64,000 bases of DNA from Candidatus Shapirobacteria bacterium (GTDB taxonomy: Bacteria > Patescibacteriota > Microgenomatia > UBA12405): contig JBAYIT010000001.1 in assembly GCA_041665485.1 (NCBI GenBank), positions 73,884 to 137,883 on the forward strand, written 5' to 3'. The translations under genes were made by a program, and so were the position numbers. Numbering within the stretch: the stretch's first letter is position 1; every line of letters begins with the position of its first letter. The notes under the pieces are model-generated. The model made no database searches and had not been told where the DNA came from. It worked only from the letters and a program-made list of their open reading frames with translations. This document shows, piece by piece, positions 1 through 64,000 of the stretch.

Positions 1-123
1 ATCATTGCAACACTGTTTCATTTGTGAGACAATGTATTATCTCGGCAGGTGGACATGAGAATTTGTAAATAGCGCTAACTTGGACACCCCCTTGAGAATA
101 TTATTTTTTACGAATAAATCAAT

Positions 124-315
124 ATGCCAAAAACATATAAACCCGGTGAAATATCACCAAAATCATCCCAAGCAGAAATTATTGGTCCGCGAGGTGGGCG
201 TAGCGGAGTCGAAAGGACAGTCACAAAAGGCGAACCATTCCCTCCCGGAAGAAAGTCAGGAGAAACTTATCTGATAGTCGACCCGACTAAACATGGGCAA
301 AGGAGGGATAAATAA
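124..315 (+). CDS. small conserved hypothetical protein (63 aa)
   Basis: ORF directly upstream of, and abutting, the MBL gene. Pro/Gly-rich motif 'GPRGGRSGVERTVTKGEPFPPG...DPTKH'. No recognisable RBS was checked. Confidence 0.35.
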   Translation: MPKTYKPGEISPKSSQAEIIGPRGGRSGVERTVTKGEPFPPGRKSGETYLIVDPTKHGQRRDK

Positions 316-316
316 T

Positions 317-1372
317 ATGGCATTTGAAATTGATTATATCCCGGTGGGAAACGGAGAAAGCAGCGGTGATGCAATCGCACTTCGATATGGAAATCTTTCC
401 GGGCCAAGGGAAGAACAGACAATCGTCGTAATTGATGGAGGTTATAAAGAGTCAGGAGAAGCTCTTGTCCAACATATTAACAAGTATTACGGCACCAATT
501 TGGTAAATATGGCCATTTCAACACACCCAGACGCAGACCATGCGTCTGGCTTAGCTGTGGTTCTGGAAAAGTGTAAAGTTAACCAGTTGCTGATGCATAA
601 GCCATGGAATCATGCTCAGGACATCAAAAACATGTTTTTCGACGGAAGGATAACAGCATCTGGGCCAGAGGAAAGGTTGGAAAAGTCACTTCAGGACGCA
701 AGTGACTTGGAAAAATTGGCAAATAAAAACGGTATAGAAATATTGGAGCCATTCCAAGGTGTTGGAACAAGCGATGGCAGTATGAGGATATTAGGTCCAT
801 CCTTAGAACTATACGAATCACTTCTGTTATCTTTTAAACCATGCCCTGAATCGAAAGGATTGGATATAGCCTCACTCTTTAAGCAGGTAGCGTTAAAAGT
901 CGACGAATGGGTAGAAGATAACTTGGGGATCGATCTGTTGGATGATGATAATGACCAAACCTCCGCCGAAAACAACACGAGTACGATTGTCTTATTTACG
1001 ATTGAAGGACATAAATTACTATTTACCGGTGATGCCGGAAAAACTGGATTGCATTATGCCATTTCTTACGCTGAATCTCTAGGGATTCCATTAACTGACC
1101 TCAACTTTTTGGATGTTCCTCACCATGGGAGTAAGAATAACTTAAACAGTAAGATTTTGTTGAAAATAAGGGCACAAACAGCTTTTATTTCGGCTTCACC
1201 AAATGATCCAAAACATCCATCTAAAAAAGTGACAAATGCGTTGAAGAAACTTCGGCACGCGGTCTACGTTAATAGAAGCGGCATAATCTGCCACAACTTT
1301 AACTCACCCGTTCGAGAAGGGTGGGTTCCGGTGACTGAAGAACCGTTTCACGATAAATTCAAAGATGATTAA
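317..1372 (+). CDS. metallo-beta-lactamase-fold hydrolase
   Basis: HxHxDH-type motif 'STHPDADHASG' and later 'DVPHHGS'. Start ATG at 317 is preceded by AAGGAGGG, a Shine-Dalgarno sequence. The ORF track begins 24 nt upstream. Confidence 0.7.
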   Translation: MAFEIDYIPVGNGESSGDAIALRYGNLSGPREEQTIVVIDGGYKESGEALVQHINKYYGTNLVNMAISTHPDADHASGLAVVLEKCKVNQLLMHKPWNHAQDIKNMFFDGRITASGPEERLEKSLQDASDLEKLANKNGIEILEPFQGVGTSDGSMRILGPSLELYESLLLSFKPCPESKGLDIASLFKQVALKVDEWVEDNLGIDLLDDDNDQTSAENNTSTIVLFTIEGHKLLFTGDAGKTGLHYAISYAESLGIPLTDLNFLDVPHHGSKNNLNSKILLKIRAQTAFISASPNDPKHPSKKVTNALKKLRHAVYVNRSGIICHNFNSPVREGWVPVTEEPFHDKFKDD

Positions 1373-1395
1373 AAATTTGTTAGAATTAGCCTAAC

Positions 1396-2142
1396 ATGTC
1401 AGAAGATTTGAATAGTTTAAAACTAACAATTTTTGAGTTAATCAGCTATGTGTTCCCCGGCCTGTTGGTAATAATACTTGGGTTAGTATTTTTTCCGCCA
1501 GGGTTATCTATACTTAAAGACAACGTAATCTTGGTCTCATTCTTTTCCTACATAATCGGTAATTTGCTCCATCAACTAAGTGAGTCGAACCTTAATTTGA
1601 GACAGTATGGGTGGAAAATTTATCATTGGCTTAAAGAAAAAGATGAAAAAGGTCATGGAATTGAAAATCCGACAGGTCGGATAGGAAGATTAATGAAATG
1701 GTTTAGACATAAATGGTTGGAGAAAAAGAAGGACCCGATTAAAGATCTGTTGAATGTCACGGGGATCCTTAAAGAAAAGTGCAATGTAGACGAAGTCACC
1801 CCTTATGATCTGTATTTTTTAAAGGAGGCGTATCTGATAAACCAACCATCACTGGCTGGCTATTATCAATACCTTCTTTACCAAAAAATTTTTAATAAGT
1901 CATTGTCGTTGATATTTTTCTTAACCGCCGTTTTACTGATAATTTTGGATTACTTCAAAACTATTAGTGTCAATATTTATCCCGGATTATCATATTCAAT
2001 TGACGGTAAGGGATTGATCATTTCAGCAGGACTTATCTTGCTTTCCTTAGTCTTTAAAGACCGTTCTCGCTTTTTCAAAGATTATCGGGACAAAATATTG
2101 GATATGAATGTTTTAATGACTTTTGGAATGAAAAAAGCATAA
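1396..2142 (+). CDS. hypothetical integral membrane protein
   Basis: Multiple hydrophobic segments (several predicted TM helices). No recognisable catalytic motif. Confidence 0.45.
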   Translation: MSEDLNSLKLTIFELISYVFPGLLVIILGLVFFPPGLSILKDNVILVSFFSYIIGNLLHQLSESNLNLRQYGWKIYHWLKEKDEKGHGIENPTGRIGRLMKWFRHKWLEKKKDPIKDLLNVTGILKEKCNVDEVTPYDLYFLKEAYLINQPSLAGYYQYLLYQKIFNKSLSLIFFLTAVLLIILDYFKTISVNIYPGLSYSIDGKGLIISAGLILLSLVFKDRSRFFKDYRDKILDMNVLMTFGMKKA

Positions 2143-2235
2143 CCCTGGAAAGAAATCGTAGGCTTTCATTGAAGTTTATTGCTAGCAAATGTACACTCAA
2201 ACTCGTGGATCTGTCAGTAAAAAGACAACTATCTA

Positions 2236-3042
2236 TTAGTTTTCAAACACTCTCGATATCTCCCCGTAAACCTTAACCGACAGAGCCTCTTCCAAAAACT
2301 CGGAATCAAACTTTTTTACCTCGATCAACCGTCTTGCCTCATTTTTTGTCATCGATTTATTTTCGGTTAATCGATAATAGATAATTAGCCCTTCCACCAG
2401 TGAATTCTTGAGCTTTTGACTGCTATGCTGATATACGTACTGACGTAAAAATAAAGCCAAATCTTTAGTGTCAATCGGATCTGATAGCTTAATTAAATCA
2501 ATTAACACCGAGTTCGTTCTGGGAACGGGGTAGAATTTTTCTTTCCCCACTTCCATTAGCACTTTAACTTTAAAAAACGAACTAAAAACCCCATGTTCGT
2601 TGATAGTAGCCACCAGTTTCTTTGGTACCATTAGTACCACCCGGTCATAATTAATAAACGTCAAATGACCAAGCAATTGTTCGGCAAAAGAATATGGTAA
2701 ATTAGATACGATTTTGTTAAAGTCTTTCCCTTGTTTCCATCTTCCTCTTGGCAGAACGTGACCTCTGGCACTCTCAAAGTGGATTTCAACGTTGGTTGGC
2801 AAACCACTCAATATTGGCTCAAAATGCCTGTCTACCTCATAGGTAATAACCTTGCCCGCTTTAGTCGCCAACTCCCGGGTTAAATTACCAATTCCTGCTC
2901 CAATTTCCAATACCACATCATTCGAATTAATCTCTGCCATTTCAACTGTTTTCTTTATGATTTGGCTATCAGTCAGGAAAAACTGATCCAGCAAAGCATC
3001 GGGTGTAATTTTCCATTTACTTAATAACCTCTTTGCATCCAT
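2236..3042 (-). CDS. rRNA adenine N6-dimethyltransferase family (KsgA/Erm-like) paralog A
   Basis: SAM motif 'VLEIGAGIGNLT'. 'SNLPYSF' (NLPY-type motif IV). 'FYPVPRTNSVLIDL' (KsgA FxPxPKVDS-like). 'DQFFLTD' stands in place of the canonical GQNFL. Confidence 0.65.
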   Translation of the reverse strand: MDAKRLLSKWKITPDALLDQFFLTDSQIIKKTVEMAEINSNDVVLEIGAGIGNLTRELATKAGKVITYEVDRHFEPILSGLPTNVEIHFESARGHVLPRGRWKQGKDFNKIVSNLPYSFAEQLLGHLTFINYDRVVLMVPKKLVATINEHGVFSSFFKVKVLMEVGKEKFYPVPRTNSVLIDLIKLSDPIDTKDLALFLRQYVYQHSSQKLKNSLVEGLIIYYRLTENKSMTKNEARRLIEVKKFDSEFLEEALSVKVYGEISRVFEN

Positions 3043-3068
3043 ATCTAATTTTACTCTATTTTACCCTG

Positions 3069-3097
3069 TTTACAAAAGCCCTATAATAATATAAAAT
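3069..3097 (+). promoter_or_regulatory. sigma70-like promoter in divergent intergenic region
   Basis: TTTACA-17 nt-TAAAAT upstream of the 3121 start. The 78-bp intergenic region is shared with the divergently transcribed paralog. Confidence 0.35.
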
Positions 3098-3120
3098 AGA
3101 CCTATTGTTATAAACACCAT

Positions 3121-4224
3121 ATGTCTAGAACAAGAAGCCCTGAAACTCGCGAACTACCCCAAGAACCCCGTAGGACTAGACACGCCAGAATTGTTCCTAG
3201 TGTGGCCCTTGAACCTAGATTTTCGGAAGCAAATGGCGACGACGCCCCAATACTTTGGCAACCCGGCACCCCCATGGATGAAACTTTCTTAAGAGCGGCA
3301 GGAGTAATACCTAGTGAGGCAATTGGCCAAAATTTTCTCGTTGACCCTGAGCTTGTTGCCCTTGTCGCTTCCCAAATTATTCCTAACGCTCAAGTTGTAG
3401 AAATAGGCGCCGGCCCTGCCAATATGACCGCCGTTATTGCCCCAATCGTCCAAGAGGTTGTCGGTTTGGAAATCGATCCCGCCAGTTACCGACCTATTCA
3501 TGATGCCGTCTTGCCACAATTGGGTAATGCCCGCATCCTCTATCAAGACGCACTTAGTTTTAAATTTGAAAAATGGGTTGAATCACAGAGAGATGCCATT
3601 TATCAGGTGTTTGGCAATATTCCCTTTCACATTGCCGAGCCGCTTTTGGTTAAACTGGCTCGATTAGGGGATAGGGTTGACAGGATTACTTTGTTGGTGG
3701 GCGATAATTTTGCTCAAATTATGGCGATTCGGGATCCGCAAGATATTCGCTATGGCCGAATGTCTTTTGTGGCTAGCCTTTTCCAAGTCGATACTGTCGC
3801 CCAAATTCCTCGAGAGGGATTTTGGCCGGTTCCCCGCACCGATGCCACTCTTATTAACCTTACCCCCCTAGAACACGATTTAGACGGACGAGATTTGACT
3901 TTACAACTTCGTGGGCAAATTATAAATCAACCCGATCTAACGATAATTAAAGTATTAAATGGTTTTTCGCCCCGCCAAGCATCCGGCAAAATGTCGAAGG
4001 AACAAGCCCGTCGCCGTGACCGTCGACAAACTCGAGATGAACTTCGTGGTCTAACCCGACAACTTAAGCCCCAAGACGGTTATGCTTCAGGCGATAACCA
4101 ATCCCGTGTTGGTATTAGTCTTGTTACCCGTCTAGGCCTACCCCCAGAGATACTTAGCCAGCCCTTTAGTCGCTTAAATAATCAACAAGTCAGAATTCTA
4201 GCCCAAGCTATTGAAAAGTTGTAA
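3121..4224 (+). CDS. rsmA: 16S rRNA (adenine1518/1519) dimethyltransferase RsmA/KsgA-like, with N- and C-terminal extensions
   Basis: Canonical 'GQNFLVD', 'VVEIGAGPANMT', 'GNIPFHIAEP' and 'FWPVPRTDATLINL'. Noticeably more GC-rich than the flanking genes. Confidence 0.6.
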   Translation: MSRTRSPETRELPQEPRRTRHARIVPSVALEPRFSEANGDDAPILWQPGTPMDETFLRAAGVIPSEAIGQNFLVDPELVALVASQIIPNAQVVEIGAGPANMTAVIAPIVQEVVGLEIDPASYRPIHDAVLPQLGNARILYQDALSFKFEKWVESQRDAIYQVFGNIPFHIAEPLLVKLARLGDRVDRITLLVGDNFAQIMAIRDPQDIRYGRMSFVASLFQVDTVAQIPREGFWPVPRTDATLINLTPLEHDLDGRDLTLQLRGQIINQPDLTIIKVLNGFSPRQASGKMSKEQARRRDRRQTRDELRGLTRQLKPQDGYASGDNQSRVGISLVTRLGLPPEILSQPFSRLNNQQVRILAQAIEKL

Positions 4225-4237
4225 TATACAAATTTCG

Positions 4238-4882
4238 TCACTTAGTTTTTTTGGCTAGAATATAGTATCGACCTAAAGAATCCGGATATGATTTACGAGC
4301 TTTAATAATAGTAAAAAAACGCCCGATGATATGATCAACATCTTCGTTAGTAATACCAAATATTTGATCAAGCCTGTCTGGAATTTTCTCACTTTTTTTA
4401 GTTAGCGGGCAAGATAATAGGGTATTTGGTGGTCGAATGAACATTTCCAAAATAATATGTCCATCATTTTTTAATAGTCTATTAAATTCTTGATAGATCT
4501 TAGGCCAAAGGCGGGGACGGCATGAGGAAGTCATCGTTAAATCCATAATCAGATCAAAAGTGTTGCCGGGAATCGGTAAACCTTTGACAATATCTGCCTT
4601 AAATATGGTTGAATTCCTGTTCTGATTTTTAGCATATTTGACAGCCACGCTTGATATGTCGACGCCAGTAGTGTTGGTGAATCCGAGTTTTTCCAGCTTA
4701 ACCAATAACCGCCCTCGTCCACAACCGACATCCAGTATGGATGAATTCTTCTTCAAGACACCTTTTGATAATAGAGTTTTGACAAAACCAACAATATCTT
4801 CGGAAATTGGATAACATGACCAAGATGGTATGTCGTACGAGTAACGATATATTTTATTAAACCGTTTTTGATAGTCCAGCAT
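4238..4882 (-). CDS. class I SAM-dependent methyltransferase
   Basis: Motif I 'ILDVGCGRGRLL'. Overlaps the upstream aminotransferase gene by 26 nt (same-strand operon). Confidence 0.6.
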   Translation of the reverse strand: MLDYQKRFNKIYRYSYDIPSWSCYPISEDIVGFVKTLLSKGVLKKNSSILDVGCGRGRLLVKLEKLGFTNTTGVDISSVAVKYAKNQNRNSTIFKADIVKGLPIPGNTFDLIMDLTMTSSCRPRLWPKIYQEFNRLLKNDGHIILEMFIRPPNTLLSCPLTKKSEKIPDRLDQIFGITNEDVDHIIGRFFTIIKARKSYPDSLGRYYILAKKTK

Positions 4883-5987
4883 GTTTTAGCAGGATCTCTT
4901 TTAGGATTAAAACCCTTTCGACCTCGAGGAAATCTGTAGCATAGAGCTGGATGATGTTTTTTTGGATGATGCTCTCGGCATTAGCAAACTCCTCTTTTAC
5001 TTTAATATGATAAAAATCGGTTAGGATCTTATTTTTACTTAAAACAGTTTCATAGTTATGTTTTTGAGCATGGAAACCACTATTAATCAAATCTTCAATC
5101 AGATCCTTGGTATTTATATCCACCGACAACTCAATCACCGGCATATGAAAAACTCTATCTGCCTCCGGGTATGCAAGCTGAAAACTTATTTGATCAGTCG
5201 TCGACGACACCTCCCGCTGGAAGTTTAAAATATTAGTCTTTATCGTCAAACGTCGATTTTTGTTATTTTTCAAATCATGTAAGGCTAGCAATAAGGCAAA
5301 TAGGTGTGGTCTAAACTTAATGCCAACATTATTAGGAATATGTTTATAGTGGTTGGTTATTAAATCACTTGGGACTCTATTAGAGTGAGAAAAAAGCAAC
5401 GCCCTGTCGCGAAATACCGGATTATCGGTAGTTAATGCGCCAAGTTCACCTCCGCTAATCAGTTTACCTAAACCAAACGAAACACAATTAATGTCAAAAA
5501 ACTCTCCTATGGGTTTACCTCTCCACCGCGATTCATGGGCATGTGACGAATCAGAAATTATAAAGATTTTATGTTTTTTCTGTAATTGAGAAATTTTATT
5601 CAAATTGGTCAAGTTTCCCCAAGGCTGTAGAACCATTATCGCCAGAGTATTGTCATTGACAAGTTTGTCACACTTATCGACATCTAAAGCATAAGTTGCC
5701 GGATCAACATCACAAAAGACTGGTTTTAATCCAAAGGCGCAAATAACACTAATACTGACATGAAATCCGTAAGTTGGAATAATCACTTCCTTTTTATCAC
5801 TTTCCAGAGAAAGACAAAAAAGGGCTAGATACAGCGCCGAAGTGCCATTACATGTCGAAACACCAAACTTGTTGCCAAATAGTTTAGCCGCCTCGTTTTC
5901 AAACTCCTCCATGTAACCACCCTTAACTGTCGATAGCCAATTATCTTTAATACAGCGATCTATCTGTTCGAGATAGCTACTTGTCAT
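4857..5987 (-). CDS. DegT/DnrJ/EryC1/StrS-family PLP-dependent sugar aminotransferase
   Basis: N-terminal 'FGVSTCNGTSALYLAL' motif typical of DegT-family aminotransferases. Size about 376 aa. Confidence 0.7.
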   Translation of the reverse strand: MTSSYLEQIDRCIKDNWLSTVKGGYMEEFENEAAKLFGNKFGVSTCNGTSALYLALFCLSLESDKKEVIIPTYGFHVSISVICAFGLKPVFCDVDPATYALDVDKCDKLVNDNTLAIMVLQPWGNLTNLNKISQLQKKHKIFIISDSSHAHESRWRGKPIGEFFDINCVSFGLGKLISGGELGALTTDNPVFRDRALLFSHSNRVPSDLITNHYKHIPNNVGIKFRPHLFALLLALHDLKNNKNRRLTIKTNILNFQREVSSTTDQISFQLAYPEADRVFHMPVIELSVDINTKDLIEDLINSGFHAQKHNYETVLSKNKILTDFYHIKVKEEFANAESIIQKNIIQLYATDFLEVERVLILKEILLKHAGLSKTV

Positions 5988-5991
5988 GTTT

Positions 5992-7020
5992 TTATCGGTA
6001 ACATTGATATAATTTTAAAACTACCGTCAATGTTTTAAGCGCATCTTCTGGCTCCATAAACAATGACTTCGATTTTCCACAAACGACATTGAAAAAGTCT
6101 CCCATCTGCTCACGATGTTTAGTTCCATAGTAACTTACTGGTGGCGGTTCCGTAAATTTATCCGCATATGATTCCAATAACTCGCCCAACGTTTTAGCTA
6201 CTTCCGGATCCTCGTGGATAAGATGGATTACTTTAACGGGATAATCGGCCGAGAAAGTAATGGTTCCTTTGGTGCCAATTACTTCAATTTTTGAATCCCA
6301 GATATCGATAGAGGTGTTGGTTGTCGACAATATTGCCAAGCTCTCATCGGCAAATTTCATAATTGAAGCAAAAGTATCTTCTGTTTCAATAATCCCTTTA
6401 AATTTTAAATTAGAGCCAAAGGCTCCGACATCAACCGGCAAGCCTTTGATCCAAAGCAATAAATCTAAGGTATGGATAGCTTGGTTAATTAGAGTAGAAC
6501 CGCCCTCTTTGTCCAGTTTCCCTTTCCAGTAACTATTGGTGTAATACTCTTTATTTTTTTGGCTGTTTAGAGTTGCATTTACCATGGTGATGGCGCCGAA
6601 GGTGCCGGAATCAATCGCCTTTTTAATTTCCATGATTACCCGGTTGTACCGGTGCTGTGAAATCACCGTCAAAACATTGTGGTGCATTTTGGCCGTGGCA
6701 ATCATTCTTTCCGCATCTTGAACACTTAAGGCCATTGGCTTCTCAACAATAACATTTTTACCCGATTCCAACGCCCTGATTGCTAAATCAGCATGGCTTT
6801 TATGATCTGTACAGATCGAAACGGAATCAATTGAGCTATTAGCCAAGACTTCTTCAAATGAATTTGCTACCGATGCTATTTTGTGAGTGTCAGCAAATTT
6901 TTTGGCTTTTTCAATATCAAGATCGCAACAAGCGGCAATGGTTATGTTGTTGTGGATACATCCGTCAACATGGCTTGGAGCAATATGTCCGCAACCGATA
7001 ATGGCGTGCTTAATGTTCAT
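5992..7020 (-). CDS. Gfo/Idh/MocA-family NAD(P)-dependent oxidoreductase
   Basis: N-terminal Rossmann 'IGCGHIA' motif and typical family length. It pairs with the DegT aminotransferase in the manner of WbpB/WbpE-type sugar 3-oxidation and transamination. Confidence 0.7.
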   Translation of the reverse strand: MNIKHAIIGCGHIAPSHVDGCIHNNITIAACCDLDIEKAKKFADTHKIASVANSFEEVLANSSIDSVSICTDHKSHADLAIRALESGKNVIVEKPMALSVQDAERMIATAKMHHNVLTVISQHRYNRVIMEIKKAIDSGTFGAITMVNATLNSQKNKEYYTNSYWKGKLDKEGGSTLINQAIHTLDLLLWIKGLPVDVGAFGSNLKFKGIIETEDTFASIMKFADESLAILSTTNTSIDIWDSKIEVIGTKGTITFSADYPVKVIHLIHEDPEVAKTLGELLESYADKFTEPPPVSYYGTKHREQMGDFFNVVCGKSKSLFMEPEDALKTLTVVLKLYQCYR

Positions 7021-7028
7021 TTTTTTGT

Positions 7029-7943
7029 TTATAAATTAGTATTAGAATTAACTTCGTTAATTAAAATTTGAGCCCAAACGTCAGTTTTGTTTTGAGCCAG
7101 GTGAAGTATTTTTACCCCCGCCAAACTCTCTCTGATCTCTTGCGGACTGGGATTTGTTTTCTTCATTATTTCTTCAAGTGCATGTCCCGGCATAAAATTC
7201 CACGCCAGTGGTAATTCTCTTACTGTCAACTCGTTCTCCAATTGGTCGATGGCTAGCCATAAACAAAGTTGGTCATTGGGGATAAAACTATTTTTGTTTT
7301 TTCCGGTTAACATTTGTAAATAGAATTTTTTCCACAATCCAGCTAGGATGCGGATACCATCAGAAGAGCCGTAGATTATTCCTCCGTTCCAACATCTAAT
7401 ATTTAGTAACCTTTCCGCTGAGTAGTTGGTTTCAAAAGTGTTATTAACCAAATCAGCCATTTGTTGAGCCGATAATTGTGAACTGTCTTTAAAATACAGC
7501 CAACTAATGTCTGTTATGGATAATCTTCCCGGTCGACGTAATAATAAATAAACTACCGGTTTGTTGCTGTCACCAACTTCTAATTCTGTCGTTATCTTGT
7601 CCACATCTTCTAGGGCTAGAATATCGCTGTCGATGTACATTAGAGAATTAAAATTCTCGTCACTCATCGACTCTAATTTTGCGATTCTGGTGAGTGAGTG
7701 TTCGAGCTCACTGGTCGCACCAAGTGATTCTTTTAAATCTTGAGGCACTTTCACTTTCTTTATCTGGCAATATTGATCTCCCTGATCGGTTATATTTTTT
7801 ATATTACTACAGCTATAAACGTGGATAGGTAAATGGCTGTTAAGTTTTCTTATACTTCGAATGGCTGTTTTAAGGTAGGTTGTATATTTCTCGTCACTTG
7901 CCATCACTAGGCCAAAGGGTTGTTTTACTTTTTTGGGAATCAT
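7029..7943 (-). CDS. nucleotide-diphospho-sugar transferase, GT8-like glycosyltransferase (tentative)
   Basis: N-terminal 'VMASDEKYTTYL', DxD-like 'YIDSDILALEDV' and 'WNGGIIYGS' resemble the glycogenin/LPS galactosyltransferase family 8 layout. Confidence 0.45.
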   Translation of the reverse strand: MIPKKVKQPFGLVMASDEKYTTYLKTAIRSIRKLNSHLPIHVYSCSNIKNITDQGDQYCQIKKVKVPQDLKESLGATSELEHSLTRIAKLESMSDENFNSLMYIDSDILALEDVDKITTELEVGDSNKPVVYLLLRRPGRLSITDISWLYFKDSSQLSAQQMADLVNNTFETNYSAERLLNIRCWNGGIIYGSSDGIRILAGLWKKFYLQMLTGKNKNSFIPNDQLCLWLAIDQLENELTVRELPLAWNFMPGHALEEIMKKTNPSPQEIRESLAGVKILHLAQNKTDVWAQILINEVNSNTNL

Positions 7944-7976
7944 GAATATGTTTTATGAATAATTAATAATTTACCT

Positions 7977-8696
7977 TTAATTATCTTTTGTTGTTTCAAT
8001 AAAATTAGCTTCAAGCAGAAACTGCATCACTTTAATGGCAGTTTCCGAATATTTACCGTTGTTGTCAATGATGACATAGGAGCCATTTGGTAACAACCGA
8101 CTTTGTCGAAGAATTTCATCCTGGATTGCAAGCAGTTTGTCGTTCGAATATCGCTTTCTTAAAGTTTGATTATCACCAAAAAGTTTCTTTTCATTTGAAT
8201 TGAGTTTTGTCTCGTTGACCGTTAGTATGATTAGCTTACTATTTTTCTTTAGATATGGAGCAATAATTGTTGGGTTAAGCTGGACTCCCTCAAAAAGAAC
8301 GTTTTGAGCGCCTTGAACTTCTAGTTTGGGAATAATACTATCTAACAAAGAACACACCCCTTCAGAATAACGGTTATAACCCTTGATTAGATTATTTTTG
8401 GAATACAGACCATCTCCAATTAGTTTATAACTATCACAAGATCCAAGGAAAACATAAGGGTTTCTCATCTCTTTAACTTTTAGGTTTTCTATTTCTTGAG
8501 ACACGAGGCGCAGGACGTCCATCGACTGGAGGACACAACTTTCAATAGAACCCGATATTAGTGGGGCAATTGTTGACTTTCCTGATAGGGGAACCCCGGT
8601 CATAAAAAGAGCCGTATTGGGTAAGGTAAATTTATACTTTGGCTTAAGTATCGTAAAATGTGTTTTTATTGTATTATTCTTCATCTTTCCAAACAT
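7977..8696 (-). CDS. P-loop NTPase / putative kinase
   Basis: Walker A 'GVPLSGKST'. No further family assignment is possible by eye. Confidence 0.5.
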   Translation of the reverse strand: MFGKMKNNTIKTHFTILKPKYKFTLPNTALFMTGVPLSGKSTIAPLISGSIESCVLQSMDVLRLVSQEIENLKVKEMRNPYVFLGSCDSYKLIGDGLYSKNNLIKGYNRYSEGVCSLLDSIIPKLEVQGAQNVLFEGVQLNPTIIAPYLKKNSKLIILTVNETKLNSNEKKLFGDNQTLRKRYSNDKLLAIQDEILRQSRLLPNGSYVIIDNNGKYSETAIKVMQFLLEANFIETTKDN

Positions 8697-9969
8697 CCTT
8701 CTCTCTTTTGAGCTTTAATAAATGAACCAGTCTGTCTTTTGATTTTTTCTGCAGACCATTGTCGTTTGGTCTATTTAGGTTTTCAAGAACAATCTCGGCG
8801 ACGGTTTGAGTTTCGGTTTCGGTGTAGCCCCTCGCGGTTATCCAAGATGTTCCCAGCCTGATGCCGCTGGCCACATAAGGCTTTAATGTTTCGCCCGGCA
8901 CTACCTGTCTGTTGGTCAAAATTCCAATATTTTCCAAGTTAGTTTCCGCCTCTTTTCCGGTCAGATTAAAAGTCTTTAGGGTATTTAAAACCATTAAATG
9001 AGTGTCACTTCCGCCCGTAACCATAAGTTCGGGGTATTGTCCAAACACCTTTTCAAAAACTTTAATATTCGTTATCACCCTGGAAACATAGTCCTTAAAC
9101 CAAGGCTTACCAGAATCTATCAAGCATTGGGCTATTTCATAAATACGCCTTAATGGCACGCTTGATTGAACGCCGGGATGGACAGCTCTGTCAATATCCT
9201 CTTTCAGAGATTCTTTGCACAAAATAATGCCGCCATGTGGCCCCAACATGGTTTTATCAAGAGTTAACGTGACCACATCACAATAAGGAAATGGCTTTGG
9301 AAATTTTTCACCCACGATCAAACCGGCAGGGTGCGATAAATCAGCCATTAAATAAGCTCCAACCCGCCTTGAGATATCCGCCAATTTGCCAAAGTCTATT
9401 GTTCTTGGATATGAAGACGCTCCGCAGACAATTAGTTTAGGTTTAAATTCTTTTGCTTGCTTCCTGATGGCGTCATAATCTATCCACCCGTCATTTCCAA
9501 CTCCATAAAAATCAAAATTAAAGAATCTTCCTGAGAAGTTTTTCTTCATTCCATGGGTTAAATGTCCTCCGGCTTCAAACTTCATCGCCAAAACCCTGTC
9601 TCCGTTCTCCAGTAGCCCTTGATACACAGCCTGATTTGCCTGGCTAACCGAATGTGGCTGCACATTGGCATGTTCTGCCCCAAATAATTCACAAGCCACC
9701 TCGGTGGCTATTCTTTCAATCCGGTTAAATCCTTCAGCTCCGGCATAAGGTCTGTGTTCAAGAAGACCTTCGGCAATACTGGCATGCCTAAGGGGAATGT
9801 CGATATATTTTCGAAGAGTCGGGCTGGCCGGAGCAATCAGATTTGTCGTTATTAGGTCATACTGATCCTGCATCTTAGCCGCTAAAACCAACTCCTTTTC
9901 TTTTTCCTGATAATATTTTTTATTATTTTTCACTCTTGGATTAAGCCTAAGATTCTGACTTATAAGCAA
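8674..9969 (-). CDS. glyA: serine hydroxymethyltransferase
   Basis: Strong collinear similarity to SHMT: 'NVQPHSVSQAN', 'GGHLTHG', 'ADLSHPAGLI', PLP-lysine region 'TLDKTMLGPHGG' and 'GSDTHLMVLN'. The N-terminal 'ENY' region is diverged. Confidence 0.85.
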   Translation of the reverse strand: MLISQNLRLNPRVKNNKKYYQEKEKELVLAAKMQDQYDLITTNLIAPASPTLRKYIDIPLRHASIAEGLLEHRPYAGAEGFNRIERIATEVACELFGAEHANVQPHSVSQANQAVYQGLLENGDRVLAMKFEAGGHLTHGMKKNFSGRFFNFDFYGVGNDGWIDYDAIRKQAKEFKPKLIVCGASSYPRTIDFGKLADISRRVGAYLMADLSHPAGLIVGEKFPKPFPYCDVVTLTLDKTMLGPHGGIILCKESLKEDIDRAVHPGVQSSVPLRRIYEIAQCLIDSGKPWFKDYVSRVITNIKVFEKVFGQYPELMVTGGSDTHLMVLNTLKTFNLTGKEAETNLENIGILTNRQVVPGETLKPYVASGIRLGTSWITARGYTETETQTVAEIVLENLNRPNDNGLQKKSKDRLVHLLKLKREKDVWKDEE

Positions 9970-10642
9970 TCGGGTCTTTCATCAGATTCAGCTCAAAGGC
10001 TTCAATTCTGGCCTTACAGTTACTACAATGGCCGCAAGCAACCTCTGTTCCGTTATGGCAGGACCAGGTAAATTCAAACGGAACCTTCATGTTGTTACCC
10101 AATTTTATTGCCCCGGTTTTATCCGTTTCGGTCAGTGGGTGAAAAATCTTAATGTCTTTCTTCAACATCGTTCCCTTTTCAACTACTTTTTGGTAAGCAT
10201 CAATAAATTCAGGACTATTGTCTGGGCATATGTGGTCGCCTCCGGTTGACCCAACTACAATTATGTCCGCACCTTGGACCTCCGCCAAAGCCGTAGCTAC
10301 CCCAAGGAATATCGAATTTCGAAAAGGAACATATTCCAATCGAAAGTTTCTCTCATCAAGCGGTATATTTTTATCCAGCAATGCCGAACCGCCAAAATTT
10401 TTGATCCAAGGAAGATCTACTTTGTAAACTTGTTTAACTTTCCAATGTTTGACTAATTGATCCAAGCACCACTCTTCTTTTTCTGCTGTTTTTTGTCCAT
10501 ATCTAAGAAATAAAAAAATCGGCTGATAACCCTGCTCGATGGCCATCGCCGTCGCCACTGTGCTGTCTAAACCACCACTAATTAAACAAACTGCCTTTTT
10601 TTGTTCAGTTGTCATTATGTCCTCCTTTTTGGACCAAACCAT
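9947..10642 (-). CDS. queC: 7-cyano-7-deazaguanine synthase
   Basis: PP-loop 'LISGGLDST' and C-terminal zinc motif 'CGHCSNCKAR'. Confidence 0.85.
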   Translation of the reverse strand: MVWSKKEDIMTTEQKKAVCLISGGLDSTVATAMAIEQGYQPIFLFLRYGQKTAEKEEWCLDQLVKHWKVKQVYKVDLPWIKNFGGSALLDKNIPLDERNFRLEYVPFRNSIFLGVATALAEVQGADIIVVGSTGGDHICPDNSPEFIDAYQKVVEKGTMLKKDIKIFHPLTETDKTGAIKLGNNMKVPFEFTWSCHNGTEVACGHCSNCKARIEAFELNLMKDPIAYKSES

Positions 10643-11430
10643 ATTAATTGATTTCTCTCAATAATTCTCCACCCTCGGCTATTTGTGTCTTTTTGAACCA
10701 ACGTCTGATGTTCGGTCACTGCCTCTTTAGTTAATCCTTCCGGCATTATTAAGACCCTTTTGGGGTTTAAGTTACAACTTTCAACTATTTCTTCGATTTC
10801 CTTCAGATCTTCAACTCGGCTGACGACAAATTTAAACCATCCAACTGGCCACCCATTAATCAGACTTAAAACCTCGGGCCTAAATCTCAATTTTTTCTCA
10901 TTACCACTGTTGGCTAATTTGGGTGAACAGTTTATTTGACATTGAATCAATTCTGGACTCGGTTTGATCGTGCCATTGGTTTCAATTTCCACTTGCCAAT
11001 CTTTCATTTGGTTTAACAACTTAACAATCAAGTCTTGTTGTAACAAGGGTTCACCGCCGGTTATGACCACCCTTTTTTGGATATTTTTATCCAGCCCAAA
11101 TTTATCCACCCAAGCTTTTTCAATTTCTATTTTTGTTTTTTCTATACTCCAATCTTCTGGTTCCTGCCAGTATTCCGCTCTTTTGGTGTCCCACGTATAT
11201 CCTGTGTCACACCTCCATCCGTTTGGAAAACCACAATGAAGGTTACAAAACTGTAATCTTAAAAACACTGCCGGGCAACCAGCGGTACCTCCTTCAGATT
11301 CCAGTAGACCTTCTCCCTGAAGGGTAGCAAACACTTTATCTCCCGACACTTTAAAAAAATCGAGCTTCCGAGCTGACTTTAACAAGTCACCCTTAGTGGG
11401 TTTATAAACAACGCTAGATTGTTTTTTCAT
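10615..11430 (-). CDS. queE: 7-carboxy-7-deazaguanine synthase (radical SAM)
   Basis: QueE-type cluster motif 'CNLHCGFPNGWRCDTGYTWD' and 'ITGGEPLL'. Confidence 0.8.
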   Translation of the reverse strand: MKKQSSVVYKPTKGDLLKSARKLDFFKVSGDKVFATLQGEGLLESEGGTAGCPAVFLRLQFCNLHCGFPNGWRCDTGYTWDTKRAEYWQEPEDWSIEKTKIEIEKAWVDKFGLDKNIQKRVVITGGEPLLQQDLIVKLLNQMKDWQVEIETNGTIKPSPELIQCQINCSPKLANSGNEKKLRFRPEVLSLINGWPVGWFKFVVSRVEDLKEIEEIVESCNLNPKRVLIMPEGLTKEAVTEHQTLVQKDTNSRGWRIIERNQLIWFGPKRRT

Positions 11431-11550
11431 TTGCAGGTTTTATTGGCTCACCTTCGTGAGGTCCTGCTACCGCTGTAGGTTTTAATGGTCCGCCCATTAA
11501 GAGCGGGACACCTACCACCGTAGTTGGGAGAATCTTAGCTAATTGCAATA
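11431..11550 (-). promoter_or_regulatory. promoter (TTGACA-17-TAAGAT) plus roughly 95-nt structured leader of the queE operon
   Basis: Read on the minus strand: 'TTGACAAAGATATTGCAATTAGCTAAGAT', then leader hairpins CUACGGUGGUAG, CCGCUC-UUAAU-GGGCGG, CUACAGCGGUAG and CUCAC-GAAG-GUGAG before the ATG. Confidence 0.5.
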
Positions 11551-11603
11551 TCTTTGTCAAGATACATGTTTTTTACGAACAGAGAGATGATCGCCCTATG
11601 TTT

Positions 11604-11801
11604 TTATGAGATAATCCAGCGATCTAACAATGTATTTGGTGAAACTCCAGCCTTTCTGGCATTAATTGTTGTCTGATTTATTGCTCGACCGTTTGGTGTT
11701 TGAGGTGTGCCCTTTCGATAAATTTTATCTATTGTTTCTCGGCTCATTCTTTTTAAAAATATTTCGGGATTGTCTTGAAAACCGAGGGAAGTGGAGAACA
11801 A
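11604..11801 (-). pseudogene. ORF fragment / gene remnant downstream of the disrupted helicase
   Basis: A 65-aa ORF with an HTH-like tail 'ARKAGVSPNTLLDRW'. Neighbouring frames contain only short broken ORFs. Confidence 0.25.
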
Positions 11802-11919
11802 AAATTTTGTTTCTGGGGAAAAATCATAAAACGATTTTAAAACTGCCTTTTGTCTGTCTTTTGGGAGTGTAAAAAAGTGCTGATCAACTTGGAAAATGGC
11901 GTGATCATTTCATATTTTA

Positions 11920-14097
11920 TCAAAAAAGTCCCAACTGGTTTTCACAATTAATTTTCTTTTTAGCTGGACTAAAAATTTTATTTAGTCCCAAAGTTCGGTA
12001 AGTTCGTAAACGTTTGAAATACATAATTTTAAGCATTGGTACTTGATCATCAAAATAGTCATAAATCGTAGCGTTGGTTTTTCCCTCAAAACTTCGTTGA
12101 ACTCTACCCACATATTGGATTAGTTTTCCTTTCCACGAAAACGGAAAAGCTAAAAATAGATGTGACACTGCCGGCCAATCAAAACCTTCGCCGATTAATT
12201 TACCCGTAGCAATTAGTAGTTAAAATTGTTTTTGGTTAATTCGTTTAGCAATTCGTTCTCTCTGCTTTTTAGTCATCACTCCAGTAGCTATGGCAGCCTG
12301 AACACCTTTAGTTTATTGTCGAATGAGATCCAGTAGTGTGTGACAGTGGTCGAGACGTTCAGTTAATACTAAGCACTTAGCTCCGGTATTTAACGCATCG
12401 ATAATATCGTCAGTAATTTGATTGTTACGATCAGGGTCGGATATAACTAATCGACAGGCTTCTTGAAAATCTTCTAATTTTACATTAGCTTTAAACTGTG
12501 TTTTTCGAGTGATTAAATCGGTTTTTACGATTTGGTTGGAGTTTTCACTGTTATCAATATTTTCCGTAGTTGCTTTGACTATTTGATAGCTAACATACAA
12601 AAACATCAGTTTTTCTAATTTATCTTTACGATAAGTGGTGGCGGTTAATCCTAAAACATGTTTAGAAGGGAATTGTCTGACGACAGTACTAAAAGTATTG
12701 GCCGGGGCATGATGGCATTCGTCAATAATAATTAACCCAAAATCATTTTTAATTTCATCAACCCCTCGTCTGGATAAAGTCATGTAGGAAGCAATGGTTA
12801 CTTTTTTACCAACACTCCATTTGTTATCGCCAATAATGCCTATATCAAGTTTTGAAAGAGAAAAATAATCAGTAATTCGTTTTTGCCATTGATGGAGCAG
12901 AGTGTTAGTGTGAACAATAATTAAAGTTTTTTGACCCAGTTTTTTCATTAACGCTAGAGCGACCATAGTTTTACCAAAACCAGGTTGAGCTTCCAAAATA
13001 ACTCGGTCATGAGGTAGTAACTGATGTAAAACTTGTTTTTGATCTTTACGAAGGATCAGTTTAGACGGGAAACGTACTTGTTTTGTAGTTACTCGATTAT
13101 CAACAGCCTCGATTTTTATCTGTTCTTTTTGACAAAATTTATTTAGTTTTTCCAAAAATCCCAAAGGAACTCCTATTCCATCTGGCAATCTCTCGAGGGT
13201 TTTAATAAATCGAGGGGTGTTCCAAGTGGAATAACCAAATCGTTCTTTGGTGTAAAAGTCAGGGTTGGGAAAATTTAATTCTTTTTTGAGGTATTTATAC
13301 AGTTTGTCGGGTAAATGAGTGCTAGGAATAAATATGTTTGACCCTAAAATCAATTTAGTTTCTTGATTTTGAGTTGTGGTAACAGGTAGCTCTTCAACAT
13401 TTTCATCGGGCTGGTTAGGCAGATCGTCGATTGTTTTATTGCTGGATAGTTGAAGATATTGATTGATTTCTTGTAAAGATGTTCTTCGAATTGACTGTAG
13501 ATATTGCCATTGATCAGGAATCTCTTGACCATCTGAGTTAATAAAAACGGTTGTGTTGTTTGTGACAAATTTCCCATTAAGTGGCAAACAAATTAAATTT
13601 CCATAACCTTTACCGGTATGTTCATCTTGGCTGGGAAACATTCGATCAAATGTTTTTCGATCTTGGACTCCTGCCTGGTTTAATAGTAATTTACCCATTT
13701 GTCGGGCTAGATGAGCCGGAATTTGCCCGTTAAAGAAAAACCAGACATGACCACCATTGCCCGATTTTGACCGTTCTATGGCACAAAATAGATCATTGTT
13801 AAAAGCTTTAATGGTTACTTTTTGAGCCAAAATCAACCAATCTGGTCCGTCAAAATCGATGGCTAAAAAAGTAGTGGTGTTGTCTGGAAATAATGGATAA
13901 ACGCCAATTACCTGTTTTCCGTCTAAGTGTGATTGAATAACCGAATCTGTCAATGCTAAGGGGCTTTGATTTAGTCGAAAAACTGGAGCGTAACCAGACT
14001 TCTTCTTCGGTAAATCTTCCCAATAACGGGCAAAGACATCGTCTCGGGTGTCAAAGAGAGAACGATAAAGTTTAATATTTTCAGCCGAAATGCTCAT
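11920..14097 (-). pseudogene. primase-polymerase (AEP) / SF2 DExH helicase fusion, disrupted by two in-frame TAA codons
   Basis: N-terminal AEP motifs 'LAIDFDG', 'SKSGNGGHVWFFF' and 'ICLPLNGK'. Helicase motif I 'QPGFGKTM', motif II 'DECHH', motif VI 'QYVGRVQR' and 'LLIATGKLIGEGFDWP'. A single frame runs from 14097 to 11920 and is interrupted only by TAA at 12313-12315 and 12220-12222. Confidence 0.6.
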
Positions 14098-14278
14098 AAA
14101 TCTCTAGTATTTTACCTCTTAAAGAGCAATAATCCAACAATCTCCCTACAGATTGGCAGTTTCGTGCTTCTATATATCAAACAGTATCACTGTTTTAAGA
14201 CACTCCTTTTTTATGGTGTCTCATTTGTCTCGTTTAGCTTCAAAACTTTAATAGAATGAGACAGTGGGGAAGAGGGTG

Positions 14279-14326
14279 TTATAAGGACAGAAAGGTTCCA
14301 GACCCTAATGCTCCGCCAGATGAATA
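14279..14326 (+). repeat. copy 1 of the conserved intergenic motif of about 45 nt
   Basis: See the copy at 27010-27055. Confidence 0.55.
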
Positions 14327-14514
14327 AAAAAAATCAAGCCATAATTCGTATGAAAGAATTAGATGGCGATACTCCTGAAAGAATTAACGAACTAAAGACT
14401 CTTCTTGAAGACTCAGAAAAAGGTGAGAGGATAGATTCTATTAAGTCTTGGCTTACTATTGGAATTTCTATTGTCGCTTTGATAATTAGTGTTTTAGTTG
14501 CTGTTTTTAAGTAG
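14308..14514 (+). CDS. small membrane-anchored protein
   Basis: C-terminal TM segment 'WLTIGISIVALIISVLVAVF'. The start may be the ATG at 14320. Its 5' region is a repeated motif also found at 27010. Confidence 0.4.
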   Translation: MLRQMNKKNQAIIRMKELDGDTPERINELKTLLEDSEKGERIDSIKSWLTIGISIVALIISVLVAVFK

Positions 14515-14600
14515 TTAATTCATACGTATAAATAGCTTCCAAACCCGCCTGTTTCGAGCCTGCTGAGAGAAGTGCAATGGGGTGGTGATAAAATTGTCGC

Positions 14601-15002
14601 ATGGAAGACTGTATTTTTTGTAAAATTATTGCTGGTCAAGCAAGATCTTGGAAAGTTTTTGAGAACAATTTCGTATATGCATTTTTAGATATTCATCCAG
14701 CAAATAAATACCACGCCCTAGTTGTCCCCAAAAAACATTATAAAAATATTTTTGATATTCCTGAAGAAGAATTCCTGGAAGTAATGAAAGTAGTGAAAAA
14801 ATTAACAACTTTATATAACACCAAATTAGGAATAGAAAATGTTCAAATAATTAATAGTTCTGGGTCGGAAGCTCAACAGGATGTATTCCACTGTCATTTT
14901 CATATCGTTCCAAGAAGGCTGGGGGATGGACAAGATGTCAAATGGATCACCCACCCAGAATGGGTTGAAGAATATGACCGAATGTTGTTAGATATTCGAT
15001 AG
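14601..15002 (+). CDS. HIT-family (histidine triad) nucleotide hydrolase
   Basis: Histidine triad 'HCHFHIVPR' and N-terminal 'CIFCKII'. Confidence 0.8.
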   Translation: MEDCIFCKIIAGQARSWKVFENNFVYAFLDIHPANKYHALVVPKKHYKNIFDIPEEEFLEVMKVVKKLTTLYNTKLGIENVQIINSSGSEAQQDVFHCHFHIVPRRLGDGQDVKWITHPEWVEEYDRMLLDIR

Positions 15003-15053
15003 GAGTTAATAAGGGTGGAACGAAAAACAAAGAATTTATGCTAAGATGGAGAT

Positions 15054-15593
15054 ATGAAGGAGAAAACAGGAAGGGTGGAAGTGACTAATTTGGAGGACTT
15101 AAACGAAGAGAAGGTTTTAGTGGAATGGGAGGCGGTGGAGCGGTCGTATCAGGAGAGGGATCGGGATTTTTGGGTGACGGCAATTGCCCTCCTTGTTTTA
15201 GTATCGGTAATTTTGTTTTTCATTAAGGAATTCTTTTTAATTATCGCTTTGGGGTCGGTATTATTTTTGTATTATGTCCTGTCGACAGTACCCCCTGGAA
15301 AAGTAAAGAATAAGTTGACTAACCGAGGGGTTTATTTTGGCGAATCAAGATATGAGTGGGGGTGGCTGGAGCGGTTCTGGTTTGGAAAAAGTTTGAGTAG
15401 CAAAATGGTCCATTTTGAGACAAAACTACGTTTTCCCAGGCAAATTTCGTTGGTTATAAATCCGGAGGATGAGGAGGAAATTAAGGCTGTGGTGGTAAAA
15501 AGGATTCCCCTTTTGGAGGCTTCGCCAACATTTGTGGATAAAGTAACGAAGTGGTTTGGAGAAAGATTGCCTTTGGAGAATCGGAATAAGTAA
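15054..15593 (+). CDS. hypothetical membrane protein
   Basis: Two adjacent hydrophobic helices. No recognisable motif. Confidence 0.4.
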   Translation: MKEKTGRVEVTNLEDLNEEKVLVEWEAVERSYQERDRDFWVTAIALLVLVSVILFFIKEFFLIIALGSVLFLYYVLSTVPPGKVKNKLTNRGVYFGESRYEWGWLERFWFGKSLSSKMVHFETKLRFPRQISLVINPEDEEEIKAVVVKRIPLLEASPTFVDKVTKWFGERLPLENRNK

Positions 15594-15607
15594 AACAGGC
15601 TTGACTT

Positions 15608-15616
15608 TGGTATAAT
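15608..15616 (+). promoter_or_regulatory. extended -10 element (TGGTATAAT) upstream of the tRNA
   Basis: A TGnTATAAT match 10 nt upstream of the tRNA 5' end. Confidence 0.35.
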
Positions 15617-15625
15617 TTCGCTGTT

Positions 15626-15697
15626 GCGCCCATAGTTCAATGGATAGAATGGTTGTTTGCGGAACAATTGATCCAGGTCCGATTCCTGGTGGGCGTA
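15626..15697 (+). tRNA. tRNA-Arg(GCG): tRNA-Arg (anticodon GCG as read)
   Basis: Manual cloverleaf. Acceptor GCGCCCA/TGGGCGT, D-stem GTTC/GAAT, anticodon stem GTTGT/ACAAT, loop TTGCGGA, T-stem CCAGG/CCTGG with T-loop TCCGATT (C at position 55), discriminator A. Confidence 0.7.
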
Positions 15698-15698
15698 C

Positions 15699-16712
15699 AT
15701 GGAAAACAATACTTTGACGTCGTTGGCTGGAGTATTAGTTGGACAGACTGAGGACTTAAAAAGTTTAACTGGGTGTACGGTGGTGGCATTTGAAAGACCG
15801 ATTAATGTGGCTTGTGTCTCCTTGGGAGGAGCGGCAACAACGTACAACACCGAAAGTTTAAAACTCGATAAAAACTATTACCAGAAACACGCGATTTTTA
15901 TGACTGACGGGGCGATGTCTGGCCTAGAAGCTAGCTACTGGATTGCAAAAGGTTTAAGAGAAAAGAATGTGGGATGGAAAATGGGAAAGACTATAAACCC
16001 ATCAATGACTGGTGTTTGTATAATGGGATTCGAAAATAGTAGATTTGATCCAGAATTGGGATACAGGGCGGTAATTAGTTTGTCAAAAAACACGGTGGAA
16101 AGTGGAAATGTCGGAGTAGGAATAGGGGCGGGGGTAGGAAAATTTTCATGGACTGATTCGGGAAAGTGTTTGGGGATGAAGGGTGGAATTGGGTCGGCGA
16201 AAATTGATTTGGGTAAGGGGGCAGTGGTGTGTGCCTTAACAGTAGTTAATGCTCTGGGAAATGTGGTTGATAAAAACGGGGAAATAATGGCTGGAAATAG
16301 GAACGACAATAAAGACGGTGGATTTAAATTTAGGACTTTTGAAGGATTGTCAAAATGGGCAATAGAAAATCAAAATACGACGATATCGGTAGTCGGGACA
16401 AATATTAAGTTGCCACTGTTGCAACAAGATTTAACAAAAGTGGCTCAAATTGCCACTCATGGCCAGATTCGAGCAATTAAACCAGTTAATACTTCGCTTG
16501 ATGGCGATACTGTGTTTGCTTTTTCGACCCAAGAAATTGATATCGAGGGAATAAACTTTGGAGATGAATGGTGGAAGTTGTCGGCAGATATTGTTGGTCA
16601 GGCGGCGGCAGATGCAGTCCAGGAAAGTATATATGATGCCTGTAAGTCGGCGAAAACAGTTAAGTGGGGAAAGGGGTATCAAGGAATTATTCCGGCAATT
16701 GGCGATTATTGA
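15699..16712 (+). CDS. peptidase family S58 (DmpA / L-aminopeptidase-like)
   Basis: 'LTGCTVVAFE' N-terminal region and Gly-rich core typical of the DmpA/P1 aminopeptidase family. The ATG lies 2 nt after the tRNA 3' end. Confidence 0.6.
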   Translation: MENNTLTSLAGVLVGQTEDLKSLTGCTVVAFERPINVACVSLGGAATTYNTESLKLDKNYYQKHAIFMTDGAMSGLEASYWIAKGLREKNVGWKMGKTINPSMTGVCIMGFENSRFDPELGYRAVISLSKNTVESGNVGVGIGAGVGKFSWTDSGKCLGMKGGIGSAKIDLGKGAVVCALTVVNALGNVVDKNGEIMAGNRNDNKDGGFKFRTFEGLSKWAIENQNTTISVVGTNIKLPLLQQDLTKVAQIATHGQIRAIKPVNTSLDGDTVFAFSTQEIDIEGINFGDEWWKLSADIVGQAAADAVQESIYDACKSAKTVKWGKGYQGIIPAIGDY

Positions 16713-16714
16713 GA

Positions 16715-16951
16715 ATGAAAATAAAAGACAAAACCAAAGAACTATTGACCGAGGCGAAGAGATTGGAAGAAAAGATCAAGAAACTTGATGAAAAGTATCA
16801 GGAGTTAGAAATGGATAATGAGGATACCTGGGGCGGACACGATGGGCCAATGGCTTTGGGTTATGAAAATGAAAGAAAGCTTTGGGAGGCGCAATTGAAG
16901 GAAATAGCTCTGGAATTGGAAAAAATGGGATATCAGGATAAAATAGGATAG
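16715..16951 (+). CDS. small coiled-coil protein
   Basis: Lys/Glu-rich heptad-like sequence. Starts at an internal ATG of the 16664 ORF. Confidence 0.35.
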   Translation: MKIKDKTKELLTEAKRLEEKIKKLDEKYQELEMDNEDTWGGHDGPMALGYENERKLWEAQLKEIALELEKMGYQDKIG

Positions 16952-16962
16952 TTTCTAGAAAT

Positions 16963-17046
16963 GGAGGGTTGGCCGAGTGGTTCATGGCGCACGCCTCGAA
17001 AGCGTGTGGGTGAAAGCCCGCAGAGGTTCAAATCCTCTACCCTCCG
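16963..17046 (+). tRNA. tRNA-Ser(CGA): tRNA-Ser (anticodon CGA)
   Basis: Acceptor GGAGGGT/ACCCTCC, anticodon stem CACGC/GCGTG with loop CTCGAAA, long variable arm, T-arm AGAGG-TTCAAAT-CCTCT. Confidence 0.8.
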
Positions 17047-17048
17047 CC

Positions 17049-17090
17049 TTCGTCCCGACAAAGTCGGGACTTCGGCGGACAATGTCCGCA
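17049..17090 (+). terminator. two consecutive GC hairpins after the tRNA
   Basis: GTCCCGAC-AAA-GTCGGGAC followed by GCGGAC-AAT-GTCCGC. Confidence 0.4.
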
Positions 17091-17097
17091 TAACAAG

Positions 17098-17340
17098 ATG
17101 ATTACCAGACAAAAATACCCTATACCCGACTTTGTTCGGCAGACGTTAGAAAAAGAAGTTTTGTGGACAAAATATCAGGAAAGGCCGGAATATCAAAGAA
17201 ACGACTATGTTGGTTGGATTGCTAGAGCAAAACGAGAAGAAACAAAACAAAAGAGATTAGACCAAATGATTGAGGAGTTAAGAGGCGGGGACAGATATAT
17301 GAAAATGAAATGGAAAGTGAGAAAATTAAAATATGAATAA
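17098..17340 (+). CDS. hypothetical protein (80 aa)
   Basis: ORF with basic and acidic C-terminal helix. No motif recognised. Confidence 0.4.
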   Translation: MITRQKYPIPDFVRQTLEKEVLWTKYQERPEYQRNDYVGWIARAKREETKQKRLDQMIEELRGGDRYMKMKWKVRKLKYE

Positions 17341-17785
17341 CCAAACAATAAAACCAACTGGGTGTTGTCCAGTGTTTGATCCAAAGCTTTGGGATGGCAA
17401 AGAAGTTGTCTGGAAAGACAAAAAATTTATAAAAGATCAGGTTTTAACGGTGTTTTATATACCAGTGAATTTTGGGGCAGTGATGACCCGAGCAACTAAA
17501 AAAGTCGAAGAGGCGGGAGGTAACTTTGTTGATGGATTAGTTTTGTCGGAGTCGGTTTCAAAATGGAAAATGGATGTATGTTTGGCGGTGGATAAGGAAA
17601 TCGCCGGGGCGGAAAATGTTAAAATTTCGGGAAAATTTATAAGTAAAGTTTATGAGGGTGACTTTAAAGATATGGGCAAATGGATGGCCCAACAACCAAA
17701 AAGCCGGTATGTGTGGTACACAACTTGCCCGAAGTGCGCCAAAGTGTATGGTAAAAATTATGTGGTGATTTTTCGAGAAGTGTGA
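17333..17785 (+). CDS. hypothetical protein
   Basis: ORF overlapping neighbours by 8 nt and 4 nt. Cys pairs 'GCCP' and 'CPKC'. Confidence 0.4.
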   Translation: MNNQTIKPTGCCPVFDPKLWDGKEVVWKDKKFIKDQVLTVFYIPVNFGAVMTRATKKVEEAGGNFVDGLVLSESVSKWKMDVCLAVDKEIAGAENVKISGKFISKVYEGDFKDMGKWMAQQPKSRYVWYTTCPKCAKVYGKNYVVIFREV

Positions 17786-18051
17786 AAAAGTTAACTGATT
17801 TACCAAATATTGGGAAAGTAACGGCGGAGAAGCTTGAGAAAATCGGAATAAAAACTCCTGACGATTTTTTAGCCCACGACCCATATCGGATTTTTGACGA
17901 ACTTTTAGAAAAAGTTGATCCAACTTTGTGCCGATGTGCCTTGGCGGGAATTATTGGCGCCCATAAGGGGAAAAAATGGAACTTGGTGATGAAGGAGGCG
18001 GTGGCTAAATTTGAAAAAGATCATCCCGGCCATAAATGGATTAGTTGCTAA
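17782..18051 (+). CDS. TfoX C-terminal-domain-like HhH protein
   Basis: 'LTDLPNIGKVTAEKLEKIGI' helix-hairpin-helix typical of the TfoX/Sxy C-terminal domain. Confidence 0.5.
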   Translation: MKKLTDLPNIGKVTAEKLEKIGIKTPDDFLAHDPYRIFDELLEKVDPTLCRCALAGIIGAHKGKKWNLVMKEAVAKFEKDHPGHKWISC

Positions 18052-18060
18052 TAAATATTT

Positions 18061-18873
18061 ATGGACATAAAAACAATATTGGATAAATATGGGATTAAGC
18101 CGGATCCGCAGAAGGACCAGTTCTTTTTGACTGATGAGGAAATAATTGAAAAGACGGTGAAGGTGGCTGATATTAATGAAGATGACACAGTGCTAGAAAT
18201 TGGTGCAGGACTGGGAAACTTAACGACCGAATTGGCAAAAAAGGCTAAAAGAGTAATAAGTTTTGAAATTGACAGAGCGTTTGAGCCAATATTGAGCCAA
18301 CTACCCAAAAACGTAGAAACACATTTCGAAAATGCCTGGGAATATGTGCAACTTCATGGTAAATGGAGGAAAACTAAAGAATACAACAAGGTGGTGGCTA
18401 ATATCCCCTATTCTTTTGCCGAACAATTGTTACATAATTTCACCTTTTTGATGTATGACAAAATAGTTTTGTTGGTGCCAAAAAAATTTTTGGGGAGTGT
18501 TAAAAGACATGGTATTTTTAGCTCGTTTTTTGAACCAAAACTGATACTGGAGGTGGATAGAACAAAATTTTTCCCGGTGCCACGAACCGATTCGGTTTTG
18601 ATTGATTTGGTTAAATTGCCCGACCCTTTGAAAAACAGGGATTTGGCCTTATTTTTAAGGCAGTATGTATATCAACACGAAGATCAAAAAGTTAGAAATT
18701 CATTAATGGAGGGAATAATTACTTACAAATGGTTAGCGTTGGAAGAAACAATGACGAAAAACGAGGCGAGAAAAATGGTTAAAGATAGTGGAATTGATTT
18801 AAATTTATTAGAAACTCAACCCGGTGATAAAATTTATGAAGAAATTAGTAGGGTTAAGTGGATGGTAGACTAA
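18061..18873 (+). CDS. rRNA adenine dimethyltransferase family (KsgA/Erm-like) paralog B
   Basis: Roughly 60% identical by eye to the protein at 2236-3042. Shares 'DQFFLTDEEII', 'VLEIGAGLGNLT', 'ANIPYSFAEQLL' and 'FFPVPRTDSVLIDL'. Confidence 0.65.
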   Translation: MDIKTILDKYGIKPDPQKDQFFLTDEEIIEKTVKVADINEDDTVLEIGAGLGNLTTELAKKAKRVISFEIDRAFEPILSQLPKNVETHFENAWEYVQLHGKWRKTKEYNKVVANIPYSFAEQLLHNFTFLMYDKIVLLVPKKFLGSVKRHGIFSSFFEPKLILEVDRTKFFPVPRTDSVLIDLVKLPDPLKNRDLALFLRQYVYQHEDQKVRNSLMEGIITYKWLALEETMTKNEARKMVKDSGIDLNLLETQPGDKIYEEISRVKWMVD

Positions 18874-18876
18874 ATT

Positions 18877-19218
18877 ATGAAGAAATTTTTGAAAGGATTT
18901 GAATATGCAGGGAAAGGAGTAATGGAGGGATTTGGAGGGAGAAATATGAAGATTCACGGAATAATCGGAGTATCGGTGATATTGGTTGGATTAGCGATGG
19001 GGCTGGAGAGGTGGGAGTGGGTGGCAGTATTTTTGGCGATTGGATTGGTGATGGGGGCAGAGCTCTTTAACAGCAGTATTGAGGAATTAGCCAACGTGGT
19101 GAGAGACGAAAACAAATTGGCTTACGAGGCAACCAGAAAAGTCCGAGATTTGGCGGCGGGGGCAGTGCTGGTGGCGGCAATTATGGCGGGTATTGTGGGT
19201 ATAGTAGTCCTTCTTTAA
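18877..19218 (+). CDS. dgkA: diacylglycerol / undecaprenol kinase
   Basis: 'GAELFNSSIEELAN' DgkA signature and three TM segments. 113 aa. Confidence 0.75.
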   Translation: MKKFLKGFEYAGKGVMEGFGGRNMKIHGIIGVSVILVGLAMGLERWEWVAVFLAIGLVMGAELFNSSIEELANVVRDENKLAYEATRKVRDLAAGAVLVAAIMAGIVGIVVLL

Positions 19219-19280
19219 ACAACTTGTTGACAACTAAAGGCGCGTGTTTATAATTAATCTATTACAGCTGTAGTAGATAT

Positions 19281-20297
19281 ATGACACTATCAATCTGGAA
19301 AATAAAAGAAGAAAAATTTCCTCAAAAAGGAAAGTTGGAGGCCAAGATAAAATTTTTGTTAAATTACGCTATTTTGGCACCGTCGGGGCATAATTCCCAA
19401 CCATGGAAATTCAAAATTGAGGATAATACCCTATCGGTTTACGCCGATTTAACCAGAGAAAGGAAAGGAGTTGACCCGAATAATCGCGAACTTTATATAA
19501 GTGTGGGGTGCGCTATTGCCAATATTGAGGTGGCAGCTAAGCATTTTGGGCTAATATGGGAAGAAGAGTGGTGGCCAAAAGCGGTGGAACCAACACTAGT
19601 GGTTGTTTATAAATTTGTTGAGGGAAAAAAAGTTTGGGGCCAGAAAAAAGAACTTTTAAAAGCCATAAGTCAGCGGTCAACTTTTAGAGAAAAATTTGAG
19701 CCAAAAAAGTTAAAAGTTTCAGACAAGCAAAAATTAATGAAATCTGGCCGTGGCGATGGAGCGGAAATAGTTTGGACGAACAATAGTAATAAAGAAAAAT
19801 TGGCGGATTTGATTGAACGAGCCCAAAAAATATGGTTCAGAAGCCGAAAACTAACAGAGGAATTAGAACTTTGGATCAGAAAAGATTTACACGGATTAGG
19901 AGCGGATAAAAAGAAACGAGATATTATAAACCTAAGTAATTTTTCCAATGGATTGAAAGATTTTTTAAGTCATGATTTTGCTGATATAGACAGGAGGGCG
20001 GGGAGAGATAAACAGTGGGCACTGGAAGCCCCAGTATTGGGAGTATTGGTGACAACTAAAGATCACAGAAGGGCGTGGGTGGAGGCGGGAGTGCTGTACC
20101 AAAAAGTAGCATTAGAGGCTGTTGGGCTGGGAATTCAAATTGGGTTTTTCAACTCGGTGGCCGAATTGCCAAAAAAGAGGGCGGAATTGGCACTACTTCT
20201 GAAGAAAAACTGGTGGCCGCAGTTGGTGCTCCGCGCCGGTTATGCAAAGTCGGCTCCCCATAGTCCGAGGAGGGTGGTGGAGGAGGTGTTGGTGTAG
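19281..20297 (+). CDS. nitroreductase-family protein (two-domain)
   Basis: 'ILAPSGHNSQPWKF' nitroreductase motif. 338 aa. Confidence 0.55.
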   Translation: MTLSIWKIKEEKFPQKGKLEAKIKFLLNYAILAPSGHNSQPWKFKIEDNTLSVYADLTRERKGVDPNNRELYISVGCAIANIEVAAKHFGLIWEEEWWPKAVEPTLVVVYKFVEGKKVWGQKKELLKAISQRSTFREKFEPKKLKVSDKQKLMKSGRGDGAEIVWTNNSNKEKLADLIERAQKIWFRSRKLTEELELWIRKDLHGLGADKKKRDIINLSNFSNGLKDFLSHDFADIDRRAGRDKQWALEAPVLGVLVTTKDHRRAWVEAGVLYQKVALEAVGLGIQIGFFNSVAELPKKRAELALLLKKNWWPQLVLRAGYAKSAPHSPRRVVEEVLV

Positions 20298-20309
20298 TAG
20301 ACTAATGTA

Positions 20310-20957
20310 ATGTTGTATGTATTGCTTCTTGTTGTTTGTGGGTGGTTCATCTGGAGAAATAGAAGGACGAAATTTACAAGGCTTGTCTTACTTATCTGGT
20401 TATTACTTTGGATATTATTCTTCAGCTTTTTGTTTTTATTTAAAAAAAATATCTTAATGAGGTGGCAACCTGACCGTAAGTGTGAGCCTACACCAGTACC
20501 CGGGGCGTTGATAATTGAGTTTTATGACAATACTAGTTACGAAGAAGTGAAAAGTTTATTGCAATCATTCGAAATTTCTACAAAAGATATTGAAAGGGAA
20601 ACATTTATGAATGTGACAGTTAAGGCAAATTTTGTCAGCGAAACTAATATAGGAACAGATTTTGAAAGGGTAGTGAGTGAAATAGAAAGAGACGAAAGGG
20701 TGGAGAGAACAATCGGGAATGCTTCTATTTCAAATGAACTAACAGTAGTTTTTAAACCTCAGGCTAAGGTAACCAGACGTGAGACTGATTTGTTTTTGGA
20801 AAGCTTGGGTTTTAAGGTGATTGATTTTATGCGTGATAATTTTGCAGGAATCAATGTTCCCATCGGGAAAGAGGAGCAGTTTACGAACACTTTTAGAGCT
20901 AATAGCATGGTCAAGTCAGTCTCGAATGATATGTATTTATGTTTAGATTTTAATTAG
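20310..20957 (+). CDS. hypothetical membrane-anchored protein
   Basis: N-terminal TM helices followed by a soluble domain. No motif recognised. Confidence 0.4.
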   Translation: MLYVLLLVVCGWFIWRNRRTKFTRLVLLIWLLLWILFFSFLFLFKKNILMRWQPDRKCEPTPVPGALIIEFYDNTSYEEVKSLLQSFEISTKDIERETFMNVTVKANFVSETNIGTDFERVVSEIERDERVERTIGNASISNELTVVFKPQAKVTRRETDLFLESLGFKVIDFMRDNFAGINVPIGKEEQFTNTFRANSMVKSVSNDMYLCLDFN

Positions 20958-20998
20958 CAGTCGTTGACAGAGAGTGCTAAGTTGGTTAAAATAGTGGC

Positions 20999-23476
20999 AT
21001 GAACCAGCCACAATTTAGCCAACTAACACAGGAGACATTAGTAAGGGCGATGGAAAAAGCCCGAGAGTTAAAAAACTCGAATGTTGAGGAAATTCATCTA
21101 GTATGGGCACTAAAAAATGCCGAAGGAGTGGGGCAGGAATTGTTGAAAGAAATTGATGGAGAGAAGGTTGAAGAAAAATTAAAATCTCTGCCAGTGGTTG
21201 AGAACCAAGTTGAACCACAGATGTCCCCTGCCCTACAAAAAATAATCGGAGTGGCGGTGAGAAAATCTCAAGAACTGGGTGATAATTATGTGCCACAGGA
21301 AATGCTGGTGTGGGGACTAGTGGAAAGCGGAGGCGAGAGTCTTGACAAAGAAAAAGTCAAGAATGCAATAATGGATATGAGAGGAGGCAAAAAAATGGAA
21401 AGCGAAAATGGCGAGTCAAGCTATAAAGCACTGGAAAAATATACGACTGATTTAACGGCCTTGGCCAAAAGTGGCAAAGTGGACCCGGTAGTGGGAAGAG
21501 AAGAGGAGATTAGAAGGGTAACCCAAGTTTTATCGAGGCGAACAAAAAACAACCCGGTGTTGGTGGGCGAGCCGGGGGTGGGAAAAACAGCGATTGTAGA
21601 AGGACTAGCTTACCGAATAATTAATGGCGACGTGCCGGAATCGCTAAAAAATAAAAAGATAGTGGCGCTGGAAATGTCGTCCTTGCTAGCCGGGGCCAAA
21701 TACCGGGGGGAGTTTGAAGAAAGATTGAAAAATGTAATCAATGAAGTGGTTAAAGCCGAGGGTAAAGTGATTTTGTTTATCGATGAATTGCACACTCTAG
21801 TGGGGGCAGGGGGAGCAGAGGGGGCGGTGGATGCGGCCAACATGCTAAAGCCGGGCCTGGCCCGGGGAACATTGCGAGTGATTGGAGCAACAACATTAAA
21901 TGAATATCGGAAATATATTGAAAAAGATGCGGCGTTGGAGAGAAGATTTCAACCGGTGTTAGTAGGCGAGCCGACAGTGGAGGACACGATTTCAATTTTA
22001 CGAGGGATTAAGGAAAAATACGAAGTTCATCATGGAATAAAAATTACCGATAGTGCCCTGGTGGCGGCAGCTAAATTGTCGGAGAGATACATTCGGGATA
22101 GATTTTTACCAGATAAAGCAATTGATTTGGTAGATGAGGCGGCCTCGGGATTAAGGATTCAAATGGAGAGTAGCCCGACAGAAATTGATGGCCTAGAAAG
22201 GCTGGCCAGACAGCTGGAAATTGAGGAAAAGGCGATAAGCAAGGAAAAGAGTGACGAATCAAAAAAAAGATTAGAGGAAATTAGAAAAGAACTAGGAGAA
22301 AAACGAGAAGAGCTAAATAAATTAATGACAAGATGGAAAGAGCAAAAAGAAAAATTAACACTAGTGAAGGAAAGCCGGGAAAAACTTGATCAACTAAGGG
22401 GAAAATTAGAAGAGGCGGAGAGAAATTTAGAGCTTGATAAGGCAGCGGAAATTAAATATGGGGAAATTCCGGCGGTAGAAAAAAAATTAAAGGAGGCGGA
22501 GGAAGGGTGGAAACAGATCAAAGAAAGTGAGCGGTTAATTAAACAGGAGGTGGGGGAGGAAGAAATAGCCAAAGTGGTGGGAAGATGGACAGGAATTCCA
22601 GCATCGAGAATGATGGAGACAGAAAATCAAAAACTTAGAAACCTAGAAACAGAGATGGAAAAACGGGTGGTGGGGCAAGAAGAGGCAGTTAAGGCGGTGG
22701 CCAACGCAGTGCGAAGGTCGAGATTACATCTTGGGGAAAGCAATAAGCCGGCGACTTTTTTGTTTTTAGGGCCAACCGGAGTGGGAAAGACGGAAACTGC
22801 CAAAGCGCTGGCAGAAGAGTTGTTTAACGACGAAAAAGCCTTAATTAGGGTGGATATGAGTGAATATGGCGAGCAACACAGCCTAGCAAGAATGATCGGG
22901 TCGCCCCCGGGGTATGTTGGTTATGATGAGGGCGGGCAATTAACCGAGGCAGTAAGGCGAAAACCATATAGTGTAATACTGCTTGATGAAATTGAAAAAG
23001 CGCATCCGCTGGTTTTTAATATATTTTTACAGGTATTTGATGACGGACGATTAACCGATGGTAAGGGAAAAACGGTCGATTTTTCCAACTGTGTCATTAT
23101 AATGACCTCAAACTTAGCCGAAGACGAGGTGGATAAGGTGTTGCGACCGGAATTTATTAACCGGATTGACAGAATAATTGTCTTTAACAGTTTGAGTGAA
23201 AAAGATTTGGTGAAAATTGTGGAGATTCAAATAAAAAGACTAATGGAAAGACTAAAGGAGCAGGGAGTGGTGCTAACAATAACTGATGAAGTAAAAAAAT
23301 ATTTAGCAAAAAATGGATTTGACAAGGTGTTTGGAGCCAGACCATTAAAACGATTGATTGAAATGGAAATTACCGATAAAGTGGCAATGCTATTGTTGGA
23401 CAAGGAAGAGAGTGAAATTAGTGGCATGGTGGCGGAGATTAAAAACGGGAAAATTGTGGTGGAGTTGGGGGATTGA
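20999..23476 (+). CDS. clpB: ATP-dependent chaperone ClpB
   Basis: Two AAA+ modules ('[15 protein letters not shown]' and '[15 protein letters not shown]'), a coiled-coil middle domain and a Clp N-domain. Confidence 0.9.
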
Positions 23477-23478
23477 TT

Positions 23479-23513
23479 CAGTTAACAGTTACGAGTTATC
23501 GGTTACGAGTTGA
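23479..23513. repeat. heptamer tandem array (CAGTTAA CAGTTAC GAGTTAT CGGTTAC GAGTTGA)
   Basis: Five degenerate 7-mers directly after the clpB stop. A near-identical array lies at 63362-63389. Confidence 0.6.
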
Positions 23514-23544
23514 TCTAGTTTGCGATAAAATAGCGAGTAGTTTA

Positions 23545-23632
23545 GTCTCCGTAGTTCAATGGACCCGCCTACGTTGAAACTTCGGCGGGCAAGTAGAATA
23601 GACTACAGAGGCAGAAGCTAACTTGGACAAGT
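23545..23632 (+). other. partial duplicate of the 5' 28 nt of tRNA-Arg(CCG), interrupted by a 30-nt GC hairpin
   Basis: GTCTCCGTAGTTCAATGGA-[CCCGCCTACGTTGAAACTTCGGCGGGCAAG]-TAGAATAG matches the tRNA 5' end at 23633 (GTCCCCGTAGTTCAATTGGATAGAATAG), then diverges. Confidence 0.55.
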
Positions 23633-23706
23633 TGTCCCCGTAGTTCAATTGGATAGAATAGTGGCCTCCGAAGCCATTGATTCGGGTTCAACTCCCGACG
23701 GGGATA
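23633..23706 (+). tRNA. tRNA-Arg(CCG): tRNA-Arg (anticodon CCG)
   Basis: Acceptor GTCCCCG/CGGGGAT, anticodon stem GTGGC/GCCAT with loop CTCCGAA, T-arm TCGGG-TTCAACT-CCCGA. Confidence 0.8.
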
Positions 23707-23709
23707 CTG

Positions 23710-24912
23710 ATGAAAAAATTATTGTTGATGTGGTTTCCGGGGGCAGAAAGAGAACAGGTGAGGTGGTATTATCTGACCTCAATTTTGTTGGATGTTTGGT
23801 TTGTAGAGGCAATTTGGTATTTTTATTGGGGAAAATTTGGCAGTTATCAGAGTGTGGGCTTGGTTTTTTCGGTATTGACGGCAATTTGGGTGATATTAGA
23901 AATTCCAACTGGATTATTTGCTGACAGATTTGGAAGGAGAAAGTCGACAGTTCTGGGGGCGGGTATTATGGCAGTCGGAGCGGTGGTGGTGGCTGGTGCT
24001 CAGAATATGGCTTGGTTGGCGGTTGGTGGCCTAATGGAAAACGTGGGTAGAGCCTTTATCTCTGGGGCGATTGACGCCTTGGTCTACGAAGATATAAAGG
24101 CGGGGGGCGGAGATTATGACAAACTCTATGGCAAAGTTGCAGCAGCAAAGGTAAGGGGACAAATAGCAATATATAGCTTATCGGTAGTGACTGGTGGATT
24201 TTTGTTTTCGGTTTATTTTAGATTGGCTCATATCTTGCAGGCAATTGTAATTGCGGCAGCCTTCTTGGCCAGCCGGCAACTGAAAGAAGTGGAAACCAAA
24301 TTAAGCTCGGGAGAGAGGATAGATTATGTAGCTGGGTTTAAACAATTGGCAACTAAAAAAATGAGGGGGTATCTCTTACCATTATTGGGGACAGCGATTT
24401 TGGTGTATTTCTACGATTGGGGGTTATCAAAACCGAATATTGCCCTGAAGTTTGGGTATGGTTACGAGGCCCAGGGTGTAATTTTTGGAATGATGGCAGT
24501 AATTAATGTGATCTTGCTAGGGCAGTTTGGTCGATGGCGAGAAAAGGTTGGTGATTATTGGAACACATACATGACAAATTTTCTTGTTGCCGGTTGTCTG
24601 GTGATGGTGGGGGTAGTAACTGGATATATCGGAATAATTCTGGTTTTATTAATGGAGTTGGCGACTGCTTGGGGAGCAACTATCCAAACAACTGTTATTA
24701 ATAGGCACATTGATTCTAAATATCGGGCAACAACTCTTTCGACATTAGAGTTTGTAACAAAAATTCCTTTTATCTTAACAACGACGATGGTGGGGAGGCT
24801 TATCGATACGGGGAAAATTGACTATTTTCATTTAGCAATTGGTGGAATGGGGTTGGCGGTGGGGTTAATATCACTTATTATTTACAAATCAAATGAGCCG
24901 AACAAAATTTGA
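23710..24912 (+). CDS. MFS-type transporter (paralog 1 of 4)
   Basis: 'LFADRFGRRK' MFS loop motif and about 12 TM segments. Start moved to the ATG after the tRNA. C-terminal 'SKYRATTLSTL' is shared with the paralogs. Confidence 0.6.
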   Translation: MKKLLLMWFPGAEREQVRWYYLTSILLDVWFVEAIWYFYWGKFGSYQSVGLVFSVLTAIWVILEIPTGLFADRFGRRKSTVLGAGIMAVGAVVVAGAQNMAWLAVGGLMENVGRAFISGAIDALVYEDIKAGGGDYDKLYGKVAAAKVRGQIAIYSLSVVTGGFLFSVYFRLAHILQAIVIAAAFLASRQLKEVETKLSSGERIDYVAGFKQLATKKMRGYLLPLLGTAILVYFYDWGLSKPNIALKFGYGYEAQGVIFGMMAVINVILLGQFGRWREKVGDYWNTYMTNFLVAGCLVMVGVVTGYIGIILVLLMELATAWGATIQTTVINRHIDSKYRATTLSTLEFVTKIPFILTTTMVGRLIDTGKIDYFHLAIGGMGLAVGLISLIIYKSNEPNKI

Positions 24913-25351
24913 TGAGGTACTAAAAAATTTGGGGGTAAAATCGGAAATTGTGAGATTTGAGAAGTTGACGCGGACGGCGGTGGAGGCGGCGGAGGCTTTG
25001 GGATGCGAAGTGGCCCAAATTGCTAAATCATTGATTTTTAAGACAAAGGGAAGTGATACTCCCCTGCTTATCATTACCTCTGGGGTAAATAGGGTGGACG
25101 AAAAGGTAATTGCCGGCTTGGGATATGAAATTGAGAAAGCAGATGCCGATTTTGTGTACGAAAAAACGGGGTATGTAATTGGCGGAGTGCCGCCATTTGG
25201 ATTCAAAAGCCCCATAAAAACATTATTTGATAAGGACTTGCTGAAATTTGATGAAGTCTGGGCGGCGGCGGGAGAAAATAACGCGGTGTTTAAAATTGGG
25301 ACAGAAGAACTTATAAAAGTAACCCAAGCAGAGGTGAGTGCGATACAATAA
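24893..25351 (+). CDS. YbaK/ProX-family aminoacyl-tRNA deacylase domain protein
   Basis: 'AKSLIFKTKG' and 'GYVIGGVPPFG' typical of the YbaK/EbsC editing domain. Confidence 0.65.
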   Translation: MSRTKFDEVLKNLGVKSEIVRFEKLTRTAVEAAEALGCEVAQIAKSLIFKTKGSDTPLLIITSGVNRVDEKVIAGLGYEIEKADADFVYEKTGYVIGGVPPFGFKSPIKTLFDKDLLKFDEVWAAAGENNAVFKIGTEELIKVTQAEVSAIQ

Positions 25352-25354
25352 GCA

Positions 25355-25825
25355 ATGGATTATGATGAGAGATCTGCCGGCGGGATCGTTTTTAAAAAGA
25401 GTGATGGACAAATAAAATGGCTTTTAATTAAGACGGCAAATTTTAGACGTGGCAACGACCGAAACTATCAGCCACAGAAAAAGGCGGTGTTTAAGTTTCC
25501 CAAGGGCCACCTACAAAAAGATGAGTTTTTAAAAGAAGCAGCACTAAGAGAGGTGGAGGAAGAGGGGCGAGTGAAAACTAGAATTGTGGCCAAAATCGGG
25601 TCTAATAATTACTTTATTTCCGACAAGCTGACCAAAAAGAAAATAGTTAAAAAAGTGACGTTCTTTTTGATGGAATATGTGGGAGACAGTGAACTTCGCC
25701 ATTTCGATAAGGAAATGGTGATTGACCGGCAATGGCTTGACTATGAAACGGCCTTGGAATTATTGGCATATGATTCGGAAAAAACACTTCTTCGCAAAAC
25801 CAGGCAAAAGCTGGAATCCTTATGA
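25355..25825 (+). CDS. NUDIX hydrolase
   Basis: Nudix box 'GHLQKDEFLKEAALREVEEEGRV'. Confidence 0.75.
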   Translation: MDYDERSAGGIVFKKSDGQIKWLLIKTANFRRGNDRNYQPQKKAVFKFPKGHLQKDEFLKEAALREVEEEGRVKTRIVAKIGSNNYFISDKLTKKKIVKKVTFFLMEYVGDSELRHFDKEMVIDRQWLDYETALELLAYDSEKTLLRKTRQKLESL

Positions 25826-26001
25826 AAATAATAAAAAATAAGGCAAGATCCCCGAGAGAGGGTGTTTTGTCTTTAGCAGGTAGGTTCAAGGTTAAGAATC
25901 CGCTACGAGCCGAAGAAATCAGAAGTCAAGTTGATTGTCTTTGGTTTGAAAAATACAAGACTAATTAGCCTAAAGATTTGATAAAATAGGCTACATCTTT
26001 G

Positions 26002-26077
26002 GAGAAGTCGCACCCGCCTTCGCCAATGGCTTCGGCCGGGCGCAGTAGTGATTCATTGCAAGATGGTTTAACAATTT
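26002..26077 (+). other. partial duplicate of the 5' 27 nt of tRNA-Ser(GGA), interrupted by a 33-nt GC hairpin
   Basis: TTTGGAGAAGTCGCA-[CCCGCCTTCGCCAATGGCTTCGGCCGGGCGCAG]-TAGTGATTCATTGCA, where the tRNA at 26078 reads TTTGGAGAAGTCGCATAGTGGTTCATTGCA. Confidence 0.55.
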
Positions 26078-26165
26078 GGAGAAGTCGCATAGTGGTTCAT
26101 TGCACAGACCTGGAAAGTCTGCGTCCCACAAGGACTCGCGAGTTCGAATCTCGCCTTCTCCGCCA
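26078..26165 (+). tRNA. tRNA-Ser(GGA): tRNA-Ser (anticodon GGA), CCA encoded
   Basis: Acceptor GGAGAAG/CTTCTCC, anticodon stem CAGAC/GTCTG with loop CTGGAAA, long variable arm, T-arm CGAGTTCGAATCTCG, 3' GCCA. Confidence 0.8.
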
Positions 26166-26169
26166 AATT

Positions 26170-27012
26170 ATGTCAAATTCTCAAGGAATTGATTTTTGTT
26201 TATCTCTAAAATTCGGTATGTCATTGAGCATTGTTGCTCGTAAACTTGATCATTTACATGCTGATATAGAATCCTCCTTGATGATGCATAACTTATACGA
26301 GTCATTTAATCCAGAAAACAACAAAACCTACTTTGATGGAAACAAAGAAAGATTAACACAGAGACTACACGATCAGATAACAGACATAAATAGTTTGATT
26401 CGTTTTAATAACAAGTTTATTGCGTTCATTCCGCTAAAACAAAGAATCGTCGTATTGAGTTGGAAGACATTTAGAGAAGTAATAAATGAAAGATTCGAGA
26501 ACAAACTAAGAGATCAAAAGTCTCAAGAATTAGCAAATGAAAATTTAAGATTAAAACTTCAACAACTAGTACAGTTTACACAGAAATCTGTCACAGATTT
26601 TATATCGCATTTAGATGAAGAGAAAAGATTCGAAAAAATTAAATCAATAGGCAAGAAATATGTTAACGGAGTTGATGAATCAATTGATCTATTTTCTTGT
26701 GGATTTTACAATATTTCAATTTTTATAATGGGAAAGACAATTGAATCTGTGATAAATGATCTGCTAAAAAAACTAATAAAAACAAGGAAGATTGAAAATC
26801 TCAATTTAGACGAAGTGAAATATAAAGACAAAATAGGAATATTAAAAGGTTCTAAGTTAATAAATGAAAAGCTATTTCTTGACCTGAATGTAGTCAGGAT
26901 TGACCGCAATTATATTGGTCATCCGTCTCGTAAAAACTTCTCGAGGAATGAGAATAAAATAGCAATAAGCAAAGGATTGTTATTGATAAATGAATTGCAA
27001 AAGAAATTATAA
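26170..27012 (+). CDS. hypothetical protein (coiled-coil rich)
   Basis: The ORF continues upstream through the tRNA. The plausible start is ATG 26170 ('MSNSQGIDF'). No motif recognised. Confidence 0.45.
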   Translation: MSNSQGIDFCLSLKFGMSLSIVARKLDHLHADIESSLMMHNLYESFNPENNKTYFDGNKERLTQRLHDQITDINSLIRFNNKFIAFIPLKQRIVVLSWKTFREVINERFENKLRDQKSQELANENLRLKLQQLVQFTQKSVTDFISHLDEEKRFEKIKSIGKKYVNGVDESIDLFSCGFYNISIFIMGKTIESVINDLLKKLIKTRKIENLNLDEVKYKDKIGILKGSKLINEKLFLDLNVVRIDRNYIGHPSRKNFSRNENKIAISKGLLLINELQKKL

Positions 27013-27055
27013 GGACAGAAAAGTTCCAGACTCATCTGTTCCGCTAAATAAATAT
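27010..27055 (+). repeat. copy 2 of a conserved intergenic motif of about 45 nt (TATAAGGACAGAAARGTTCCAGAC...)
   Basis: About 80% identical to 14279-14326 (TATAAGGACAGAAAGGTTCCAGACCCTAATGCTCCGCCAGATGAATAAA). Both lie just upstream of small genes. Confidence 0.55.
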
Positions 27056-27090
27056 TCAACTTAATTTTACGTATTTTTTTATTATTATAA

Positions 27091-27438
27091 TTGTTTATGG
27101 ACAATAAAGTTTCTGAATATATTGCAAAACAAAAATCGCCGCAGAGAGAAATCTTGATGAAAATAAGAGAATTAATTGCGAGATTGATTCCAGATGCGGA
27201 GGAAAAAATGAGTTATGGAGCCCCGGCTTTTAAATTAAGCGGAAAAACTATTTTATATGCGGCATTTAAAGAACATGTGGGAATTTATCCTGAACCGGAA
27301 ATAATTGAATACTTTAAGAAAGACTTGAAAAATTATAAAACTGCAAAAGGAACCATTAAATTTGATTTAGACAATCCAATTCCTTATGCTTTAATAGAAA
27401 AAATTATTAGTTATAAATACAAAAATGAAATATTGTAA
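27091..27438 (+). CDS. DUF1801 (YdhG-like) domain protein
   Basis: 'SYGAPAFKLSGKTILYAAFKEHVGIYPEPE' is typical of the DUF1801 family. Confidence 0.5.
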   Translation: MFMDNKVSEYIAKQKSPQREILMKIRELIARLIPDAEEKMSYGAPAFKLSGKTILYAAFKEHVGIYPEPEIIEYFKKDLKNYKTAKGTIKFDLDNPIPYALIEKIISYKYKNEIL

Positions 27439-27733
27439 TGCTTGTGGAATGCCCCTTAATAAAAAGGAAGATTTTGCTAATGGTGATGAAAATTCTGATT
27501 TTTGTCTTTATTGTGTAAATGAGGATGGAAGTGTTAAACCCGTTGGAGAAATTTTTGAAGGCGGAGTTCAATTTTTTATGAGCCAATTTGGTGACGATAG
27601 AAATATGGCTGAAAAAATTACTCGAAAAAATATGAATCAACAACCATATTGGCAAGGAAAGGATTGTGGGTGTTTGAAAGGTGAAACGGCAACAGATGAA
27701 GAATTCGCAGAAATGATGAAAAAAGTGGCTTAA
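27425..27733 (+). CDS. zinc-ribbon domain protein
   Basis: 'CNACGMP...CLYC' and a C-terminal 'CGC' cysteine pattern. Confidence 0.45.
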   Translation: MKYCNACGMPLNKKEDFANGDENSDFCLYCVNEDGSVKPVGEIFEGGVQFFMSQFGDDRNMAEKITRKNMNQQPYWQGKDCGCLKGETATDEEFAEMMKKVA

Positions 27734-27829
27734 GAAAGAACAAAATAAGTTCTAACTGCGATAATGGTTCTATATCCAAGTATTTTGGGTTTTGAAAAAC
27801 ATAAGTTTGCCAACAAAGAGGGGGTATAA

Positions 27830-28360
27830 TTGGCTATGAAAAATGCTGTGATATTGCACGCGATGGATGACTCCCCTAACAACCATTGGTATCCGTGGTT
27901 AAAGACAGAATTAGAGAAAAAAGGATACGAAGTTTGGTTGCCACAATTACCGAATGATAAAGATCCACAATTAAACGTATGGGTGCCATTTATTTTGGAT
28001 GGGGGTAAGTTTACTGAAGAAACAGTGATTATTGGCCACTCGGCCGGAGCGGCGGTAATTTTTTCGGTCTTAGAAGAATTGAAAATTAAAATCAAACAAG
28101 CGATTCTGGTAGCTGGATTTTCATTTTACCCGGGTGGTGATGGAATTTTGAAACCAGCCTATGATTGGCGAAAAATAAAAAATAATGTTGGCGAGATTAT
28201 TTTTATTAACTCTGACAATGATCCGTATGGCCACAATGATGTTCGAGCCAGAATAATGCTGGAAATGCTGGATATGCCGGGAAGTGTTCAAATTACGGTA
28301 AAGGGACAAGGTCATTTTTGCGAAAATGAACTTCCATTATTGGCGAGACTGGTTGTATAG
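27830..28360 (+). CDS. alpha/beta hydrolase, RBBP9/YdeN-like serine hydrolase
   Basis: 'HWYPWL' and nucleophile elbow 'GHSAG'. About 176 aa. Confidence 0.6.
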   Translation: MAMKNAVILHAMDDSPNNHWYPWLKTELEKKGYEVWLPQLPNDKDPQLNVWVPFILDGGKFTEETVIIGHSAGAAVIFSVLEELKIKIKQAILVAGFSFYPGGDGILKPAYDWRKIKNNVGEIIFINSDNDPYGHNDVRARIMLEMLDMPGSVQITVKGQGHFCENELPLLARLVV

Positions 28361-28362
28361 AA

Positions 28363-29553
28363 GTGAAAAAAAATATAAAAATTGCCTATTTTTTGTCTTT
28401 TCTTAGTGAATTATACTTTCCAATATCGGTATGGTTGTTTTACTACCTTAGGTTTTTAGATTTTAAACAAATTGGTGTTTTGACGGCGGTAAAACTAATT
28501 TCATCAAATTTGTTTGAAGTGCCAACCGGGGTGTTTGCCGATGTGTTTGGGAGGAAAAAGGCAATAGTGATATCTTTTTTTCTATACGGATTGGTAATGC
28601 TTGGCTTTGCTAATGTGTCGGTATTTTGGATGTTTATAGTGCTTGATGTGCTAAAAGCGCTTAGTAACGCTTTCTTTTCGGGAAGTTTGGAGGCCTTAAT
28701 TTACGACTCATTAAAAAATGAAGGGAAAGAGAGTCAATACGACAAAGTGGTGGCAAACATGGAATCAATGGCGTGGGTGGGATTATTTATTTCAGCGATT
28801 GGTGGCGGATATTTATATTATTATTGGTTTAGGTCCCCATATATTGTTCAGGGTGGATTATATTTGGTAGCGGCGGTGATAGCCTTGAGGTTAGTGGAAC
28901 CAAAAATTGATTCGCAAAAATTTAAGTTATCGGAGGCAATTAAATTTAATCTTGTTGGTTTTAAGGAACTTTTTGCCAATTCGAAGGTTTCACAGCTATC
29001 AACGATCTTTATTACTTTGGGCGCCGGGTATTTTATTGCTTCGGAAATGCTAGGGATCTCGCAAGCCAAGGAATATGGAATGGATTCAAGAGGGGTTGGA
29101 TTTTTGTTTGGAACCGGTTATATTGTTTCGGCGATTGCCTCACAGTTTTACCCGAGATTAAAAAGGTGGTTAGGGGTAGAGAGATTACTATTGATTGCGG
29201 CTGGGATTTTATTAGGATCATTTTTGCTGGCCAAATGGGTTGGGGTGGTCGTTGGTTCATTATTAATAATTGGGAGAATTTCAAGTTCAACGACCTTTAG
29301 AAATACAAGATCAAGCGTGATAAACGGACTAGTTAATTCAAAAAGTCGAGCAACAACAATTTCAACATTAGTTTTGTTGTCACAATTACCCATGGCTCTG
29401 ATGGCCTATTTTATGGGTGATTATATTGATAAAAATTCTCCTAATTCTTTGGCTTGGGTATTGGGATTAGTAATGATCGGCCTTTTGGTCGGTCAATTAA
29501 TAGTTTTTAGGAGAAAAGGGGGTTTGCAATATCCACCTTGCATTATTGGGTAA
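28363..29553 (+). CDS. MFS-type transporter (paralog 2 of 4)
   Basis: 'GVFADVFGRKKAIV' and a C-terminal 'SKSRATTISTL' motif shared with the paralogs. Confidence 0.6.
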   Translation: MKKNIKIAYFLSFLSELYFPISVWLFYYLRFLDFKQIGVLTAVKLISSNLFEVPTGVFADVFGRKKAIVISFFLYGLVMLGFANVSVFWMFIVLDVLKALSNAFFSGSLEALIYDSLKNEGKESQYDKVVANMESMAWVGLFISAIGGGYLYYYWFRSPYIVQGGLYLVAAVIALRLVEPKIDSQKFKLSEAIKFNLVGFKELFANSKVSQLSTIFITLGAGYFIASEMLGISQAKEYGMDSRGVGFLFGTGYIVSAIASQFYPRLKRWLGVERLLLIAAGILLGSFLLAKWVGVVVGSLLIIGRISSSTTFRNTRSSVINGLVNSKSRATTISTLVLLSQLPMALMAYFMGDYIDKNSPNSLAWVLGLVMIGLLVGQLIVFRRKGGLQYPPCIIG

Positions 29554-29572
29554 TGTGTTTTTAGATTAGAGT

Positions 29573-30970
29573 GTGTTTCATGAAAAATGCGCAGTGTTTG
29601 GAATCTATGGAACTGATCCGTCAATTGAGGCGGCCAGGTTGGTCCACACTGGTTTGTGGGCACTGCAACACCGAGGCCAAGAAAGTTCGGGAATTGTTAG
29701 TTCAGATGGAAGTAGTTTGTCGGTCCATAAAGGGATGGGATTAGTGGCTCATGTTTATGATGAAAAATGTTTTGACTCACTGGCCGGGGAGTTGGCAATT
29801 GGCCATAATCGTTATGCAACCTCCGGACCGTCGGAAATAAGCCATGTTCAACCGGTGATTTCCCAAGATCGCAATTTGGCAATGGCCCACAATGGAAACT
29901 TGCCAACCACAACTCGATTAAGCAGATTTTTAATCAGCAAAGGAATTAGCCCCCGCTTTAATAATGATTCGGAATTGATGTACAAAGCAGTGGCGTATTA
30001 TTTTGTAAAGGGGCTGGGATTACCAGAGGCGGTGGCCAAGGCTTTTCCACTGTTTACGGGAGTATTCTCGACACTTTTTATGTCAGTAGACACGATGGTA
30101 GCGGTGCGAGACAGGAGAGGAATCAGGCCATTATCACTTGGGAAGATAGATGGAATCGGGCATGTAATTTCATCAGAAACATGTGCGATTAATACGGTTG
30201 GCGGGGAATATGTGCGGGATATTAAACCAGCAGAAATGGTGGTTATAAACAAATCGGGGATTTCCTCCCAACTGCTGACAAAAGGGAAAGAGATGTTGGA
30301 TGCATTTGAATTTGTCTACTTTTCCCGGCCAGATAGTTACCTGGCGGGAAAAAGCGTAAATGAAGTGCGGAAGGAATCGGGCCGGCAGTTGGCAAAAGAG
30401 AATCCAAACATAAAGGCTGACCTGGTGATTCCTGTCCCTGATTCCGGCATTCCGGCGGCGATTGGTTTTTCCCAGGCCTCGGGCATTCCTTTTGACATGG
30501 GATTGATAAAAAATCGCTATATTCACCGAACATTCATTCGACCAGCCCAAAGTTTAAGAAAAAATGACGTCAGGTTAAAATTAAATCCATTGCCTTCGGT
30601 GCTAAAGGATAAACGAGTGATACTGATTGACGATTCAATAGTTCGAGGAACTACCAGTGAAGAAATAGTTAGCCTGTTAAGGCAGGCGGGGGCCAAAGAA
30701 GTCCATTTTCTGATCAGTTCACCGCCAGTTAAATACCCTGATTTTTACGGCATTAATACCCCGAATCAAAACGAATTAATCGCGGCAACGAAAACAATTC
30801 CGGAAATTAAAAAATTTATTAAGGCTGATAGCCTGGCGTATTTGTCTTTGAAAGGCCTAGTAAAAGCAATTGGCCTACCACAAAGGGATATTTGCACATC
30901 TTGCTTTACCGGTAAATACCCAGTTAGTATCGGCTTAAATAAAAAGACGATCAAGTTCTTGGGTACTTAA
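29573..30970 (+). CDS. purF: amidophosphoribosyltransferase (glutamine PRPP amidotransferase)
   Basis: Ntn-type 'CAVFGIYG' N-terminus, 'GHNRYATSG' and a PRTase motif 'VILIDDSIVRGTT'. Confidence 0.85.
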   Translation: MFHEKCAVFGIYGTDPSIEAARLVHTGLWALQHRGQESSGIVSSDGSSLSVHKGMGLVAHVYDEKCFDSLAGELAIGHNRYATSGPSEISHVQPVISQDRNLAMAHNGNLPTTTRLSRFLISKGISPRFNNDSELMYKAVAYYFVKGLGLPEAVAKAFPLFTGVFSTLFMSVDTMVAVRDRRGIRPLSLGKIDGIGHVISSETCAINTVGGEYVRDIKPAEMVVINKSGISSQLLTKGKEMLDAFEFVYFSRPDSYLAGKSVNEVRKESGRQLAKENPNIKADLVIPVPDSGIPAAIGFSQASGIPFDMGLIKNRYIHRTFIRPAQSLRKNDVRLKLNPLPSVLKDKRVILIDDSIVRGTTSEEIVSLLRQAGAKEVHFLISSPPVKYPDFYGINTPNQNELIAATKTIPEIKKFIKADSLAYLSLKGLVKAIGLPQRDICTSCFTGKYPVSIGLNKKTIKFLGT

Positions 30971-31678
30971 ACCGTGGCAGTCGATAGTTTTTTGTAAAAA
31001 TGTGACTTTATCTCCAAACCTATCTCCAAAGGCTTTAGTTACTCTTTCTGAATTGACCAAGCCATCGTTGGGGGCAGTGATAATGGTAAACGAAATACCC
31101 TTTTTGATGAAAAGGTAGTAAGCGTCAAGAGATTGAGAAGTAGTGGGGTAGTTAACCAGCCCACCCAAACGATTGATGCTTGGAGAAATGACGTCGAGGC
31201 TAATGGCCGGGCAAACGAGGGTTACTGTTTTAACCCGATTAAGCCATTCCAGTTGGCAACCGGAAGCAGCAAGGGACAAAGAAGCAGCACCGACTGAATG
31301 AGCGATGATATTAATGTCCCCTTTTGTATAAGACAATGGTTTTCCTAAATTCCAGGAATAAGGGAGGGTTGGTCCAAGATATGAATGAATAAAAGCCGTG
31401 TTGGGATGATTTTGATGAAATCGAACAATTGTTTTTTCGAGACGGGAGCCAATGCTTTGTGATAATTCCAATAGTTTTTCCGGCCAACCAGTAGCAAGAA
31501 CAGAATTACTTGTTGCCTTTCCAATATTGTCGGTGCCAGCCCAGTGATTTTCACGATCATGAATCATGTTAATATCGCCGACAGTTAATATTTCAGTGTA
31601 GTGAGGTGGTTGAGCAAGGACGGCGCCGGCGGTGGCAAGTGCAGTAGCTCTCAAAAAACCTCTACGGTCAATACTCAT
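30935..31678 (-). CDS. Tat-signal secreted alpha/beta hydrolase (esterase/lipase-like)
   Basis: Twin-arginine signal 'SIDRRGFLRATALATAGAVLA' and GxSxG 'AHSVGA'. The start was chosen at the second Met. Confidence 0.55.
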   Translation of the reverse strand: MSIDRRGFLRATALATAGAVLAQPPHYTEILTVGDINMIHDRENHWAGTDNIGKATSNSVLATGWPEKLLELSQSIGSRLEKTIVRFHQNHPNTAFIHSYLGPTLPYSWNLGKPLSYTKGDINIIAHSVGAASLSLAASGCQLEWLNRVKTVTLVCPAISLDVISPSINRLGGLVNYPTTSQSLDAYYLFIKKGISFTIITAPNDGLVNSERVTKAFGDRFGDKVTFLQKTIDCHGLSTQELDRLFI

Positions 31679-31796
31679 ATACTGATAATACCTCACCAGT
31701 TTTGGCTTTGGTAAAGAAAAATTTTCTTAATTAAAATGCTAGACTAATTTAAGATGGGCGAAGCTTTATCTATTAGAGGTTGTATCCTTTTATAAA

Positions 31797-33227
31797 ATGT
31801 GGCTAGAGAAGAAAAGTTTGAAGGATAAAGTATTTCTTTTGGCAATATTGGGGCTGTGTTATTTGACATTTTTTCATCATTTAGATGAGTTTACGATCAG
31901 GCTGTGGGATGAGGGGCGAAATGCAGTCAGTGCTCTAGAAATGATTAAAAATGGAAATCCGATAGTTACCTACTTTAACGGCATTCCCGATACCTGGAAC
32001 ACTAAACCGCCATTGCAAATATGGATAGTGGCGATAATGTATAAAATTTTTGGGGTTAATGAATTGGCACTAAGGTTGCCTTCGGCAATAGCGGCATCTC
32101 TGGTGGTGATATTAATATTTGGATTCGGACTGAAAATATTAAAAAATAGATGGATAGGTTTGTTGGGAGCACTGATTATTTTATCGAGTATGGGTTTCCC
32201 AGATATTCATATTGGCCGAACGGGTGATTATGATGCTTTATTGGTGTTGTTTATATCTCTGGGTAGTTTGTCTTTTTTTGGCTATTTGGAAAACAAGGCA
32301 AATAAATGGATGTACTTTAGTGGCTTGTTTTTTGTATTGGCGGTTTTGACGAAAGGAGTGGCGGGGTTATTAATATGCCCGGGAATAGTATTGTATGTAT
32401 TGTTTTCGGGCAATTTGATTTGGTTGGCAAAGAAGAAAGGCTTTTGGGAAACGGTATTATTAGCTTTATTAGTTATTGGTAGTTACTATTTGGGGCGGGA
32501 GGCATTAAATCAGGGATATTTGGCGGAGGTGTGGCGGGAGGAGGTTTGGAACAGGTCACAAAATAATCTGGGGGCGAATAGTAGTGATTTTTGGTATTAC
32601 TGGAAACTGTTGGCGAGTTTCAGATTTCAGAAATGGATATATTTCGTGCCCTTGTCAATTGTTGCCGTGCTTCTGACTAAAAATAAGGTAATTAAAAGAT
32701 TTGTTGTGTTTGCGTTTTTAATTACTGTTTCTTATTTTTTAATAATTTCGAAGACCGAGACTAAACAGATGTGGTATGACGCTCAACTATATCCATTTAT
32801 GTCGCTATTGGTGGCAATTTTTATTATTGAGATGATTAATAGAGTTCCGCTTTTACTAAGACTCGCACCAATTTTAATAGTTTGTTTTTACATGCAAAGG
32901 TATATTCGGACGAATATTGCCTACATAAATCGGCCGGATTTGGAAAAGTCGGAGGCGTGCTTGAAATATGGTTATTTGTTTCGGGATAAATCAATTAATA
33001 AGAGTGGATTTGTTGGCGTTCATAAGGCCAGCTGGTGTAATCCAATATATTTTTATTTGGAAAGAGAAGGGCTCAAAAGAAAGGAAATCTCACAATTAAC
33101 TGTTGGCGACAAAGCCTTAACTTGCGACAGTATTACTTTTAATGAAATTAAGGAGAGGTACGAAATTGGAATGATTTTTGATAATCGGGATGGATGTTTG
33201 GGGTTTGAGATTAGGGGGATAAAATAA
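31797..33227 (+). CDS. GT39/GT83-like (ArnT/PMT-family) membrane glycosyltransferase
   Basis: N-terminal 'RLWDEGRNA' loop and more than 10 TM segments, typical of undecaprenyl- or dolichyl-phosphate-sugar transferases. Confidence 0.55.
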   Translation: MWLEKKSLKDKVFLLAILGLCYLTFFHHLDEFTIRLWDEGRNAVSALEMIKNGNPIVTYFNGIPDTWNTKPPLQIWIVAIMYKIFGVNELALRLPSAIAASLVVILIFGFGLKILKNRWIGLLGALIILSSMGFPDIHIGRTGDYDALLVLFISLGSLSFFGYLENKANKWMYFSGLFFVLAVLTKGVAGLLICPGIVLYVLFSGNLIWLAKKKGFWETVLLALLVIGSYYLGREALNQGYLAEVWREEVWNRSQNNLGANSSDFWYYWKLLASFRFQKWIYFVPLSIVAVLLTKNKVIKRFVVFAFLITVSYFLIISKTETKQMWYDAQLYPFMSLLVAIFIIEMINRVPLLLRLAPILIVCFYMQRYIRTNIAYINRPDLEKSEACLKYGYLFRDKSINKSGFVGVHKASWCNPIYFYLEREGLKRKEISQLTVGDKALTCDSITFNEIKERYEIGMIFDNRDGCLGFEIRGIK

Positions 33228-33262
33228 TGGTTTTGGACCTCCTTTCTTTATTAAGTTAGGTG

Positions 33263-34948
33263 TTAAGTTTCTTCTAATAGCAAAGTTGTGTCGGCGTCTA
33301 AGCCGTTTTTCTTATAGACAATTACTCCCATGCTTTTGGCAACTTCGACAATAACTTCTGGCTCGTTGGCCCCTTGAGAAATTTGTTTTAAAACCTGTTT
33401 GGCTAATCTAAACCTGGCTGAAATTGTAGGCGGTTTGATTTCGTTTGGACCAGGTTTCACTAAAGCATAGATGCCGTCGGTGGAGCGAACAACGGATAAA
33501 AATATAAACGGGTCTGATAAAAAGTTAAAGAGATCGGCAAGACCGTGCCCGCAAAAATCGGCCACTTGATGGGTGTGGATTAGCCCGACCCGTTCTTTTA
33601 TCGGCTGGGAATAAACCCGAGGCAGAGAGCAAAAGGCGGATCCGGCCCTAGCACCAACGACATAGGCTGTTGGAATATTGGTTTTACCTGGAAAGATCAT
33701 AATATTGGCCGCCCACTCCTGACCAGAGTCTTGAGCGACTTGATTGAGATGGTCTGCGTGGGGTTGAATTTCACTTAGATCCAAAAACCGACCACCAGTG
33801 GCAGTGTTAACGACACAATGAGGGGCTGACCATTCATCAAATATTTGCCGAGAGGTTGCCAGATTTTCTGGGTCGGGTTCGCTTTGGATTCTTTGAAAGG
33901 ACCTAATTAAATCGCGAACAAAGGCGAGACTGTTTTGGCCTTGATGCAGAAGTTTCCTTAAGCGAGTGGGTAGATTAATTTTTGCTTGTTGTTCTTCAAG
34001 ACCAATTAATTCATCCTTGCTTAGTTTAATGTCACCAAAGAGCTCTTCATATTGGGCCATTTCTGCAACCTTGGTGGGGTCTAAGGGTTGATAATTAAAT
34101 TTATCTAACTCATTCTTTAAATAAGCGGTAACAACTGTTTTTTCGGCAACCTCAAAAGCCATTCCCTGAGAGTGGAGCCACAGAACCGTCCAGGCGTTTT
34201 CAGGATTGTTGGTGAAATAGCCAACAGCAAAGGCTCTGTTGGCGCGAGCAGAACCAACATTGGCCATGGTTTGATATGGATTAGGGTCGCCCAGAAACTC
34301 GCCAATATTTAATTCTCCGCGTTGAGCAAACATGGCATTAAAGTCCGATTCGTGCTGAAGGTAGGTTGCAAACCGCCTCAAAAGTGGATCGTTTGTCTCT
34401 TCTGGGCCTAAAATCCAGGGGGCAATTAGATAATCTGCGGCTCTGCCAGAGAGAACGGCCTCAAGATATGCTTCTGGGGTGACAGCGGCGGTTAGGATTC
34501 GGTCGCCATTGTCATGATCTACAAATGGGCGAGATCCAGATTCAATTTCAAGTAAACGGTTAACAGTGTATGTTAAGGCGTTGTTTAGTGGCAAAATTCC
34601 GGTTTCTTGAAGGTAATGAGTGTCTTCGTGGGCCAAAACTGGTTCATCAAAACCACCACGAGGAATATCAATATCGTTCGGGAAAAGACCTAAGGAGTCT
34701 TTAACGATACTTCCAGCACTGGCGTCGCGACCGTCTTCCCAAGAAAGCCGATAGATGGTGTGTCGAGCGATTTGCTGAACTAGGTGGGCTCTTTGGGTTA
34801 GGGGACGATCTCGTAATAGCCGGTCAGTCAAACGAGCGCCAACAGCCGTGACAGTGTCCCTATCGGCTGGTTCAAGTTCGGTGACGAAAGCTCTTCTTAA
34901 AGCATCTCTGGTTCCCGGTTTGGTGTTTTGATCAACGGTGTGTGGCAT
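33263..34948 (-). CDS. large hypothetical protein with HExxH (zincin-like, DUF4157-like) motif, GC-rich
   Basis: 'PVLAHEDTHYLQETG' resembles the DUF4157 'LAHELTHVVQ' zincin motif. The nucleotide composition is visibly GC-richer than the neighbours. Confidence 0.45.
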   Translation of the reverse strand: MPHTVDQNTKPGTRDALRRAFVTELEPADRDTVTAVGARLTDRLLRDRPLTQRAHLVQQIARHTIYRLSWEDGRDASAGSIVKDSLGLFPNDIDIPRGGFDEPVLAHEDTHYLQETGILPLNNALTYTVNRLLEIESGSRPFVDHDNGDRILTAAVTPEAYLEAVLSGRAADYLIAPWILGPEETNDPLLRRFATYLQHESDFNAMFAQRGELNIGEFLGDPNPYQTMANVGSARANRAFAVGYFTNNPENAWTVLWLHSQGMAFEVAEKTVVTAYLKNELDKFNYQPLDPTKVAEMAQYEELFGDIKLSKDELIGLEEQQAKINLPTRLRKLLHQGQNSLAFVRDLIRSFQRIQSEPDPENLATSRQIFDEWSAPHCVVNTATGGRFLDLSEIQPHADHLNQVAQDSGQEWAANIMIFPGKTNIPTAYVVGARAGSAFCSLPRVYSQPIKERVGLIHTHQVADFCGHGLADLFNFLSDPFIFLSVVRSTDGIYALVKPGPNEIKPPTISARFRLAKQVLKQISQGANEPEVIVEVAKSMGVIVYKKNGLDADTTLLLEET

Positions 34949-35010
34949 ATTTTAGTGCCTGGCGCTTAGGATTAGTCTCGGTAAGTTTAACAGTTTGTTA
35001 GAATAGATTT

Positions 35011-35409
35011 ATGAATGAAACATATAATTGGTATCAGCAGTTAATTAAACCAAGTTGGGCACCGCCAAGCTGGCTGTTTGGGCCGGTGTGGTCGGTGCTT
35101 TATTTAATTATTGCCATTTCTTTTGGCTATGTTTTTTATTTGGCAATTAAGGGAAGAATTTCGTGGGTAATGGCCTTACCTTTTATTTTGAATCTGGTTT
35201 TTAATTTGATTTTTACCCCAATTCAATTTGGGTTGAGAAATAATTTATTAGCGGCAGTTGATATCTTGGCGGTGTTAGTGACAATGATTTGGAGTTTTGT
35301 AGCGATTTTGCCGGTGGCGAGGTGGGTAGTAATAGCCAACGTCCCCTATCTTATTTGGGTGTCGTTTGCGACAGTGTTGCAATTTACGATTACATATTTA
35401 AACAAATAA
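35011..35409 (+). CDS. TspO/MBR family protein
   Basis: 'WYQQLIKPSWAPPSWLFGPVWSVLY' signature and five TM segments. Confidence 0.75.
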   Translation: MNETYNWYQQLIKPSWAPPSWLFGPVWSVLYLIIAISFGYVFYLAIKGRISWVMALPFILNLVFNLIFTPIQFGLRNNLLAAVDILAVLVTMIWSFVAILPVARWVVIANVPYLIWVSFATVLQFTITYLNK

Positions 35410-35410
35410 A

Positions 35411-35809
35411 ATGTTTTTAAAGGCTTATCTTGTTTCCCTGGTTACTTTTTTAATGATTGACGGAGTGTGGCTGACAGTGGTGGCGAAAGATTTTTATGCC
35501 AAACATTTGGGATTTTTGATGACCAAAACGCCAAATTTGGCGGTGGCGGGGATATTTTACTTAATTTATATTTTGGGAATGGCGGTATTGGTGTTAATGC
35601 CGGCGATAGAAAAAGGGTCTTTGGCTAGAGCAATTTTAACTGGGGCACTGTTTGGGCTTTGCGGATACGCCACCTATGACTTAACTAACTTGGCGACCAT
35701 AAAAGATTGGCCAATTTTAGTGACGATAGTTGATTTGATCTGGGGGACAGTCTTGTCGGCAACAGTGGCAGGGGTGAGTTATCTGGTACTGACACGATGG
35801 TTGAAATAA
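35411..35809 (+). CDS. DUF2177-like membrane protein
   Basis: Four TM segments. No catalytic motif. Confidence 0.4.
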   Translation: MFLKAYLVSLVTFLMIDGVWLTVVAKDFYAKHLGFLMTKTPNLAVAGIFYLIYILGMAVLVLMPAIEKGSLARAILTGALFGLCGYATYDLTNLATIKDWPILVTIVDLIWGTVLSATVAGVSYLVLTRWLK

Positions 35810-36527
35810 ATAGCTTTGTTGTTGGCGGGTTTTTGATTTGGATTTACATGACAGGGTGGTTTGTAATTTCGAAAGTGGCCAAAAGAAATGATGTGGCTGA
35901 TATTGCTTGGGGATTGGGGTTTATTTTGGTAACGCTGGCTAACTTGACTATTTATCCGAACAGCAAATTGCTGGTATCACTCTTGTTAATTTCTACTTGG
36001 GGAATAAGGTTGGCTTACCATATTTACAATCGTAACAAAAAGAAAAAGGAGGACTATAGATATGAACAGTGGAAAAGTGGGACATATTTTAAGGTGTTTA
36101 TAACACAGGGGGTTTTATGTGGCTTATTTGTTGGCCAATTTTTTGGTCGGTTGGGGAAATAGAACAATTAAATTTAGTGGGGGTTTTAGTTTGGCTGGTT
36201 GGTTTTTACTTTGAGGCAGTGGGGGATTGGCAACTGAAAAAGTTTATTAAAAATCCGGAAAACAAGGGAAAGATTATGCAGTCTGGTTTATGGGCCTATA
36301 GCCGGCACCCTAATTATTTTGGCGAGGTAACAATGTGGTGGGGAATATGGCTACTTAATTTTAGCCAAAATTGGTGGACTGTGGTTGGGCCAATGACGAT
36401 AACTTTTTTGATTTTAAAGGTGTCGGGAGTTCCTCTATTGGAAAAAAAATATGAGGGAAATAAGGAATTTGAAGACTACAAAAAGAGAACTAGTATTTTC
36501 TTACCATTGCCACAAAGAAAAAAATGA
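35797..36527 (+). pseudogene. DUF1295 / steroid-5-alpha-reductase-like membrane methyltransferase-fold protein, split by a frameshift near 36117-36162
   Basis: Two overlapping ORFs in different frames jointly span a roughly 250-aa DUF1295-type protein. The 'GLWAYSRHPNYFGE' signature is in the second ORF. Confidence 0.5.
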
Positions 36528-37027
36528 TGAGACGAGTAAAAGTAATCGATTTGATGCAAAAGGGTTATGGCTACTACCTGACAGAATTGCAGGGTAAAAA
36601 TTTTGATCCGGTTTTTAAACCGGATCTAACACCAAAAGAAATGCTTGAAATGGGAGTGTTTGGAGGGAAATACATGACTGATTGCCGAAAAGAGTTTCCA
36701 AAGGACTGGTTTGAGAAGGCCAAACTGTGCCACGAGTTTCATGATCCAAGTATAAATTTTTTTGGAGTTAATGCTAGTCAGCCGTTATTTGTTTGGCGCA
36801 AAAATGGCTGGATTCATCCTGACGACCCACGAGGTTGGTTTCAATGGTATTGCCGATATTTTATGGGGCGAAGACATGAGGATGATCAAAGACAGATTCG
36901 CCGGTGGAGAGCAATGAAACGCCACATTACTCAAATCAGACTTAACTGCCAAGCGGGTGATTTAAACTGCCGAAAGAGGCAAAGACAGGCGGTGTTGCAC
37001 TGGGGGTATGATAGTAGGAGGATTTAA
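36524..37027 (+). CDS. hypothetical protein
   Basis: ORF with Trp and Arg-rich C-terminus. No motif recognised. Confidence 0.35.
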   Translation: MMRRVKVIDLMQKGYGYYLTELQGKNFDPVFKPDLTPKEMLEMGVFGGKYMTDCRKEFPKDWFEKAKLCHEFHDPSINFFGVNASQPLFVWRKNGWIHPDDPRGWFQWYCRYFMGRRHEDDQRQIRRWRAMKRHITQIRLNCQAGDLNCRKRQRQAVLHWGYDSRRI

Positions 37028-38028
37028 GAGATTGGCAGTGTGACGGTGACGGTGGTGCCGTGATGAAGACGGCTGTAAACAACAATGGAACCATGGTGAG
37101 AGTCAACAATGTTTTTGGCGATAGAAAGCCCGAGTCCGTAACCAGGGGTGTCAGTGTGAGAACGGGCGGAATCGGCGCGATAAAAACGATCAAAGATGTG
37201 GGGTAGGTCTTTTTTACTAATACCGATACCGTGATCCTTAAAGAGGATTGACACGGATTTTGGGGACGGATTAACACGGATATTAATAGTCTTACCCGAG
37301 TGGCTGTACTTAATGGCATTATCGAGAAGGATAGTGAAGAGGTCGGTTAATTTATCGGTATCACCAGTGATTTTAACCGAAGAAATTTTGGTGACGATTT
37401 TTATTTTTTTGGCTTCGGCTTGAGGTTTAAGGCGAATGATAGAGCGGGAGATCATAGTTTTGAGAGGAAGCGAATTTTTAGGAATGTTTTTGGGATTTTG
37501 ATAGCGAGAAAGGTCGAGAAGATAATTAGAAAGCTGTTGAAGTTGGTCAACTTGGGATAAGCTACCAGCAATTAGACTTTTGGCTTCGGAAAGGGTTAGT
37601 TTGGGATCGCGAAGACTAACTTCAAGGGAAGTTTTAAGAGAGGTTAGAGGGGTGCGGAGTTCGTGGGAGGCATCAGAAACAAAACGATTTTGATCATCAA
37701 GCATGGTTTGAATAGGTTTGAGGGTGCGGCCGGCAAGAAAATAACCAAAACCGCCGGAAATTAGCAGGATACCGCCATTAATACTGATTAAGATCACCAG
37801 GAGACGATGGCGGATATCTTCAACTAATTCAATGTCGAGAGTGGAGAGTGGGGGTGGAGGTTCTTGTCGCCAATTAAATGGACGCTCAAGTCTAATGCGT
37901 TGAATACGGGTGACCCGCTCAAGTTCGACTGACAGAAGCCTGTAGATGAAAGTGCTAAAAAATAAACAAACCAACATAATGATAAACAAGTACCAAGCGG
38001 TAAGTTTGAGACGGGCGATTTCAAACAT
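37024..38028 (-). CDS. sensor histidine kinase
   Basis: H-box 'SHELRTPLTSL' and G2 box 'GYGLGLSIAKNIV'. Two N-terminal TM segments. Confidence 0.8.
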   Translation of the reverse strand: MFEIARLKLTAWYLFIIMLVCLFFSTFIYRLLSVELERVTRIQRIRLERPFNWRQEPPPPLSTLDIELVEDIRHRLLVILISINGGILLISGGFGYFLAGRTLKPIQTMLDDQNRFVSDASHELRTPLTSLKTSLEVSLRDPKLTLSEAKSLIAGSLSQVDQLQQLSNYLLDLSRYQNPKNIPKNSLPLKTMISRSIIRLKPQAEAKKIKIVTKISSVKITGDTDKLTDLFTILLDNAIKYSHSGKTINIRVNPSPKSVSILFKDHGIGISKKDLPHIFDRFYRADSARSHTDTPGYGLGLSIAKNIVDSHHGSIVVYSRLHHGTTVTVTLPIS

Positions 38029-38033
38029 GGTGA

Positions 38034-38690
38034 TTATTTCTCCCCTATTTTATAACCAAAACCACGGACAGTGTGAATTAAATTGGGAATCTTATGACGA
38101 AGATTTTTAATATAAACTTCGACAGTGTTGGGGAGAACATTGGCATCATAATTCCAGACTTGTTGAATAATTTGGTCTTTAGTAAGAATTCGATTTTGAT
38201 GGCGCATTAAACATTCAAGTAGGGCAAATTCTTTACTGGATAGACGAACGGATTTGTTGCCATGTTTAACTTCGAAAGAGACAGTATTAAGAGAAAGATT
38301 GCCAAGAATTAGAACGGGGTCACTGGTTTGGTGAGGACGGCGAGTGAGAGCACGAAGGCGGGCTAAAAGCTCTTCAAAAGCAAAAGGTTTGGTTAAGTAG
38401 TCGTCAGCACCTTGGTTTAAAAGAGTGACTTTGTCTTGGGTCTGGCTTTTAGCGGTGAGAATTAGAATCGGAGTATGAATATTCTGCCGACGTAATTTTT
38501 GGCAAATTTGGAGGCCATCTAACCCGGGAAGCATTAGGTCGAGAATGAGACAGTCAAAATCCCCGGTTGAGGCGAGATCGTAGCCGTCAGAGCCAGTATG
38601 GGCGACGTCGACAGCATAATGCTCAAGTTCGAGGCCTTTTTTAATGGAATTAGCAATTAAACGCTCATCTTCAACAATCAAGATTCTCAT
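38034..38690 (-). CDS. OmpR-family response regulator
   Basis: Receiver 'MRILIVEDE...LDLMLPGLDG' plus a C-terminal winged-helix 'trans_reg_C'. 4-nt gap to the kinase gene. Confidence 0.85.
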   Translation of the reverse strand: MRILIVEDERLIANSIKKGLELEHYAVDVAHTGSDGYDLASTGDFDCLILDLMLPGLDGLQICQKLRRQNIHTPILILTAKSQTQDKVTLLNQGADDYLTKPFAFEELLARLRALTRRPHQTSDPVLILGNLSLNTVSFEVKHGNKSVRLSSKEFALLECLMRHQNRILTKDQIIQQVWNYDANVLPNTVEVYIKNLRHKIPNLIHTVRGFGYKIGEK

Positions 38691-38742
38691 GATACTTGTA
38701 TTTTACGCTTGAAGCTGAATTCTGGCTGAAAAAATCCGTTCT

Positions 38743-39021
38743 TTAGTCTCTTTCGACTTTGATGGTGCACTCGGTAAGGATGGCGGCCAGAGCACCAACA
38801 ACAATTAGGGGCGGAGAAAGAATGGCGCCGATGATACCTAGATTTAGGGGAATATTGAGAAGGTTCTTGCCATTTTTGTTGATAATGGAAATTTTGCGGA
38901 CGTTGCCCTCGGCAATGAGCTCTTTGACTTTTTTAACTAACTCTCTGCCCTCAACTTTAAAGGTTTCGGTTTTGGGAGCGGATTTTGGGGTACTGGTTTT
39001 AGCTTTAGTTTTAGTTGGCAT
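38743..39021 (-). CDS. small DUF4342-like protein
   Basis: Pro/Lys-rich N-terminus and C-terminal hydrophobic hairpin 'LGIIGAILSPPLIVVGALAAIL'. Confidence 0.4.
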   Translation of the reverse strand: MPTKTKAKTSTPKSAPKTETFKVEGRELVKKVKELIAEGNVRKISIINKNGKNLLNIPLNLGIIGAILSPPLIVVGALAAILTECTIKVERD

Positions 39022-39043
39022 AATTTAGTGTAACATACGATGG

Positions 39044-40498
39044 ATGATAAGAGTTAGCAATCTAAAATTTAGATATGGAGGTGAGCCGGTATTTGACGGA
39101 GTTAGTTTTTTTGTAAATAAAGGAGAAAAAGTAGGTTTGGTGGGGCAAAATGGGAGCGGAAAATCGACCTTGTTTCGAATACTGGCGGGAATTGAAGCCC
39201 AGGACGAGGGGCGAATTGAAATGGGAGGAAAAATTTGGTTGGTGCCCCAAGAGATCAGACAAGATATGTTGATTGACGGAGCGGAAAGTATTAGCGACTA
39301 TCTTGATTTGGAAAAACAACATCCGGAATTTGAGTTGAAGCAAATGCTTGCCGGCATGGAAATGAAAAGGGTGAAACTAACAGATTTGCCAATCAATTTA
39401 AGTGGCGGACAAAAAACGAAGTTAGCCATAATTAAAGCATTGTTGGCCCAGCCGGAGATATTGTTGCTTGATGAACCGACGAATTTTTTGGATGTAAATG
39501 GTAAAAGGTGGATGTTTGAAACACTGGCAAAATACCCCAAAACACTGTTGGTCGTTTCCCACGATCTGCCTCTACTCAATAAAACAATTACTAAGGTGCT
39601 ATATATAAACCCCCAGTTTAGAAAGATTGACGAATATGTTGGCAACTATGATAAATTTCTAAAACAAAAGGCGGAAAAAGAAGCGCTTATAAAGAGGCAA
39701 ATTGAAACAGAGAAAAAACATATCGCTCAAATGAAGGAGAGTTTGGTGAAATCGGCCGGAGTGAAATCAAGCAAGGGGGTAAGACAAAGAATGAATGTAA
39801 AAAGGAGATTAGAAAAAATGGAGGAGATGTTACCGCCGATGCCGGCTGAAGCCAAAAAAATAAAAGTGGTGTTGCCGGAACCAATTTGGGTGGGCGAATT
39901 ACCGATATTTTGTGAAAATATAAGTAAAAGTTTTGGTGAAAATAAGGTGCTGTCGGGAGTTAACTTAACCATTAGGCGGGGCGAAAGAGTGGTGTTTCTA
40001 GGACCAAACGGGGCGGGAAAAAGCACGTTAATTAAAATACTTTTAGGAGTATATGAAGCGGACAGTGGCCGGGTGGTGAGGGACGCAAAATTGAAAACTG
40101 GCTATTACACCCAAGAACTGGAAAATTTTGATTATGGAATGAAGGTTTTAGAAACGGTAAGAATAAAAACTAGTAAATCAGAGGCGATGATTCGGCCGAT
40201 TTTAGCAAAATTTTTATTTCCCTTTGACAAACTCGAACAAAAAGTGGGGACGCTATCGGGAGGAGAAAAGACGAGACTGTCGATTGCTTGTCTGCTGTTA
40301 TCTGATTTTAATTTGTTGGTATTGGATGAACCAACAACTTACCTTGATGTGCTGTCGCAAAGACTAATCCTTGAAGGCTTAAAAGAATACAAAGGGGCGA
40401 TGATTTTGGTGTCGCACAACCCGGAATTTGTTGACGAAATCGCCCCACGGCAAAGACTGTATCTGCCGGAAAATAGGATTGAGGTAACTACCACTTGA
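39044..40498 (+). CDS. ABC-F family ATPase (two ABC domains, no TM domain)
   Basis: Walker A 'GQNGSGKST' and 'GPNGAGKST'. Signatures 'LSGGQKTKLAI' and 'LSGGEKTRLSI'. A charged inter-domain linker is present. Confidence 0.8.
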   Translation: MIRVSNLKFRYGGEPVFDGVSFFVNKGEKVGLVGQNGSGKSTLFRILAGIEAQDEGRIEMGGKIWLVPQEIRQDMLIDGAESISDYLDLEKQHPEFELKQMLAGMEMKRVKLTDLPINLSGGQKTKLAIIKALLAQPEILLLDEPTNFLDVNGKRWMFETLAKYPKTLLVVSHDLPLLNKTITKVLYINPQFRKIDEYVGNYDKFLKQKAEKEALIKRQIETEKKHIAQMKESLVKSAGVKSSKGVRQRMNVKRRLEKMEEMLPPMPAEAKKIKVVLPEPIWVGELPIFCENISKSFGENKVLSGVNLTIRRGERVVFLGPNGAGKSTLIKILLGVYEADSGRVVRDAKLKTGYYTQELENFDYGMKVLETVRIKTSKSEAMIRPILAKFLFPFDKLEQKVGTLSGGEKTRLSIACLLLSDFNLLVLDEPTTYLDVLSQRLILEGLKEYKGAMILVSHNPEFVDEIAPRQRLYLPENRIEVTTT

Positions 40499-40529
40499 CA
40501 CACCCTAGGGGGGTGTGTAGAATGGAGGA
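40494..40529 (+). promoter_or_regulatory. promoter TTGACA-17-TAGAAT with embedded GC palindrome (candidate CsoR-family operator)
   Basis: Within 'cTTGACAcaccctaggggggtgtgTAGAATgg', the spacer holds ACACCC-TAGG-GGGTGT. It lies directly upstream of the CsoR-like gene. Confidence 0.5.
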
Positions 40530-40766
40530 GTGAAGACGATAAGTCAGAGGCTAAATAATATTGCCGGACAAATTGAAGGGGTAAAAAAACTGATTGACAA
40601 AAAAGAAGATTGTCTGTCGGTTTTAACCCAATTAAAGGCAGTTAAGTCGGCAGTTTCTAGCGTAATTGGCCAAGTGGTTGAAGAACAGTTTGACAACTGC
40701 TTAAATGATTTGTCGCCAAAACAAAAAAAATTATTGATTGAAATTAAAAAATATGCAACTAATTAA
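40530..40766 (+). CDS. CsoR/RcnR/FrmR-family metal- or persulfide-sensing repressor (CstR-like Cys...Cys pattern)
   Basis: Family fold 'RLNNIAGQIEGVKKLIDKKEDCLSVLTQLKAVKSA'. Cys is at the x and z positions, with Gln where CsoR has His. Confidence 0.65.
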   Translation: MKTISQRLNNIAGQIEGVKKLIDKKEDCLSVLTQLKAVKSAVSSVIGQVVEEQFDNCLNDLSPKQKKLLIEIKKYATN

Positions 40767-41079
40767 TGTTGATAACCAAAATTTTGAGGCGGAAGTGCTA
40801 AAGTCCCCTATCCCGGTGTTAGTAGATTTCTGGGCGCCGTGGTGTGGGCCGTGCATGATGATGGGGCCGGTTTTAGAAGAAATTGCTAAGGAAATGGATG
40901 GCAAATTAAAAATTGCCAAATTAAATACTGATTTGGCAGAGAACCAACAGCTGGCAATTCAATACCAAATTCAAAGTATTCCCAACATGAAACTGTTTAA
41001 GGGCGGAGTGGTGGTAAAAGAAGTCATCGGCTTTAAACCAAAAGAGGCCCTGATGGCAGAAGTTAAAGAATTTATTTAA
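40753..41079 (+). CDS. trxA: thioredoxin
   Basis: Active site 'WAPWCGPC'. Overlaps the repressor gene. The start was chosen at the internal ATG ('MQLINVDNQNF'). Confidence 0.85.
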   Translation: MQLINVDNQNFEAEVLKSPIPVLVDFWAPWCGPCMMMGPVLEEIAKEMDGKLKIAKLNTDLAENQQLAIQYQIQSIPNMKLFKGGVVVKEVIGFKPKEALMAEVKEFI

Positions 41080-41086
41080 TAAAAAA

Positions 41087-41581
41087 TTGAGTGAATACCT
41101 TGGGCTGACTGATGGAGTATTATTCGAAATAGATAATAGTGCCTATAGGCCACTTCGTGTGATTGGAGGTGAAAAATTTGATTTTTCCCCAAAAACACCA
41201 CCTGAAAAATCAAGGGGGATGGCTTTGGTGGTCGGATTAGAGGAATTACCACCACCAAGCGACAGCGAAGGAGATAGGGTTGATTTGAGACTATCAGCCC
41301 CAACAAGTTGGTATAATGTTTTTTTGGAAGAGTTTGAAAAACGATTGAGAACCTATGTGCCAAGATCGGCAAAGATTAATGGGGTGTGGATTTTGAGATC
41401 AAGCCAACAAATTAGCGAAGGTGGTTATTGGCCGATTTGGTTTGATCATAGACTAACTGGACCCGGGGAAATGATAACCTTGGGAATTCCCAAGGGCAGG
41501 AATATATTTCCAACAACCGAAGACCTAATTAGATCTTCATTATTTGCGGTGGCAAGGGCCTCAGTAAACGCAGTACAATGA
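41087..41581 (+). CDS. hypothetical protein
   Basis: ORF with no recognisable motif. Confidence 0.35.
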   Translation: MSEYLGLTDGVLFEIDNSAYRPLRVIGGEKFDFSPKTPPEKSRGMALVVGLEELPPPSDSEGDRVDLRLSAPTSWYNVFLEEFEKRLRTYVPRSAKINGVWILRSSQQISEGGYWPIWFDHRLTGPGEMITLGIPKGRNIFPTTEDLIRSSLFAVARASVNAVQ

Positions 41582-41608
41582 AGATTATTACTAAGTAAGT
41601 AAAAAATC

Positions 41609-42760
41609 ATGGATTACAACCAAGCGTCGCTTGATAAGCATAAGCAATTTAGGGGGAAGATTGAAATTAGGTCGAAGTTTGGGGAAGTTAAAACGAGGGA
41701 TGATTTGAGCACGGCCTATACTCCGGGGGTGGCGGCGGTGTCAAAACTTCTGGCAGAGAAACCGGAAGAGGCAAAAAACTATTCGATTAAGGGTAATACT
41801 ATCGCTGTGGTATCGGACGGATCAGCAGTGCTGGGGTTGGGAAACATTGGGCCACTGGGAGCATTGCCAGTAATGGAAGGAAAAGCATTGCTGTTTAAGG
41901 AATTTGGCGGGGTGGATGCTTACCCGATTGTGTTGTCGACCCAAGAAACGGAAGAAATCATTAAAACGGTGGTGGCGATTGCCCCAACATTTGGAGGAAT
42001 AAACCTGGAAGATATAAGTGCGCCGAGGTGTTTTGAAATTGAAAAAAGATTACAGGAACAACTTGATATCCCGGTATTCCACGATGATCAACATGGGACG
42101 GCGATAGTAGTGCTGGCAGGGCTAATAAACAGTTTTAAATTAACGGATAGATCTAAAGAAGCAGTAAAAGTGGTAGTAAGTGGGGCTGGAGCGGCCGGAG
42201 TGGCAGTAACAAAATTACTGCTGGCTTTTGGAATTAAAAATGTAATCATGATTGATTCCGTAGGGATAATTTCTAAAGACAGGGCGGATTTAAATTGGAT
42301 TAAAAAAGAAATGGTGGAAGTGACTAACCCGGAAAACAAGCACGGGGGATTGGCGGAGGCAATAATTGGTGCTGATGTGTTTGTTGGAGTAAGTGCCCCG
42401 GGAATATTGACCGGTGAGATGGTGAAAAGTATGGCGGAAAGGTCGATTGTGATGGCCATGGCTAATCCGGTGCCGGAAATTATGCCTGAGGTAGCGTTGA
42501 CGGCCGGAGCTTATATAGTAGGAACCGGTAGAAGCGATTACCCTAATCAAATAAATAATGTGTTGGCATTTCCGGGAATTTTTAGAGGGTTGCTGGATTC
42601 GGGGGTGAAAAGGGTGAACGATGAAATAAAATTGGCGGCAGCAGAGGCGATTGCAACATGTGTTAATGAAGCGGACTTGGGGCCAGAAATGATTATCCCC
42701 TCACCTTTTAATAAAGAGGTGGCCCTAAAAGTGGCTCAAAGTGTGAGAAAATTGGGATAA
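41609..42760 (+). CDS. NAD(P)-dependent malic enzyme (short form)
   Basis: 'AYTPGVA', '[16 protein letters not shown]' and 'SGAGAAGVA' malic-enzyme motifs. Confidence 0.8.
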
Positions 42761-43977
42761 TGAAAAGATGGATAATTGTTGTTGGCTTGAGTGTTTTGTA
42801 TTTGGGGGTAAGGCTGTGGCATTTTGAAGAAGCGATGACGTTTCACTTGGACCAAGGATTGCACTTGCTAGAGGCAAAGGATATGGTCGACTCGGGGAAA
42901 ATTAGATTAATTGGGCCAATGGTGTCTTCAAAAACGTTTTTGGATCGTGGATTTTTTATCGGACCGCAATATTATTATGTCTTGGCAGTTTTGGGAATAT
43001 TAACCAGTTGGAACGCATTGGCGATAACAATAATTTTACTGGTAGTTGAATTTGGAGCAGTGTTGTTATTGATTAGGTGGATAAAGAGGAAATTTTCATT
43101 TGAAATAGCAATGATAGTAATGGCGTTAGTTACCCTGTCGCCTTATTTAATAATTCATAGCCGTTTTATTTGGAACCCGCATTTTTTGTGGCCACTGGGA
43201 ACAGTTGGATTAATAACAGCAGAAAAGGCAATTAAAAATAAAAAATGGTGGGTGGTTTTGGGAATTTTGTGGGGAGTGGCGTTCGGTTTTCATTACAGTG
43301 CCGTATTGTGGATGTTTTGGGTGGCGATATTTTGGTGGAAGCAAAAAAACAGAAAGTTAACCGATTGGTTAATAATGGGAGTGGGGGTGGGGTTAGGCAA
43401 TCTCCCCTATTGGCTATTTGAATTGCGACATAGTCTTTATAATTTAAAAACTTTGGGGTGGGTAATCAGTAACAGTAATGGCGGTTTTAGACTTGAGCCG
43501 CATTATGTTATTTACCCTCTTTTACCCCTTTTTGTTTATTTATTAATTGAATGGCTTAAAATAAAACCCAACAAAGTATTAATAATAGTGGTGGGACTAA
43601 TGTTAGTAATTGGACAGAGTTTAATTTTTAGGGACAGATTGCCACTTGGGCACCCACCGGGGTGGAATCTTCTAATAGAAAGATTGGTGGTGAATAAAAT
43701 TTTGGACAAGGGGTGTCCAAAAAACTACAATGTGGCTAGCACGGTTTCGGGGGATACCAGGGCTTATGATTTGAGGTTTTTATTGACGGCCAGGGGTTGC
43801 CCACCAATGGGAGTAACCGAATACCCTAGAGCAGAAAAATTATTTTTAGTGGCGCCGCCGACTAGGCCGCCAGAAAACGAGGAGGTGTGGGAGGTGAACA
43901 GCTTGGGTAAAATTAAAGTTGTAGAAAGGTTAGTAATTAATGATAAAGTGGTGTTTTATGAACTGGAAAAAAATTAA
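42760..43977 (+). CDS. polytopic membrane protein, GT39/GT83-like (tentative)
   Basis: About 11 TM segments. Architecture is similar to the neighbouring PMT/ArnT-like proteins. Confidence 0.35.
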   Translation: MKRWIIVVGLSVLYLGVRLWHFEEAMTFHLDQGLHLLEAKDMVDSGKIRLIGPMVSSKTFLDRGFFIGPQYYYVLAVLGILTSWNALAITIILLVVEFGAVLLLIRWIKRKFSFEIAMIVMALVTLSPYLIIHSRFIWNPHFLWPLGTVGLITAEKAIKNKKWWVVLGILWGVAFGFHYSAVLWMFWVAIFWWKQKNRKLTDWLIMGVGVGLGNLPYWLFELRHSLYNLKTLGWVISNSNGGFRLEPHYVIYPLLPLFVYLLIEWLKIKPNKVLIIVVGLMLVIGQSLIFRDRLPLGHPPGWNLLIERLVVNKILDKGCPKNYNVASTVSGDTRAYDLRFLLTARGCPPMGVTEYPRAEKLFLVAPPTRPPENEEVWEVNSLGKIKVVERLVINDKVVFYELEKN

Positions 43978-45691
43978 CCCGTATTTTTGGATAATTACAC
44001 TGGCCTTGGTGTTAAGAGTGTGGGGATATGATAAAAATCCAGTGGGGCTGGTGCATGACGAAATTCATCAATTGGTTAATGCCAAATCGTTATTGTTAAC
44101 CGGAAAAGAGGCAGCAGGGACCGGAGCTGGAGTATTTAACAATAATCCATACTGTGAGGGAAATTGTGTTTTTGGTGAATTGCCAAGTTATTTGTTGGTG
44201 CCCTTCGCTTTATTGCCAACAAATTTTCCCTGGCTTAAATTACCGTTTATTATCCTGTCGTTGGCGATGGTTTATCTGGGAGGAAAGTTTTTTGAAAATT
44301 TGACTGGGAACAAAAAAATTGGAATGTTGGTTGGTTTAGTAACGGCAATTAACCCGTGGTCGGTAAATTTTGGAAGGACGGCTTATGAAAATCTTTTTTC
44401 GTTTATGTTTTATTTCTGGAGTCTGTATTTATGGACAAAAAAACCAGTAAAACTAACGAACAAAATTGGGGCGATAGTGACTGGTTTGGCGGCATCGTTG
44501 TGTTATTTCGGAGCCAAACCTATTTTTGTGCCAATAATGTTACTAGGGTTGGGGTATAGCTGGTTTGAGGAAAAGAAAAACATAAGGAAATATTTAATTT
44601 TGGGAATGGTGGTAGTGATTCTGATGGCAGGATACGGATTGATTTTGAAAAATTCTTATGCCGGAGTACGGCTTAAAGAAACTAATTTAATAAATCGAGA
44701 GGTGGTGGAACAGGTGAATGAGGAGAGAAGAATGTCGCTTGAGATACCGATTTTTAGGGATGTTTTTATCAATAAATACACAGTGTTGGCCAAAATCTTA
44801 ATAAAAAAGTATTTTGCGGTTTTAGCGCCTAACTATCTATTTAATGAGGGTGAATTGGGCTATGACCACTTTATGATTGCCAACCATCCATTTTTATATT
44901 TGATTGATTTACCACTAATACTTTTAGGGTTATATTTTTTGGCGGTTAACAACGCCAGAGCGTTGGTTTTAATTGGAGGATTATTGTTTGTTTTACCGAT
45001 AACGCCGACACTAAGTAACTTTGCTTCGACTTATGCATTAAGGGCAGGTTTAGTCTTTCCGATTTTAGCGGGAGTTTCGGGGGTGGGAATTTATGAACTT
45101 AATAAATTGTTAGGAAATAAAAAAAGGTGGATGGTGGGGCTAGTGTTTTTAGGATACTTGGTATCGATAATCAATTTTTTGGTAATGTATTGGTTTAGAA
45201 CACCCTTTGAAAAGAGTGCTGGGTGGGTATTTTTTGAGAGAGAAACGGCGAGGTATATAAGTTTGGTTCAGGATATTAACAAAACAACTAAGATTGAATT
45301 GACTACTAAAGACCCGGTGGATGTGATTTATGAATATGCTTTATTCACAGGAAAAATTAATAATAAGATTTTTGTTGAAGAAATGAATCGGGCAATAACC
45401 AGCAGGACTTATATGGTGAATGGAATTAAATTTTCTAAATTGTGTCCAACAGAGATTGATGACAAAACGGTGTATTTATGGGAGAGAGAGCAGGGTTGCG
45501 TTAAAGAACCGAATAGACTGGCCCGAATATCGGAACCAAGGGATGGAGGGGCAAGATATTTCATCCCCAACGAACAGTTGTGCGAAGGCGTAACTTTGGG
45601 CGCTTACCCGTTCCCAAGAAAAGTTGAAGATTTTATGATTGAGAAGATGGATAGAAATGAATTTTGCCAAAAATGGATTAGTAAACCGTAG
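43940..45691 (+). CDS. PMT/ArnT-like membrane glycosyltransferase (tentative)
   Basis: N-terminal 'VHDEIHQLVNAKSLL' loop, many TM segments and a large C-terminal soluble domain. Confidence 0.4.
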   Translation: MIKWCFMNWKKINPYFWIITLALVLRVWGYDKNPVGLVHDEIHQLVNAKSLLLTGKEAAGTGAGVFNNNPYCEGNCVFGELPSYLLVPFALLPTNFPWLKLPFIILSLAMVYLGGKFFENLTGNKKIGMLVGLVTAINPWSVNFGRTAYENLFSFMFYFWSLYLWTKKPVKLTNKIGAIVTGLAASLCYFGAKPIFVPIMLLGLGYSWFEEKKNIRKYLILGMVVVILMAGYGLILKNSYAGVRLKETNLINREVVEQVNEERRMSLEIPIFRDVFINKYTVLAKILIKKYFAVLAPNYLFNEGELGYDHFMIANHPFLYLIDLPLILLGLYFLAVNNARALVLIGGLLFVLPITPTLSNFASTYALRAGLVFPILAGVSGVGIYELNKLLGNKKRWMVGLVFLGYLVSIINFLVMYWFRTPFEKSAGWVFFERETARYISLVQDINKTTKIELTTKDPVDVIYEYALFTGKINNKIFVEEMNRAITSRTYMVNGIKFSKLCPTEIDDKTVYLWEREQGCVKEPNRLARISEPRDGGARYFIPNEQLCEGVTLGAYPFPRKVEDFMIEKMDRNEFCQKWISKP

Positions 45692-45716
45692 GGCAGATAA
45701 GATGGTAAAATAGGAA

Positions 45717-46901
45717 ATGTTGTATAAAAAGCGACTGGAAAGAAATATCTTTCTGTCTTATGTCTCGACTTTTTTAGTGTCGTGGTTGTTCTTCATTCCC
45801 ATATGGTTCTCCTTTGAAACACAATTTGCCAACCCCGGGTTACTTTCAGTAATTTACGCTTTGACTTATGTGATAACAATTATTTTAGAGATTCCAACAG
45901 GGGCTTTGGCTGATCTTATTGGTAGAAAAAGTACAGTAATAACTGGGTCAATTATTCAAGGATTGGGGTGGATTTTAATTTCACAGTCAAAAGGAGTTGA
46001 ATGGTTGTGGTGTGGTTATGGAATAGGAGCGATAGGAGGAGCTTTGATTTCTGGCGCCAATACAGCATTGGTATATGACTCATTAAAGGAATTGGGGAGA
46101 GAACGATATTTTGCCAGATTTTCGAGTCTTAGCGGTCTACTTTTTAGAGTAGGAATGATATTTTCGTCTTTTTTAGGTGGATACATTTATTTGATCAATA
46201 AGGGATTGCCTTATATCTTAGTAGGAGTCAATTATATTTTAGCTGGAATAGTGACTTTTCTAATAATTGAACCAAAAATTGATTCGGAGAAGTTTAGTTT
46301 CCAAAATTATTTACGACAGACAGGTCTGGGGGTAAAGCATCTTTTGGCCAATGAAAAAATTAAATGGTACTCGGTTTATTACATGATTATTGGAGGAACA
46401 ACTTGGTATTTTCAATATTTCTTAAATCAAAGTTACGCCACACTGATGGGATTTGACGAAATTCAAAGGAGCTGGCTGTTTTCTAGTGTTTTTTTAATAA
46501 TCGGAGTTTTGGGGTTGTTTATCGCTAAACATGTAAGTAAGTACAAATTTTTTATCGTGATGTTGCCGGTGTTGACAATTGTCGGTTATTTTTCCGGAGC
46601 GGTGGCAAATAGTTTGGTGGCAATAGTTGCCATATTTTTGGTTCAATTTACGGGAACGTTGCGTTTTTCCATTTTAGATCAATATGCTAATGATCAAATT
46701 GAGTCAAGATATAGAGCAACGGCGTTATCGGTTTTGAATATGTCAGTTAGCTTGGTATTTGTGGTTTTATCTCTCGGATTAAGCTCGGTTATAGATTCTC
46801 ACGGCGCTAAAATAGTTATGGGAATAATGGGGATGATTACATTAATAGCGGGAGTGCCGGCAACAATTAAAGTATTGGTTAATGAAAGAAATGGAAAATA
46901 G
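45717..46901 (+). CDS. MFS-type transporter (paralog 3 of 4)
   Basis: 'ALADLIGRKSTVI' and 'SRYRATALSVL'. Confidence 0.6.
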   Translation: MLYKKRLERNIFLSYVSTFLVSWLFFIPIWFSFETQFANPGLLSVIYALTYVITIILEIPTGALADLIGRKSTVITGSIIQGLGWILISQSKGVEWLWCGYGIGAIGGALISGANTALVYDSLKELGRERYFARFSSLSGLLFRVGMIFSSFLGGYIYLINKGLPYILVGVNYILAGIVTFLIIEPKIDSEKFSFQNYLRQTGLGVKHLLANEKIKWYSVYYMIIGGTTWYFQYFLNQSYATLMGFDEIQRSWLFSSVFLIIGVLGLFIAKHVSKYKFFIVMLPVLTIVGYFSGAVANSLVAIVAIFLVQFTGTLRFSILDQYANDQIESRYRATALSVLNMSVSLVFVVLSLGLSSVIDSHGAKIVMGIMGMITLIAGVPATIKVLVNERNGK

Positions 46902-47463
46902 ACAGGAGAAGATTGAGAGGGTGATTGGGAATAGGAGAGAGGGGGTGGTGGTGCTGGAAGATATTCATGACCCACATAATGCGGCGGCGGTATGGAGAAG
47001 TTGTGATGCTTTTGGCTGGCAAAAAGTCTATTTGATTTTTGATAAAGAAATCCCTTTTAATCCAAAAAAGGTTGGTAAAGCCAGTTCGTCATCGGCCAAT
47101 AAATGGCTAACTTTTAAGATTTTTAAGTCGACAAAAGAATGTTTTGAAGAACTAAAAAAGGATGGCTTTGAAATTTACGCCACAGTACTTGATGAGGGAT
47201 CGAAGGGCTTGTGGGAAACAAAATTTAGAAACAAGAAAACAGCCATAGCTTTGGGAAACGAGCATAGAGGATTGTCGGAAACGGCAGTGAAATTGGCTGA
47301 CCGAAAAATTTATATTCCAATGAGAGGAATGGTGCAGAGTTTGAATTTGTCGGTGACGGCGGGGATAGTGTTGGCAGAGGCCGAAAGACAGAGAAATTCA
47401 GATCCTAGATCTTGGATGTTAGATCTTAGGGAAAAAGAAGAGTTGTTGAAGAGGTGGAGATAG
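46882..47463 (+). CDS. SpoU/TrmH-family RNA 2'-O-methyltransferase
   Basis: 'LEDIHDPHNAAAVWRSCDAFG', 'ALGNEHRGLS' and 'IPMRGMVQSLNLSV' SPOUT motifs. The C-terminus overlaps a heptamer array. Confidence 0.7.
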   Translation: MKEMENRQEKIERVIGNRREGVVVLEDIHDPHNAAAVWRSCDAFGWQKVYLIFDKEIPFNPKKVGKASSSSANKWLTFKIFKSTKECFEELKKDGFEIYATVLDEGSKGLWETKFRNKKTAIALGNEHRGLSETAVKLADRKIYIPMRGMVQSLNLSVTAGIVLAEAERQRNSDPRSWMLDLREKEELLKRWR

Positions 47464-47487
47464 GAAGGGAACTGTATAATAGGGCTT

Positions 47488-49266
47488 ATGGTTAGCAAAA
47501 AACAAATAAGCTGGAACCTGGATGGTTTGTATAAAGCGGAGGAGTTTGAAAAGAAATTGAAAGAGACGGAAGAAGAATTAAAAAAGTTTGATGAGTGGTG
47601 GGAGAAAATAAGCCCGGAAATGGCGGAGGAGGAATTTAAAAAATTGTTGGTATTTTTGGAAGAATTTTCAGATAAGCTGGCTATTTTGGGAGGGAGGCCG
47701 GGGTTGGCCGAATCGGTTGATCAAAAAGATAGAGAAGCAAAACTACAAAGGGCAAAAATAGAAGAATTGGGATTAAGAATTGCCGATAAAACTAGAAAAT
47801 TTGATCATTGGATAAAAGGGCTACCACTAGAAAGCAGAAAAACACTTGATGACAAAAATGCCAAAAGACTGTTTGGAGTAATTGCCGATTTAAAATATGG
47901 ATTGGAAAAAGGGAGAGAAGCGGCCAAACATACTTTGAGCCAAAAAGAGGAAAGAATAATTGATTATAAAGATACTTTTGGAATTGGGCCATTAAATGAT
48001 CTTCGAGAAATGGTGGTGACAGAGTGGGATTTTGACTTAAAAATTGGCAAAAAGATTAAAAAGATTAAAACACAGTCGGATTTGATGGCGCTTGTCCATA
48101 GCCCAAAAAGAGAAATAAGAAAGGCGGCATATAAAGCTTTATGGCAAAAATATGGAAAAAATATTGATAAGCTATTTTTGGTTTATAGCAATGTGGTCAA
48201 AGATTGGGGTTTTGAGGCTAAGGCGAGGAATTACAAAAGCCCAATTGGTGTGAGAAATTTTGGTAATAATATACCCGATGAAGCCGTAGAAACATTGATG
48301 GAAGTGTGCCGAGAAAAAAAGCCGATATTTGAGAGATATTTTAAAACCAAGGCAAAGATATTGGGACTAAAAAAACTGTCGCGATGGGACGTTTATGCCC
48401 CAACGGGGGTGGAGGTGGATAAAAAAATTGATTATACCCACGCCAAAGAAATAGTTCTGGAAAACTTTAATAAATTCGGGCCGAAATTTTTTGAATATGC
48501 AAAAGAGATTCTTGATAAAAAGCACGTCGACGTGTTTCCAAGACCAAGTAAAAGAAGCGGGGCGTTTTGCGCCACTATTAGCCCAAGAATTGCCCCATAT
48601 GTGATGCTTAATCACACCAATAAATTACGAGATGTGATGACACTGGCCCATGAACTGGGGCACGGAGTTCATTCGTTATTTGGGCAAAACCATTATCCTT
48701 CGGCTCAACATGCCGGGTTGCCACTGGCGGAAACAGCCTCGACTTTGGGAGAAATGATGGTGTTTGAAGAAATTTACAAAAACAGCGATAAAAAAACGAA
48801 AAAGGCCTTGTTGGTGGAAAAAATGGCTGACAGCTATGCCACTATTTTGAGGCAAAATTATTTTGTGATGTTTGAGAAAGAAGCCCACGAAAAAATTCCC
48901 GGAGGAATAAGGGTGGAAGAGTTAAATAAAATGTATCTAGATAATTTGAAAGATCAGTTTGGGGGGAGTGTGGTAGTTTCTGACGACTTTAAATACGAAT
49001 GGGCGTATGTGTCGCATATTTTTGAAACGCCGTTTTATTGTTATGCCTACAACTTTGGTCAATTGGTGTCGTATTACTTGTATTCAAGGTATAAAAATGA
49101 AGGAAAAGGGTTTGTAAAAGTAATCGAAAAGATACTGGAGGCAGGTGGATCAAGAGATCCGGATCTGGTTTTAAAGGAAGTTGGGATTGATATGAGGGAT
49201 AGAAATTTTTGGGTAAACGCTTTTGGGGTAGTAGAAAGTTGGCAAAAAGAATTAGAGGGGCTTTGA
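47488..49266 (+). CDS. pepF: oligoendopeptidase F (M3 family)
   Basis: Zinc motif 'HELGHGVH' and M3B family length. Confidence 0.8.
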   Translation: MVSKKQISWNLDGLYKAEEFEKKLKETEEELKKFDEWWEKISPEMAEEEFKKLLVFLEEFSDKLAILGGRPGLAESVDQKDREAKLQRAKIEELGLRIADKTRKFDHWIKGLPLESRKTLDDKNAKRLFGVIADLKYGLEKGREAAKHTLSQKEERIIDYKDTFGIGPLNDLREMVVTEWDFDLKIGKKIKKIKTQSDLMALVHSPKREIRKAAYKALWQKYGKNIDKLFLVYSNVVKDWGFEAKARNYKSPIGVRNFGNNIPDEAVETLMEVCREKKPIFERYFKTKAKILGLKKLSRWDVYAPTGVEVDKKIDYTHAKEIVLENFNKFGPKFFEYAKEILDKKHVDVFPRPSKRSGAFCATISPRIAPYVMLNHTNKLRDVMTLAHELGHGVHSLFGQNHYPSAQHAGLPLAETASTLGEMMVFEEIYKNSDKKTKKALLVEKMADSYATILRQNYFVMFEKEAHEKIPGGIRVEELNKMYLDNLKDQFGGSVVVSDDFKYEWAYVSHIFETPFYCYAYNFGQLVSYYLYSRYKNEGKGFVKVIEKILEAGGSRDPDLVLKEVGIDMRDRNFWVNAFGVVESWQKELEGL

Positions 49267-49272
49267 AAGTAG

Positions 49273-49833
49273 TTATTCGCGGCAACAGTCAAGAACTTTA
49301 CCGATAACACCACTTATTTTGCCCATAAAGTCGGATTTTTTGTAAGTGATGGGTGTTTCTTTGGGATCCAATCCCTCTAAATCTCCCTTTGACCCGTCGG
49401 GTGCCCGGGCAAGCGAGGGAGACTTAATCATGCCCAAATTAATACCCCAAAAGAGATTGTAGAGGTCGTAGGACTTTTTGAAGTAATCATAGGCCTTGGC
49501 GTTATCCCCTTTTGTTTGATGTTTAGTACCAACTTCCATTAAGCGCATCGAGGCGGCCAGGAGGTGTTTACTAATGCACCATTCTTCACCACCATAGTCT
49601 TTGATAATTTCCTTAAGAAGGTCGACTCGCATGCGACGAATGTCATTGATTAGGTCGTAATATTTGTTGTCACCAGTTTTGCCACCGGAAAAAAATAAGT
49701 GTTCTTCAATAGAAATCAAATTCATAATACCAATGGAGAGGTCCTCCCCGGAAGATAGGTCAAGTTTTTGGCCGGCTTCGGCACTTTTAACTTTATCCAT
49801 GAATTGCTGAAGGTCGAGGGTTTTTGGTTTCAT
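49273..49833 (-). CDS. hypothetical protein
   Basis: ORF convergent with pepF. No motif recognised. Confidence 0.4.
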   Translation of the reverse strand: MKPKTLDLQQFMDKVKSAEAGQKLDLSSGEDLSIGIMNLISIEEHLFFSGGKTGDNKYYDLINDIRRMRVDLLKEIIKDYGGEEWCISKHLLAASMRLMEVGTKHQTKGDNAKAYDYFKKSYDLYNLFWGINLGMIKSPSLARAPDGSKGDLEGLDPKETPITYKKSDFMGKISGVIGKVLDCCRE

Positions 49834-49899
49834 GGGAGAATTATATCAGCCGGGATTATAATTAAGGTAGTGAAGACAAACAGACAGATAACAGAGTTG

Positions 49900-50250
49900 A
49901 TGGTGGATGATGTTGGTCAGTCAGTTGATTTTTATAGTAAATTTTTGGGGTTTAAACTAAAAAATAGGGTAGAGGAAACTTGGGCGGAGGTAGAAAACGA
50001 AAGTGTTGTTATTCAGTTTTTAGCAAGAAAGGCATTTGAAAAAGAAGTAAATGAGTTTGGAGGAAGAGAGAAAGGAGGAACTTTTTTGTTGCTATTTGAA
50101 ATTGAAGAGGTGGAGGAAATATACAAGAAAATAATGAATCTGGTGGAAATTGTTGACAGGTTAAAAAAGACTGATTATGGAACGAAGGAGTTTAAATTTA
50201 AAGATAACAGTGGTTATATAATTCAATTAACAGAGAGAGTTAGAGATTAA
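49900..50250 (+). CDS. VOC / glyoxalase-bleomycin-resistance family protein
   Basis: 'MVDDVGQSVDFYSKFLGFKL' beta-alpha-beta-beta-beta N-terminus. The start is uncertain (ATG 49900 or GTG 49869). Confidence 0.5.
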   Translation: MVDDVGQSVDFYSKFLGFKLKNRVEETWAEVENESVVIQFLARKAFEKEVNEFGGREKGGTFLLLFEIEEVEEIYKKIMNLVEIVDRLKKTDYGTKEFKFKDNSGYIIQLTERVRD

Positions 50251-50255
50251 TAGCT

Positions 50256-51074
50256 ATGAAACAAATGGTGGTGAGAACAAAGATGGGTTTGGAGGAGATC
50301 GGGAAGACGAAGAATGATTTTGAGTATTGGTCGGCGAGGGAGTTGATGACAGTGCTGGGGTATATTGAATGGAGGAAATTTTGGGGTGTAGTGAAAAAAG
50401 CGAAGGTGGCTTGTAAAAATAGCGGATATGAGCCGAAAAACCATTTTGTCGGAGCCGCCAAAATGGTAGCAATTGGATCTGATACCATGAGGCGGTTAAG
50501 TGACTATTGGTTAACCCGTTATGCCTGTTATTTAATAGCCCAGAATGGGGATAGCCGGAAACCAGAGATTGCTTTTGCCCAAACTTATTTTGCGGTACAA
50601 ACAAGAAAACAGGAAATCAGGGAGGCGGATGAGAAACTGGTAAAAAGAATTGAAGCTAGAGAGAGGTTAAAAGAAACAGAAAGAAAAATTGAGGGAACGG
50701 TATATAAAAGAGGAATTCGAAGTTCGGCTGATTTTGCTAGCTTTAAAGATAAACATATTCGAGGTCTGTATGGAGGGATAGGGATTGCTAGTTTAAAAAA
50801 GAAAAGAAAGATTCCTAAAAATCGGGCCCTGGCAGACTTCGACAGCTTTTTGGAGTTAAGGGCGAAAGATTTTGCCCTAGCGATGACTGATCACAATATT
50901 AAAGACAAAAATTTGACTGGGAAGCCAAAACTAGAAAAAGAGGTTTATGAGAACAGCGTGGCAACTAGAAGAACAATGCTAAAACGTGGAATAATGCCGG
51001 AAAACTTAAAGCCGGAAAAAGATATCAAGGAGATTAAAAGCAGACTAGAGATTAAAGGCGAACTTGAAGGCTAG
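50256..51074 (+). CDS. DNA-damage-inducible protein D (DinD) homolog
   Basis: Collinear with E. coli DinD: 'YWSARELM..LGY', 'KMVAIGSDTMRRLSDYWLTRYACYLIAQNGDSRKPEIAFAQTYFAVQTR'. Confidence 0.6.
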   Translation: MKQMVVRTKMGLEEIGKTKNDFEYWSARELMTVLGYIEWRKFWGVVKKAKVACKNSGYEPKNHFVGAAKMVAIGSDTMRRLSDYWLTRYACYLIAQNGDSRKPEIAFAQTYFAVQTRKQEIREADEKLVKRIEARERLKETERKIEGTVYKRGIRSSADFASFKDKHIRGLYGGIGIASLKKKRKIPKNRALADFDSFLELRAKDFALAMTDHNIKDKNLTGKPKLEKEVYENSVATRRTMLKRGIMPENLKPEKDIKEIKSRLEIKGELEG

Positions 51075-51584
51075 GGTTAGCAAAAGAACAAGACTGACGG
51101 GGAAAACGACTTTGGCATAGGGAAAAGGAGCGTAGCCTAGCTTCTTTTTAGTGTTGAGATAGGTGATGTTGCCAATAAGCATGCCTAGGAAACCCAGGAC
51201 TTGGCCGAAAATAATTTTGTCAATGCCAAGCAGTTTATTAGCGGAGTGGCCAGTTTGGCCGGTGGTAATAAAATAAGCAAGGGTGGTTAGAAGTAAGATT
51301 AGAGAAAGAAATATGGGTTTGGAAAAAATTTCCAATTTCCAATTTCCAATTTCTAATTTATTCAGTTTGGGAGCCAGCCAGAAGGCGAGGGCGGTGTTGA
51401 GGGCGGAGATCCAGATACTAACTAGAAGATCGTCAATGCCGAGTTTTTTGGCAATTAACATTCCCCCACCGACAGTAACGATACATACGGGGCACTGCGC
51501 CCCTACGGGGGGCGCAAGAAATAAGAAATAAGAAATAAGAAATAAGAATGAAAACAAAAATATCATAGAGTTATTGTAATACAT
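51045..51584 (-). CDS. hypothetical membrane protein (start uncertain)
   Basis: Several TM segments. The N-terminal 50 codons run through simple repeats and GC hairpins, so the real start may be an internal Met. Confidence 0.35.
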   Translation of the reverse strand: MYYNNSMIFLFSFLFLISYFLFLAPPVGAQCPVCIVTVGGGMLIAKKLGIDDLLVSIWISALNTALAFWLAPKLNKLEIGNWKLEIFSKPIFLSLILLLTTLAYFITTGQTGHSANKLLGIDKIIFGQVLGFLGMLIGNITYLNTKKKLGYAPFPYAKVVFPVSLVLLLTLAFKFAFNL

Positions 51585-51600
51585 GTTCCCGAAGGCGCCT
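51573..51600. terminator. perfect 28-nt palindrome ATGTTCCCGAAGGCGCCTTCGGGAACAT (hairpin)
   Basis: Perfect inverted repeat 15 nt downstream of the Cys-rich mini-ORF stop, read on the minus strand. Confidence 0.5.
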
Positions 51601-51614
51601 TCGGGAACATCTGG

Positions 51615-51698
51615 CTACTTACCGCATTTACATGCTTTACCTTTTTGGCAGTCGCAGGAACAACTGGAGTCACAGGAACAATTTTTGCTGTCGTCCAT
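51615..51698 (-). CDS. metallothionein-like Cys-rich peptide (27 aa: MDDSKNCSCDSSCSCDCQKGKACKCGK)
   Basis: Not in the supplied ORF track. Has its own promoter (TTGCAT-17-TACACT) and a downstream perfect palindrome. 9 Cys in 27 residues. Confidence 0.4.
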   Translation of the reverse strand: MDDSKNCSCDSSCSCDCQKGKACKCGK

Positions 51699-51719
51699 GG
51701 TTTGTTTAACTGATAACTA

Positions 51720-52271
51720 CTACGAGTGTAGTACTTTATTTAAGATGATGCAAGAGGCAAACCAAAGGGAACCGAGAAGGTAACCACCAAGAATGTCGGT
51801 GGGGTAATGAACTCCGAGGTAGATACGGCTAAAACCAATAAGAAGAACAACAATCACAGCAAACATAAAAGAAATTAAACTTAAACGTCTGTTTTTGGTG
51901 AGACGGTAAATTAAAAAAACTAGGGTGAAATAAAAAACTAGAGAATTCATGGCGTGGCCGGAGGGGAAGCTGGTAGTGGATTCAAAAATTAGCGGAGAAA
52001 TATTGGGCCGAGGCCGGGCAATAAGTGATTTAAGCAGTAAGTTAATAGGGAGACTTAGGGAAGCAAATAAACCAAAGGAGAGAAGATGTTTGGCCCGTTT
52101 AAGCCGGACAACAAGGGCGAGAACTAAAAAGAGAGCAGAAAAAACATACTCGGAACCGAGATTGGTGACGAATAACATAAATTCTGTTAAAGCCGGGGTG
52201 CGAAAAGTGTAGATGAATTGGGAAATAACAAGATCAAAAGGAAGAATAAGATTAATAATATTGTTGACCAC
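51720..52271 (-). CDS. PAP2-family phosphatase (undecaprenyl-diphosphate / lipid phosphatase-like)
   Basis: PAP2 motifs 'KSLIARPRP', 'SFPSGHA' and 'SRIYLGVHYPTD'. Confidence 0.75.
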   Translation of the reverse strand: MVNNIINLILPFDLVISQFIYTFRTPALTEFMLFVTNLGSEYVFSALFLVLALVVRLKRAKHLLSFGLFASLSLPINLLLKSLIARPRPNISPLIFESTTSFPSGHAMNSLVFYFTLVFLIYRLTKNRRLSLISFMFAVIVVLLIGFSRIYLGVHYPTDILGGYLLGSLWFASCIILNKVLHS

Positions 52272-52277
52272 AAACGA

Positions 52278-52787
52278 TTATAAGTTATCTTTAATCCATT
52301 TTTCGATTGGAATGGAAGGATTGATGGTTAAAAAAACTTCAGGAAAAATGGGTGGCTCTAACTCTTTTATGGTGGCTTTAAATAATTCATTACTAACATC
52401 AAAACGAATTTGGTGTTGACGATTGTGAAGCAATCTTTGGCGGGCGAGCGAGGGTGGAGTGTCGACAAAAATAGTAATGGCTTCTAAACCGAGATTGTCG
52501 ACAATGGCCCTGACTAATCCCCTTTCATAACGAGTAAAGTTACCAGCATCTTGAACGACTGACTGCCCGGAAAGTAGGGCATTTTTGACTTTCTGATACA
52601 TAGATTGATAAATTTGGTCCCATTCCGGCTCTGTGACTTTTTCGTCGGGTAAATCTGGCCCGACAATTTCGACCTTAACTTCATCAAGATCAACACGAAC
52701 AAAACCTTTTATTTGGGAAATGAGTTTTGAAATAGTGGTTTTACCAGAAAAAGAGATACCACACATTATGTAGAGTTTAGGAAGCAT
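52278..52787 (-). CDS. P-loop kinase (AAA_33-like)
   Basis: Walker A 'CGISFSGKTT'. 169 aa. Confidence 0.5.
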   Translation of the reverse strand: MLPKLYIMCGISFSGKTTISKLISQIKGFVRVDLDEVKVEIVGPDLPDEKVTEPEWDQIYQSMYQKVKNALLSGQSVVQDAGNFTRYERGLVRAIVDNLGLEAITIFVDTPPSLARQRLLHNRQHQIRFDVSNELFKATIKELEPPIFPEVFLTINPSIPIEKWIKDNL

Positions 52788-52799
52788 AGTTTATTATAC

Positions 52800-52855
52800 T
52801 TGACAACAGTGTTAGAAGGGTCTAACATATGAGTGTTAGAAGAATCTAACTTATG
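52800..52855 (+). promoter_or_regulatory. promoter TTGACA-17-TAACAT overlapped by two tandem 24-nt palindromic operator repeats
   Basis: AGTGTTAGAAGGGTCTAACATATG and AGTGTTAGAAGAATCTAACTTATG. Each contains TGTTAGA-N4-TCTAACA. The second overlaps the XRE start codon. Confidence 0.6.
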
Positions 52856-53047
52856 AAAACGAAAATTAAAGAGATGAGGACCAAACTTGGGCTGACCCAG
52901 GAGCAATTGGCCGACAAGACGGGAGTGAGGCGGGAAACGATAGTGTTTCTGGAGCAGGGAAAATATATCCCCTCTTTAAAGTTGGCACATGATGTAGCGA
53001 AAATATTAAAGACAAAAATTGATTATTTATTTATTTTTGAGGATTAA
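52853..53047 (+). CDS. XRE-family HTH transcriptional regulator (64 aa)
   Basis: '[26 protein letters not shown]' HTH_3 motif. Confidence 0.7.
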
Positions 53048-53049
53048 AA

Positions 53050-53472
53050 ATGCTAGCAAAAACAGAATGGTTTAATAGTAGAAAGTTTGGCGGATGGGGA
53101 TTAACACCCAGAACTTGGCAGGGGTGGGTGTATGTGTTGGTTTTGACGGCACCGTTGGCCCTGATCCCCTATTTGCCCATTGAACAAAAATGGCAGACAC
53201 CGTTAATGTTGGGGTGGGGAGCAGTAGTAGTGATTGATGTTATGGGAATAATGTATCGAATTAAAAAAGATGAGCGGGAAGTGGCTCATGAGGCGCTGGC
53301 GGAGCGAAATGCGATGTGGTTTATGGTGACGGCACTGGGAATTGGAGTGGCCTATCAGGCAATGATGAGCGCTACGGCCGGGACAAACCAGGTGGACCCA
53401 GTAATAATTATTGCCCTAGCGGGATCAACGATAGTCAAGGCCACTAGCCATTGGTGGTTGAGGGATAAATAA
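53050..53472 (+). CDS. small membrane protein (partner of the XRE regulator)
   Basis: Three or four TM segments. 3-nt gap after the HTH gene. Confidence 0.4.
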   Translation: MLAKTEWFNSRKFGGWGLTPRTWQGWVYVLVLTAPLALIPYLPIEQKWQTPLMLGWGAVVVIDVMGIMYRIKKDEREVAHEALAERNAMWFMVTALGIGVAYQAMMSATAGTNQVDPVIIIALAGSTIVKATSHWWLRDK

Positions 53473-53475
53473 AAA

Positions 53476-54630
53476 ATGACAGATTGGAAGAAAAACGTAC
53501 TGGTCTATAAGATTGATTCGTTCTTAAATTGGTTCTATGTGCCGATTGGAGTCTGGGTGCTGATTTGGAATCATTTTTTTAGCTTTAGCCAAATATCGTT
53601 ATCGATGGGAATAAGTTTGTTGGCGGGGGTGGCTTGCGAACTACCATCGGGGGCATTGGCAGACATGATTGGACGGAAAAGGACGGTAATGCTAGGGAGA
53701 TTAATTTTGTTTCTGGGGTATGTATGGTTATTTTTCAGGCACGATTTTGTTGGTTTTTTAGTCTGGCAAATTGCTTACCAAATTGATGGAGCCTTTACAT
53801 CTGGGGCTAATTCGGCTCTACTTTACGACTCACTTAAGGAAAACGGACAAGTGGAGAAACATTACAAAAAAGTTGAGGCGGACACTTTTATGTACAACAC
53901 TATCGGCATGGCAGTGGGAGGAATCTTTGGGGGATTATTGTACGAAATTACCCCAATGGGGCCATATAATTTTATGATTTTAGTAACAGGGCTGGGGTTG
54001 TTGGCCTCGTGTTTTTACCAAGAGCCAGCAATGGAAAAAATTGGGTGGAGCGTTAAATCTTATTTAAAGCAAAATTATGATGGTTTTATGCACATTTTTA
54101 GCAATGAAAAGATTAAAGCAGTGTCGCTGTTTTCAATTGCAGTGAGTGTGGTGACATATACCGGACTTTGGTATCTGTATGAACCGAGGCTGACGGCGGG
54201 AGGGTTTGACCCAAAAATTTTGGCAATACTAATTTCTGGAACGTACGCCATCAGAGCGGTGGGGACAAGATTTAACCCAACTCCTTTAGTAATGGCGATT
54301 TCTCAAACCGTGGGAACAGCATTATCGTTTGCTGGGGGGAAATTTGGAGCAGTGAGTTCGGTTTATCTCAGAAAATTTGTAGATGGTTGCCGACAACCGA
54401 GTTTAATTGCCTGGCAAAATGATCAAATAGAATCGAAATACCGAGCGACGTCATTGTCGGCGATATCTTTGCTAACAAATTTAATAGTCGGAGGGGTGGG
54501 GCCATTATTAGGAGTGGGAATTGATAGGTTCGGAGCGGAAACTACTTTGGGGATATGGACTATTTTTGGGGTAGTAGTGGTAATACCGTTGGGGTGGAGG
54601 TTGGGAGTTATAATGAAAAATAAGACATGA
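53476..54630 (+). CDS. MFS-type transporter (paralog 4 of 4)
   Basis: 'ALADMIGRKRTVM' and 'SKYRATSLSAISLL'. Confidence 0.6.
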   Translation: MTDWKKNVLVYKIDSFLNWFYVPIGVWVLIWNHFFSFSQISLSMGISLLAGVACELPSGALADMIGRKRTVMLGRLILFLGYVWLFFRHDFVGFLVWQIAYQIDGAFTSGANSALLYDSLKENGQVEKHYKKVEADTFMYNTIGMAVGGIFGGLLYEITPMGPYNFMILVTGLGLLASCFYQEPAMEKIGWSVKSYLKQNYDGFMHIFSNEKIKAVSLFSIAVSVVTYTGLWYLYEPRLTAGGFDPKILAILISGTYAIRAVGTRFNPTPLVMAISQTVGTALSFAGGKFGAVSSVYLRKFVDGCRQPSLIAWQNDQIESKYRATSLSAISLLTNLIVGGVGPLLGVGIDRFGAETTLGIWTIFGVVVVIPLGWRLGVIMKNKT

Positions 54631-54834
54631 AAAGTAAAAAGATTAGACCAACTAAAAAGTACTCCTTTCGAGATTTGGGAACAAAATGGGTGATAAAAAA
54701 TGGCCCAACTGAAGGATCAATTAATCATGATAGAGACATGTACGAATTTGAGGAAAATAAAATAAAGAAGCAATTAAAAAAGTCTTGACTTTTGATAGCG
54801 ATTTTGAGAAGGCGGGATTTGAGATAATTAATGG

Positions 54835-55893
54835 CTAAATAGCCTCGAGGGTGCCGGAGACCATGCCCATCCAACAGGAGAAGTTGTAGACGCCTGGTTT
54901 GGTGACAGAGAACTCGCGAACAGAAGTGGTGCCGGGGACTAAATTGACGGGGCCGTCGAACAGTTGGCGGGCAATAACGGCGTTGGTGCAACCGCCGGTG
55001 CCAGTGTCAGTAATTTCCCAACGAACGGGAACATTGGCGCGGACTTTAAGACGAGAGGGAGAGTAGCCACGGGAAGAGGCGGACATTTTGAGGACTTGGA
55101 CGCCGTTGACGATGGGGGGTAAACCTTTGTTAGATCCTAGATTTTGGATGTTAGATCCTAGATTAATTTGTGGAGAAAAACCGAGGACTTTTAGTTGAGA
55201 AGAGAGATTAAAAAAGGCAAAGGCAATGACCAAAAGCCCGACAACTTGGGAGACAGAAGGCTTGGAGCTAAACTTTGAGCCTGAATAGCCGATGAGAAAA
55301 AGCGGAATAGCCGTGCCTAGGGCAAAAAAGCCCATAATTAGGGCGCCGGTAACAAAAGAGCCGGAGGCGAGGGCGAGAGATTGAGAAGTGAGAGTAAAAC
55401 CGCAAGGAAGAAAAAATGTTAGAGCGCCGATAAGAAAACTATTTTTGGTTAGTGATTGAGGAGAAAAAGACAAGCGGATAACTCTTAGACCAAGAATTTG
55501 GAGACCAAAAAGAATCATGGCAAGAGATACGATAATAGTTAGGATTGAACCAAGAGTAAAAGAAAGTCGGATAGACTGGCCAAGAAAACCCAGAAGACCG
55601 CCAAGAAGAAAAAAAGAAGTGAGCCTTCCGGTGTTAAATGAAAAACGATGGTGAGAAAGAGAAAGGGCAATGCCGCCAATTAGTCCGGCGCAAGTGGAAA
55701 AGCCAGCTAAGAGACCAAAGGGAAAGAAGGCTAGGGGGAGAGAATCTGGGGTGACACTAAAAAGAGAAAACAAGCTTGTTTGACTTAAAAAATAAACGGT
55801 AGTTAGAATTATTCCAACAATAATAAAAGAATTTATTAGATTGGCTGGTTTGGAGGGAGTATTTGAATGACAACAATCGCCTTGTGAAGACAT
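54835..55893 (-). CDS. polytopic permease with C-terminal cupredoxin-like (Cu-binding-like) domain
   Basis: N-terminal 'DCCHS'. TM Cys motifs 'FSTCAG' and 'LPCGF'. C-terminal 'TGGCTNAV...GVYNFSCWMGMVSG' resembles cupredoxin_1-type domains. Confidence 0.45.
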   Translation of the reverse strand: MSSQGDCCHSNTPSKPANLINSFIIVGIILTTVYFLSQTSLFSLFSVTPDSLPLAFFPFGLLAGFSTCAGLIGGIALSLSHHRFSFNTGRLTSFFLLGGLLGFLGQSIRLSFTLGSILTIIVSLAMILFGLQILGLRVIRLSFSPQSLTKNSFLIGALTFFLPCGFTLTSQSLALASGSFVTGALIMGFFALGTAIPLFLIGYSGSKFSSKPSVSQVVGLLVIAFAFFNLSSQLKVLGFSPQINLGSNIQNLGSNKGLPPIVNGVQVLKMSASSRGYSPSRLKVRANVPVRWEITDTGTGGCTNAVIARQLFDGPVNLVPGTTSVREFSVTKPGVYNFSCWMGMVSGTLEAI

Positions 55894-55923
55894 ACTACAA
55901 GTGTAGTACTTAAGAAGGATTTG

Positions 55924-56232
55924 TCAAGTGAAGTTTATTTCCAATTTGGTATTAGTAGCCTTGGCGATACGTTCCAACATAGAAAAGTTAGGTTTTGAAT
56001 TGCCCGATTCCAGCCGTGAGATGGCTGGCTGTTGAGAACCGATTTTTTTAGCCAATTGAAGTTGACTTAGTTGATGTTTTAGCCTCAATTCAATAAGTTT
56101 TTGGGTGAGTTGAAATTGAAGATCGAGACAACTAGAGGCCCGTTTAAAAGCCTTGTCTTGGGATAATTTTTTGTCAAGTTGGGTGAGAGTGGTTAATTTA
56201 TTGATATTTCTAGCCATGGGTAAATATAACAT
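55924..56232 (-). CDS. HigA-like XRE HTH antitoxin
   Basis: 'LSQLQLAKKIGSQQPAISRLESG'. Immediately downstream of the toxin gene. Confidence 0.6.
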   Translation of the reverse strand: MLYLPMARNINKLTTLTQLDKKLSQDKAFKRASSCLDLQFQLTQKLIELRLKHQLSQLQLAKKIGSQQPAISRLESGNSKPNFSMLERIAKATNTKLEINFT

Positions 56233-56242
56233 TTTTGGTATA

Positions 56243-56584
56243 TTATGTAAACTCCTTGGTGCGCTTGATGGCTAAATCCAACTCAGATCGGGGAGTTTTT
56301 TGACTTTTTTTGACAAAAACATTGGTAATCAAATAACGAGACTTGATAATTGAGAAAAATAATCTGAAATTAAACTTACCAACAATACGTAGTTCGTAAA
56401 TGGCTGGGTTAGCATAAATTTTTTTAACCCATTTGGTTTGCAGTAGTTGTAATTCATAAATATTTAGCAATTTAAGGCCGTTTCGAACTTTAACCTGATC
56501 TTGAGTGCCTAATTTCTCTATTTGATTAACGATAATTTCTTTACCGGAAACTGATTTATAAAAGACGATTTTGTCGTAGGACAT
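56243..56584 (-). CDS. RelE/ParE-superfamily toxin (HigB / phage Gp49-like)
   Basis: 'IYELRIVGKFNFRLFF' and a C-terminal 'KKSQKTPRSELDLAIKR' pattern typical of the Gp49/HigB family. Confidence 0.55.
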   Translation of the reverse strand: MSYDKIVFYKSVSGKEIIVNQIEKLGTQDQVKVRNGLKLLNIYELQLLQTKWVKKIYANPAIYELRIVGKFNFRLFFSIIKSRYLITNVFVKKSQKTPRSELDLAIKRTKEFT

Positions 56585-56636
56585 AATTTAATATACCGAA
56601 TAAAAGGCGAAGTGGCAATAATGATAAAATTGGATT

Positions 56637-57367
56637 ATGAAGAAAATGGAGAAAGTGAAAAAGATTTTGGAGAAGACGGGAAAATATTGGATTGGATTTG
56701 TGGGAGATTCGATAACCAGTTGCGAATGGGTGCATCCAAACTGGCGAGAGATTGTGGAGTATGTGCTGAAAGAAGAATTACAACCGAAGTTTGCTGATTG
56801 GCGGGTTCCCTCCTGGGGAATTAGATGTTTTAATTATGGGTTTGACGGAGCAACAACTGGAGATATATTAAAACTAATTTCCAATTACCAATTACCAATT
56901 TCCAACCTCAACCTAGTGATTAGTTTAATGGGAGGAAATGACAGATTGTTTGGAATAAAACCGGAAGAATCAAAAAAAATATTGAGAAAATAATTAAAAA
57001 ACTTGATGAGAGTGGTGTTGAAGTGGTGTGGTGTACTTCAATTCCGGCTTATTATCGGGCAGACAAAAACAAAGAATACGAGCCTTATGCTAAGGCAACT
57101 ATGGCAATTGAAAAATCAATGGGTGTTCAGATAATTAATATGTTTGAAAAATACAAACAATTTGACCTAGATCGTTTTTTTACGTTTAAATCGGAGGAAA
57201 ACCCAGAAGAGAGAGTAAAGGAGGGAGATTTAGATTTTTGGCATCCGAATCAGCTGGGAAATGCTTATATTGCCAAAATAATTTTGGGAGAAGTGTTTGG
57301 GGTGGAATTTGACCCGGAAAAATATATTAAAGAAAATTTGGCAGGAGAAAAATATCCGGGGTATTAA
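56637..57367 (+). pseudogene. SGNH/GDSL hydrolase split by a frameshift at an A8 homopolymer (56976-56983)
   Basis: Block I 'GFVGDSIT' and block III 'GGND' are in the first ORF. Block V 'DFWHPN' is in the second. Adding one A in the A8 run fuses the frames (PEESKKNIEKIIKKLDESGVEVVWCTS). Confidence 0.6.
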
Positions 57368-57720
57368 AGCTTGATGCCGGCTTGAGCGGCAGATTTTTTG
57401 AAAGAAGTGATGGCAAGTTCGCCATAGGCACAAAAAATACGTTCGAAAAGATCATCAAGAGCGGAAGCGGCGAAGTCTTCTTTGGAAAAAGACGGGCTGT
57501 AGGTGTAGGTGTTGCCCTGCATTATCCGTTTGACTATTTTTTTATCGGCCATACGTTTAAGGACAGTCATGATGGTGGTGTAGGCGTGTTTGCCTTCAAT
57601 TTTTTTTAAAACTTCGGCGGGTTTAAGGGCGGTTTTACTTTCCCAAAGAACTTCCATTATTTTTTGTTCAAGACCGCCTAAAAGCTGGCATTTACCGTTG
57701 CAGTGACATTCGCAGTTCAT
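57364..57720 (-). CDS. BlaI/MecI/CopY-family winged-helix repressor with Cys-rich N-terminal tag
   Basis: 'LEQKIMEVLWESKTALKPAEVLK...AYTTIMTVLKRMADKKIV', preceded by 'MNCECHCNGKCQ'. Confidence 0.55.
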   Translation of the reverse strand: MNCECHCNGKCQLLGGLEQKIMEVLWESKTALKPAEVLKKIEGKHAYTTIMTVLKRMADKKIVKRIMQGNTYTYSPSFSKEDFAASALDDLFERIFCAYGELAITSFKKSAAQAGIKL

Positions 57721-57739
57721 AAGTACTACTATTGTAGCA

Positions 57740-58003
57740 TTAATAGACTTCTTCGTGTTTGCCGAAATTTAAGAGCAAAATTCCGTCGGGAACATAAGTG
57801 AAAGTTAAGCGGAGACTACGGTTGAGGCTAATGCTCCAAACGTCACCGTTTTTACCAGACAACTTATGGAGACGAAGAGAATTGGTGTTGGGATTGTCTG
57901 TAAGATCATCGAGAGACTGGCGGATTTTGGCGGCTAATTTAGGTTGAGAACGACGAGATTTGTGAAGCTTTTTTAGGAAAATAGGAGTGAAGTAAAGTTT
58001 CAT
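57740..58003 (-). CDS. RelE/StbE-family toxin
   Basis: 87 aa. 'LRLTFTYVPDGILLLNFGKHEEVY' is a typical RelE/YafQ-type C-terminus. Overlaps the antitoxin gene by 4 nt. Confidence 0.55.
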   Translation of the reverse strand: MKLYFTPIFLKKLHKSRRSQPKLAAKIRQSLDDLTDNPNTNSLRLHKLSGKNGDVWSISLNRSLRLTFTYVPDGILLLNFGKHEEVY

Positions 58004-58248
58004 AGGTCAAACAACTCATCGACGGAATCAACCGAAGACAGTTTACCCTGTTGATATTGAGCGAGAGAGTCGCCCAAAAGCCGGTCGGCTTTAGTGCTTA
58101 AATGGGTAGATCTTTGGCTAACAACGCTGTCAACGGACTTGGAAATGAGGTATTTAACATAGCGGGTAATATCGTAACCAAAACGACTGGCAAGAAAAGA
58201 GAGGGAGGTGGCTTCGGCGGGAGTAAGAGTGATTTGTAGTTTAGTCAT
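58000..58248 (-). CDS. antitoxin (RelB/DinJ or Phd/YefM-like)
   Basis: 82 aa and upstream of the toxin in the same operon. Acidic C-terminus. Confidence 0.45.
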   Translation of the reverse strand: MTKLQITLTPAEATSLSFLASRFGYDITRYVKYLISKSVDSVVSQRSTHLSTKADRLLGDSLAQYQQGKLSSVDSVDELFDL

Positions 58249-58312
58249 GAATGAATTATAAATGTTTACTCAATGACTTGTCAAGTTTTGAAGATGGTGT
58301 TAGGATTAATCT

Positions 58313-58870
58313 ATGAAACAAACACAACAGAATCTTCTTAAGGCCTTTGCCGGTGAGTCACAGGCAAGGAATAAATATACAACTTTTGCCAAGATTGCCA
58401 GAAAGGAGAATTTGGAATGGGTGGCGAGGATTTTTGAGGAGACAGCTGATAACGAAAGAGTTCATGCGGAGGAATTGTTTGAAATGATCAATGAGCCGGT
58501 AGTAGTGCCGGGAGACTTGGCGATTGCCCCGTTTAGCAAAACAAGCGATAACCTAAAAATGGCGGCGGAGGGGGAAAAATATGAATGGACGCAAATGTAT
58601 CCTGACTTTGAGGCAATTGCCAAGGAAGAAGGCGAGACCGAGCCAACAAGACTGTTTGGAGAATTAAAAGAAGTTGAGGAGAAACACGAGGAAAGATATA
58701 TTATAATTGCTCGGAAACTTGATAGTAATACCCTTTACAATTCGGAGGCGGAGTTGGAATGGAAATGTTTAAATTGTGGCTATATTCACAAGGGGACAAC
58801 TCCCCCACCGACTTGTCCAGTCTGTAAAAAACCGTTGACATGGTATGCGGGGTTGGGATTGATAAGGTAA
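58313..58870 (+). CDS. rubrerythrin with C-terminal rubredoxin-like domain
   Basis: Ferritin-like 'LLKAFAGESQARNKY' with 'ERVHAEE' diiron ligands, and a C-terminal 'CLNCGY...CPVC'. Confidence 0.85.
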   Translation: MKQTQQNLLKAFAGESQARNKYTTFAKIARKENLEWVARIFEETADNERVHAEELFEMINEPVVVPGDLAIAPFSKTSDNLKMAAEGEKYEWTQMYPDFEAIAKEEGETEPTRLFGELKEVEEKHEERYIIIARKLDSNTLYNSEAELEWKCLNCGYIHKGTTPPPTCPVCKKPLTWYAGLGLIR

Positions 58871-58873
58871 TCG

Positions 58874-58908
58874 TAGATCCTAGATGCTAGATCTTAGATC
58901 CTAGATAC
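58874..58908. repeat. heptamer tandem array (TAGATCC TAGATGC TAGATCT TAGATCC TAGATAC)
   Basis: Five 7-mers between the convergent rubrerythrin and HAD genes. Related arrays lie at 47401-47430 and 55134-55168. Confidence 0.6.
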
Positions 58909-59501
58909 TTTTTTAAGTCGGAAAGGAGGCGGGGGTAGTTTTGATAAAGAATAGTGTTGAGGCCGAGGGGTTGGGCGGCGAGAATATTTTCTAAACCGTC
59001 GTCAATATATAAAACTTCCTTGAAGTTATAACCAGTGTGTTTGGGGATCTGCTGATAAAACTCTGGTTCGGGTTTACGAACACCAACTTGCCAAGAAATA
59101 ATTGAGCGGTGAAACAGTGAGGTGAGAGGTTGATTAATGTAGGGAAAAAGGAAGTTTTCAGCATTGGAAACCATAATTAGAGTAAATTTTGGTTTTAGTT
59201 GTTTTAGAAGTCTGATTAATCGGTGATTGAGATGTTTTTCAAACCGAGTTTGGCTAAGTGAATTTTTGAGGCAATTATCGATTTGCTGAGGGGTAATTTG
59301 AGGATTAATGGAGCGAGACCATTGGTAAATGTCGAGGTGATTGGTTTCAAAGTCACGATAAACCTCTTGATATTTTTGCCAATACGGGGCAAATTTGATA
59401 CCAAGCAAGGAAGCGTGGCGATGACGAAAATAGGTTAGGGGTTTTTTAAAATACCAAATGACATTGCCAACATCAAAGGCAAGACAACGGATCATGGCCA
59501 A
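58887..59501 (-). CDS. HAD-superfamily hydrolase
   Basis: Motif I 'LAFDVGNV' and motif IV 'YIDDGLENI'. Confidence 0.6.
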   Translation of the reverse strand: MAMIRCLAFDVGNVIWYFKKPLTYFRHRHASLLGIKFAPYWQKYQEVYRDFETNHLDIYQWSRSINPQITPQQIDNCLKNSLSQTRFEKHLNHRLIRLLKQLKPKFTLIMVSNAENFLFPYINQPLTSLFHRSIISWQVGVRKPEPEFYQQIPKHTGYNFKEVLYIDDGLENILAAQPLGLNTILYQNYPRLLSDLKKYLGSKI

Positions 59502-59518
59502 TGATAGTGGAAATTATT

Positions 59519-60751
59519 TTAGAGGTCTACAGGGCGGGAACAAATGTAAGTGATTAGTTTAGGTTTAGAGGTCAATTTGGCAAGTAATTGCCGAATGCTT
59601 GATTCTCGGAACCGCTGAGATAGCTTTAGATATTCTTCGGGCTTAATCCACCGGCCGTCATTGAGGAGGTAGCCGGATAAGCTACTAGCAATTTTGTCGG
59701 GAGAATCGTAGACATTGTTGATTTGAAGGTTAAGATAATTGATGGCGCGGGAGAACTCGGCCTCCGGAATGGGGGTGGAGACAAATTTGGCAATTTCGGC
59801 ATTAATCAGATCGCGGATTTGGAGATACTTAGTGGGATCGGCGGAAAAAAATAAACCAAAGTAGCCGGCCAACGGATACATACCAGTAACGGTTTCGAGG
59901 CGATAAACCAAACCGTTGGCGGTGCGGAGGAGTTTGAATAAGCGAGAGCTTTGACTGTCACCAAGAAGGGTGCGAAGTAATGAGTATTCCATTTGTTGAA
60001 AAATAGTGAGTTTGGCATCACCATGGTTTGGCCAAAACCAATGGAAAACACTACTGTCACTGTGGGCTTCGGAAAAATAGAGGGTGGAGGGGTCGAAATG
60101 GGTAGGAGGAATGGTCTCTTGGACAGCTGATCCAAGATGATTGGACAAAATTTGGTCGATGTGTTTAAGTACTGTTTCGGTGGGTACATTGCCTGAAGCT
60201 CCAATAAAAATGTTTGGTTTAACAAAATAGTGGCGGTGGAGGTTTTGGAGGTCGGCGGAGGTTAAAGTTTTAACGTAGTCAGGTTGGCCCAGGCCATCGC
60301 GAATGTACGGGTGTTCGGGGCCGTAAAGTTTTTGGTCAATTTGCCGATGGTATTTAACGTAAGGGGAAGACCACTTGTCTTGATATTCTTGATCAATAAC
60401 TTTAATTTCGTTGGCTAAGTCCGGCGAATCAAGAAGGGGATGGAAAAGAAGTTCGTCGATTAGTTCGAGGACCTGGCTAAGAGATTGGTCTGGAGCCTTA
60501 AGGTGAATGTTGATTTCGGAGTTAGAGGTGCTAAGGCCGACGTTGATGCCATGGTCTTCAAGGTGCTGACGAAACAGCTCTGAAGATGGGTATTTAGCAG
60601 TACCAAAAGCAGAAATGGCGTGCTCCAAGAGATGAAAAGCCCCCCAAGAAGGACCGGGTTCATAGCGGGAGCCGGCTTTAACTCGAATACTAACGGCGAT
60701 AGTTTTAACTCCGGACAAAGGATAAACAACTAGGTGGCGATTGGCTGACAT
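59519..60751 (-). CDS. M16-family (pitrilysin/insulinase-like) zinc peptidase
   Basis: Inverted zinc motif 'HLLEH'. About 410 aa. Confidence 0.65.
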   Translation of the reverse strand: MSANRHLVVYPLSGVKTIAVSIRVKAGSRYEPGPSWGAFHLLEHAISAFGTAKYPSSELFRQHLEDHGINVGLSTSNSEINIHLKAPDQSLSQVLELIDELLFHPLLDSPDLANEIKVIDQEYQDKWSSPYVKYHRQIDQKLYGPEHPYIRDGLGQPDYVKTLTSADLQNLHRHYFVKPNIFIGASGNVPTETVLKHIDQILSNHLGSAVQETIPPTHFDPSTLYFSEAHSDSSVFHWFWPNHGDAKLTIFQQMEYSLLRTLLGDSQSSRLFKLLRTANGLVYRLETVTGMYPLAGYFGLFFSADPTKYLQIRDLINAEIAKFVSTPIPEAEFSRAINYLNLQINNVYDSPDKIASSLSGYLLNDGRWIKPEEYLKLSQRFRESSIRQLLAKLTSKPKLITYICSRPVDL

Positions 60752-60759
60752 GACTTATT

Positions 60760-61617
60760 TTAACGCATTTTTTGGCAACTAGGGCAAAAGAAGGTGCCAC
60801 GGCCGCCAAGAGTAAAACGCTCGATCTTGGCATTACAAACCAAACAAGACTCCCCTGCTCGTTGGTAAACACGAAATTGAAATTGATTTTCCCCAGGAGA
60901 ACCGTCGGGACGAACATATTTATTGTCTTTGGCGGTGGAGCCGCCGGCGAGGATTGATTGGTTGATAACAAGTAGAACAGACTTATGGAGCGCTAGTGCT
61001 CTAGTTCGCTGGATTTGATTTGCTGGATTCTTTGGGTGGATTTTGGCTAAAAAGAGGGCGTCGTTGGCATAAATGTTGCCTATACCAGCAAAGACTGATT
61101 GGTCAAGAAGAACTGATTTGATTGGTGCCCTAGTTCGCTGGAGCGCTAGGTAAAAATAGTTAAAAATGAACTTAGGATCGAGGACGTCAATGCCAAGATG
61201 GTGTTGGAATTGTGTGAGCGAATCCTTGGTAAAAATTTTTATCCAACCAAATTTGCGCTGATCGTTAAAGAAAAGAATGGATTTGTCGGAAAAATGAAAA
61301 ATGACGCGAGTAGATTTATTAGGGAGGTTTTGGGAAAGAGAATCTTTAGTTGGATGGCCTAAAACGGTACGCGACTGGCTTTGATAAATAAGTTGGCCGG
61401 TCATTTTGAGGTGGAATAATAGAATTAAATTATTGGAAAGATGGACGGATAATTGCTTACCATGGCGAGTGAATTTAGTAATTTTTTGGCCTTCGACGAA
61501 CTTAGGGTCGCCATCAAAAGATTTGGGGGTGAGAATGTCAAGAGAAATAATTTTTTGATTGAGAACAGCGACTTCTAAAAAGCGTTTGACGGTTTCGACT
61601 TCGGGTAACTCGGGCAT
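60760..61617 (-). CDS. mutM: formamidopyrimidine-DNA glycosylase / endonuclease VIII family
   Basis: N-terminal 'MPELPEVETV' and C-terminal zinc finger 'CLVCNAKIERFTLGGRGTFFCPSCQ'. Confidence 0.8.
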   Translation of the reverse strand: MPELPEVETVKRFLEVAVLNQKIISLDILTPKSFDGDPKFVEGQKITKFTRHGKQLSVHLSNNLILLFHLKMTGQLIYQSQSRTVLGHPTKDSLSQNLPNKSTRVIFHFSDKSILFFNDQRKFGWIKIFTKDSLTQFQHHLGIDVLDPKFIFNYFYLALQRTRAPIKSVLLDQSVFAGIGNIYANDALFLAKIHPKNPANQIQRTRALALHKSVLLVINQSILAGGSTAKDNKYVRPDGSPGENQFQFRVYQRAGESCLVCNAKIERFTLGGRGTFFCPSCQKMR

Positions 61618-61685
61618 AAATTAGTATAAAGTTATAAAATAAAAAGTTGAAAGCAAAGGTAGATTATAGACTGTATTGCGAAGTT

Positions 61686-62606
61686 TTATGTTAAATCGTC
61701 GAGGGAGAGGACGGAAATGAATTTGTTGCGAGCTAGATGACCCAGAGCGACAGACATATCGTCGAGACCGTAGACAATATCAGTAAAAGAGTTAAGAAAG
61801 GCTTGAGTTTGGGTGACATAACCAATAATAAGGATTAGGTCGGAAACATGGATGGTTCCGGAAAATACCTGAGATACTTGAAAAAATAGAAAAATGAAAT
61901 AAAAGACGACGGCGGTGTTTTGAAGAAAAAACCACTCAATAAAGGTCCAATTAGTAAGGCGATGAAAATGGCGGGTGTAGGTGGACTGTTCGAGATCGAT
62001 GTCGTTGCTTTCTTGAAGTTTGGCATAATAGTCTTCGGTCTTGGTGTTTTGATAATCGCGAAGTTCTTTATAACGCTGACTAGTGTAGTAATTAACAAAA
62101 GAGTAAATAGTAATATAGCTAATAATTAGGATAAAAGAACGAAAGTCAACAAAAAAAAGAGCAACAGGAATAAAGAGGACGGAAACAATACTGTCAACTC
62201 CGGGTTGTTTGAAAGAAGTGAGAGCTTTGATAGTGGCATCGGCAAAATTACGAATAGCCTGAATGCTGGCGTGGCGATCTTCTTTGGTTTCGGGCTTAAA
62301 GTCAACTAAAAAGAAATTATGGATATCAAAAGAGAGATTGCTGATGAGGTAGTCGATCTGGGTGGTGGAGCGAAGACGGAGAAAATTGTCGAGAAGACGA
62401 ACTGCCAGTATAGAGACCAAATAGACGAACAAGGAATGAAAATCGGTTTTGTTTTCAATGAGCTTGATGAGATGGGAAAATTGGTAAATGGTTACCAGAG
62501 GTAAGGTGGCGGAAACGAAGCGAACGAAAAGCCAGAAAAATAACTCCCCTTTTTGCTTTGAGGTATTAAGGATGAAGATAACTGATTTAATGGTTTTGGA
62601 TGTCAA
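61686..62606 (-). CDS. ABC exporter transmembrane-domain-only protein (no NBD; possibly truncated)
   Basis: Six-TM ABC_membrane-like layout. The ORF stops where an NBD would begin, and the next gene (fpg) starts 69 nt later. Confidence 0.4.
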   Translation of the reverse strand: MTSKTIKSVIFILNTSKQKGELFFWLFVRFVSATLPLVTIYQFSHLIKLIENKTDFHSLFVYLVSILAVRLLDNFLRLRSTTQIDYLISNLSFDIHNFFLVDFKPETKEDRHASIQAIRNFADATIKALTSFKQPGVDSIVSVLFIPVALFFVDFRSFILIISYITIYSFVNYYTSQRYKELRDYQNTKTEDYYAKLQESNDIDLEQSTYTRHFHRLTNWTFIEWFFLQNTAVVFYFIFLFFQVSQVFSGTIHVSDLILIIGYVTQTQAFLNSFTDIVYGLDDMSVALGHLARNKFISVLSLDDLT

Positions 62607-62685
62607 TGATTTAGTATATAAGAAACAAGGAACTTGGTACTAGGAGCTAGGGACAAGAAGTAAGAAATAAGATAAAATACAGCCT

Positions 62686-63696
62686 ATGCAGGATAATGTT
62701 TACGATACGATCATTGTCGGATCAGGACCGGCGGGATTAACGGCGGCGATATATAATGTCCGATCGGCACTGAAAACAATTGTGGTTGCCGGAAACCAGC
62801 CAGGGGGACAATTGACACTAACAACAACGGTGGATAATTTTCCAGGATTTCCAGAAGGGGTTGGCGGGGTTAAGTTGATGATGGATACCCAGCAACAGGT
62901 GAGGAATTTAGGAGTGACTATTCGTAACAACTCTGTTACGAAAATAACCAATAACCAAAAAACAATTTCCAAACAAGTTCCAATAACCAATTTTCCAAGT
63001 TCCAAACTATTTGAAGTTGAATTGGATAATGGGGAAAAATTGCAGGCAAGGGCGGTGATTGTGGCAACGGGAGCGAGGGCAAAGTGGCTCCAGATTCCAA
63101 AAGAAAGAGAGTTAGTTGGGAAAGGAGTATCGGGATGCGCTACTTGTGATGGGATGTTTTTTAGGGACAAAACGGTAGTGGTGGTGGGCGGTGGAGAAAC
63201 AGCGGTAGAGGACGCGGAGTTTTTAGCTAGAATGGCAAAAAAAGTTTATATAATTCACCGAAGAGATGAATTAAGAACCAGCGCCTCGGCACAAAAAAGA
63301 GTGTTTGCAAATCCAAAAATTGAAATGGTGTGGAATAGTGAAGTGGTGGAAATCAATTGTCAGTTATCAGTTACGAGTTACGAGTTAGAAAAGTTACAAA
63401 ATATAAAAATAAAGAACAACAAAACTGGGGAAGAAAAGATAATGGAAATTGAGGGATTGTTTGTGGCGATTGGGAGGCAACCGGAGACGGAGTTTGTTAA
63501 GGATTTAGTGGAATTAAGAGATGAGGGTTATGTAGTGACTGGGAAAAATCCAGAATATCCGATGATGACAACACTGGAAGGAGTTTTTGCCGCCGGTGAC
63601 TGCATGGATTCTATATACAGACAGGCGATTGTGGCGGCAGGAGCGGGGGCAAGGGCGGCACTGGATGCGGAGAGATGGCTGAAGAATGGAAGTTAG
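62686..63696 (+). CDS. trxB: thioredoxin reductase
   Basis: 'IVGSGPAGLTAAIY', redox-active 'CATCDG', 'VVGGGETAVEDA' and 'GVFAAGDCMD'. Contains two embedded heptamer arrays. Confidence 0.85.
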   Translation: MQDNVYDTIIVGSGPAGLTAAIYNVRSALKTIVVAGNQPGGQLTLTTTVDNFPGFPEGVGGVKLMMDTQQQVRNLGVTIRNNSVTKITNNQKTISKQVPITNFPSSKLFEVELDNGEKLQARAVIVATGARAKWLQIPKERELVGKGVSGCATCDGMFFRDKTVVVVGGGETAVEDAEFLARMAKKVYIIHRRDELRTSASAQKRVFANPKIEMVWNSEVVEINCQLSVTSYELEKLQNIKIKNNKTGEEKIMEIEGLFVAIGRQPETEFVKDLVELRDEGYVVTGKNPEYPMMTTLEGVFAAGDCMDSIYRQAIVAAGAGARAALDAERWLKNGS

Positions 63697-63736
63697 GTAT
63701 GTGGTACGTGGAACGAGGAACTAGAAGTAGGTGTTT

Positions 63737-64000
63737 AGACAAGGGTGATTTGGAGTTTTTTGCCGAGGGCGGTGGCGACCTTGGTTAGAAGGGCTAGTGA
63801 GGGGTTGAAGGACATGGCTTCGAGGCGGGAAACGACCGCTTGAGTGGTGTTAGCTTTTTTGGCCAGTTGGCTTTGAGAGAGTTTTTGGGCGAGGCGAGTT
63901 TCAATAAGCTGACAAGTAAGACAATATTCAGGCTCCCCTTCTTCCCAAATATGTTTGAATTCGGGATTTTTGAGGGATTCTTTAAGGTGTTGGCGGAAAG
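63737..64000 (-). CDS. XRE-family HTH protein (HigA-like), 5' end outside the window
   Basis: 'LSQSQLAKKANTTQAVVSRLE' HTH. The stop is at 63737. The ORF runs off the window edge. Confidence 0.4.

What the first reader, a model, noticed from the sequence alone, without database searches (positions are those of the whole stretch)
23479..23513. CAGTTAC/GAGTTAC heptamer arrays: one after the clpB stop and a near-identical copy inside trxB
The array 23479-23513 (CAGTTAA CAGTTAC GAGTTAT CGGTTAC GAGTTGA) is intergenic. The array 63362-63389 (CAGTTAT CAGTTAC GAGTTAC GAGTTAG) lies inside trxB. There it encodes 'QLSVTSYEL' in a surface loop that differs from canonical thioredoxin reductases. The same element is therefore tolerated inside an essential enzyme gene.
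Basis: seen in the sequence. Interest (0 to 1): 0.55.

Follow-up and report, generated by a model that had tools for sequence, protein, structure and literature searches.

The report
Seven-base repeat arrays, one inside trxB
Two short runs of a seven-base repeat (unit N-AGTTA-C), one just after the clpB stop codon and one translated inside the thioredoxin reductase gene of a Candidatus Shapirobacteria genome, are real members of a poorly understood, widespread class of bacterial heptamer repeats (the TAACTGA class), and they are not two copies of one jumping element.

Summary
Array 1 (23479-23513) has five units and starts 2 nt after the clpB stop. TCAGTTA is the reverse complement of TAACTGA, the heptamer direct repeat described by MacGregor (2015). 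A species-wide scan found the same CAGTTAC/GAGTTAC mixture in more than 118 loci from many phyla.

In this orientation the repeat has no stop codon in any frame, which is why it can sit inside genes. Period 7 is the only tandem-repeat class in excess in the window and in relatives.

The trxB array is not specific to this genome. Relatives with 60-85% TrxB identity carry a four-unit array at the same site. Unit position 3 is A in distant relatives and G in the window clade, in all four units, and two of those four changes are synonymous.

The clpB array recurs with five units in three lineages and is far better conserved than neutral sites.

I conclude that there is DNA-level constraint or homogenisation on a 5-6 nt core, most likely recognition by an unknown factor. 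This is a new member of a known kind and of moderate interest.

The parts
23479..23513 (+). Intergenic heptamer array of five units (CAGTTAA CAGTTAC GAGTTAT CGGTTAC GAGTTGA). It starts 2 nt after the clpB stop and is in 'reverse' orientation (reverse complement GTAACTN / TAACTGA class).
   Evidence: Searches show the sequence, TRF result and shuffles. Orthologous five-unit arrays sit directly after the clpB stop in L012 (identical), L010 and L212, and are absent in L011 and L013. Identity between lineages is 28-31/35, against 0.52 at clpB four-fold sites.
20999..23476 (+). clpB-like AAA+ chaperone gene whose stop codon (TGA, 23474-23476) anchors array 1.
   Evidence: Pfam hits: AAA_2, AAA_lid_9, ClpB_D2-small, Clp_N. 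Homologs are named ClpB by their sources.
63361..63388 (+). In-frame heptamer array of four units (CAGTTAT CAGTTAC GAGTTAC GAGTTAG) inside trxB. It is translated as Q226-L234, QLSVTSYEL. A degenerate fifth unit (CAATTGT) lies upstream at 63354-63360.
   Evidence: It coincides with the 8-residue insertion relative to solved TrxRs and with a loop in the AF2 model. Seven relatives carry a four-unit array at the same site.
62686..63696 (+). trxB (thioredoxin-disulfide reductase), host gene of array 2 and of a second heptamer-rich insertion.
62943..63008 (+). Second heptamer-rich in-frame insertion in trxB ('site 1', residues about 86-108, ITNNQKTISKQVPITNFPSS; unit AATAACC/CCAATAA). It is absent from solved TrxRs.
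   Evidence: TRF period 7 at 62943-62966. Gap in the PDB alignments. pLDDT below 50 at residues 93-105. The related element of L009 (site 1) occurs at site 2 in L197 with 93% nucleotide identity.
56874..56905 (+). Same-family array (TAATTTC CAATTAC CAATTAC CAATTTC), in frame in a GDSL-like ORF (56637-56993). It encodes ISNYQLPISN, almost the same peptide as the TrxB inserts of relatives.
51327..51359 (+). Same-family array (CAATTTC x4.7) inside ORF 51045-51584 on the minus strand, where it reads KLEIGNWKLEI.
23634..23707 (+). tRNA-Arg (CCG) downstream of array 1. This is context only: its distance from the array differs in every lineage.

Best explanation
WHAT IT IS
Both arrays are members of a heptanucleotide direct-repeat class with a conserved core and a free spacer base (N-A-[G/A]-T-T-A-C). 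The reverse complement is GTAAYTN, which includes TAACTGA. Both arrays lie in the orientation that has no stop codon in any frame.

SHOWN
(a) Seven-base tandem arrays are the only tandem-repeat class in excess in this genome and its relatives.
(b) The same CAGTTAC/GAGTTAC mixture occurs in many bacterial phyla. Most often it lies, in the opposite (GTAACTS) orientation, 0-10 nt upstream of start codons. About a quarter of arrays lie sense-strand inside ORFs, and some lie directly after stop codons.
(c) The trxB array fills a hairpin turn that is a hot spot for short in-frame insertions in Shapirobacteria and related TrxBs. It keeps four units at the same site in lineages with 60-85% TrxB identity.
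(d) Its units change in parallel, including at synonymous sites.
(e) The clpB array is anchored to the clpB stop codon, keeps five units in three lineages, and is much better conserved than neutral sites. AGTT is almost invariant, while unit positions 1 and 7 are free.

INFERRED
The arrays arise by local 7-nt duplication (slipped or template-switch replication). They survive inside trxB because this orientation is frame-neutral and the loop tolerates extra residues. They are then held to a lineage-specific core by a DNA- or RNA-level force. I think the most likely force is recognition of successive cores by an unidentified single-strand nucleic-acid-binding factor. Templated conversion within and between arrays probably contributes.

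They are not two insertions of one mobile element, and they are not phase-variation switches.
For: CLASS MEMBERSHIP
- TCAGTTA is the reverse complement of TAACTGA. The published properties match (PMC4679880). 'Forward' repeats carry stops in all frames. 'Reverse' repeats translate as LSVISYQ (here QLSVTSY). A reverse set directly after a stop codon is reported in F. litoralis. Reverse sets occur inside ORFs.
About 9 are expected from 37 bits against 1.2e12 positions (my arithmetic). Arrays are 3-16 units long and mix CAGTTAC, GAGTTAC, GGGTTAC, TAGTTAC and GAATTAC.
- Context in those loci: 27/118 lie inside ORFs, all in the sense direction. 54/118 are followed, in GTAACTS orientation, by the start of an ORF of at least 80 aa within 60 nt, and 29 of these within 10 nt. 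About 16 lie 0-11 nt after a stop codon.

PERIOD-7 EXCESS
- Window: 5 arrays at period 7 and none at periods 4-15, with shuffles near 0.
- Relatives: 15 period-7 arrays in 93 kb, against 4 at all other periods.

trxB ARRAY
- Window: CAGTTAT CAGTTAC GAGTTAC GAGTTAG. L007 (60% identity): CAATTAT CAATTAC GAATTAC GAATTAG. They differ only at unit position 3 of all four units. For 4 changes placed at random in 28 sites the chance is 7/20475, about 3e-4 (my arithmetic). Two of the four changes are synonymous (CAA>CAG, GAA>GAG).
- 3 of 5 invariant-residue columns in the array keep the same codon in all 7 genes: TTA, ACG (14% of Thr codons) and TAC (31% of Tyr codons). In the rest of the gene the figure is 16 of 139 (Fisher p = 0.017).
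- The unit-boundary variant TC/CG is shared across the A-type and G-type clades. This homoplasy is what templated copying between units would produce.
- L009 carries a different heptamer (CAATCTT type) of the same length at the same site.

SAME UNIT TYPE AT UNLINKED LOCI
- L001 and L006 (AATTACG in trxB) have (CGTAATT)n just upstream of fpg and of a 5'-3' exonuclease gene. L004, in the window clade, has CGTAACT units upstream of fpg.

clpB ARRAY
- Searches show its presence and position in each lineage.
- Identity is 30/35, 31/35 and 28/35, against 0.52 at 250-265 four-fold sites (binomial p = 3e-5, 5e-6 and 6e-4).
- Over the 15 units, positions 2-5 are 14-15/15 invariant. Position 1 is C8/G6/T1 and position 7 is A5/C5/T4/G1.

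NOT AN ASSEMBLY ARTEFACT
- The same arrays appear in independent assemblies (L012, L003-L005, L010, L212).
Against: - No binding factor is identified, and no expression data were available. The 'recognition' step is pure inference.
- The two window arrays are in the orientation and positions that are least typical of the class. Neither lies upstream of a start codon, so any function proposed for forward arrays need not apply to them.
- Between the window and L010, the whole clpB-tRNA spacer beyond the array is strikingly conserved (long identical stretches in the alignment; no percentage was computed). Part of the array's conservation in that pair could therefore be regional. The L212 comparison is free of this problem, because its downstream flank is unrelated.
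- The codon test rests on only 5 columns.
- A rough neighbour-joining tree scatters the heptamer-type inserts among TrxBs that have the plain G-E turn or other inserts. Recurrent gain at a hot spot from each genome's own repeat pool cannot be excluded, and it would explain the match in unit type without concerted change.
- The window itself also carries A/T-type arrays (CAATTAC, CAATTTC), so the 'lineage-specific core' is not absolute.
- Pairing of trxB and clpB loci into the same relatives' genomes is assumed only from shared sample of origin (L003 with L010, L009 with L011).
Confidence: 0.55

Rival explanations
1. Neutral by-products. Each array arose in place by replication slippage of a 7-nt seed. 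Heptamers are the unit length most prone to slippage. The arrays have no function, and they look alike only because few heptamers are both slippage-prone and stop-free.
For: Heptamers are reported as the most abundant long simple-repeat class in many bacteria, and a polymerase-slippage explanation has been proposed (Mrazek 2007, as summarised in PMC4679880 and PMC4692102). The window holds period-7 arrays with unrelated units as well: AAGAAAT, ATCCTAG and AGATCTT. Nothing in the flanks points to a function: no Rfam match, no promoter or terminator pattern above shuffle expectation, and a fold z-score of -1.9.
Against: No copy-number change was seen in either array across lineages whose neutral sites are near saturation. 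The clpB array is conserved at 80-89% against 52%. The pattern of a conserved core and a free spacer base, and the recurrence of the same core in many phyla, are not expected from unconstrained slippage.
Confidence: 0.22
2. One reading: a very small mobile or copy-pasted element that inserted both after clpB and into trxB.
For: The clpB site is empty in L011 and L013. The TrxB loops clearly take up foreign short segments. A 57-61 nt heptamer-rich element lies at site 1 in L009 and at site 2 in L197 with 93% identity. GC-rich hairpin inserts occur at both sites in other lineages. P0026 has inserts nested inside the heptamer peptide. The array region was replaced wholesale in L009.
Against: The trxB array occupies the same site, with the same length and unit-boundary pattern, in lineages down to 60% identity. 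The two window arrays share only repeat units and no flanks. Unrelated bacteria match each array equally well. No terminal inverted repeats were found, and the only candidate target duplication is a 5-nt TTGAT, which could be chance. No transposase-like partner is known. Only 5 hits were found in 2.9 million viral contigs.
Confidence: 0.13
3. Protein-level selection. The TrxB loop peptide (QL-x-[VI]T[SN]YEL) is functional, for example as a partner contact, and is conserved for that reason. The intergenic array is an unrelated coincidence.
For: The peptide is conserved in several lineages. The A>G switch gives conservative replacements (I>V, N>S).
Against: Many close TrxBs have a plain G-E turn or quite different inserts at this site. 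L009 replaced the peptide with NQSSNFDLQS. Synonymous positions are conserved beyond the gene average and two of the four parallel changes are synonymous. The same peptide appears in an unrelated GDSL-like ORF at 56874-56905. The model confidence in the loop is lowered.
Confidence: 0.07
4. Contingency (phase-variation) loci. Changes in unit number switch expression of clpB/tRNA-Arg or of trxB on and off.
For: Seven-base units shift the reading frame. Heptamer repeats drive phase variation in some pathogens (PMC8262952, listed).
Against: Unit number is fixed: 5 units in the window, L012, L010 and L212, and 4 units in seven trxB lineages. Any change of one unit would destroy TrxB. Array 1 lies after a stop codon.
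Confidence: 0.03

Closest known systems
TAACTGA heptamer direct repeats of marine Beggiatoaceae, some Cyanobacteria and Bacteroidetes (MacGregor 2015, PMC4679880)
   Same: The unit is the same: TCAGTTA is the reverse complement of TAACTGA. In that register, two of the four trxB units and one of the five clpB units are exact, and the others are mostly one-base variants. Arrays are short (2-6 units). The forward orientation is full of stop codons. The reverse orientation is open and translates as LSVISYQ-like peptide, and reverse sets occur inside ORFs and directly after stop codons. In relatives (L001, L006) and in my multi-phylum set, arrays sit a few nt upstream of start codons, as in that paper.
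   Different: The dominant unit here is GTAACT[C/G] or GTAATT[C/G] with a free seventh base, rather than strict TAACTGA. The host is a CPR (Patescibacteria) genome, a group not in the published list. The published distribution was 'very limited', whereas the scan found many phyla. An array fixed in frame inside a core enzyme and tracked across lineages is not described there.
Cyanobacterial STRR (short tandemly repeated repetitive) heptamers and the GGGAATC / GGGGAYT repeats of Xanthomonas and Nostoc (PMC4692102; Mazel 1990, from my own knowledge)
   Same: They are tandem 7-nt units in short arrays, dispersed and mostly intergenic. Function is unknown, and period 7 is specifically over-represented.
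   Different: The unit sequences differ: they are G-rich, and quadruplex-forming in Xanthomonas and Nostoc. There, length varies extensively between close strains. Here copy number is fixed.
Rickettsia palindromic elements and other miniature repeats inserted in frame in protein genes (Ogata 2000, from my own knowledge; MITE review PMC10969869, listed but not read)
   Same: A genomic repeat is translated as an extra surface segment of an otherwise conserved enzyme. The same repeat family is also found between genes.
   Different: Those elements are 100-150 bp palindromic units with defined ends. These are 28-35 bp tandem heptamers with no ends, no palindrome and no evidence of transposition.
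Simple-sequence contingency loci (phase variation)
   Same: Tandem short units whose number is not a multiple of three per unit.
   Different: No copy-number variation was observed, and the arrays are not in a promoter or 5' coding position of a surface gene.
Arrays of binding sites for oligomeric single-strand RNA/DNA-binding proteins, such as cold-shock domains that cover 6-7 nt or TRAP-type repeated triplets (my own knowledge; Csp, S1 and CsrA were proposed for TAACTGA in PMC4679880)
   Same: A conserved core plus a free spacer base is repeated at a fixed short period that does not fit the DNA helical repeat.
   Different: No protein is known. Both orientations relative to transcription occur, which a purely RNA-binding factor would not explain.

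Membership tests
TAACTGA-class heptamer direct repeats (PMC4679880) | Head-to-tail copies of a 7-nt unit, two or more per set | tested here: met
   5 and 4 units
TAACTGA-class heptamer direct repeats (PMC4679880) | Unit is TAACTGA (reverse complement TCAGTTA) or a close variant | tested here: met
   In the TCAGTTA register, trxB reads TCAGTTA TCAGTTA CGAGTTA CGAGTTA. The clpB array reads TCAGTTA ACAGTTA CGAGTTA TCGGTTA CGAGTTG. That gives three exact units, five one-base variants and one two-base variant.
TAACTGA-class heptamer direct repeats (PMC4679880) | One orientation has stops in all frames. The other is open and gives an LSVISYQ-like peptide, and ORF-internal sets are always in the open orientation. 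| tested here: met
   The trxB array reads QLSVTSYEL. All 27 ORF-internal arrays in the multi-phylum set are in the sense orientation.
TAACTGA-class heptamer direct repeats (PMC4679880) | Sets mostly intergenic, in forward orientation, a few nt upstream of a start codon | tested here: not met
   Neither window array is so placed: one lies after a stop and one inside a gene. The feature is met by family members in relatives (L001, L006, L004) and by 54/118 loci of the scan. The paper itself lists reverse, ORF-internal and after-stop sets as minority cases.
TAACTGA-class heptamer direct repeats (PMC4679880) | No intrinsic secondary structure of the repeat | tested here: met
   The fold of 23470-23640 has a z-score of -1.9, and 9 of 200 shuffles fold as well. 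The array pairs only weakly.
Phase-variable simple-sequence contingency locus | Unit number differs between strains or close relatives | tested here: not met
   5 units in the window, L012, L010 and L212. 4 units in seven trxB lineages.
Phase-variable simple-sequence contingency locus | Position in a promoter or 5' coding region, so that unit changes switch a gene | tested here: not met
   One array lies after a stop codon and the other in the middle of a core enzyme gene.
Miniature mobile element (MITE / RPE / small dispersed repeat) | Dispersed copies that share defined ends or flanks | tested here: not met
   BLAST of each array with its flanks against the window and all loci finds only repeat-unit matches.
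Miniature mobile element (MITE / RPE / small dispersed repeat) | Terminal inverted repeats or target-site duplication | tested here: inconclusive
   No inverted termini were found. A 5-nt TTGAT flanks array 1, but that is within chance.
Miniature mobile element (MITE / RPE / small dispersed repeat) | Presence/absence polymorphism at orthologous sites | tested here: met
   The clpB site is empty in L011 and L013. The TrxB turn is G-E in many relatives.
Cis-acting array of protein-binding sites | Conserved core with free spacer, conserved above the neutral rate | tested here: met
   Positions 2-5 are 14-15/15 invariant, while positions 1 and 7 are free. Identity is 28-31/35 against 0.52 at four-fold sites.
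Cis-acting array of protein-binding sites | An identified binding protein and an effect on a neighbouring gene | not testable with these tools
   No expression or binding data are available.
Cyanobacterial STRR | Units CCCCAGT, TTGGTCA or CAACAGT in heterocystous cyanobacteria | tested here: not met
   The unit differs, and the host is Candidatus Shapirobacteria.

The most novel reading that the evidence does not exclude
The N-A-[G/A]-TTAC heptamer arrays are recognition arrays for an unidentified nucleic-acid-binding factor that is shared across many bacterial phyla. Its preferred core shifted from AATTAC to AGTTAC in the window's clade. Arrays at unlinked loci (upstream of fpg, after clpB, and even the translated array inside trxB) then followed the shift. 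If so, an essential enzyme's loop sequence is dictated by a DNA/RNA-level code rather than by the protein.
Probability: 0.2. Interest if true: 0.75.

Novelty: new member of a known kind. Interest (0 to 1): 0.45.

Why it matters
Heptamer direct repeats have been known since 1990 (STRR), and the TAACTGA class since 2015. Their function is still unknown, and they were thought to be confined to a few lineages.

This case extends them to a small CPR genome, and the scan suggests they occur in many phyla. It also offers a rare natural experiment: an array fixed inside a conserved enzyme gene. There, the protein reading frame gives an internal yardstick that separates DNA-level from protein-level constraint. 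The parallel synonymous changes and the array after clpB, which is better conserved than neutral sites, are signals of the kind that could guide a search for the factor or mechanism behind these repeats.

The case also shows that two loops of Shapirobacteria TrxB act as landing pads for several kinds of short repeats. This matters for annotation and for using insertions as phylogenetic markers.

Tried and rejected
- Restriction avoidance of AATT as the cause of the parallel AATT>AGTT changes. AATT observed/expected is 0.97-0.99 in the window, its clade and the A-type clade. Rejected.
- Known RNA family. Rfam at E <= 1 over 22500-24500 gives only the tRNA and a chance hit.
- Promoter or terminator role of array 1. 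Consensus scans give nothing above shuffle expectation near the array. The distance from the array to the tRNA promoter-like TAAAAT box differs in the window, L010 (+31 nt) and L212 (+~580 nt). Rejected.
- Secondary structure. The fold is not better than shuffles.
- Replication-strand polarity. 28 of about 30 family arrays in Shapirobacteria loci read NARTTWC on the G-rich strand. Across phyla, orientation is unrelated to local GC skew (60 against 58). The local bias is explained by gene-relative rules, so I do not claim polarity.
- TATAAT after the arrays in L001. It is better read as a degenerate repeat unit than as a -10 box, because in other phyla the arrays abut the start codon.
- Phage carriage. 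Only 5 stretches were found in IMG/VR. Uninformative.
- Assembly artefact. Rejected, because the same arrays are found in independent assemblies.
- A single ancient gain of the trxB array. This could not be established. The neighbour-joining tree is poorly resolved and the insert types are patchy.

Full report
**1. The observation**

The window comes from a Candidatus Shapirobacteria (Patescibacteria/CPR) metagenome-assembled genome. The exact TrxB and ClpB proteins are on record from a 411,674-bp contig.

- Array 1 is at 23479-23513 and reads CAGTTAA CAGTTAC GAGTTAT CGGTTAC GAGTTGA. It starts 2 nt after the TGA stop of a clpB-like ORF (20999-23476) and lies 120 nt upstream of tRNA-Arg(CCG) at 23634-23707.
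It reads CAGTTAT CAGTTAC GAGTTAC GAGTTAG and lies inside trxB (62686-63696). It encodes Q226-L234, QLSVTSYEL.
- A degenerate three-unit pattern matches only these two places in the window and none of 100 shuffles.

**2. The TrxB loop**

Alignments to solved thioredoxin reductases show an 8-residue gap exactly here. A second gap of about 20 residues lies at positions 86-106.

An AlphaFold2 model (mean pLDDT 83.6) places residues 224-238 in a loop between strands 218-223 and 239-244, with lowered confidence. Residues 93-105 are a very low-confidence loop.

The redox CATC motif and the nucleotide-binding motifs are intact.

The second insertion (62943-63008) is itself heptamer-rich, with unit AATAACC.

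**3. Period 7 is special in this genome**

With one scoring scheme for periods 4-15, the window has five arrays at period 7 and none at any other period. Shuffles give about zero. In 93 kb from relatives there are 15 period-7 arrays against four at all other periods.

Several window arrays lie in ORFs:
- CAATTAC/CAATTTC at 56874-56905 in a GDSL-like ORF, which reads ISNYQLPISN;
- CAATTTC at 51327-51359 and AAGAAAT at 51516-51548 in ORF 51045-51584 (minus strand);
- AGATCTT at 47400-47429 in a SpoU methylase gene.

**4. The repeat is a known kind**

TCAGTTA is the reverse complement of TAACTGA. MacGregor (2015, PMC4679880) described TAACTGA direct repeats in marine Beggiatoaceae, some Cyanobacteria and five Bacteroidetes.
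- They are mostly intergenic, in 'forward' orientation, a few nt upstream of start codons.
- Forward copies have stop codons in every frame.
- 'Reverse' copies are open, translate as LSVISYQ, and occur inside some ORFs and directly after a stop codon.
- Their function is unknown. Translational regulation through an RNA-binding protein was proposed.

Heptamers are reported as the most abundant long simple-repeat class in bacteria, with a polymerase-slippage idea to explain it. I found no paper in the held library that links such repeats to Patescibacteria.

**5. Distribution**

I scanned one genome per species with CAGTTACGAGTTAYSRGTTA. The loci come from Poribacteria, Bacteroidota, Ignavibacteria, Chloroflexota, Planctomycetota, Cyanobacteria, Verrucomicrobia, several Patescibacteria and others.

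The arrays are 3-16 units long. They keep AGTTAC and vary the first base.

When oriented as NAGTTAC:
- 27/118 are inside ORFs, always in the sense direction;
- 54/118 are followed on the other strand by a start codon within 60 nt, and 29 of these within 10 nt, without a Shine-Dalgarno sequence;
- about 16 begin 0-11 nt after a stop codon, like array 1.

Unrelated genomes match each window array as well as the two arrays match each other.

**6. History of the trxB array**

At this hairpin turn, 120 TrxB homologs show four states:
- the canonical G-[E/D] turn;
- heptamer-type inserts (QLRVTSYEL, QLRITNYEL, YELPITNYEL, YQLSITNYES, DQLSITN);
- GC-rich hairpin inserts ('PSLDKGG' type);
- other short inserts.

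The DNA of eight relatives shows four units at the same site and of the same length:

| Locus | TrxB identity to window | Array |
|---|---|---|
| L004, L003 | 82-85% | CAGTTAC GAGTTAC GAGTTAC GAGTTGG |
| L001 | 68% | CAATTAC GAATTAC GAATTAC GAATTAG |
| L006, L133 | 64-67% | GAATTAC CAATTAC GAATTAC GAATTAG |
| L007 | 60% | CAATTAT CAATTAC GAATTAC GAATTAG |
| L009 | 85% | CAATCTT CAAACTT CGATCTT CAATCTG |

The window and L007 differ only at unit position 3, in all four units. Two of those changes are synonymous.

Codons for invariant residues are identical in all seven genes in 3 of 5 array columns, against 16 of 139 elsewhere (p = 0.017). The codons kept are rare ones, ACG and TAC.

The TC/CG unit-boundary variant is shared across both clades. 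This homoplasy is what copying between neighbouring units would produce.

A rough tree scatters the insert types. A single gain with later losses and replacements cannot be separated from recurrent gain at a hot spot.

**7. Unit type at other loci**

L001 and L006 have AATTACG in trxB. They carry (CGTAATT)3 just upstream of fpg and of a 5'-3' exonuclease gene. L004, from the window clade, has CGTAACT units upstream of fpg. The window has lost that fpg array.

AATT is not depleted in any group, so restriction avoidance does not explain the switch.

**8. History of the clpB array**

- It is identical in L012, which is the same species.
- L010 (ClpB 90%) has TAGTTAT CAGTTAC GAGTTGT CAATTAC GAGTTGA. 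This sits after a duplicated remnant of the clpB 3' end, because a DUF6909 gene has inserted there.
- L212 (ClpB 85%) has CAGTTAA CAGTTAA GAGTTAT CAGTTAC GAGTTAG two nt after the stop. About 580 nt of unrelated DNA follow before the tRNA.
- L011 (86%) and L013 (71%) have no array.

The array therefore travels with the clpB stop codon, not with the tRNA, and it always has five units.

Identity between lineages is 28-31 of 35. ClpB four-fold sites are only 0.52 identical (p = 6e-4 to 5e-6). AGTT is almost invariant, while unit positions 1 and 7 vary.

One caution applies. Between the window and L010 the rest of the spacer is also very conserved.

**9. Interpretation**

What is shown:
- The arrays are members of the TAACTGA/GTAACTN class, in the stop-free orientation.
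- The trxB copy is translated in a loop that tolerates and exchanges short inserts.
- Copy numbers are fixed.
- Both arrays show sequence conservation or parallel change that protein coding cannot explain.

What is inferred:
- The arrays originate by 7-nt duplication.
- They are then held to a core, most likely through recognition by an unidentified factor, possibly helped by templated conversion.

The alternatives are ranked in the report sections. They are neutral slippage, a miniature mobile element, protein-level selection and phase variation.

It is partly wrong, in that they are not two insertions of one element and the trxB copy is not genome-specific.

**10. Limits**

- Only 64 kb of the genome was available.
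- Pairing of trxB and clpB loci from relatives into single genomes is unproven.
- The codon test is small.
- No expression, population or binding data were available.

Noticed in passing
window 62943-63008; L009 774-839; L197 313-373: A heptamer-rich element of about 60 nt (NNQIPITKQDPxTNV) forms the first TrxB insertion (after VTKI) in the window clade. In L197 it sits at the second site (after EIN) with 93% nucleotide identity. Short inserts therefore appear to move between the two TrxB loops.
   Followed up: partly
L139, L140, L159, L164, L169, L184 (trxB hairpin site); P0005, P0011, P0020, P0034 and P0053 (site 1): GC-rich hairpin mini-inserts lie in frame at both TrxB loops of other Microgenomates. 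Examples are CCCCCTTTGACAAGGGGG and ACCCTCCCTTGACAAGGAGGGT, encoding PSLDKGG- or SPFDKGD-like peptides. This resembles the palindromic elements translated in Rickettsia genes.
   Followed up: partly
window 23545-23633: A 5' fragment of an older tRNA-Arg (GTCTCCGTAGTTCAATGGA, like the intact tRNA of L011) is followed by a 30-nt GC hairpin (23564-23593). Both lie upstream of the intact tRNA-Arg and of an MFS transporter gene that L011 lacks. The fragment is shared with L010 but not with L011 or L212. This looks like a rearranged tRNA integration site.
   Followed up: partly
L010 6433-8296: A DUF6909 gene is inserted on the opposite strand right after clpB. The last ~47 nt of clpB are duplicated on its far side, and that remnant keeps the heptamer array.
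   Followed up: partly
window 51516-51548 and 51327-51359: Two perfect or near-perfect heptamer arrays (AAGAAAT x4.7, AATTTCC x4.7) lie inside one small membrane-protein-like ORF (51045-51584, minus strand, no Pfam match). The first encodes the N-terminal hydrophobic segment FLFSFLFLISYFLF, a position typical of phase-variable surface genes.
   Followed up: no
window 56637-57367: A GDSL-like hydrolase appears split into two ORFs (56637-56993 and 57023-57367). The first carries the CAATTAC array, which encodes ISNYQLPISN.
   Followed up: no
window 58870-58906 and 47400-47429; L009 trxB: A second heptamer family (ATC[C/T]TAG / AGATCTT) occurs twice in the window. One copy lies between the convergent rubrerythrin-like (name from the L001/L008 ortholog's Pfam annotation) and HAD genes, where the minus-strand ORF ends inside the array. 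The other lies in the C-terminal tail of a SpoU methylase. Its unit resembles the heptamer that replaced the trxB array in L009.
   Followed up: no
window 1-64000, switch near 12000-14600; 11086-11113: GC skew is unusually strong (+0.25 to +0.39 over most of the window, whatever the gene strand) and changes sign near 12-14 kb. A tandem TTATCCAC-containing 14-mer (DnaA-box-like) lies at 11086-11113. No dnaA gene was seen, so calling this an origin is a guess.
   Followed up: no
window 12313-14097 (minus strand): This ORF has an AEP-TOTE primase-like domain (E = 5.5e-64) fused to a ResIII/DEAD helicase, a conflict-system type of protein. It sits at the GC-skew switch.
   Followed up: no
P0026 (TrxB homolog): The heptamer-encoded peptide is interrupted by two further short inserts (YELP-TRLPDGQV-TNY-PPRRAG-EL). 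These are nested mini-insertions inside a heptamer array.
   Followed up: no

What the first reader, a model, noticed from the sequence alone, without database searches (positions are those of the whole stretch)
23545..23632. tRNA-Arg(CCG) preceded by a partial copy of its own 5' 28 nt, with a CCCGCC-initiated GC hairpin inserted in the D-loop position
GTCTCCGTAGTTCAATGGA[CCCGCCTACGTTGAAACTTCGGCGGGCAAG]TAGAATAG mirrors the acceptor and D-arm of the tRNA 88 nt downstream, then diverges. The same architecture occurs at the tRNA-Ser(GGA) locus (26002). The insert there is homologous: CCCGCCT..CTTCGGC..GGGC.AG. The pattern is consistent with scars of a small element targeting tRNA 5' halves, or with recombination between tRNA gene copies. 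It is not explained by standard 3'-end att duplications.
Basis: seen in the sequence. Interest (0 to 1): 0.6.

Follow-up and report, generated by a model that had tools for sequence, protein, structure and literature searches.

The report
Hairpin-split copy of tRNA start
Two tRNA genes of this tiny-genome (Candidatus Shapirobacteria) bacterium are each preceded, just after their promoter, by a copy of the tRNA's own first ~27 bases split by a GC-rich hairpin. The arrangement recurs in related genomes and is far better conserved than neutral DNA, so it is probably a working part of the tRNA precursor, though its job is not shown.

Summary
Window 23545-23633 holds tRNA-Arg(CCG) nt 1-19, a 30-nt hairpin unit, tRNA nt 20-27 and a 32-nt spacer, and the real tRNA follows. 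Window 26001-26077 is built the same way ahead of tRNA-Ser(GGA). Neither copy is a second tRNA.

Both sit where the tRNA start sits in relatives that lack them, right after a GATAAAATAG -10-like motif, so they would be transcribed as 5' leader.

A relative with 90% ClpC identity has both elements at 85/89 and 71/77 identity. Four-fold sites are only 37-53% identical, and tRNA-Arg itself is 54/74.

Similar self-copy-plus-hairpin leaders precede tRNA-Ser(GGA) and tRNA-Arg(GCG) in other Shapirobacteria and a Woesebacteria genome: 8 of 36 tRNA loci, against 0 of 36 in a downstream control. The copy tracks its own tRNA, and the hairpin stem shows compensatory changes. The hairpin family was found almost only at tRNA loci. 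One lineage lost both elements, apparently by deletion between the direct repeats.

Best reading (about 0.45): an old tandem duplication of leader plus tRNA 5' half, kept as a structured pre-tRNA leader that can compete for the 3' acceptor strand.

Main rival (about 0.3): a selfish or neutral relic homogenised by gene conversion.

No integrase, phage or Rfam match was found. Function is untested.

The parts
23524..23533 (+). GATAAAATAG, a -10-like promoter motif 11 nt upstream of the Arg self-copy
   Evidence: Read. The same motif directly precedes tRNA-Arg(CCG) in relatives without the element (GGTAAAATAGCGGGAGTTTG|GTCTCC in L084; GTTAAAATAGCGGGTAGTTTA|GTCTCC in L089). The promoter role is inferred. 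The consensus scanner did not call it, because it requires a -35 hexamer.
23545..23563 (+). Segment 'a' of the Arg element: a copy of tRNA-Arg(CCG) nt 1-19 (acceptor 5' strand, D-stem 5' strand, D-loop through A20)
   Evidence: It can pair 7/7 with the tRNA 3' acceptor strand (U4.G69 wobble).
23564..23593 (+). Hairpin unit of the Arg element: 6-bp stem CCCGCC/GGCGGG, 3x3 internal loop UAC/UUC, closing G-C pair, small loop, tail CAAG
   Evidence: Fold. Identical 30/30 in L088. Covariance model R1 scores it 42.4 bits, E=2e-7. The homologous hairpin in L109 carries a C-G to A-U compensatory change.
23594..23601 (+). Segment b' of the Arg element: TAGAATAG, matching tRNA D-loop end, D-stem 3' strand and nt 26
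   Evidence: 8/8 to window 23653-23660. In L088 it reads TAGAATG, which matches that genome's own tRNA.
23602..23633 (+). Spacer of the Arg element, including GGCAGAAGC and a short hairpin just before the tRNA
   Evidence: 30/32 identical in L088. Weak similarity to the spacer of the L109 tRNA-Arg(GCG) element (33 of 2000 shuffles scored as high).
23634..23707 (+). Functional tRNA-Arg(CCG)
   Evidence: ARAGORN; Rfam RF00005, 64.1 bits.
25980..25989 (+). GATAAAATAG, a -10-like motif 11 nt upstream of the Ser self-copy
   Evidence: The same motif plus leader directly abuts tRNA-Ser(GGA) in L084/L085.
26001..26012 (+). Segment 'a' of the Ser element: a copy of tRNA-Ser(GGA) nt 1-12
   Evidence: 12/12. 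In L090 both the copy and the tRNA read GGAGAGGTCGGA; in L097 both read GGAGAGGTCG.
26013..26045 (+). Hairpin unit of the Ser element: CCCGCC/GGC(C)GGG with a bulged C, loop UUC/UUC, variable inner hairpin, tail CGCAG
   Evidence: Fold. R1 scores it 34.5 bits. The outer part is conserved in L088 and L090, with a G-C to U-A change in L090 and the bulged C kept.
26046..26077 (+). Segment b' (TAGTGATTCATTGCA, then a decayed anticodon-stem remnant AGATGG) plus spacer TTTAACAATTT, which resembles the native leader
   Evidence: 14/15 to tRNA nt 13-27. TTAACAAT recurs before the tRNA in L088, L097 and L098.
26078..26165 (+). Functional tRNA-Ser(GGA)
   Evidence: ARAGORN; Rfam 55.8 bits. 85/85 identical in L088.
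17043..17089 (+). Related hairpin in the 3' trailer of tRNA-Ser(CGA): UCCGCC-UUC-GUCCCGAC-AAA-GUCGGGAC-UUC-GGCGGA. It overlaps the last tRNA bases and a second hairpin, GCGGAC-AAU-GUCCGC
   Evidence: (z = -5.0). An orthologous hairpin of different sequence but the same shape is in L084. Same-type hairpins are in L098.

Best explanation
What is shown. The element is a conserved, promoter-proximal 5' leader module of certain tRNA genes in Microgenomates (Shapirobacteria and Woesebacteria). It lies between the tRNA's -10-like motif and the tRNA, at the distance where the tRNA start lies in relatives that lack it.

Origin (inferred from anatomy). A short tandem duplication copied the native leader plus roughly the first 35 nt of the tRNA, with a breakpoint near the anticodon loop. 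The upstream copy then acquired, or was formed around, a hairpin of a lineage-specific, tRNA-locus-restricted family. That family has a 5-6 bp GC stem, an invariant CC..CG / CUU.GG internal loop with a C.U mismatch, and a variable tip.

How it likely works (inferred). The whole module is transcribed from the tRNA's own promoter as the 5' leader and is removed by RNase P. Its first 7 nt are the tRNA's own acceptor 5' strand, so they can always pair with the tRNA's 3' acceptor strand. The precursor therefore has two competing folds.

Proposed function. The module acts in cis on folding, processing or output of that tRNA. The self-copy serves as a competing acceptor partner. The hairpin is the binding or processing site for a factor that also acts on the same hairpin type in tRNA-Ser 3' trailers.

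Why it looks maintained. The module is kept by selection. It can be lost cleanly by recombination between the two direct repeats, as in L084.
For: Position.
- The copies start 11 nt after GATAAAATAG. In relatives without the element, the tRNA itself starts after the same motif.

Conservation (window vs L088, ClpC 90% aa).
- Arg element 85/89 and Ser element 71/77 identical.
- By comparison: ClpC DNA 0.81, four-fold sites 0.37-0.53, the leader upstream of the Ser copy 16/29, and tRNA-Arg itself 54/74.
- P(>=85/89) = 6.5e-5 even at the coding-DNA rate.
- Four of the six Ser differences fall in the hairpin tip.

Recurrence.
- 8 of 36 tRNA loci against 0 of 36 in the control.
- Found at tRNA-Ser(GGA) in L088, L090, L097 and L109, and decayed in L098. 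Found at tRNA-Arg(GCG) in L109 (19/19 copy). Found at tRNA-Arg(CCG) in L088.

The copy tracks its own tRNA.
- GGAGAAGTCGCA, GGAGAGGTCGGA, GGAGAGGTCG and GGAGGGAT each equal the local tRNA start.
- In the Arg element, the two copy-region differences between window and L088 (D-loop U/C, nt 26 A/G) are exactly where the two tRNA alleles differ.
- RNAalifold pairs the upstream copy with the 3' acceptor strand in 5/5 genomes. Three of those pairs changed on both sides.

Hairpin.
- Pairing is kept through C-G to A-U (L109), G-C to U-A (L090) and U-A (L098) changes. No stem is broken in 9 hairpins.
- Model R1 finds it only at tRNA loci in 265 kb, plus two weak promoter-adjacent hits in L088.
- GC hairpins in the window number 14 against 4.65 expected, and 4 of them are at tRNA loci.

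Competing fold.
- With the upstream copy forced to pair, the nearest-neighbour energy is equal to or better than the native fold in 8/8 precursors, by 0.3-11 kcal/mol.

Loss.
- L084 has the same leader as L088 joined directly to the tRNA.
Against: - No transcript data. Promoter, co-transcription and RNase P removal are all inferred.
- The element is dispensable. It is absent at the same loci in L084, L089, L087, L102 and L165.
- In L098 the self-copy has decayed to GGAG while the hairpin persists, so identity of the copy is not always maintained.
- The hairpin sits at different positions in the copy in different lineages: after nt 4/5, 10, 12 and ~20. L097 and the L109 Ser locus use unrelated hairpins. 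This fits repeated insertion as well as it fits function.
- Tracking at unpaired tRNA positions (D-loop, nt 26) is better explained by gene conversion than by selection on pairing.
- A 31-nt related hairpin flanked by TGCG repeats is an insertion in L088 relative to the window. A nested, inverted hairpin with a near-identical loop occurs in L098. These hairpins can therefore move or be copied at the DNA level.
- The secondary-structure energies ignore tRNA tertiary structure and co-transcriptional folding.
Confidence: 0.45

Rival explanations
1. A selfish or neutral relic. A short tandem duplication of the promoter-proximal part of the tRNA gene received one or more small palindromic insertions. 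The two direct repeats are kept alike by gene conversion or slipped-strand repair, which is helped because the hairpin can extrude. The module is tolerated because RNase P removes it, and it has no function of its own.
For: - The element is dispensable and is lost cleanly (L084).
- Hairpin position and type vary between lineages, and the L109 Ser copy carries three separate hairpins.
- The copy tracks the tRNA at unpaired positions, as conversion predicts.
- L088 has a 31-nt hairpin indel flanked by TGCG, and L098 has a nested inverted hairpin.
- L088 also shows an insertion into the ClpC 3' end with a 54-nt restoring duplication, so such duplicative insertions do happen in these genomes.
Against: - The non-repeated parts cannot be homogenised by conversion, yet they are 30/30 (hairpin) and 30/32 (spacer) identical between genomes with saturated synonymous sites.
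- The Ser hairpin's outer stem, loop and tail are conserved, with a compensatory change, out to a 72%-ClpC relative.
- A competing acceptor strand should be mildly harmful and is easy to delete, yet it persists in at least six lineages.
- The hairpin family is not dispersed: no non-tRNA copies in 265 kb apart from two weak hits.
Confidence: 0.3
2. Remnant of site-specific integration. An integrative element whose attachment site mimics the tRNA 5' half integrated into the gene, displacing the native promoter plus 5' part upstream. The element body was later deleted. The hairpin is what is left of the element end.
For: - tRNA genes here are recombination junctions. Gene content downstream of tRNA-Arg and tRNA-Ser differs between close relatives: an MFS gene is present only in the window, and a low-GC ORF follows tRNA-Ser.
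- tRNA-Arg alleles are mosaic.
- L097 has a 3'-end tRNA-Ser(CGA) repeat near a large serine recombinase gene.
Against: - The hairpin lies inside the copied tRNA sequence (a-HP-b'), not at its edge.
- The distance between repeats is uniformly 69-101 nt in eight loci, and no locus has an element body between them.
- No displaced 3' tRNA fragment was found in the window.
- No integrase is next to the loci.
- All 51 phage-contig hits to the hairpin pattern lay in contigs of 49-73% GC, with no nearby tRNA of the types concerned, and were judged chance matches.
Confidence: 0.08
3. The functional product is a minus-strand antisense or guide-like RNA. It would consist of anti-b', the hairpin and anti-a, and would be complementary to the tRNA's 5' part with the hairpin as scaffold. 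On that strand the internal loop reads GAA/GAA.
For: - Complementarity to the tRNA 5' part would explain why the copy tracks the tRNA.
- The conserved TTAACAAT before tRNA-Ser reads TTGTTAA on the minus strand, which resembles an extended -10 element.
- The GAA/GAA loop could form sheared G.A pairs.
- Weak, non-significant minus-strand Rfam hits to box C/D RNAs (E = 1.7 and 5.9).
Against: - There is no promoter or terminator evidence.
- The only informative wobble pair in the related 3' hairpins (L090, G.U) is on the tRNA strand.
- There are no box C/D motifs, no tandem array and no Tas, Cas or TnpB-like gene nearby.
- The direct-repeat orientation is explained simply by duplication.
Confidence: 0.07

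Closest known systems
Partial tRNA-gene repeats (attL/attR) left by integrases that target tRNA genes
   Same: A direct repeat of part of a tRNA gene lies next to an intact tRNA. The tRNA locus is a recombination junction, and gene content downstream varies.
   Different: Those repeats cover the 3' part (from the anticodon loop or T-loop to the end), flank kilobases of element DNA and sit beside an integrase gene. Here the 5' part is repeated 69-101 nt upstream, nothing lies between the repeats but a hairpin and a spacer, and no integrase is present.
REP/BIME, RPE and MITE-like small palindromic repeats of bacteria
   Same: Short GC-rich imperfect palindromes with a conserved mismatch or loop and a variable tip. 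One related hairpin is a 31-nt indel flanked by a 4-nt repeat, and one is nested and inverted.
   Different: REP-type elements are dispersed in tens to hundreds of intergenic copies. This family was found only at tRNA loci in 265 kb and shows stem covariation rather than sequence identity. No RAYT or IS200-type gene was seen, though only part of each genome was available.
Structured pre-tRNA leaders and trailers that influence RNase P, including engineered leader riboswitches (PMC8925977) and tRNA spacer-derived small RNAs
   Same: It is a cis-encoded leader that can sequester or compete for acceptor-stem strands, and so could gate 5' processing.
   Different: The engineered leaders pair with the tRNA 5' part. 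This natural leader is a sense copy of the 5' part, so it competes for the 3' strand. No natural family of this design was found in Rfam 15 or in the paper library.
Split tRNA genes (Nanoarchaeum) and archaeal non-canonical tRNA introns in the D-arm
   Same: A stand-alone tRNA 5' portion is followed by GC-rich pairing sequence, or extra sequence is placed inside the D-loop.
   Different: Those systems need the piece to build the only functional tRNA, and they rely on a bulge-helix-bulge endonuclease. Here a complete tRNA follows, the copy stops before the anticodon, and the hairpin has directly opposed 3x3 loops rather than offset bulges.

Membership tests
tRNA gene (Rfam RF00005 / ARAGORN) | Complete cloverleaf with anticodon arm, T arm and acceptor 3' strand | tested here: not met
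   ARAGORN calls only 4 tRNAs, none at 23545-23633 or 26001-26077. Rfam gives no hit there at gathering score or at E<=10.
Integrase att-site duplication at a tRNA gene | The repeat covers the 3' part of the tRNA | tested here: not met
   The repeat is nt 1-19 plus 20-27 (Arg) and 1-12 plus 13-27 (Ser). BLAST finds no extra 3' fragment in the window.
Integrase att-site duplication at a tRNA gene | Element DNA with an integrase gene lies between the repeats | tested here: not met
   Only 58-70 nt lie between the repeats. Neighbouring genes are ClpC, MFS, YbaK, NUDIX and a no-Pfam ORF.
REP/MITE-type dispersed palindromic element | Many dispersed copies in intergenic DNA | tested here: inconclusive
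   Model R1 hits only tRNA loci, plus two weak promoter-adjacent hairpins, in 265 kb from 14 sources. Whole genomes could not be scanned.
REP/MITE-type dispersed palindromic element | Target-site duplication or insertion polymorphism | tested here: inconclusive
   One related 31-nt hairpin in L088 is an indel flanked by TGCG. The D-loop hairpins show no clean short duplication.
tRNA intron (group I, or bulge-helix-bulge) | The intron interrupts an otherwise complete, functional tRNA, and a ribozyme core or BHB motif is present | tested here: not met
   The host sequence is a 27-35 nt fragment. There are no Rfam intron hits. The 30-33 nt hairpin has opposed 3x3 loops. Patescibacterial tRNA introns described so far are group I introns in the anticodon loop (PMC13011429).
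Intrinsic terminator / attenuator | A GC hairpin followed directly by a U tract | tested here: not met
   The hairpins are followed by CAAGUAGAAUAG and CGCAGUAGUGAUUC. The scanner calls no terminator there.
TIGR-Tas / box C/D-type dual-guide RNA arrays (found in CPR bacteria) | A tandem array of units with box C and D motifs and two 8-12 nt spacers, next to a Nop-domain Tas gene | tested here: not met
   The element is a single unit with no box C/D motifs and no Tas-like gene in the called neighbourhood (features taken from PMC12045711). Rfam C/D hits are non-significant.

The most novel reading that the evidence does not exclude
A previously undescribed class of natural cis-regulatory pre-tRNA leader. 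It would be a sense mimic of the tRNA's own acceptor 5' strand and D arm, held apart by a protein-binding hairpin. The mimic competes with the real 5' half for the 3' acceptor strand, and so gates RNase P processing and output of specific tRNAs (Ser-GGA, Arg-CCG, Arg-GCG) in candidate-phyla-radiation bacteria. The same hairpin-binding factor would act on tRNA-Ser 3' trailers.
Probability: 0.3. Interest if true: 0.8.

Novelty: new variant of a known kind. Interest (0 to 1): 0.6.

Why it matters
If the module is functional, it would be a new way of controlling a tRNA: a leader that imitates half of the tRNA it precedes. That would matter most in organisms with very few conventional regulators. 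It would also add an unannotated structured RNA element to candidate-phyla-radiation genomes.

If it is instead a homogenised relic, it is still useful in three ways:
- It documents 5'-side self-duplication of tRNA genes, as opposed to the familiar 3'-side att repeats.
- It documents a hairpin family found so far almost only at tRNA loci.
- It shows clean loss by repeat recombination.

Annotators should also know that gene callers run ORFs straight across this region. One caller placed a 337-aa ORF starting inside the Ser element.

Tried and rejected
- **Genome-contig scan with ClpC.** The protein is too conserved. It only pointed to Microgenomates (61%).
- **Metagenome-contig scans.** A tRNA-Ser 24-mer gave 0 hits. 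A Ser-type hairpin-tail pattern gave 6 hits, all in GC-rich or unrelated contigs with no tRNA. That collection evidently lacks these organisms.
- **Viral-contig scan with the hairpin pattern.** 51 hits, all in contigs of 49-73% GC, with no nearby tRNA of the types concerned, judged chance matches.
- **Rfam.** Nothing at gathering score or at E<=10.
- **Leader-peptide idea.** The Arg element has an AUG-initiated 20-codon frame with CGG-CGG. The AUG is ACG in L088, so this was rejected.
- **Acceptor-like stem in the Arg element** (GUCUCCGUAG / CUACAGAGGC). It has no counterpart in the Ser elements or in L109, so it is not a general feature.
- **Terminator or attenuator reading.** There is no U tract.
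- **BHB intron and split-tRNA readings.** A complete tRNA follows the element.
- **TIGR or box C/D guide reading.** There is no array, no motifs and no Tas gene.
- **Recent recombination tract as the cause of the high identity.** ClpC identity is 0.76-0.87 right up to its 3' end, and the tRNA just downstream is only 73% identical. A tract confined to the element itself cannot be excluded.
- **Consensus promoter scanner.** It gave nothing useful at these loci.
- **Literature searches** for a described equivalent found none.
Full report
**1.

Arg locus. Window 23545-23563 (GTCTCCGTAGTTCAATGGA) repeats nt 1-19 of tRNA-Arg(CCG) (23634-23707) with one mismatch and one missing T. It is followed by:
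- a 26-nt stem-loop, CCCGCC-UAC-GUUGAAAC-UUC-GGCGGG, and the tail CAAG;
- TAGAATAG, which is 8/8 to the rest of the D-loop, the D-stem 3' strand and nt 26;
- 32 nt of unrelated spacer, and then the tRNA.

Ser locus. Window 26001-26077 is built the same way upstream of tRNA-Ser(GGA). It has GGAGAAGTCGCA (12/12), the hairpin CCCGCC-UUC-GCCAAUGGC-UUC-GGC(C)GGG with tail CGCAG, TAGTGATTCATTGCA (14/15) and a spacer.

Chance and artefact.
- The pattern CCGCCN{6,30}CTTCGGC occurs three times in the window against 0.10 expected, each time at a tRNA gene. The third hit is in the 3' trailer of tRNA-Ser(CGA), at 17043-17079.
- The upstream copies are not tRNAs for ARAGORN, nor for Rfam even at E<=10.
- ENA and JGI assemblies of the same organism carry the identical sequence.
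- The source organism is named Candidatus Shapirobacteria (Microgenomates, candidate phyla radiation) on identical proteins.

One correction to the finding. The hairpin is not at the same tRNA position in the two loci. It lies after nt 19/20 in Arg and after nt 12 in Ser. The shared context is the following TAG.

**2. Position relative to the promoter**

Both copies begin 11 nt after GATAAAATAG (23524-23533 and 25980-25989). In relatives that lack the element, the same motif and leader run straight into the tRNA: GGTAAAATAGCGGGAGTTTG|GTCTCC and GATAAAATAGGGGGTTTACTAAGCTATTT|GGAGAAG in L084, and GTTAAAATAGCGGGTAGTTTA|GTCTCC in L089.

The copy therefore occupies the place of the tRNA start. Everything between it and the real tRNA would be transcribed as 5' leader. 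The promoter assignment is by eye, since the consensus scanner requires a -35 hexamer and was uninformative.

**3. Relatives**

Syntenic loci were reached through ClpC and YbaK homologues.

L088 (ClpC 90%) has both elements.
- Arg element 85/89 identical: hairpin 30/30, spacer 30/32.
- Ser element 71/77 identical, with four of the six differences in the hairpin tip.
- Over the same pair, ClpC DNA is 81% identical, and four-fold degenerate sites are 37-53% identical.
- The leader upstream of the Ser copy is 16/29, and tRNA-Arg(CCG) itself is only 54/74, a different allele.
- ClpC identity stays at 0.76-0.87 up to its 3' end. A long recent recombination tract therefore does not explain the contrast.

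Presence and absence.
- L084/85/86 (ClpC 86%; 91% to L088) and L089 (85%) lack the elements. At the Ser locus, L084 looks exactly like L088 after deletion between the two GGAGAAGTCGCA repeats.
- Further out, tRNA-Ser(GGA) carries a self-copy plus hairpin in four more genomes:
  - L090: copy GGAGAGGTCGGA 12/12 to its own tRNA, same hairpin type, same junction.
  - L097: 10/10 copy, different hairpin.
  - L098: copy decayed to GGAG, same hairpin type, placed after nt 4/5.
  - L109 (Woesebacteria): GGAGGGAT.AGTGGTT plus three hairpins.
- L109 also has tRNA-Arg(GCG) preceded by a 19/19 copy ending at the same ...AATGGA, followed by a homologous hairpin, CCAGCC-GAC-GCUAAUGC-UUU-GGCUGG.
- L087, L102 and L165 have none at these loci.

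Overall, 7 of 36 tRNA loci have an exact upstream copy of nt 1-8. The window's Arg locus, with one mismatch, makes 8. The downstream control gives 0 of 36.

**4. The hairpin family**

An alignment of nine hairpins gives invariant CC..CG on the 5' side and CUU.GG on the 3' side. That corresponds to a GC stem, a 3x3 internal loop with a constant C.U mismatch, and a closing G-C pair.

- Read from the aligned sequences, outer-stem pairs change on both sides: C-G to A-U in L109, G-C to U-A in L090 with the bulged C kept, and U-A in L098. No stem is broken.
- A covariance model built from these sequences (R1) finds only its nine training hairpins, all at tRNA loci, in 265 kb. It also gives two weak promoter-adjacent hits in L088.
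- A motif scan of 242 kb gave the same picture.
- GC-rich 6-bp hairpins in the window number 14 against 4.65 expected, and four of them are at the tRNA loci.
- The same hairpin type forms the 3' trailer of tRNA-Ser(CGA) in the window and of two tRNA-Ser genes in L098. In those cases its 5' strand includes the last tRNA bases. L084, L090 and L109 use a second type (ACGUAA..AACGU) at the orthologous place.

**5. Origin**

- In the Ser element the spacer (GGTTTAACAATTT) resembles the native leader (GGGGGTTTACTAAGCTGTTT).
- The copied tRNA sequence can be followed, with small deletions, to about the anticodon loop: GCA-AGA--TGG against GCACAGACCTGG.
- In L090 the spacer even contains a second GATAAAATA.

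This is the footprint of a tandem duplication of leader plus tRNA nt 1-~35, with the hairpin inside the upstream copy.

The hairpin sits at different positions in different lineages. Either hairpins entered the copy more than once, or the duplication itself recurred.

DNA-level mobility of related hairpins is suggested by two observations:
- a 31-nt indel flanked by TGCG in L088;
- a nested, inverted hairpin in L098 whose loop nearly equals that of the window's Arg hairpin.

**6. What it does**

Nothing here measures function. What follows is inference.

The first 7 nt of the leader copy are the tRNA's acceptor 5' strand in every genome. The copy can therefore always pair with the 3' acceptor strand.
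- RNAalifold chooses that pairing in 5/5 Ser precursors, with three pairs changed on both sides.
- Forcing that pairing gives an energy equal to or better than the native fold in 8/8 precursors.
- Those energies ignore tertiary structure and folding order.

A built-in competitor that can be deleted by simple repeat recombination, yet is retained and conserved, argues for a role. I therefore favour a cis-acting leader that modulates folding or processing of the precursor. The hairpin would be a site for a factor shared with the tRNA-Ser trailers (confidence about 0.45).

The main rival (about 0.3) is a tolerated relic whose repeats are homogenised by gene conversion.
- In its favour, it explains tracking at unpaired tRNA positions (D-loop, nt 26) better than selection on pairing does.
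- Against it, it does not explain the conservation of the hairpin and spacer.

Two further rivals are weaker.
- An integration scar is weak because the hairpin lies inside the copied sequence. In addition, no locus has an element body or integrase, no displaced 3' fragment exists, and phage contigs gave only what were judged chance matches.
- A minus-strand guide-like RNA cannot be excluded without strand-specific data, but it has no positive support.

**7. Comparison with known systems, and novelty**

The element is:
- not a tRNA;
- not a 3'-type att repeat;
- not a terminator (no U tract);
- not a group I or BHB intron (the host is only a fragment; known Patescibacteria tRNA introns are group I introns in the anticodon loop, PMC13011429);
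- not a TIGR or box C/D array (PMC12045711).

It was not found in Rfam 15, and searches of the paper library found no described equivalent.

It is best filed as a new variant combining two known things: partial tRNA-gene duplication and small tRNA-flanking palindromes. There is a real chance, about 0.3, that it is a new kind of cis-regulatory pre-tRNA leader.

Noticed in passing
window 17043-17089: The 3' trailer of tRNA-Ser(CGA) holds two mutually exclusive hairpins. CCGCC..GGCGG uses the last tRNA bases, and GCGGAC-AAU-GUCCGC shares the GCGG. The ACAnnGUCCGC hairpin recurs after tRNA-Ser genes in L084, L090 and L098. This may be a processing or termination switch.
   Followed up: partly
L088 7605-7660 and 9466-9520: About 54 nt of the ClpC 3' end is present twice. 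The two copies flank an inserted minus-strand 604-aa DUF6909 gene. This is an insertion into a protein gene with a restoring duplication, analogous in logic to the tRNA 5' duplication.
   Followed up: partly
L088 9565-9600 and 9915-9955 (window counterpart 23520-23524): A 31-nt hairpin (GTTCACCTTCGCTAAGGCTACGGTGGA) flanked by TGCG repeats is inserted just upstream of the GATAAAATAG motif, relative to the window. A second copy together with the promoter motif lies upstream of the NUDIX gene.
   Followed up: partly
window 23634-23707 vs L088 9709-9780, L084, L089: tRNA-Arg(CCG) exists as two very different alleles among close relatives (54/74 identity). All stems differ through paired changes, and the distribution does not follow ClpC relatedness. 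Gene content downstream also differs: the MFS gene is present only in the window. The tRNA gene therefore appears to be a recombination junction.
   Followed up: partly
window 26001-28000: GC content drops to 0.328, against about 0.41 elsewhere, over a no-Pfam ORF of about 280 aa immediately downstream of tRNA-Ser(GGA). Relatives have different genes there, so this looks like acquired DNA. One gene caller extended this ORF to 337 aa across the tRNA and the Ser element.
   Followed up: no
window ~10000-14000: GC skew changes sign from negative to strongly positive (about +0.3) near 12-14 kb, which may mark a replication origin or a strand switch. The region holds an ~880-nt stretch without a long ORF (11430-12313) that looks like a decayed minus-strand gene. 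It also holds a 594-aa protein with a TOTE-type archaeo-eukaryotic primase domain fused to a helicase (12313-14097, minus strand).
   Followed up: partly
window 11440-11530: A GC-rich structured-looking stretch (GGCTCACCTTCGTGAGGTCC...GGTCCGCCCATTAAGAGCGGGAC). It has no Rfam hit at E<=1.
   Followed up: partly
L097 4560-4690 and 5474-7045 (also L103): The 3' end of tRNA-Ser(CGA) (GTCCCTCTCTCTCCGC) is repeated about 90 nt downstream of the gene. A large serine recombinase gene abuts tRNA-Ser(GCT). This is a conventional 3'-side att-type repeat in the same group of organisms.
   Followed up: no
L098 5334-5420: The tRNA-Ser(GCT) trailer is an outer hairpin, CCGCC-TTCG..(70 nt)..CTTC-GGCGG. It encloses an inverted hairpin, AGGCC-TACG-TTAAA-CTTC-GGCCT, whose loop nearly equals that of the window's Arg hairpin.
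   Followed up: partly
L092 and L095 (unrelated metagenome contigs): Tandem repeats of about 63 nt containing CTTCGGGCGGGCGGAGTAGTGGCTAG were picked up by chance in the pattern scan. No tRNA is nearby.
   Followed up: no
window 23486-23515: The direct repeat GTTACGAGTT..GGTTACGAGTT, just after the ClpC stop codon, is conserved in L088 and L089. It may be a regulator-binding or termination site.
   Followed up: no

What the first reader, a model, noticed from the sequence alone, without database searches (positions are those of the whole stretch)
26002..26077. tRNA-Ser(GGA) preceded by a partial 5' copy, with a homologous 33-nt hairpin insert
TTTGGAGAAGTCGCA[CCCGCCTTCGCCAATGGCTTCGGCCGGGCGCAG]TAGTGATTCATTGCA duplicates the tRNA 5' end. 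This includes 3 nt of 5' flank and extends 15 nt past the insert, which sits at the D-loop. The insert aligns with the one at 23564-23593. An upstream hairpin TAGCCTA-N15-TAGGCTA (25960-25988) is also present. The supplied ORF (25999-27012) runs straight through both the copy and the tRNA, so its first ~55 codons are not coding.
Basis: seen in the sequence. Interest (0 to 1): 0.55.

Follow-up and report, generated by a model that had tools for sequence, protein, structure and literature searches.

The report
Hairpin insertion scar upstream of tRNA-Ser
A small GC-rich hairpin element landed in the front part of a tRNA gene of an uncultured CPR bacterium, and a local duplication left a dead, hairpin-bearing 5' fragment just upstream of an intact gene; the same pattern recurs at other tRNAs and in other organisms.

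Summary
Positions 25998-26012 and 26046-26060 copy the 3 flank bases plus nt 1-27 of tRNA-Ser(GGA) (29 of 30 bases identical). A 33-nt hairpin at 26013-26045 splits the copy between tRNA nt 12 and 13.

The hairpin belongs to a family with a CCCGCC/GGCGGG outer stem, a TTC/TTC internal loop and a variable inner stem. The window holds three copies, and all three touch tRNA genes.

Six related Shapirobacteria lineages carry tRNA-Ser(GGA) at the syntenic site without hairpin or fragment, so the insertion is recent. In the sister Arg locus, the fragment sits where the ancestral tRNA sat, next to the promoter-like box.

The architecture [tRNA nt 1-12][hairpin][filler][intact tRNA] recurs in another Shapirobacteria species and at tRNA-Met, Lys and Ile in unrelated metagenome contigs. 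The same hairpin also lies in frame inside real protein genes (MnmA, RecA, PpsA, RNase HII).

Best reading: an RPE/REP-like palindromic insertion element, with the intact tRNA preserved by duplication of its 5' segment. The fragment is not a tRNA, an intron or an assembly artefact. The insertion mechanism and the mobilising enzyme are unknown. I found no published description.

The parts
25981..25990 (+). Promoter-like box ATAAAATAGG (pattern RTAAAATAGS), 10 nt upstream of tRNA position +1 of the partial copy. It overlaps the inverted repeat 25966-25972/25987-25993.
   Evidence: The pattern occurs 7 times in the window against 0.86 expected. The same box sits upstream of tRNA-Ser(CGA) and of the Arg partial copy, and directly upstream of the intact tRNAs in relatives. 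The simple sigma-70 scan did not flag it, so its role as a promoter is inferred.
25998..26012 (+). Partial copy, part A: 3 leader bases (TTT) plus tRNA-Ser(GGA) nt 1-12.
   Evidence: 15/15 identical to 26075-26089.
26013..26045 (+). 33-nt GC-rich hairpin insert, CCCGCC-TTC-GCC AAT GGC-TTC-GGC(C)GGG-CGCAG.
   Evidence: Covariance model R1 hit at 26012-26045, 26.4 bits, E 4e-4. Predicted fold. Absent from the same site in relatives.
26046..26060 (+). Partial copy, part B: tRNA nt 13-27, with G to A at a D-loop GG position.
   Evidence: 14/15 identical to 26090-26104.
26061..26074 (+). 14-nt filler AGATGGTTTAACAA between the fragment and the intact gene. It resembles neither the tRNA nor the ancestral leader.
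   Evidence: Read from the sequence. No counterpart in relatives.
26078..26165 (+). Intact tRNA-Ser(GGA).
   Evidence: ARAGORN and Rfam, 55.8 bits. Identical to the tRNA of relatives L338 and L340, which lack the insertion.
26170..27012 (+). Real downstream gene (280 aa, no Pfam family). The annotated ORF start at 25999 is spurious.
23545..23601 (+). Sister locus. It holds a partial copy of tRNA-Arg(CCG): 23545-23563 = nt 1-20 (one T fewer), and 23594-23601 = nt 21-28. A 30-nt hairpin (23564-23593) splits the copy. A 32-nt filler and the intact tRNA (23634-23707) follow.
   Evidence: (50.3 bits).
17042..17084 (+). Third copy of the hairpin family, overlapping the 3' end of tRNA-Ser(CGA) (16963-17048).
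   Evidence: fold z-score -5.2; 22.3 bits. Relative L338 has a different hairpin at the same place.

Best explanation
The upstream segment is a dead 5' fragment of the tRNA-Ser(GGA) gene, left by the insertion of a small palindromic element. A ~30-nt GC-rich hairpin entered the gene between nt 12 and 13. That hairpin belongs to a family with a conserved CCCGCC/GGCGGG clamp, a conserved TTC/TTC internal loop and a free inner stem. The event came with a duplication of the 5' part of the gene (leader -3 to nt 27), either made in the same event or selected afterwards. As a result a complete tRNA gene survives 14 nt downstream.

Shown here: the anatomy, the homology of the hairpins, the absence of the insertion in close relatives, the recurrence elsewhere, and the presence of the same hairpin in frame inside protein genes.

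Inferred: the fragment now sits where the original gene start was, next to the promoter-like box. The tRNA would then be transcribed with a 77-nt hairpin-bearing leader that RNase P removes.

Also inferred: the length of the duplication varies (none seen in the one ORF with an insert-free homologue, 12-15 nt or about 30 nt at tRNAs). This fits a copy-choice or template-switch insertion with a variable return point, filtered by selection for an intact tRNA, better than a transposase with a fixed staggered cut.

Not identified: the enzyme and the donor.
For: Duplication and insert. One hairpin family: three window copies at 0 expected, and covariance model hits of 50.3, 26.4 and 22.3 bits with nothing else significant in 64 kb.

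Structure rather than sequence is kept in the inner stem. About 20 of 34 long inner segments form 4-7 further pairs with unrelated sequences. 56 of 74 distinct inner segments pair down to a loop, against a maximum of 43 in shuffles. L344 shows a G-C to T-A compensatory change in the outer stem.

Empty sites: L338/L339, L340, L341/L342, L343, L358/L359 and L360/L361 carry the syntenic tRNA-Arg(CCG) and/or tRNA-Ser(GGA) without hairpin or fragment. L341's leader TAAAATAGCGGGTAGTTTA|GTCTCCG matches the leader in front of the window's Arg fragment.

Recurrence: L344/L345 tRNA-Ser(GGA), L293 tRNA-Met, L324 tRNA-Lys, and L289 tRNA-Ile with two units. The inserted 103 nt of L293 and L324 are about 90% identical, while their 12-mers match their own different tRNAs.

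tRNA association: all 3 window copies touch tRNAs. 9 of 120 metagenome copies lie within 150 nt of a tRNA, against about 1.4 expected.

In-frame copies in real genes: 15 of 41 AT-rich copies lie in long open frames, 10 of them read as PAEA(L/S/GY)AKAG. Pfam domains span the insert. MnmA shows a clean 10-residue insertion, and RecA carries one too.

Not a tRNA or an intron: no Rfam hit at E up to 10, and no tRNA emerges when the hairpins are removed.
Against: No transposase, RAYT or integrase was found near any copy, so mobility is inferred only from presence/absence and from the variety of contexts.

The hairpin sequence is almost identical in genes whose proteins are only about 47% identical, and across contigs from 29% to 73% GC. 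That points to constraint or ongoing homing rather than decaying junk.

Two Shapirobacteria lineages carry the insertion at the same tRNA position, while closer relatives lack it. This needs either strong site preference or repeated precise loss.

Some GC-rich matches may be chance coding sequence.
Confidence: 0.65

Rival explanations
1. Two separate steps. An ordinary tandem duplication of the tRNA 5' region arose first. A hairpin then inserted into the redundant upstream copy, which has since decayed.
For: The window fragments keep tRNA nt 13-27 after the hairpin. ORF copies of the hairpin show no flanking duplication, so the hairpin itself need not create one.
Against: L293 and L324 share one 103-nt insert flanked by exactly 12 nt of their own, different tRNAs. 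This is hard to obtain from independent duplications. All seven or eight events have the hairpin in the upstream copy, mostly at nt 12/13. No hairpin-free tandem 5' duplication was seen among the 88 tRNAs surveyed.
Confidence: 0.15
2. A functional leader module. The tRNA-derived 12-mer plus hairpin scaffold would act as an RNA: a processing or stability signal, a tRNA mimic, or a guide-like RNA that directs the element or a nuclease to tRNA genes.
For: The layout is recurrent: a target-identical 12-15 nt directly 5' of a conserved hairpin, at different tRNAs and in different organisms. The hairpin nucleotides are strongly conserved. In the window it is probably transcribed from the tRNA promoter box.
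Against: It is absent from the closest relatives, which have an identical tRNA. In L344 the promoter box lies between the fragment and the intact gene, so the fragment is not in the same transcript position. No partner protein is known. The same hairpin sits inside ORFs, where a leader function makes no sense.
Confidence: 0.12
3. A scar of a tRNA-targeting integrative element: attL/attR core duplication followed by loss of the island.
For: Partial tRNA gene fragments are a known product of integrative elements (PMC9897764).
Against: Only 14-32 nt separate the copies. There is no integrase nearby. The 5' end, not the 3' end, is duplicated. The hairpin family also occurs in ORFs and next to many different tRNAs. 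It would have to have happened twice within 2.5 kb, with the same hairpin both times.
Confidence: 0.04
4. An intron-containing or split tRNA gene, or an assembly artefact.
For: Patescibacteria do carry introns in tRNA genes (PMC13011429).
Against: Removing the hairpin yields no tRNA. There is no covariance model hit. The fragment ends at nt 27. Three independent assemblies are identical.
Confidence: 0.02

Closest known systems
Rickettsia palindromic elements (RPE; Ogata et al. 2000, cited from my own knowledge)
   Same: GC-richer palindromic inserts in an AT-rich reduced genome. They are found in frame inside protein genes and in RNA genes, with no transposase of their own and a patchy distribution between relatives.
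   Different: RPEs are about 100-150 bp and confined to Rickettsia. This hairpin is about 30-45 nt, with a conserved clamp, a mismatched TTC/TTC loop and a free inner stem. It occurs in CPR-like and in GC-rich contigs. At tRNAs it comes with a duplication of the gene's 5' end.
REP / BIME / REPIN elements mobilised by RAYT transposases (from my own knowledge)
   Same: Short imperfect palindromes. GC-rich metagenome copies occur as inverted doublets like REPINs. Some copies act like terminators after genes.
   Different: There are only 3 copies in 64 kb here. There is no 5' GTAG in the REP position. No RAYT gene was found. REPs are species-specific, whereas this sequence is shared across very different GC contents. 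REPs are intergenic, whereas this element also sits in ORFs and tRNA genes.
Partial tRNA gene fragments left by integrative elements (PMC9897764)
   Same: A non-functional piece of a tRNA gene sits next to an intact gene and can mislead annotation.
   Different: Those fragments are usually 3' pieces separated from the gene by kilobases of island with an integrase. Here a 5' piece lies 14-32 nt upstream and carries a hairpin.
Group I introns in Patescibacteria tRNA genes (PMC13011429)
   Same: Intervening sequence inside tRNA genes of the same phylum.
   Different: Those are self-splicing introns of hundreds of bases in otherwise complete genes. Here the interrupted copy is truncated and cannot give a tRNA.
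Mitochondrial GC clusters and 'byp' elements of yeasts (from my own knowledge)
   Same: Short GC-rich hairpins that invade AT-rich genomes, including coding regions.
   Different: They occur in an organellar, eukaryotic setting. byp elements are bypassed by the ribosome, whereas the frames here stay open and appear to be translated.

Membership tests
tRNA (Rfam RF00005), applied to the upstream segment | A cloverleaf covariance model score at or above the gathering threshold of 29 bits. | tested here: not met
   No hit on 25998-26074 or 23545-23633, even at E up to 10. ARAGORN finds only the downstream genes.
Intron-containing tRNA gene | Removing the intervening sequence restores a complete tRNA. 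| tested here: not met
   Every hairpin was deleted in silico with variable ends, in 120 loci plus the window. No tRNA spanned a junction except trivial 3'-end overlaps.
REP/REPIN-RAYT | A short imperfect palindrome. | tested here: met
REP/REPIN-RAYT | Many intergenic copies per genome, often as inverted doublets. | tested here: inconclusive
   The 64-kb window holds 3 single copies. Doublets were seen only in GC-rich metagenome contigs. The whole genome was not available.
REP/REPIN-RAYT | An associated RAYT (Y1 transposase) gene and a conserved GTAG 5' of the hairpin. | tested here: not met
   There is no recurrent neighbouring ORF family. GTAG appears only 3' of some copies, formed partly by the host sequence.
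Rickettsia palindromic elements | In-frame insertion into protein-coding and RNA genes. | tested here: met
   Protein genes in metagenome relatives. tRNA genes in the window.
Rickettsia palindromic elements | Size of about 100-150 bp and sequence families specific to Rickettsia. | tested here: not met
   The element is 30-45 nt. The host is Candidatus Shapirobacteria.
MITE (DDE-transposase derived) | Terminal inverted repeats and a target-site duplication of fixed length. | tested here: not met
   The duplication varies: none seen in the ORF with an insert-free homologue, 12 nt in L293/L324, and 15 or about 30 nt in the window. Only the 6-bp clamp is inverted.
IS200/IS605-derived palindrome elements (PATE) | Subterminal hairpins, insertion 3' of a fixed tetranucleotide, no duplication, and tnpA/tnpB in the genome. 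| tested here: inconclusive
   The flanks show no fixed tetranucleotide. No tnpA or tnpB was seen nearby. A 14-nt identity to the ISDra2 omega RNA is probably chance.
Integrase att-site scar at a tRNA gene | An integrase or island between the duplicated tRNA segments. | tested here: not met
   The spacers are 14 and 32 nt. The neighbours are ClpC, MFS, YbaK and NUDIX.
Intrinsic terminator | A GC-rich hairpin followed by a T-run. | tested here: not met
   No T-run follows any of the three window copies. Some AT-rich viral and tRNA-Pro-linked copies do have one.

The most novel reading that the evidence does not exclude
The hairpin may be the visible part of an undescribed insertion system that targets the 5' part of tRNA genes (nt 12/13) across distant bacteria. 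It would keep the gene alive by re-copying its first 12-30 nt. The target-identical 12-mer directly 5' of the conserved hairpin may serve as a guide or homing signal. That would explain independent hits on the same tRNA in two lineages and the near-invariant hairpin sequence from 29% to 73% GC.
Probability: 0.15. Interest if true: 0.85.

Novelty: new variant of a known kind. Interest (0 to 1): 0.6.

Why it matters
For annotation: the long ORF start is false, and the upstream piece must not be called a tRNA or a pseudogene of independent origin.

For biology: the finding exposes a family of about 30-nt palindromic inserts in CPR and other uncultured bacteria. These inserts enter essential genes (tRNAs, recA, mnmA, ppsA, rnhB) without killing them. 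In proteins they stay in frame. At tRNAs the 5' end is duplicated.

I found no description of the motif in the searchable literature. I found no convincing copy in 7.3 Gb of plasmids or 2.3 Gb of cultured phages.

If the mechanism is templated or guided, this would be a new way for selfish DNA to settle in streamlined genomes. The patchy presence also offers a fine-scale marker for strain history.

Tried and rejected
1. The genome-contig scan with ClpC returned mostly other phyla, because ClpC is too conserved. That scan was wasted.
2. Homologues of the MFS gene and of the 280-aa gene were not syntenic, or their contigs were cut.
4. Rfam at a permissive threshold gave no family for the hairpin, the fragments or the L293/L324 tail.
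5. No recurrent ORF family lies near the hairpins. Hand inspection of upstream ORFs for TnpB gave only spurious GC-rich frames and one unrelated DDE transposase.
6. The ISDra2 omega RNA shares 14 nt with the 3' arm. It appears to lack the 5' arm, though this was judged from probe order and my own recollection. I treat the match as chance.
7. A fixed target tetranucleotide (TTAC-like) was considered, because several ORF copies follow TTTTAC. It is not general, and it is partly forced by the search pattern.
8. Viral scans for tRNA-anchored patterns and for the L293 tail found nothing.
9. The sigma-70 consensus scan did not flag the RTAAAATAGS box.
10. A DNA-uptake-sequence reading was rejected: only 3 copies in 64 kb, and the two arms are not the same word.

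Full report
**What is in the window**

The window is a chromosome piece of an uncultured Candidatus Shapirobacteria (CPR/Microgenomates). Sources name it so for the MFS and NUDIX proteins. It lies on a 411-kb ENA contig, and the region is base-for-base identical in a JGI and a Logan assembly.

ARAGORN and Rfam find four tRNAs, all on the + strand inside co-directional gene strings:
- Arg(GCG) at 15626
- Ser(CGA) at 16963
- Arg(CCG) at 23634
- Ser(GGA) at 26078

**Check of the observation**

The repeat finder gives these pieces:
- 25998-26012 equals 26075-26089 (TTTGGAGAAGTCGCA, 15/15).
- 26046-26060 equals 26090-26104 at 14/15. The only difference is G to A in the D-loop GG.
- Between the two halves lie 33 nt (26013-26045) that fold as a GC-rich hairpin.
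- A 14-nt filler follows, and then the intact gene.

The insert therefore splits the copy between tRNA nt 12 and 13.

The Arg(CCG) locus has the same anatomy:
- 23545-23563 copies nt 1-20.
- A 30-nt hairpin follows (23564-23593).
- 23594-23601 copies nt 21-28.
- A 32-nt filler follows, which includes an inverted copy of the tRNA 5' end (ACTACAGAGGC).
- The intact tRNA comes last.

The upstream inverted repeat is real but sits at 25966-25972/25987-25993. The ORF starting at 25999 is spurious. The gene starts at 26170.

**The hairpin is a family**

The motif CCGCCTWCG...CTTCGGC occurs three times in the window and never in 100 shuffles. The third copy overlaps the 3' end of tRNA-Ser(CGA) at 17042-17084.

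A covariance model built from 27 canonical copies finds exactly these three in 64 kb (50.3, 26.4 and 22.3 bits) and nothing else significant. A mismatch-tolerant scan agrees. So all copies in the window touch tRNA genes.

The architecture has four parts:
- a conserved outer stem, CCCGCC/GGCGGG
- a conserved, non-complementary 3x3 loop, T(T/A)C opposite TTC
- an inner stem-loop of free sequence and length
- a tail, usually C(A/G)AGT

**Relatives lack the insertion**

NUDIX homologues led to syntenic loci in other Shapirobacteria.
- Lineages L338/L339, L340, L341/L342, L343, L358/L359 and L360/L361 have tRNA-Arg(CCG) and/or tRNA-Ser(GGA) at the same places, with no hairpin and no fragment.
- L346-L355 and L356 likewise have a plain tRNA-Arg(CCG).
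- The tRNA-Ser(GGA) of L338 and L340 is identical to the window's.
- In L341 the promoter-like box and leader (TAAAATAGCGGGTAGTTTA) run straight into the tRNA-Arg. In the window the same leader runs into the Arg fragment. At the Arg locus the fragment therefore occupies the ancestral start of the gene, and about 89 nt (Arg) or 77 nt (Ser) are extra.
- The box RTAAAATAGS is enriched in the window, 7 occurrences against 0.86 expected. A role as promoter is inferred, not shown.

**The architecture recurs**

A second Shapirobacteria species (L344, with an independent assembly L345) has this layout upstream of an intact tRNA-Ser(GGA):

GGAGAGGTCGGA | CCCTCCTTCGCTCGAACGGAGCTTCGGACGGGCGAAG | TAGTGGTATCCAC... 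filler

- The 12-mer matches that species' own tRNA.
- The outer stem shows a G-C to T-A compensatory change.
- The RTAAAATA box lies between the fragment and the gene. The event therefore differs from the one in the window.

Among them:
- L293 (tRNA-Met), L324 (tRNA-Lys) and L289 (tRNA-Ile, two tandem units) show [tRNA nt 1-12][hairpin][50-70 nt tail][intact tRNA].
- L277 is a probable further case. Its downstream tRNA-like sequence is not called by ARAGORN or Rfam.
- The 103 inserted bases of L293 and L324 are about 90% identical, while the flanking 12-mers differ at 6 positions and match their own tRNAs. The 12-mer therefore comes from the target.
- 9 of 120 hairpins lie within 150 nt of a tRNA, against about 1.4 expected. 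Four abut the 3' end of tRNA-Pro in the opposite orientation, with a T-run.

**The same hairpin sits inside protein genes**

15 of the 41 AT-rich copies lie in long open frames. Ten of these read on the opposite strand as PAEA(L/S/GY)AKAG.
- Pfam domains of RNase HII, MnmA and PPDK/PpsA span the insert.
- MnmA shows a clean 10-residue insertion relative to a homologue.
- RecA carries one as well.
- No flanking duplication is visible in MnmA, the one case with an insert-free homologue.
- The inner stems covary strongly.

No transposase or other recurrent gene accompanies the copies. AT-rich viral contigs carry the hairpin followed by T-runs.

The motif has no convincing match in PLSDB plasmids or in cultured phages. 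I found no paper containing it, apart from a probably fortuitous 14-nt identity in the ISDra2 omega RNA.

**What it is not**

- Rfam finds no tRNA or other family in the fragments, even at E up to 10.
- Deleting hairpins in silico never restores a tRNA, so they are not introns of complete genes.
- The spacing of 14-32 nt and the neighbouring genes (ClpC, MFS, YbaK, NUDIX) exclude an integrated island.
- Three independent assemblies exclude an artefact.

**Interpretation**

The best-supported reading is a small palindromic insertion element, closest in behaviour to Rickettsia palindromic elements and to REPs. It hit the D-arm of two tRNA genes in this strain. The intact gene was preserved because the 5' segment was duplicated.

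The duplication length varies: none seen in the ORF with an insert-free homologue, 12 nt, 15 nt, or about 30 nt with the hairpin inside. The Arg filler contains an inverted copy of local sequence. For these reasons I favour a templated, copy-choice type of insertion whose outcomes are filtered by selection, over a fixed staggered cut. This step is inference.

Also inferred: transcription from the box at 25981-25990, and removal of the 77-nt leader by RNase P.

Unresolved points:
- why the hairpin sequence is so strongly conserved across very different genomes
- why the same tRNA position is hit repeatedly
- which enzyme does it

These points keep open a more novel reading, in which the 12-mer plus hairpin acts as a homing or guide module.

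**Limits**

- Only 64 kb of this genome could be read.
- The metagenome scan was truncated and pattern-biased.
- The taxonomy of the metagenome contigs was not determined.
- Some GC-rich matches may be chance coding sequence.

Noticed in passing
window 17042-17084; L338 2946-2995 and 10386-10430: The hairpin after tRNA-Ser(CGA) shares its 5' arm with the tRNA 3' end (CCGCC). Relative L338 has a different hairpin of the same build (GCAACGTAAT-inner stem-AAACGTTGC) at the same place after both tRNA-Ser genes, with conserved flanks (GGACAATGTCCGC). It looks as if one hairpin cassette replaced another.
   Followed up: partly
window 16938, 23525, 25981, 26954, 45705 (+); 29405, 38044 (-): The box RTAAAATAGS occurs 7 times against 0.86 expected. 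It lies 8-21 nt upstream of tRNAs in this genome and in relatives. It is probably an extended -10 element of the lineage, and the sigma-70 consensus scan misses it.
   Followed up: partly
metagenome loci L219, L224, L225, L252, L282, L302, L326, L329, L330: The same ~30-nt hairpin lies in frame inside RecA, PpsA/PPDK, RNase HII, MnmA and other real genes of AT-rich contigs, mostly read as LPAEA(L/S)AKAG. Two MnmA genes only about 47% identical in this region carry nearly identical hairpin DNA at the same position.
   Followed up: partly
L293 2576-2678 and L324 1973-2076: A 103-nt unit (hairpin plus a tail with a second perfect hairpin, GCTCCGAT-GTAT-ATCGGAGC) is about 90% identical in front of tRNA-Met and tRNA-Lys. 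Each copy is flanked by exactly the first 12 nt of its own tRNA.
   Followed up: partly
L289 4923-5135: Two tandem units of [12-mer + hairpin + tail] precede tRNA-Ile(TAT). Their flanks are about 90% identical, but the inner stem-loops of the two hairpins are completely different, so the inner part turns over fast.
   Followed up: no
window 12313-14097 (-) and about 12000: A gene with an AEP-TOTE primase domain fused to a helicase lies on the minus strand. GC skew changes sign here, from about -0.1 to about +0.3, and almost all genes downstream are on the + strand.
   Followed up: no
window 15699, 23710, 26170: Protein genes start 1-5 nt after the 3' end of a tRNA, with no terminator between them. 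The tRNAs seem to be co-transcribed with the downstream mRNAs. Three of the four tRNAs lack an encoded CCA.
   Followed up: no
window 51487-51518, 51519-51550, 51586-51609: Other GC-rich palindromes: GGGGCACTGCGCCCC, and the perfect 24-nt palindrome GTTCCCGAAGGCGCCTTCGGGAAC. They flank a tandem repeat of (AAATAAG) x4-5. The palindrome shares CGCCTTCGG with the hairpin family.
   Followed up: no
window 49392-49414 (+) and 2850-2880 (-): Weak covariance model hits (about 11.5 bits, E about 1) of the form ACCCG...CGGGCAAG. The first lies inside an ORF on the minus strand. They may be decayed or divergent relatives of the hairpin.
   Followed up: no
window 23480-23507; L341 about 410-450: A tandem 14-nt repeat, AGTTAACAGTTACG / AGTTATCGGTTACG, lies just after the ClpC stop codon. 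It is conserved in relative L341.
   Followed up: no
window 23580-23591 vs 23662-23673: The hairpin 3' arm CTTCGGCGGGCA is 83% complementary to the anticodon stem-loop of the adjacent tRNA-Arg(CCG) (TGGCCTCCGAAG). This is probably chance, because CTTCGG is constant in the family.
   Followed up: no
L277 990-1450: Two tandem tRNA-like genes (GGAGAGGTGCCAGAGTGGTTGAA...) carry long internal insertions and are not called by ARAGORN or Rfam. A hairpin-bearing 5' fragment lies between them.
   Followed up: no
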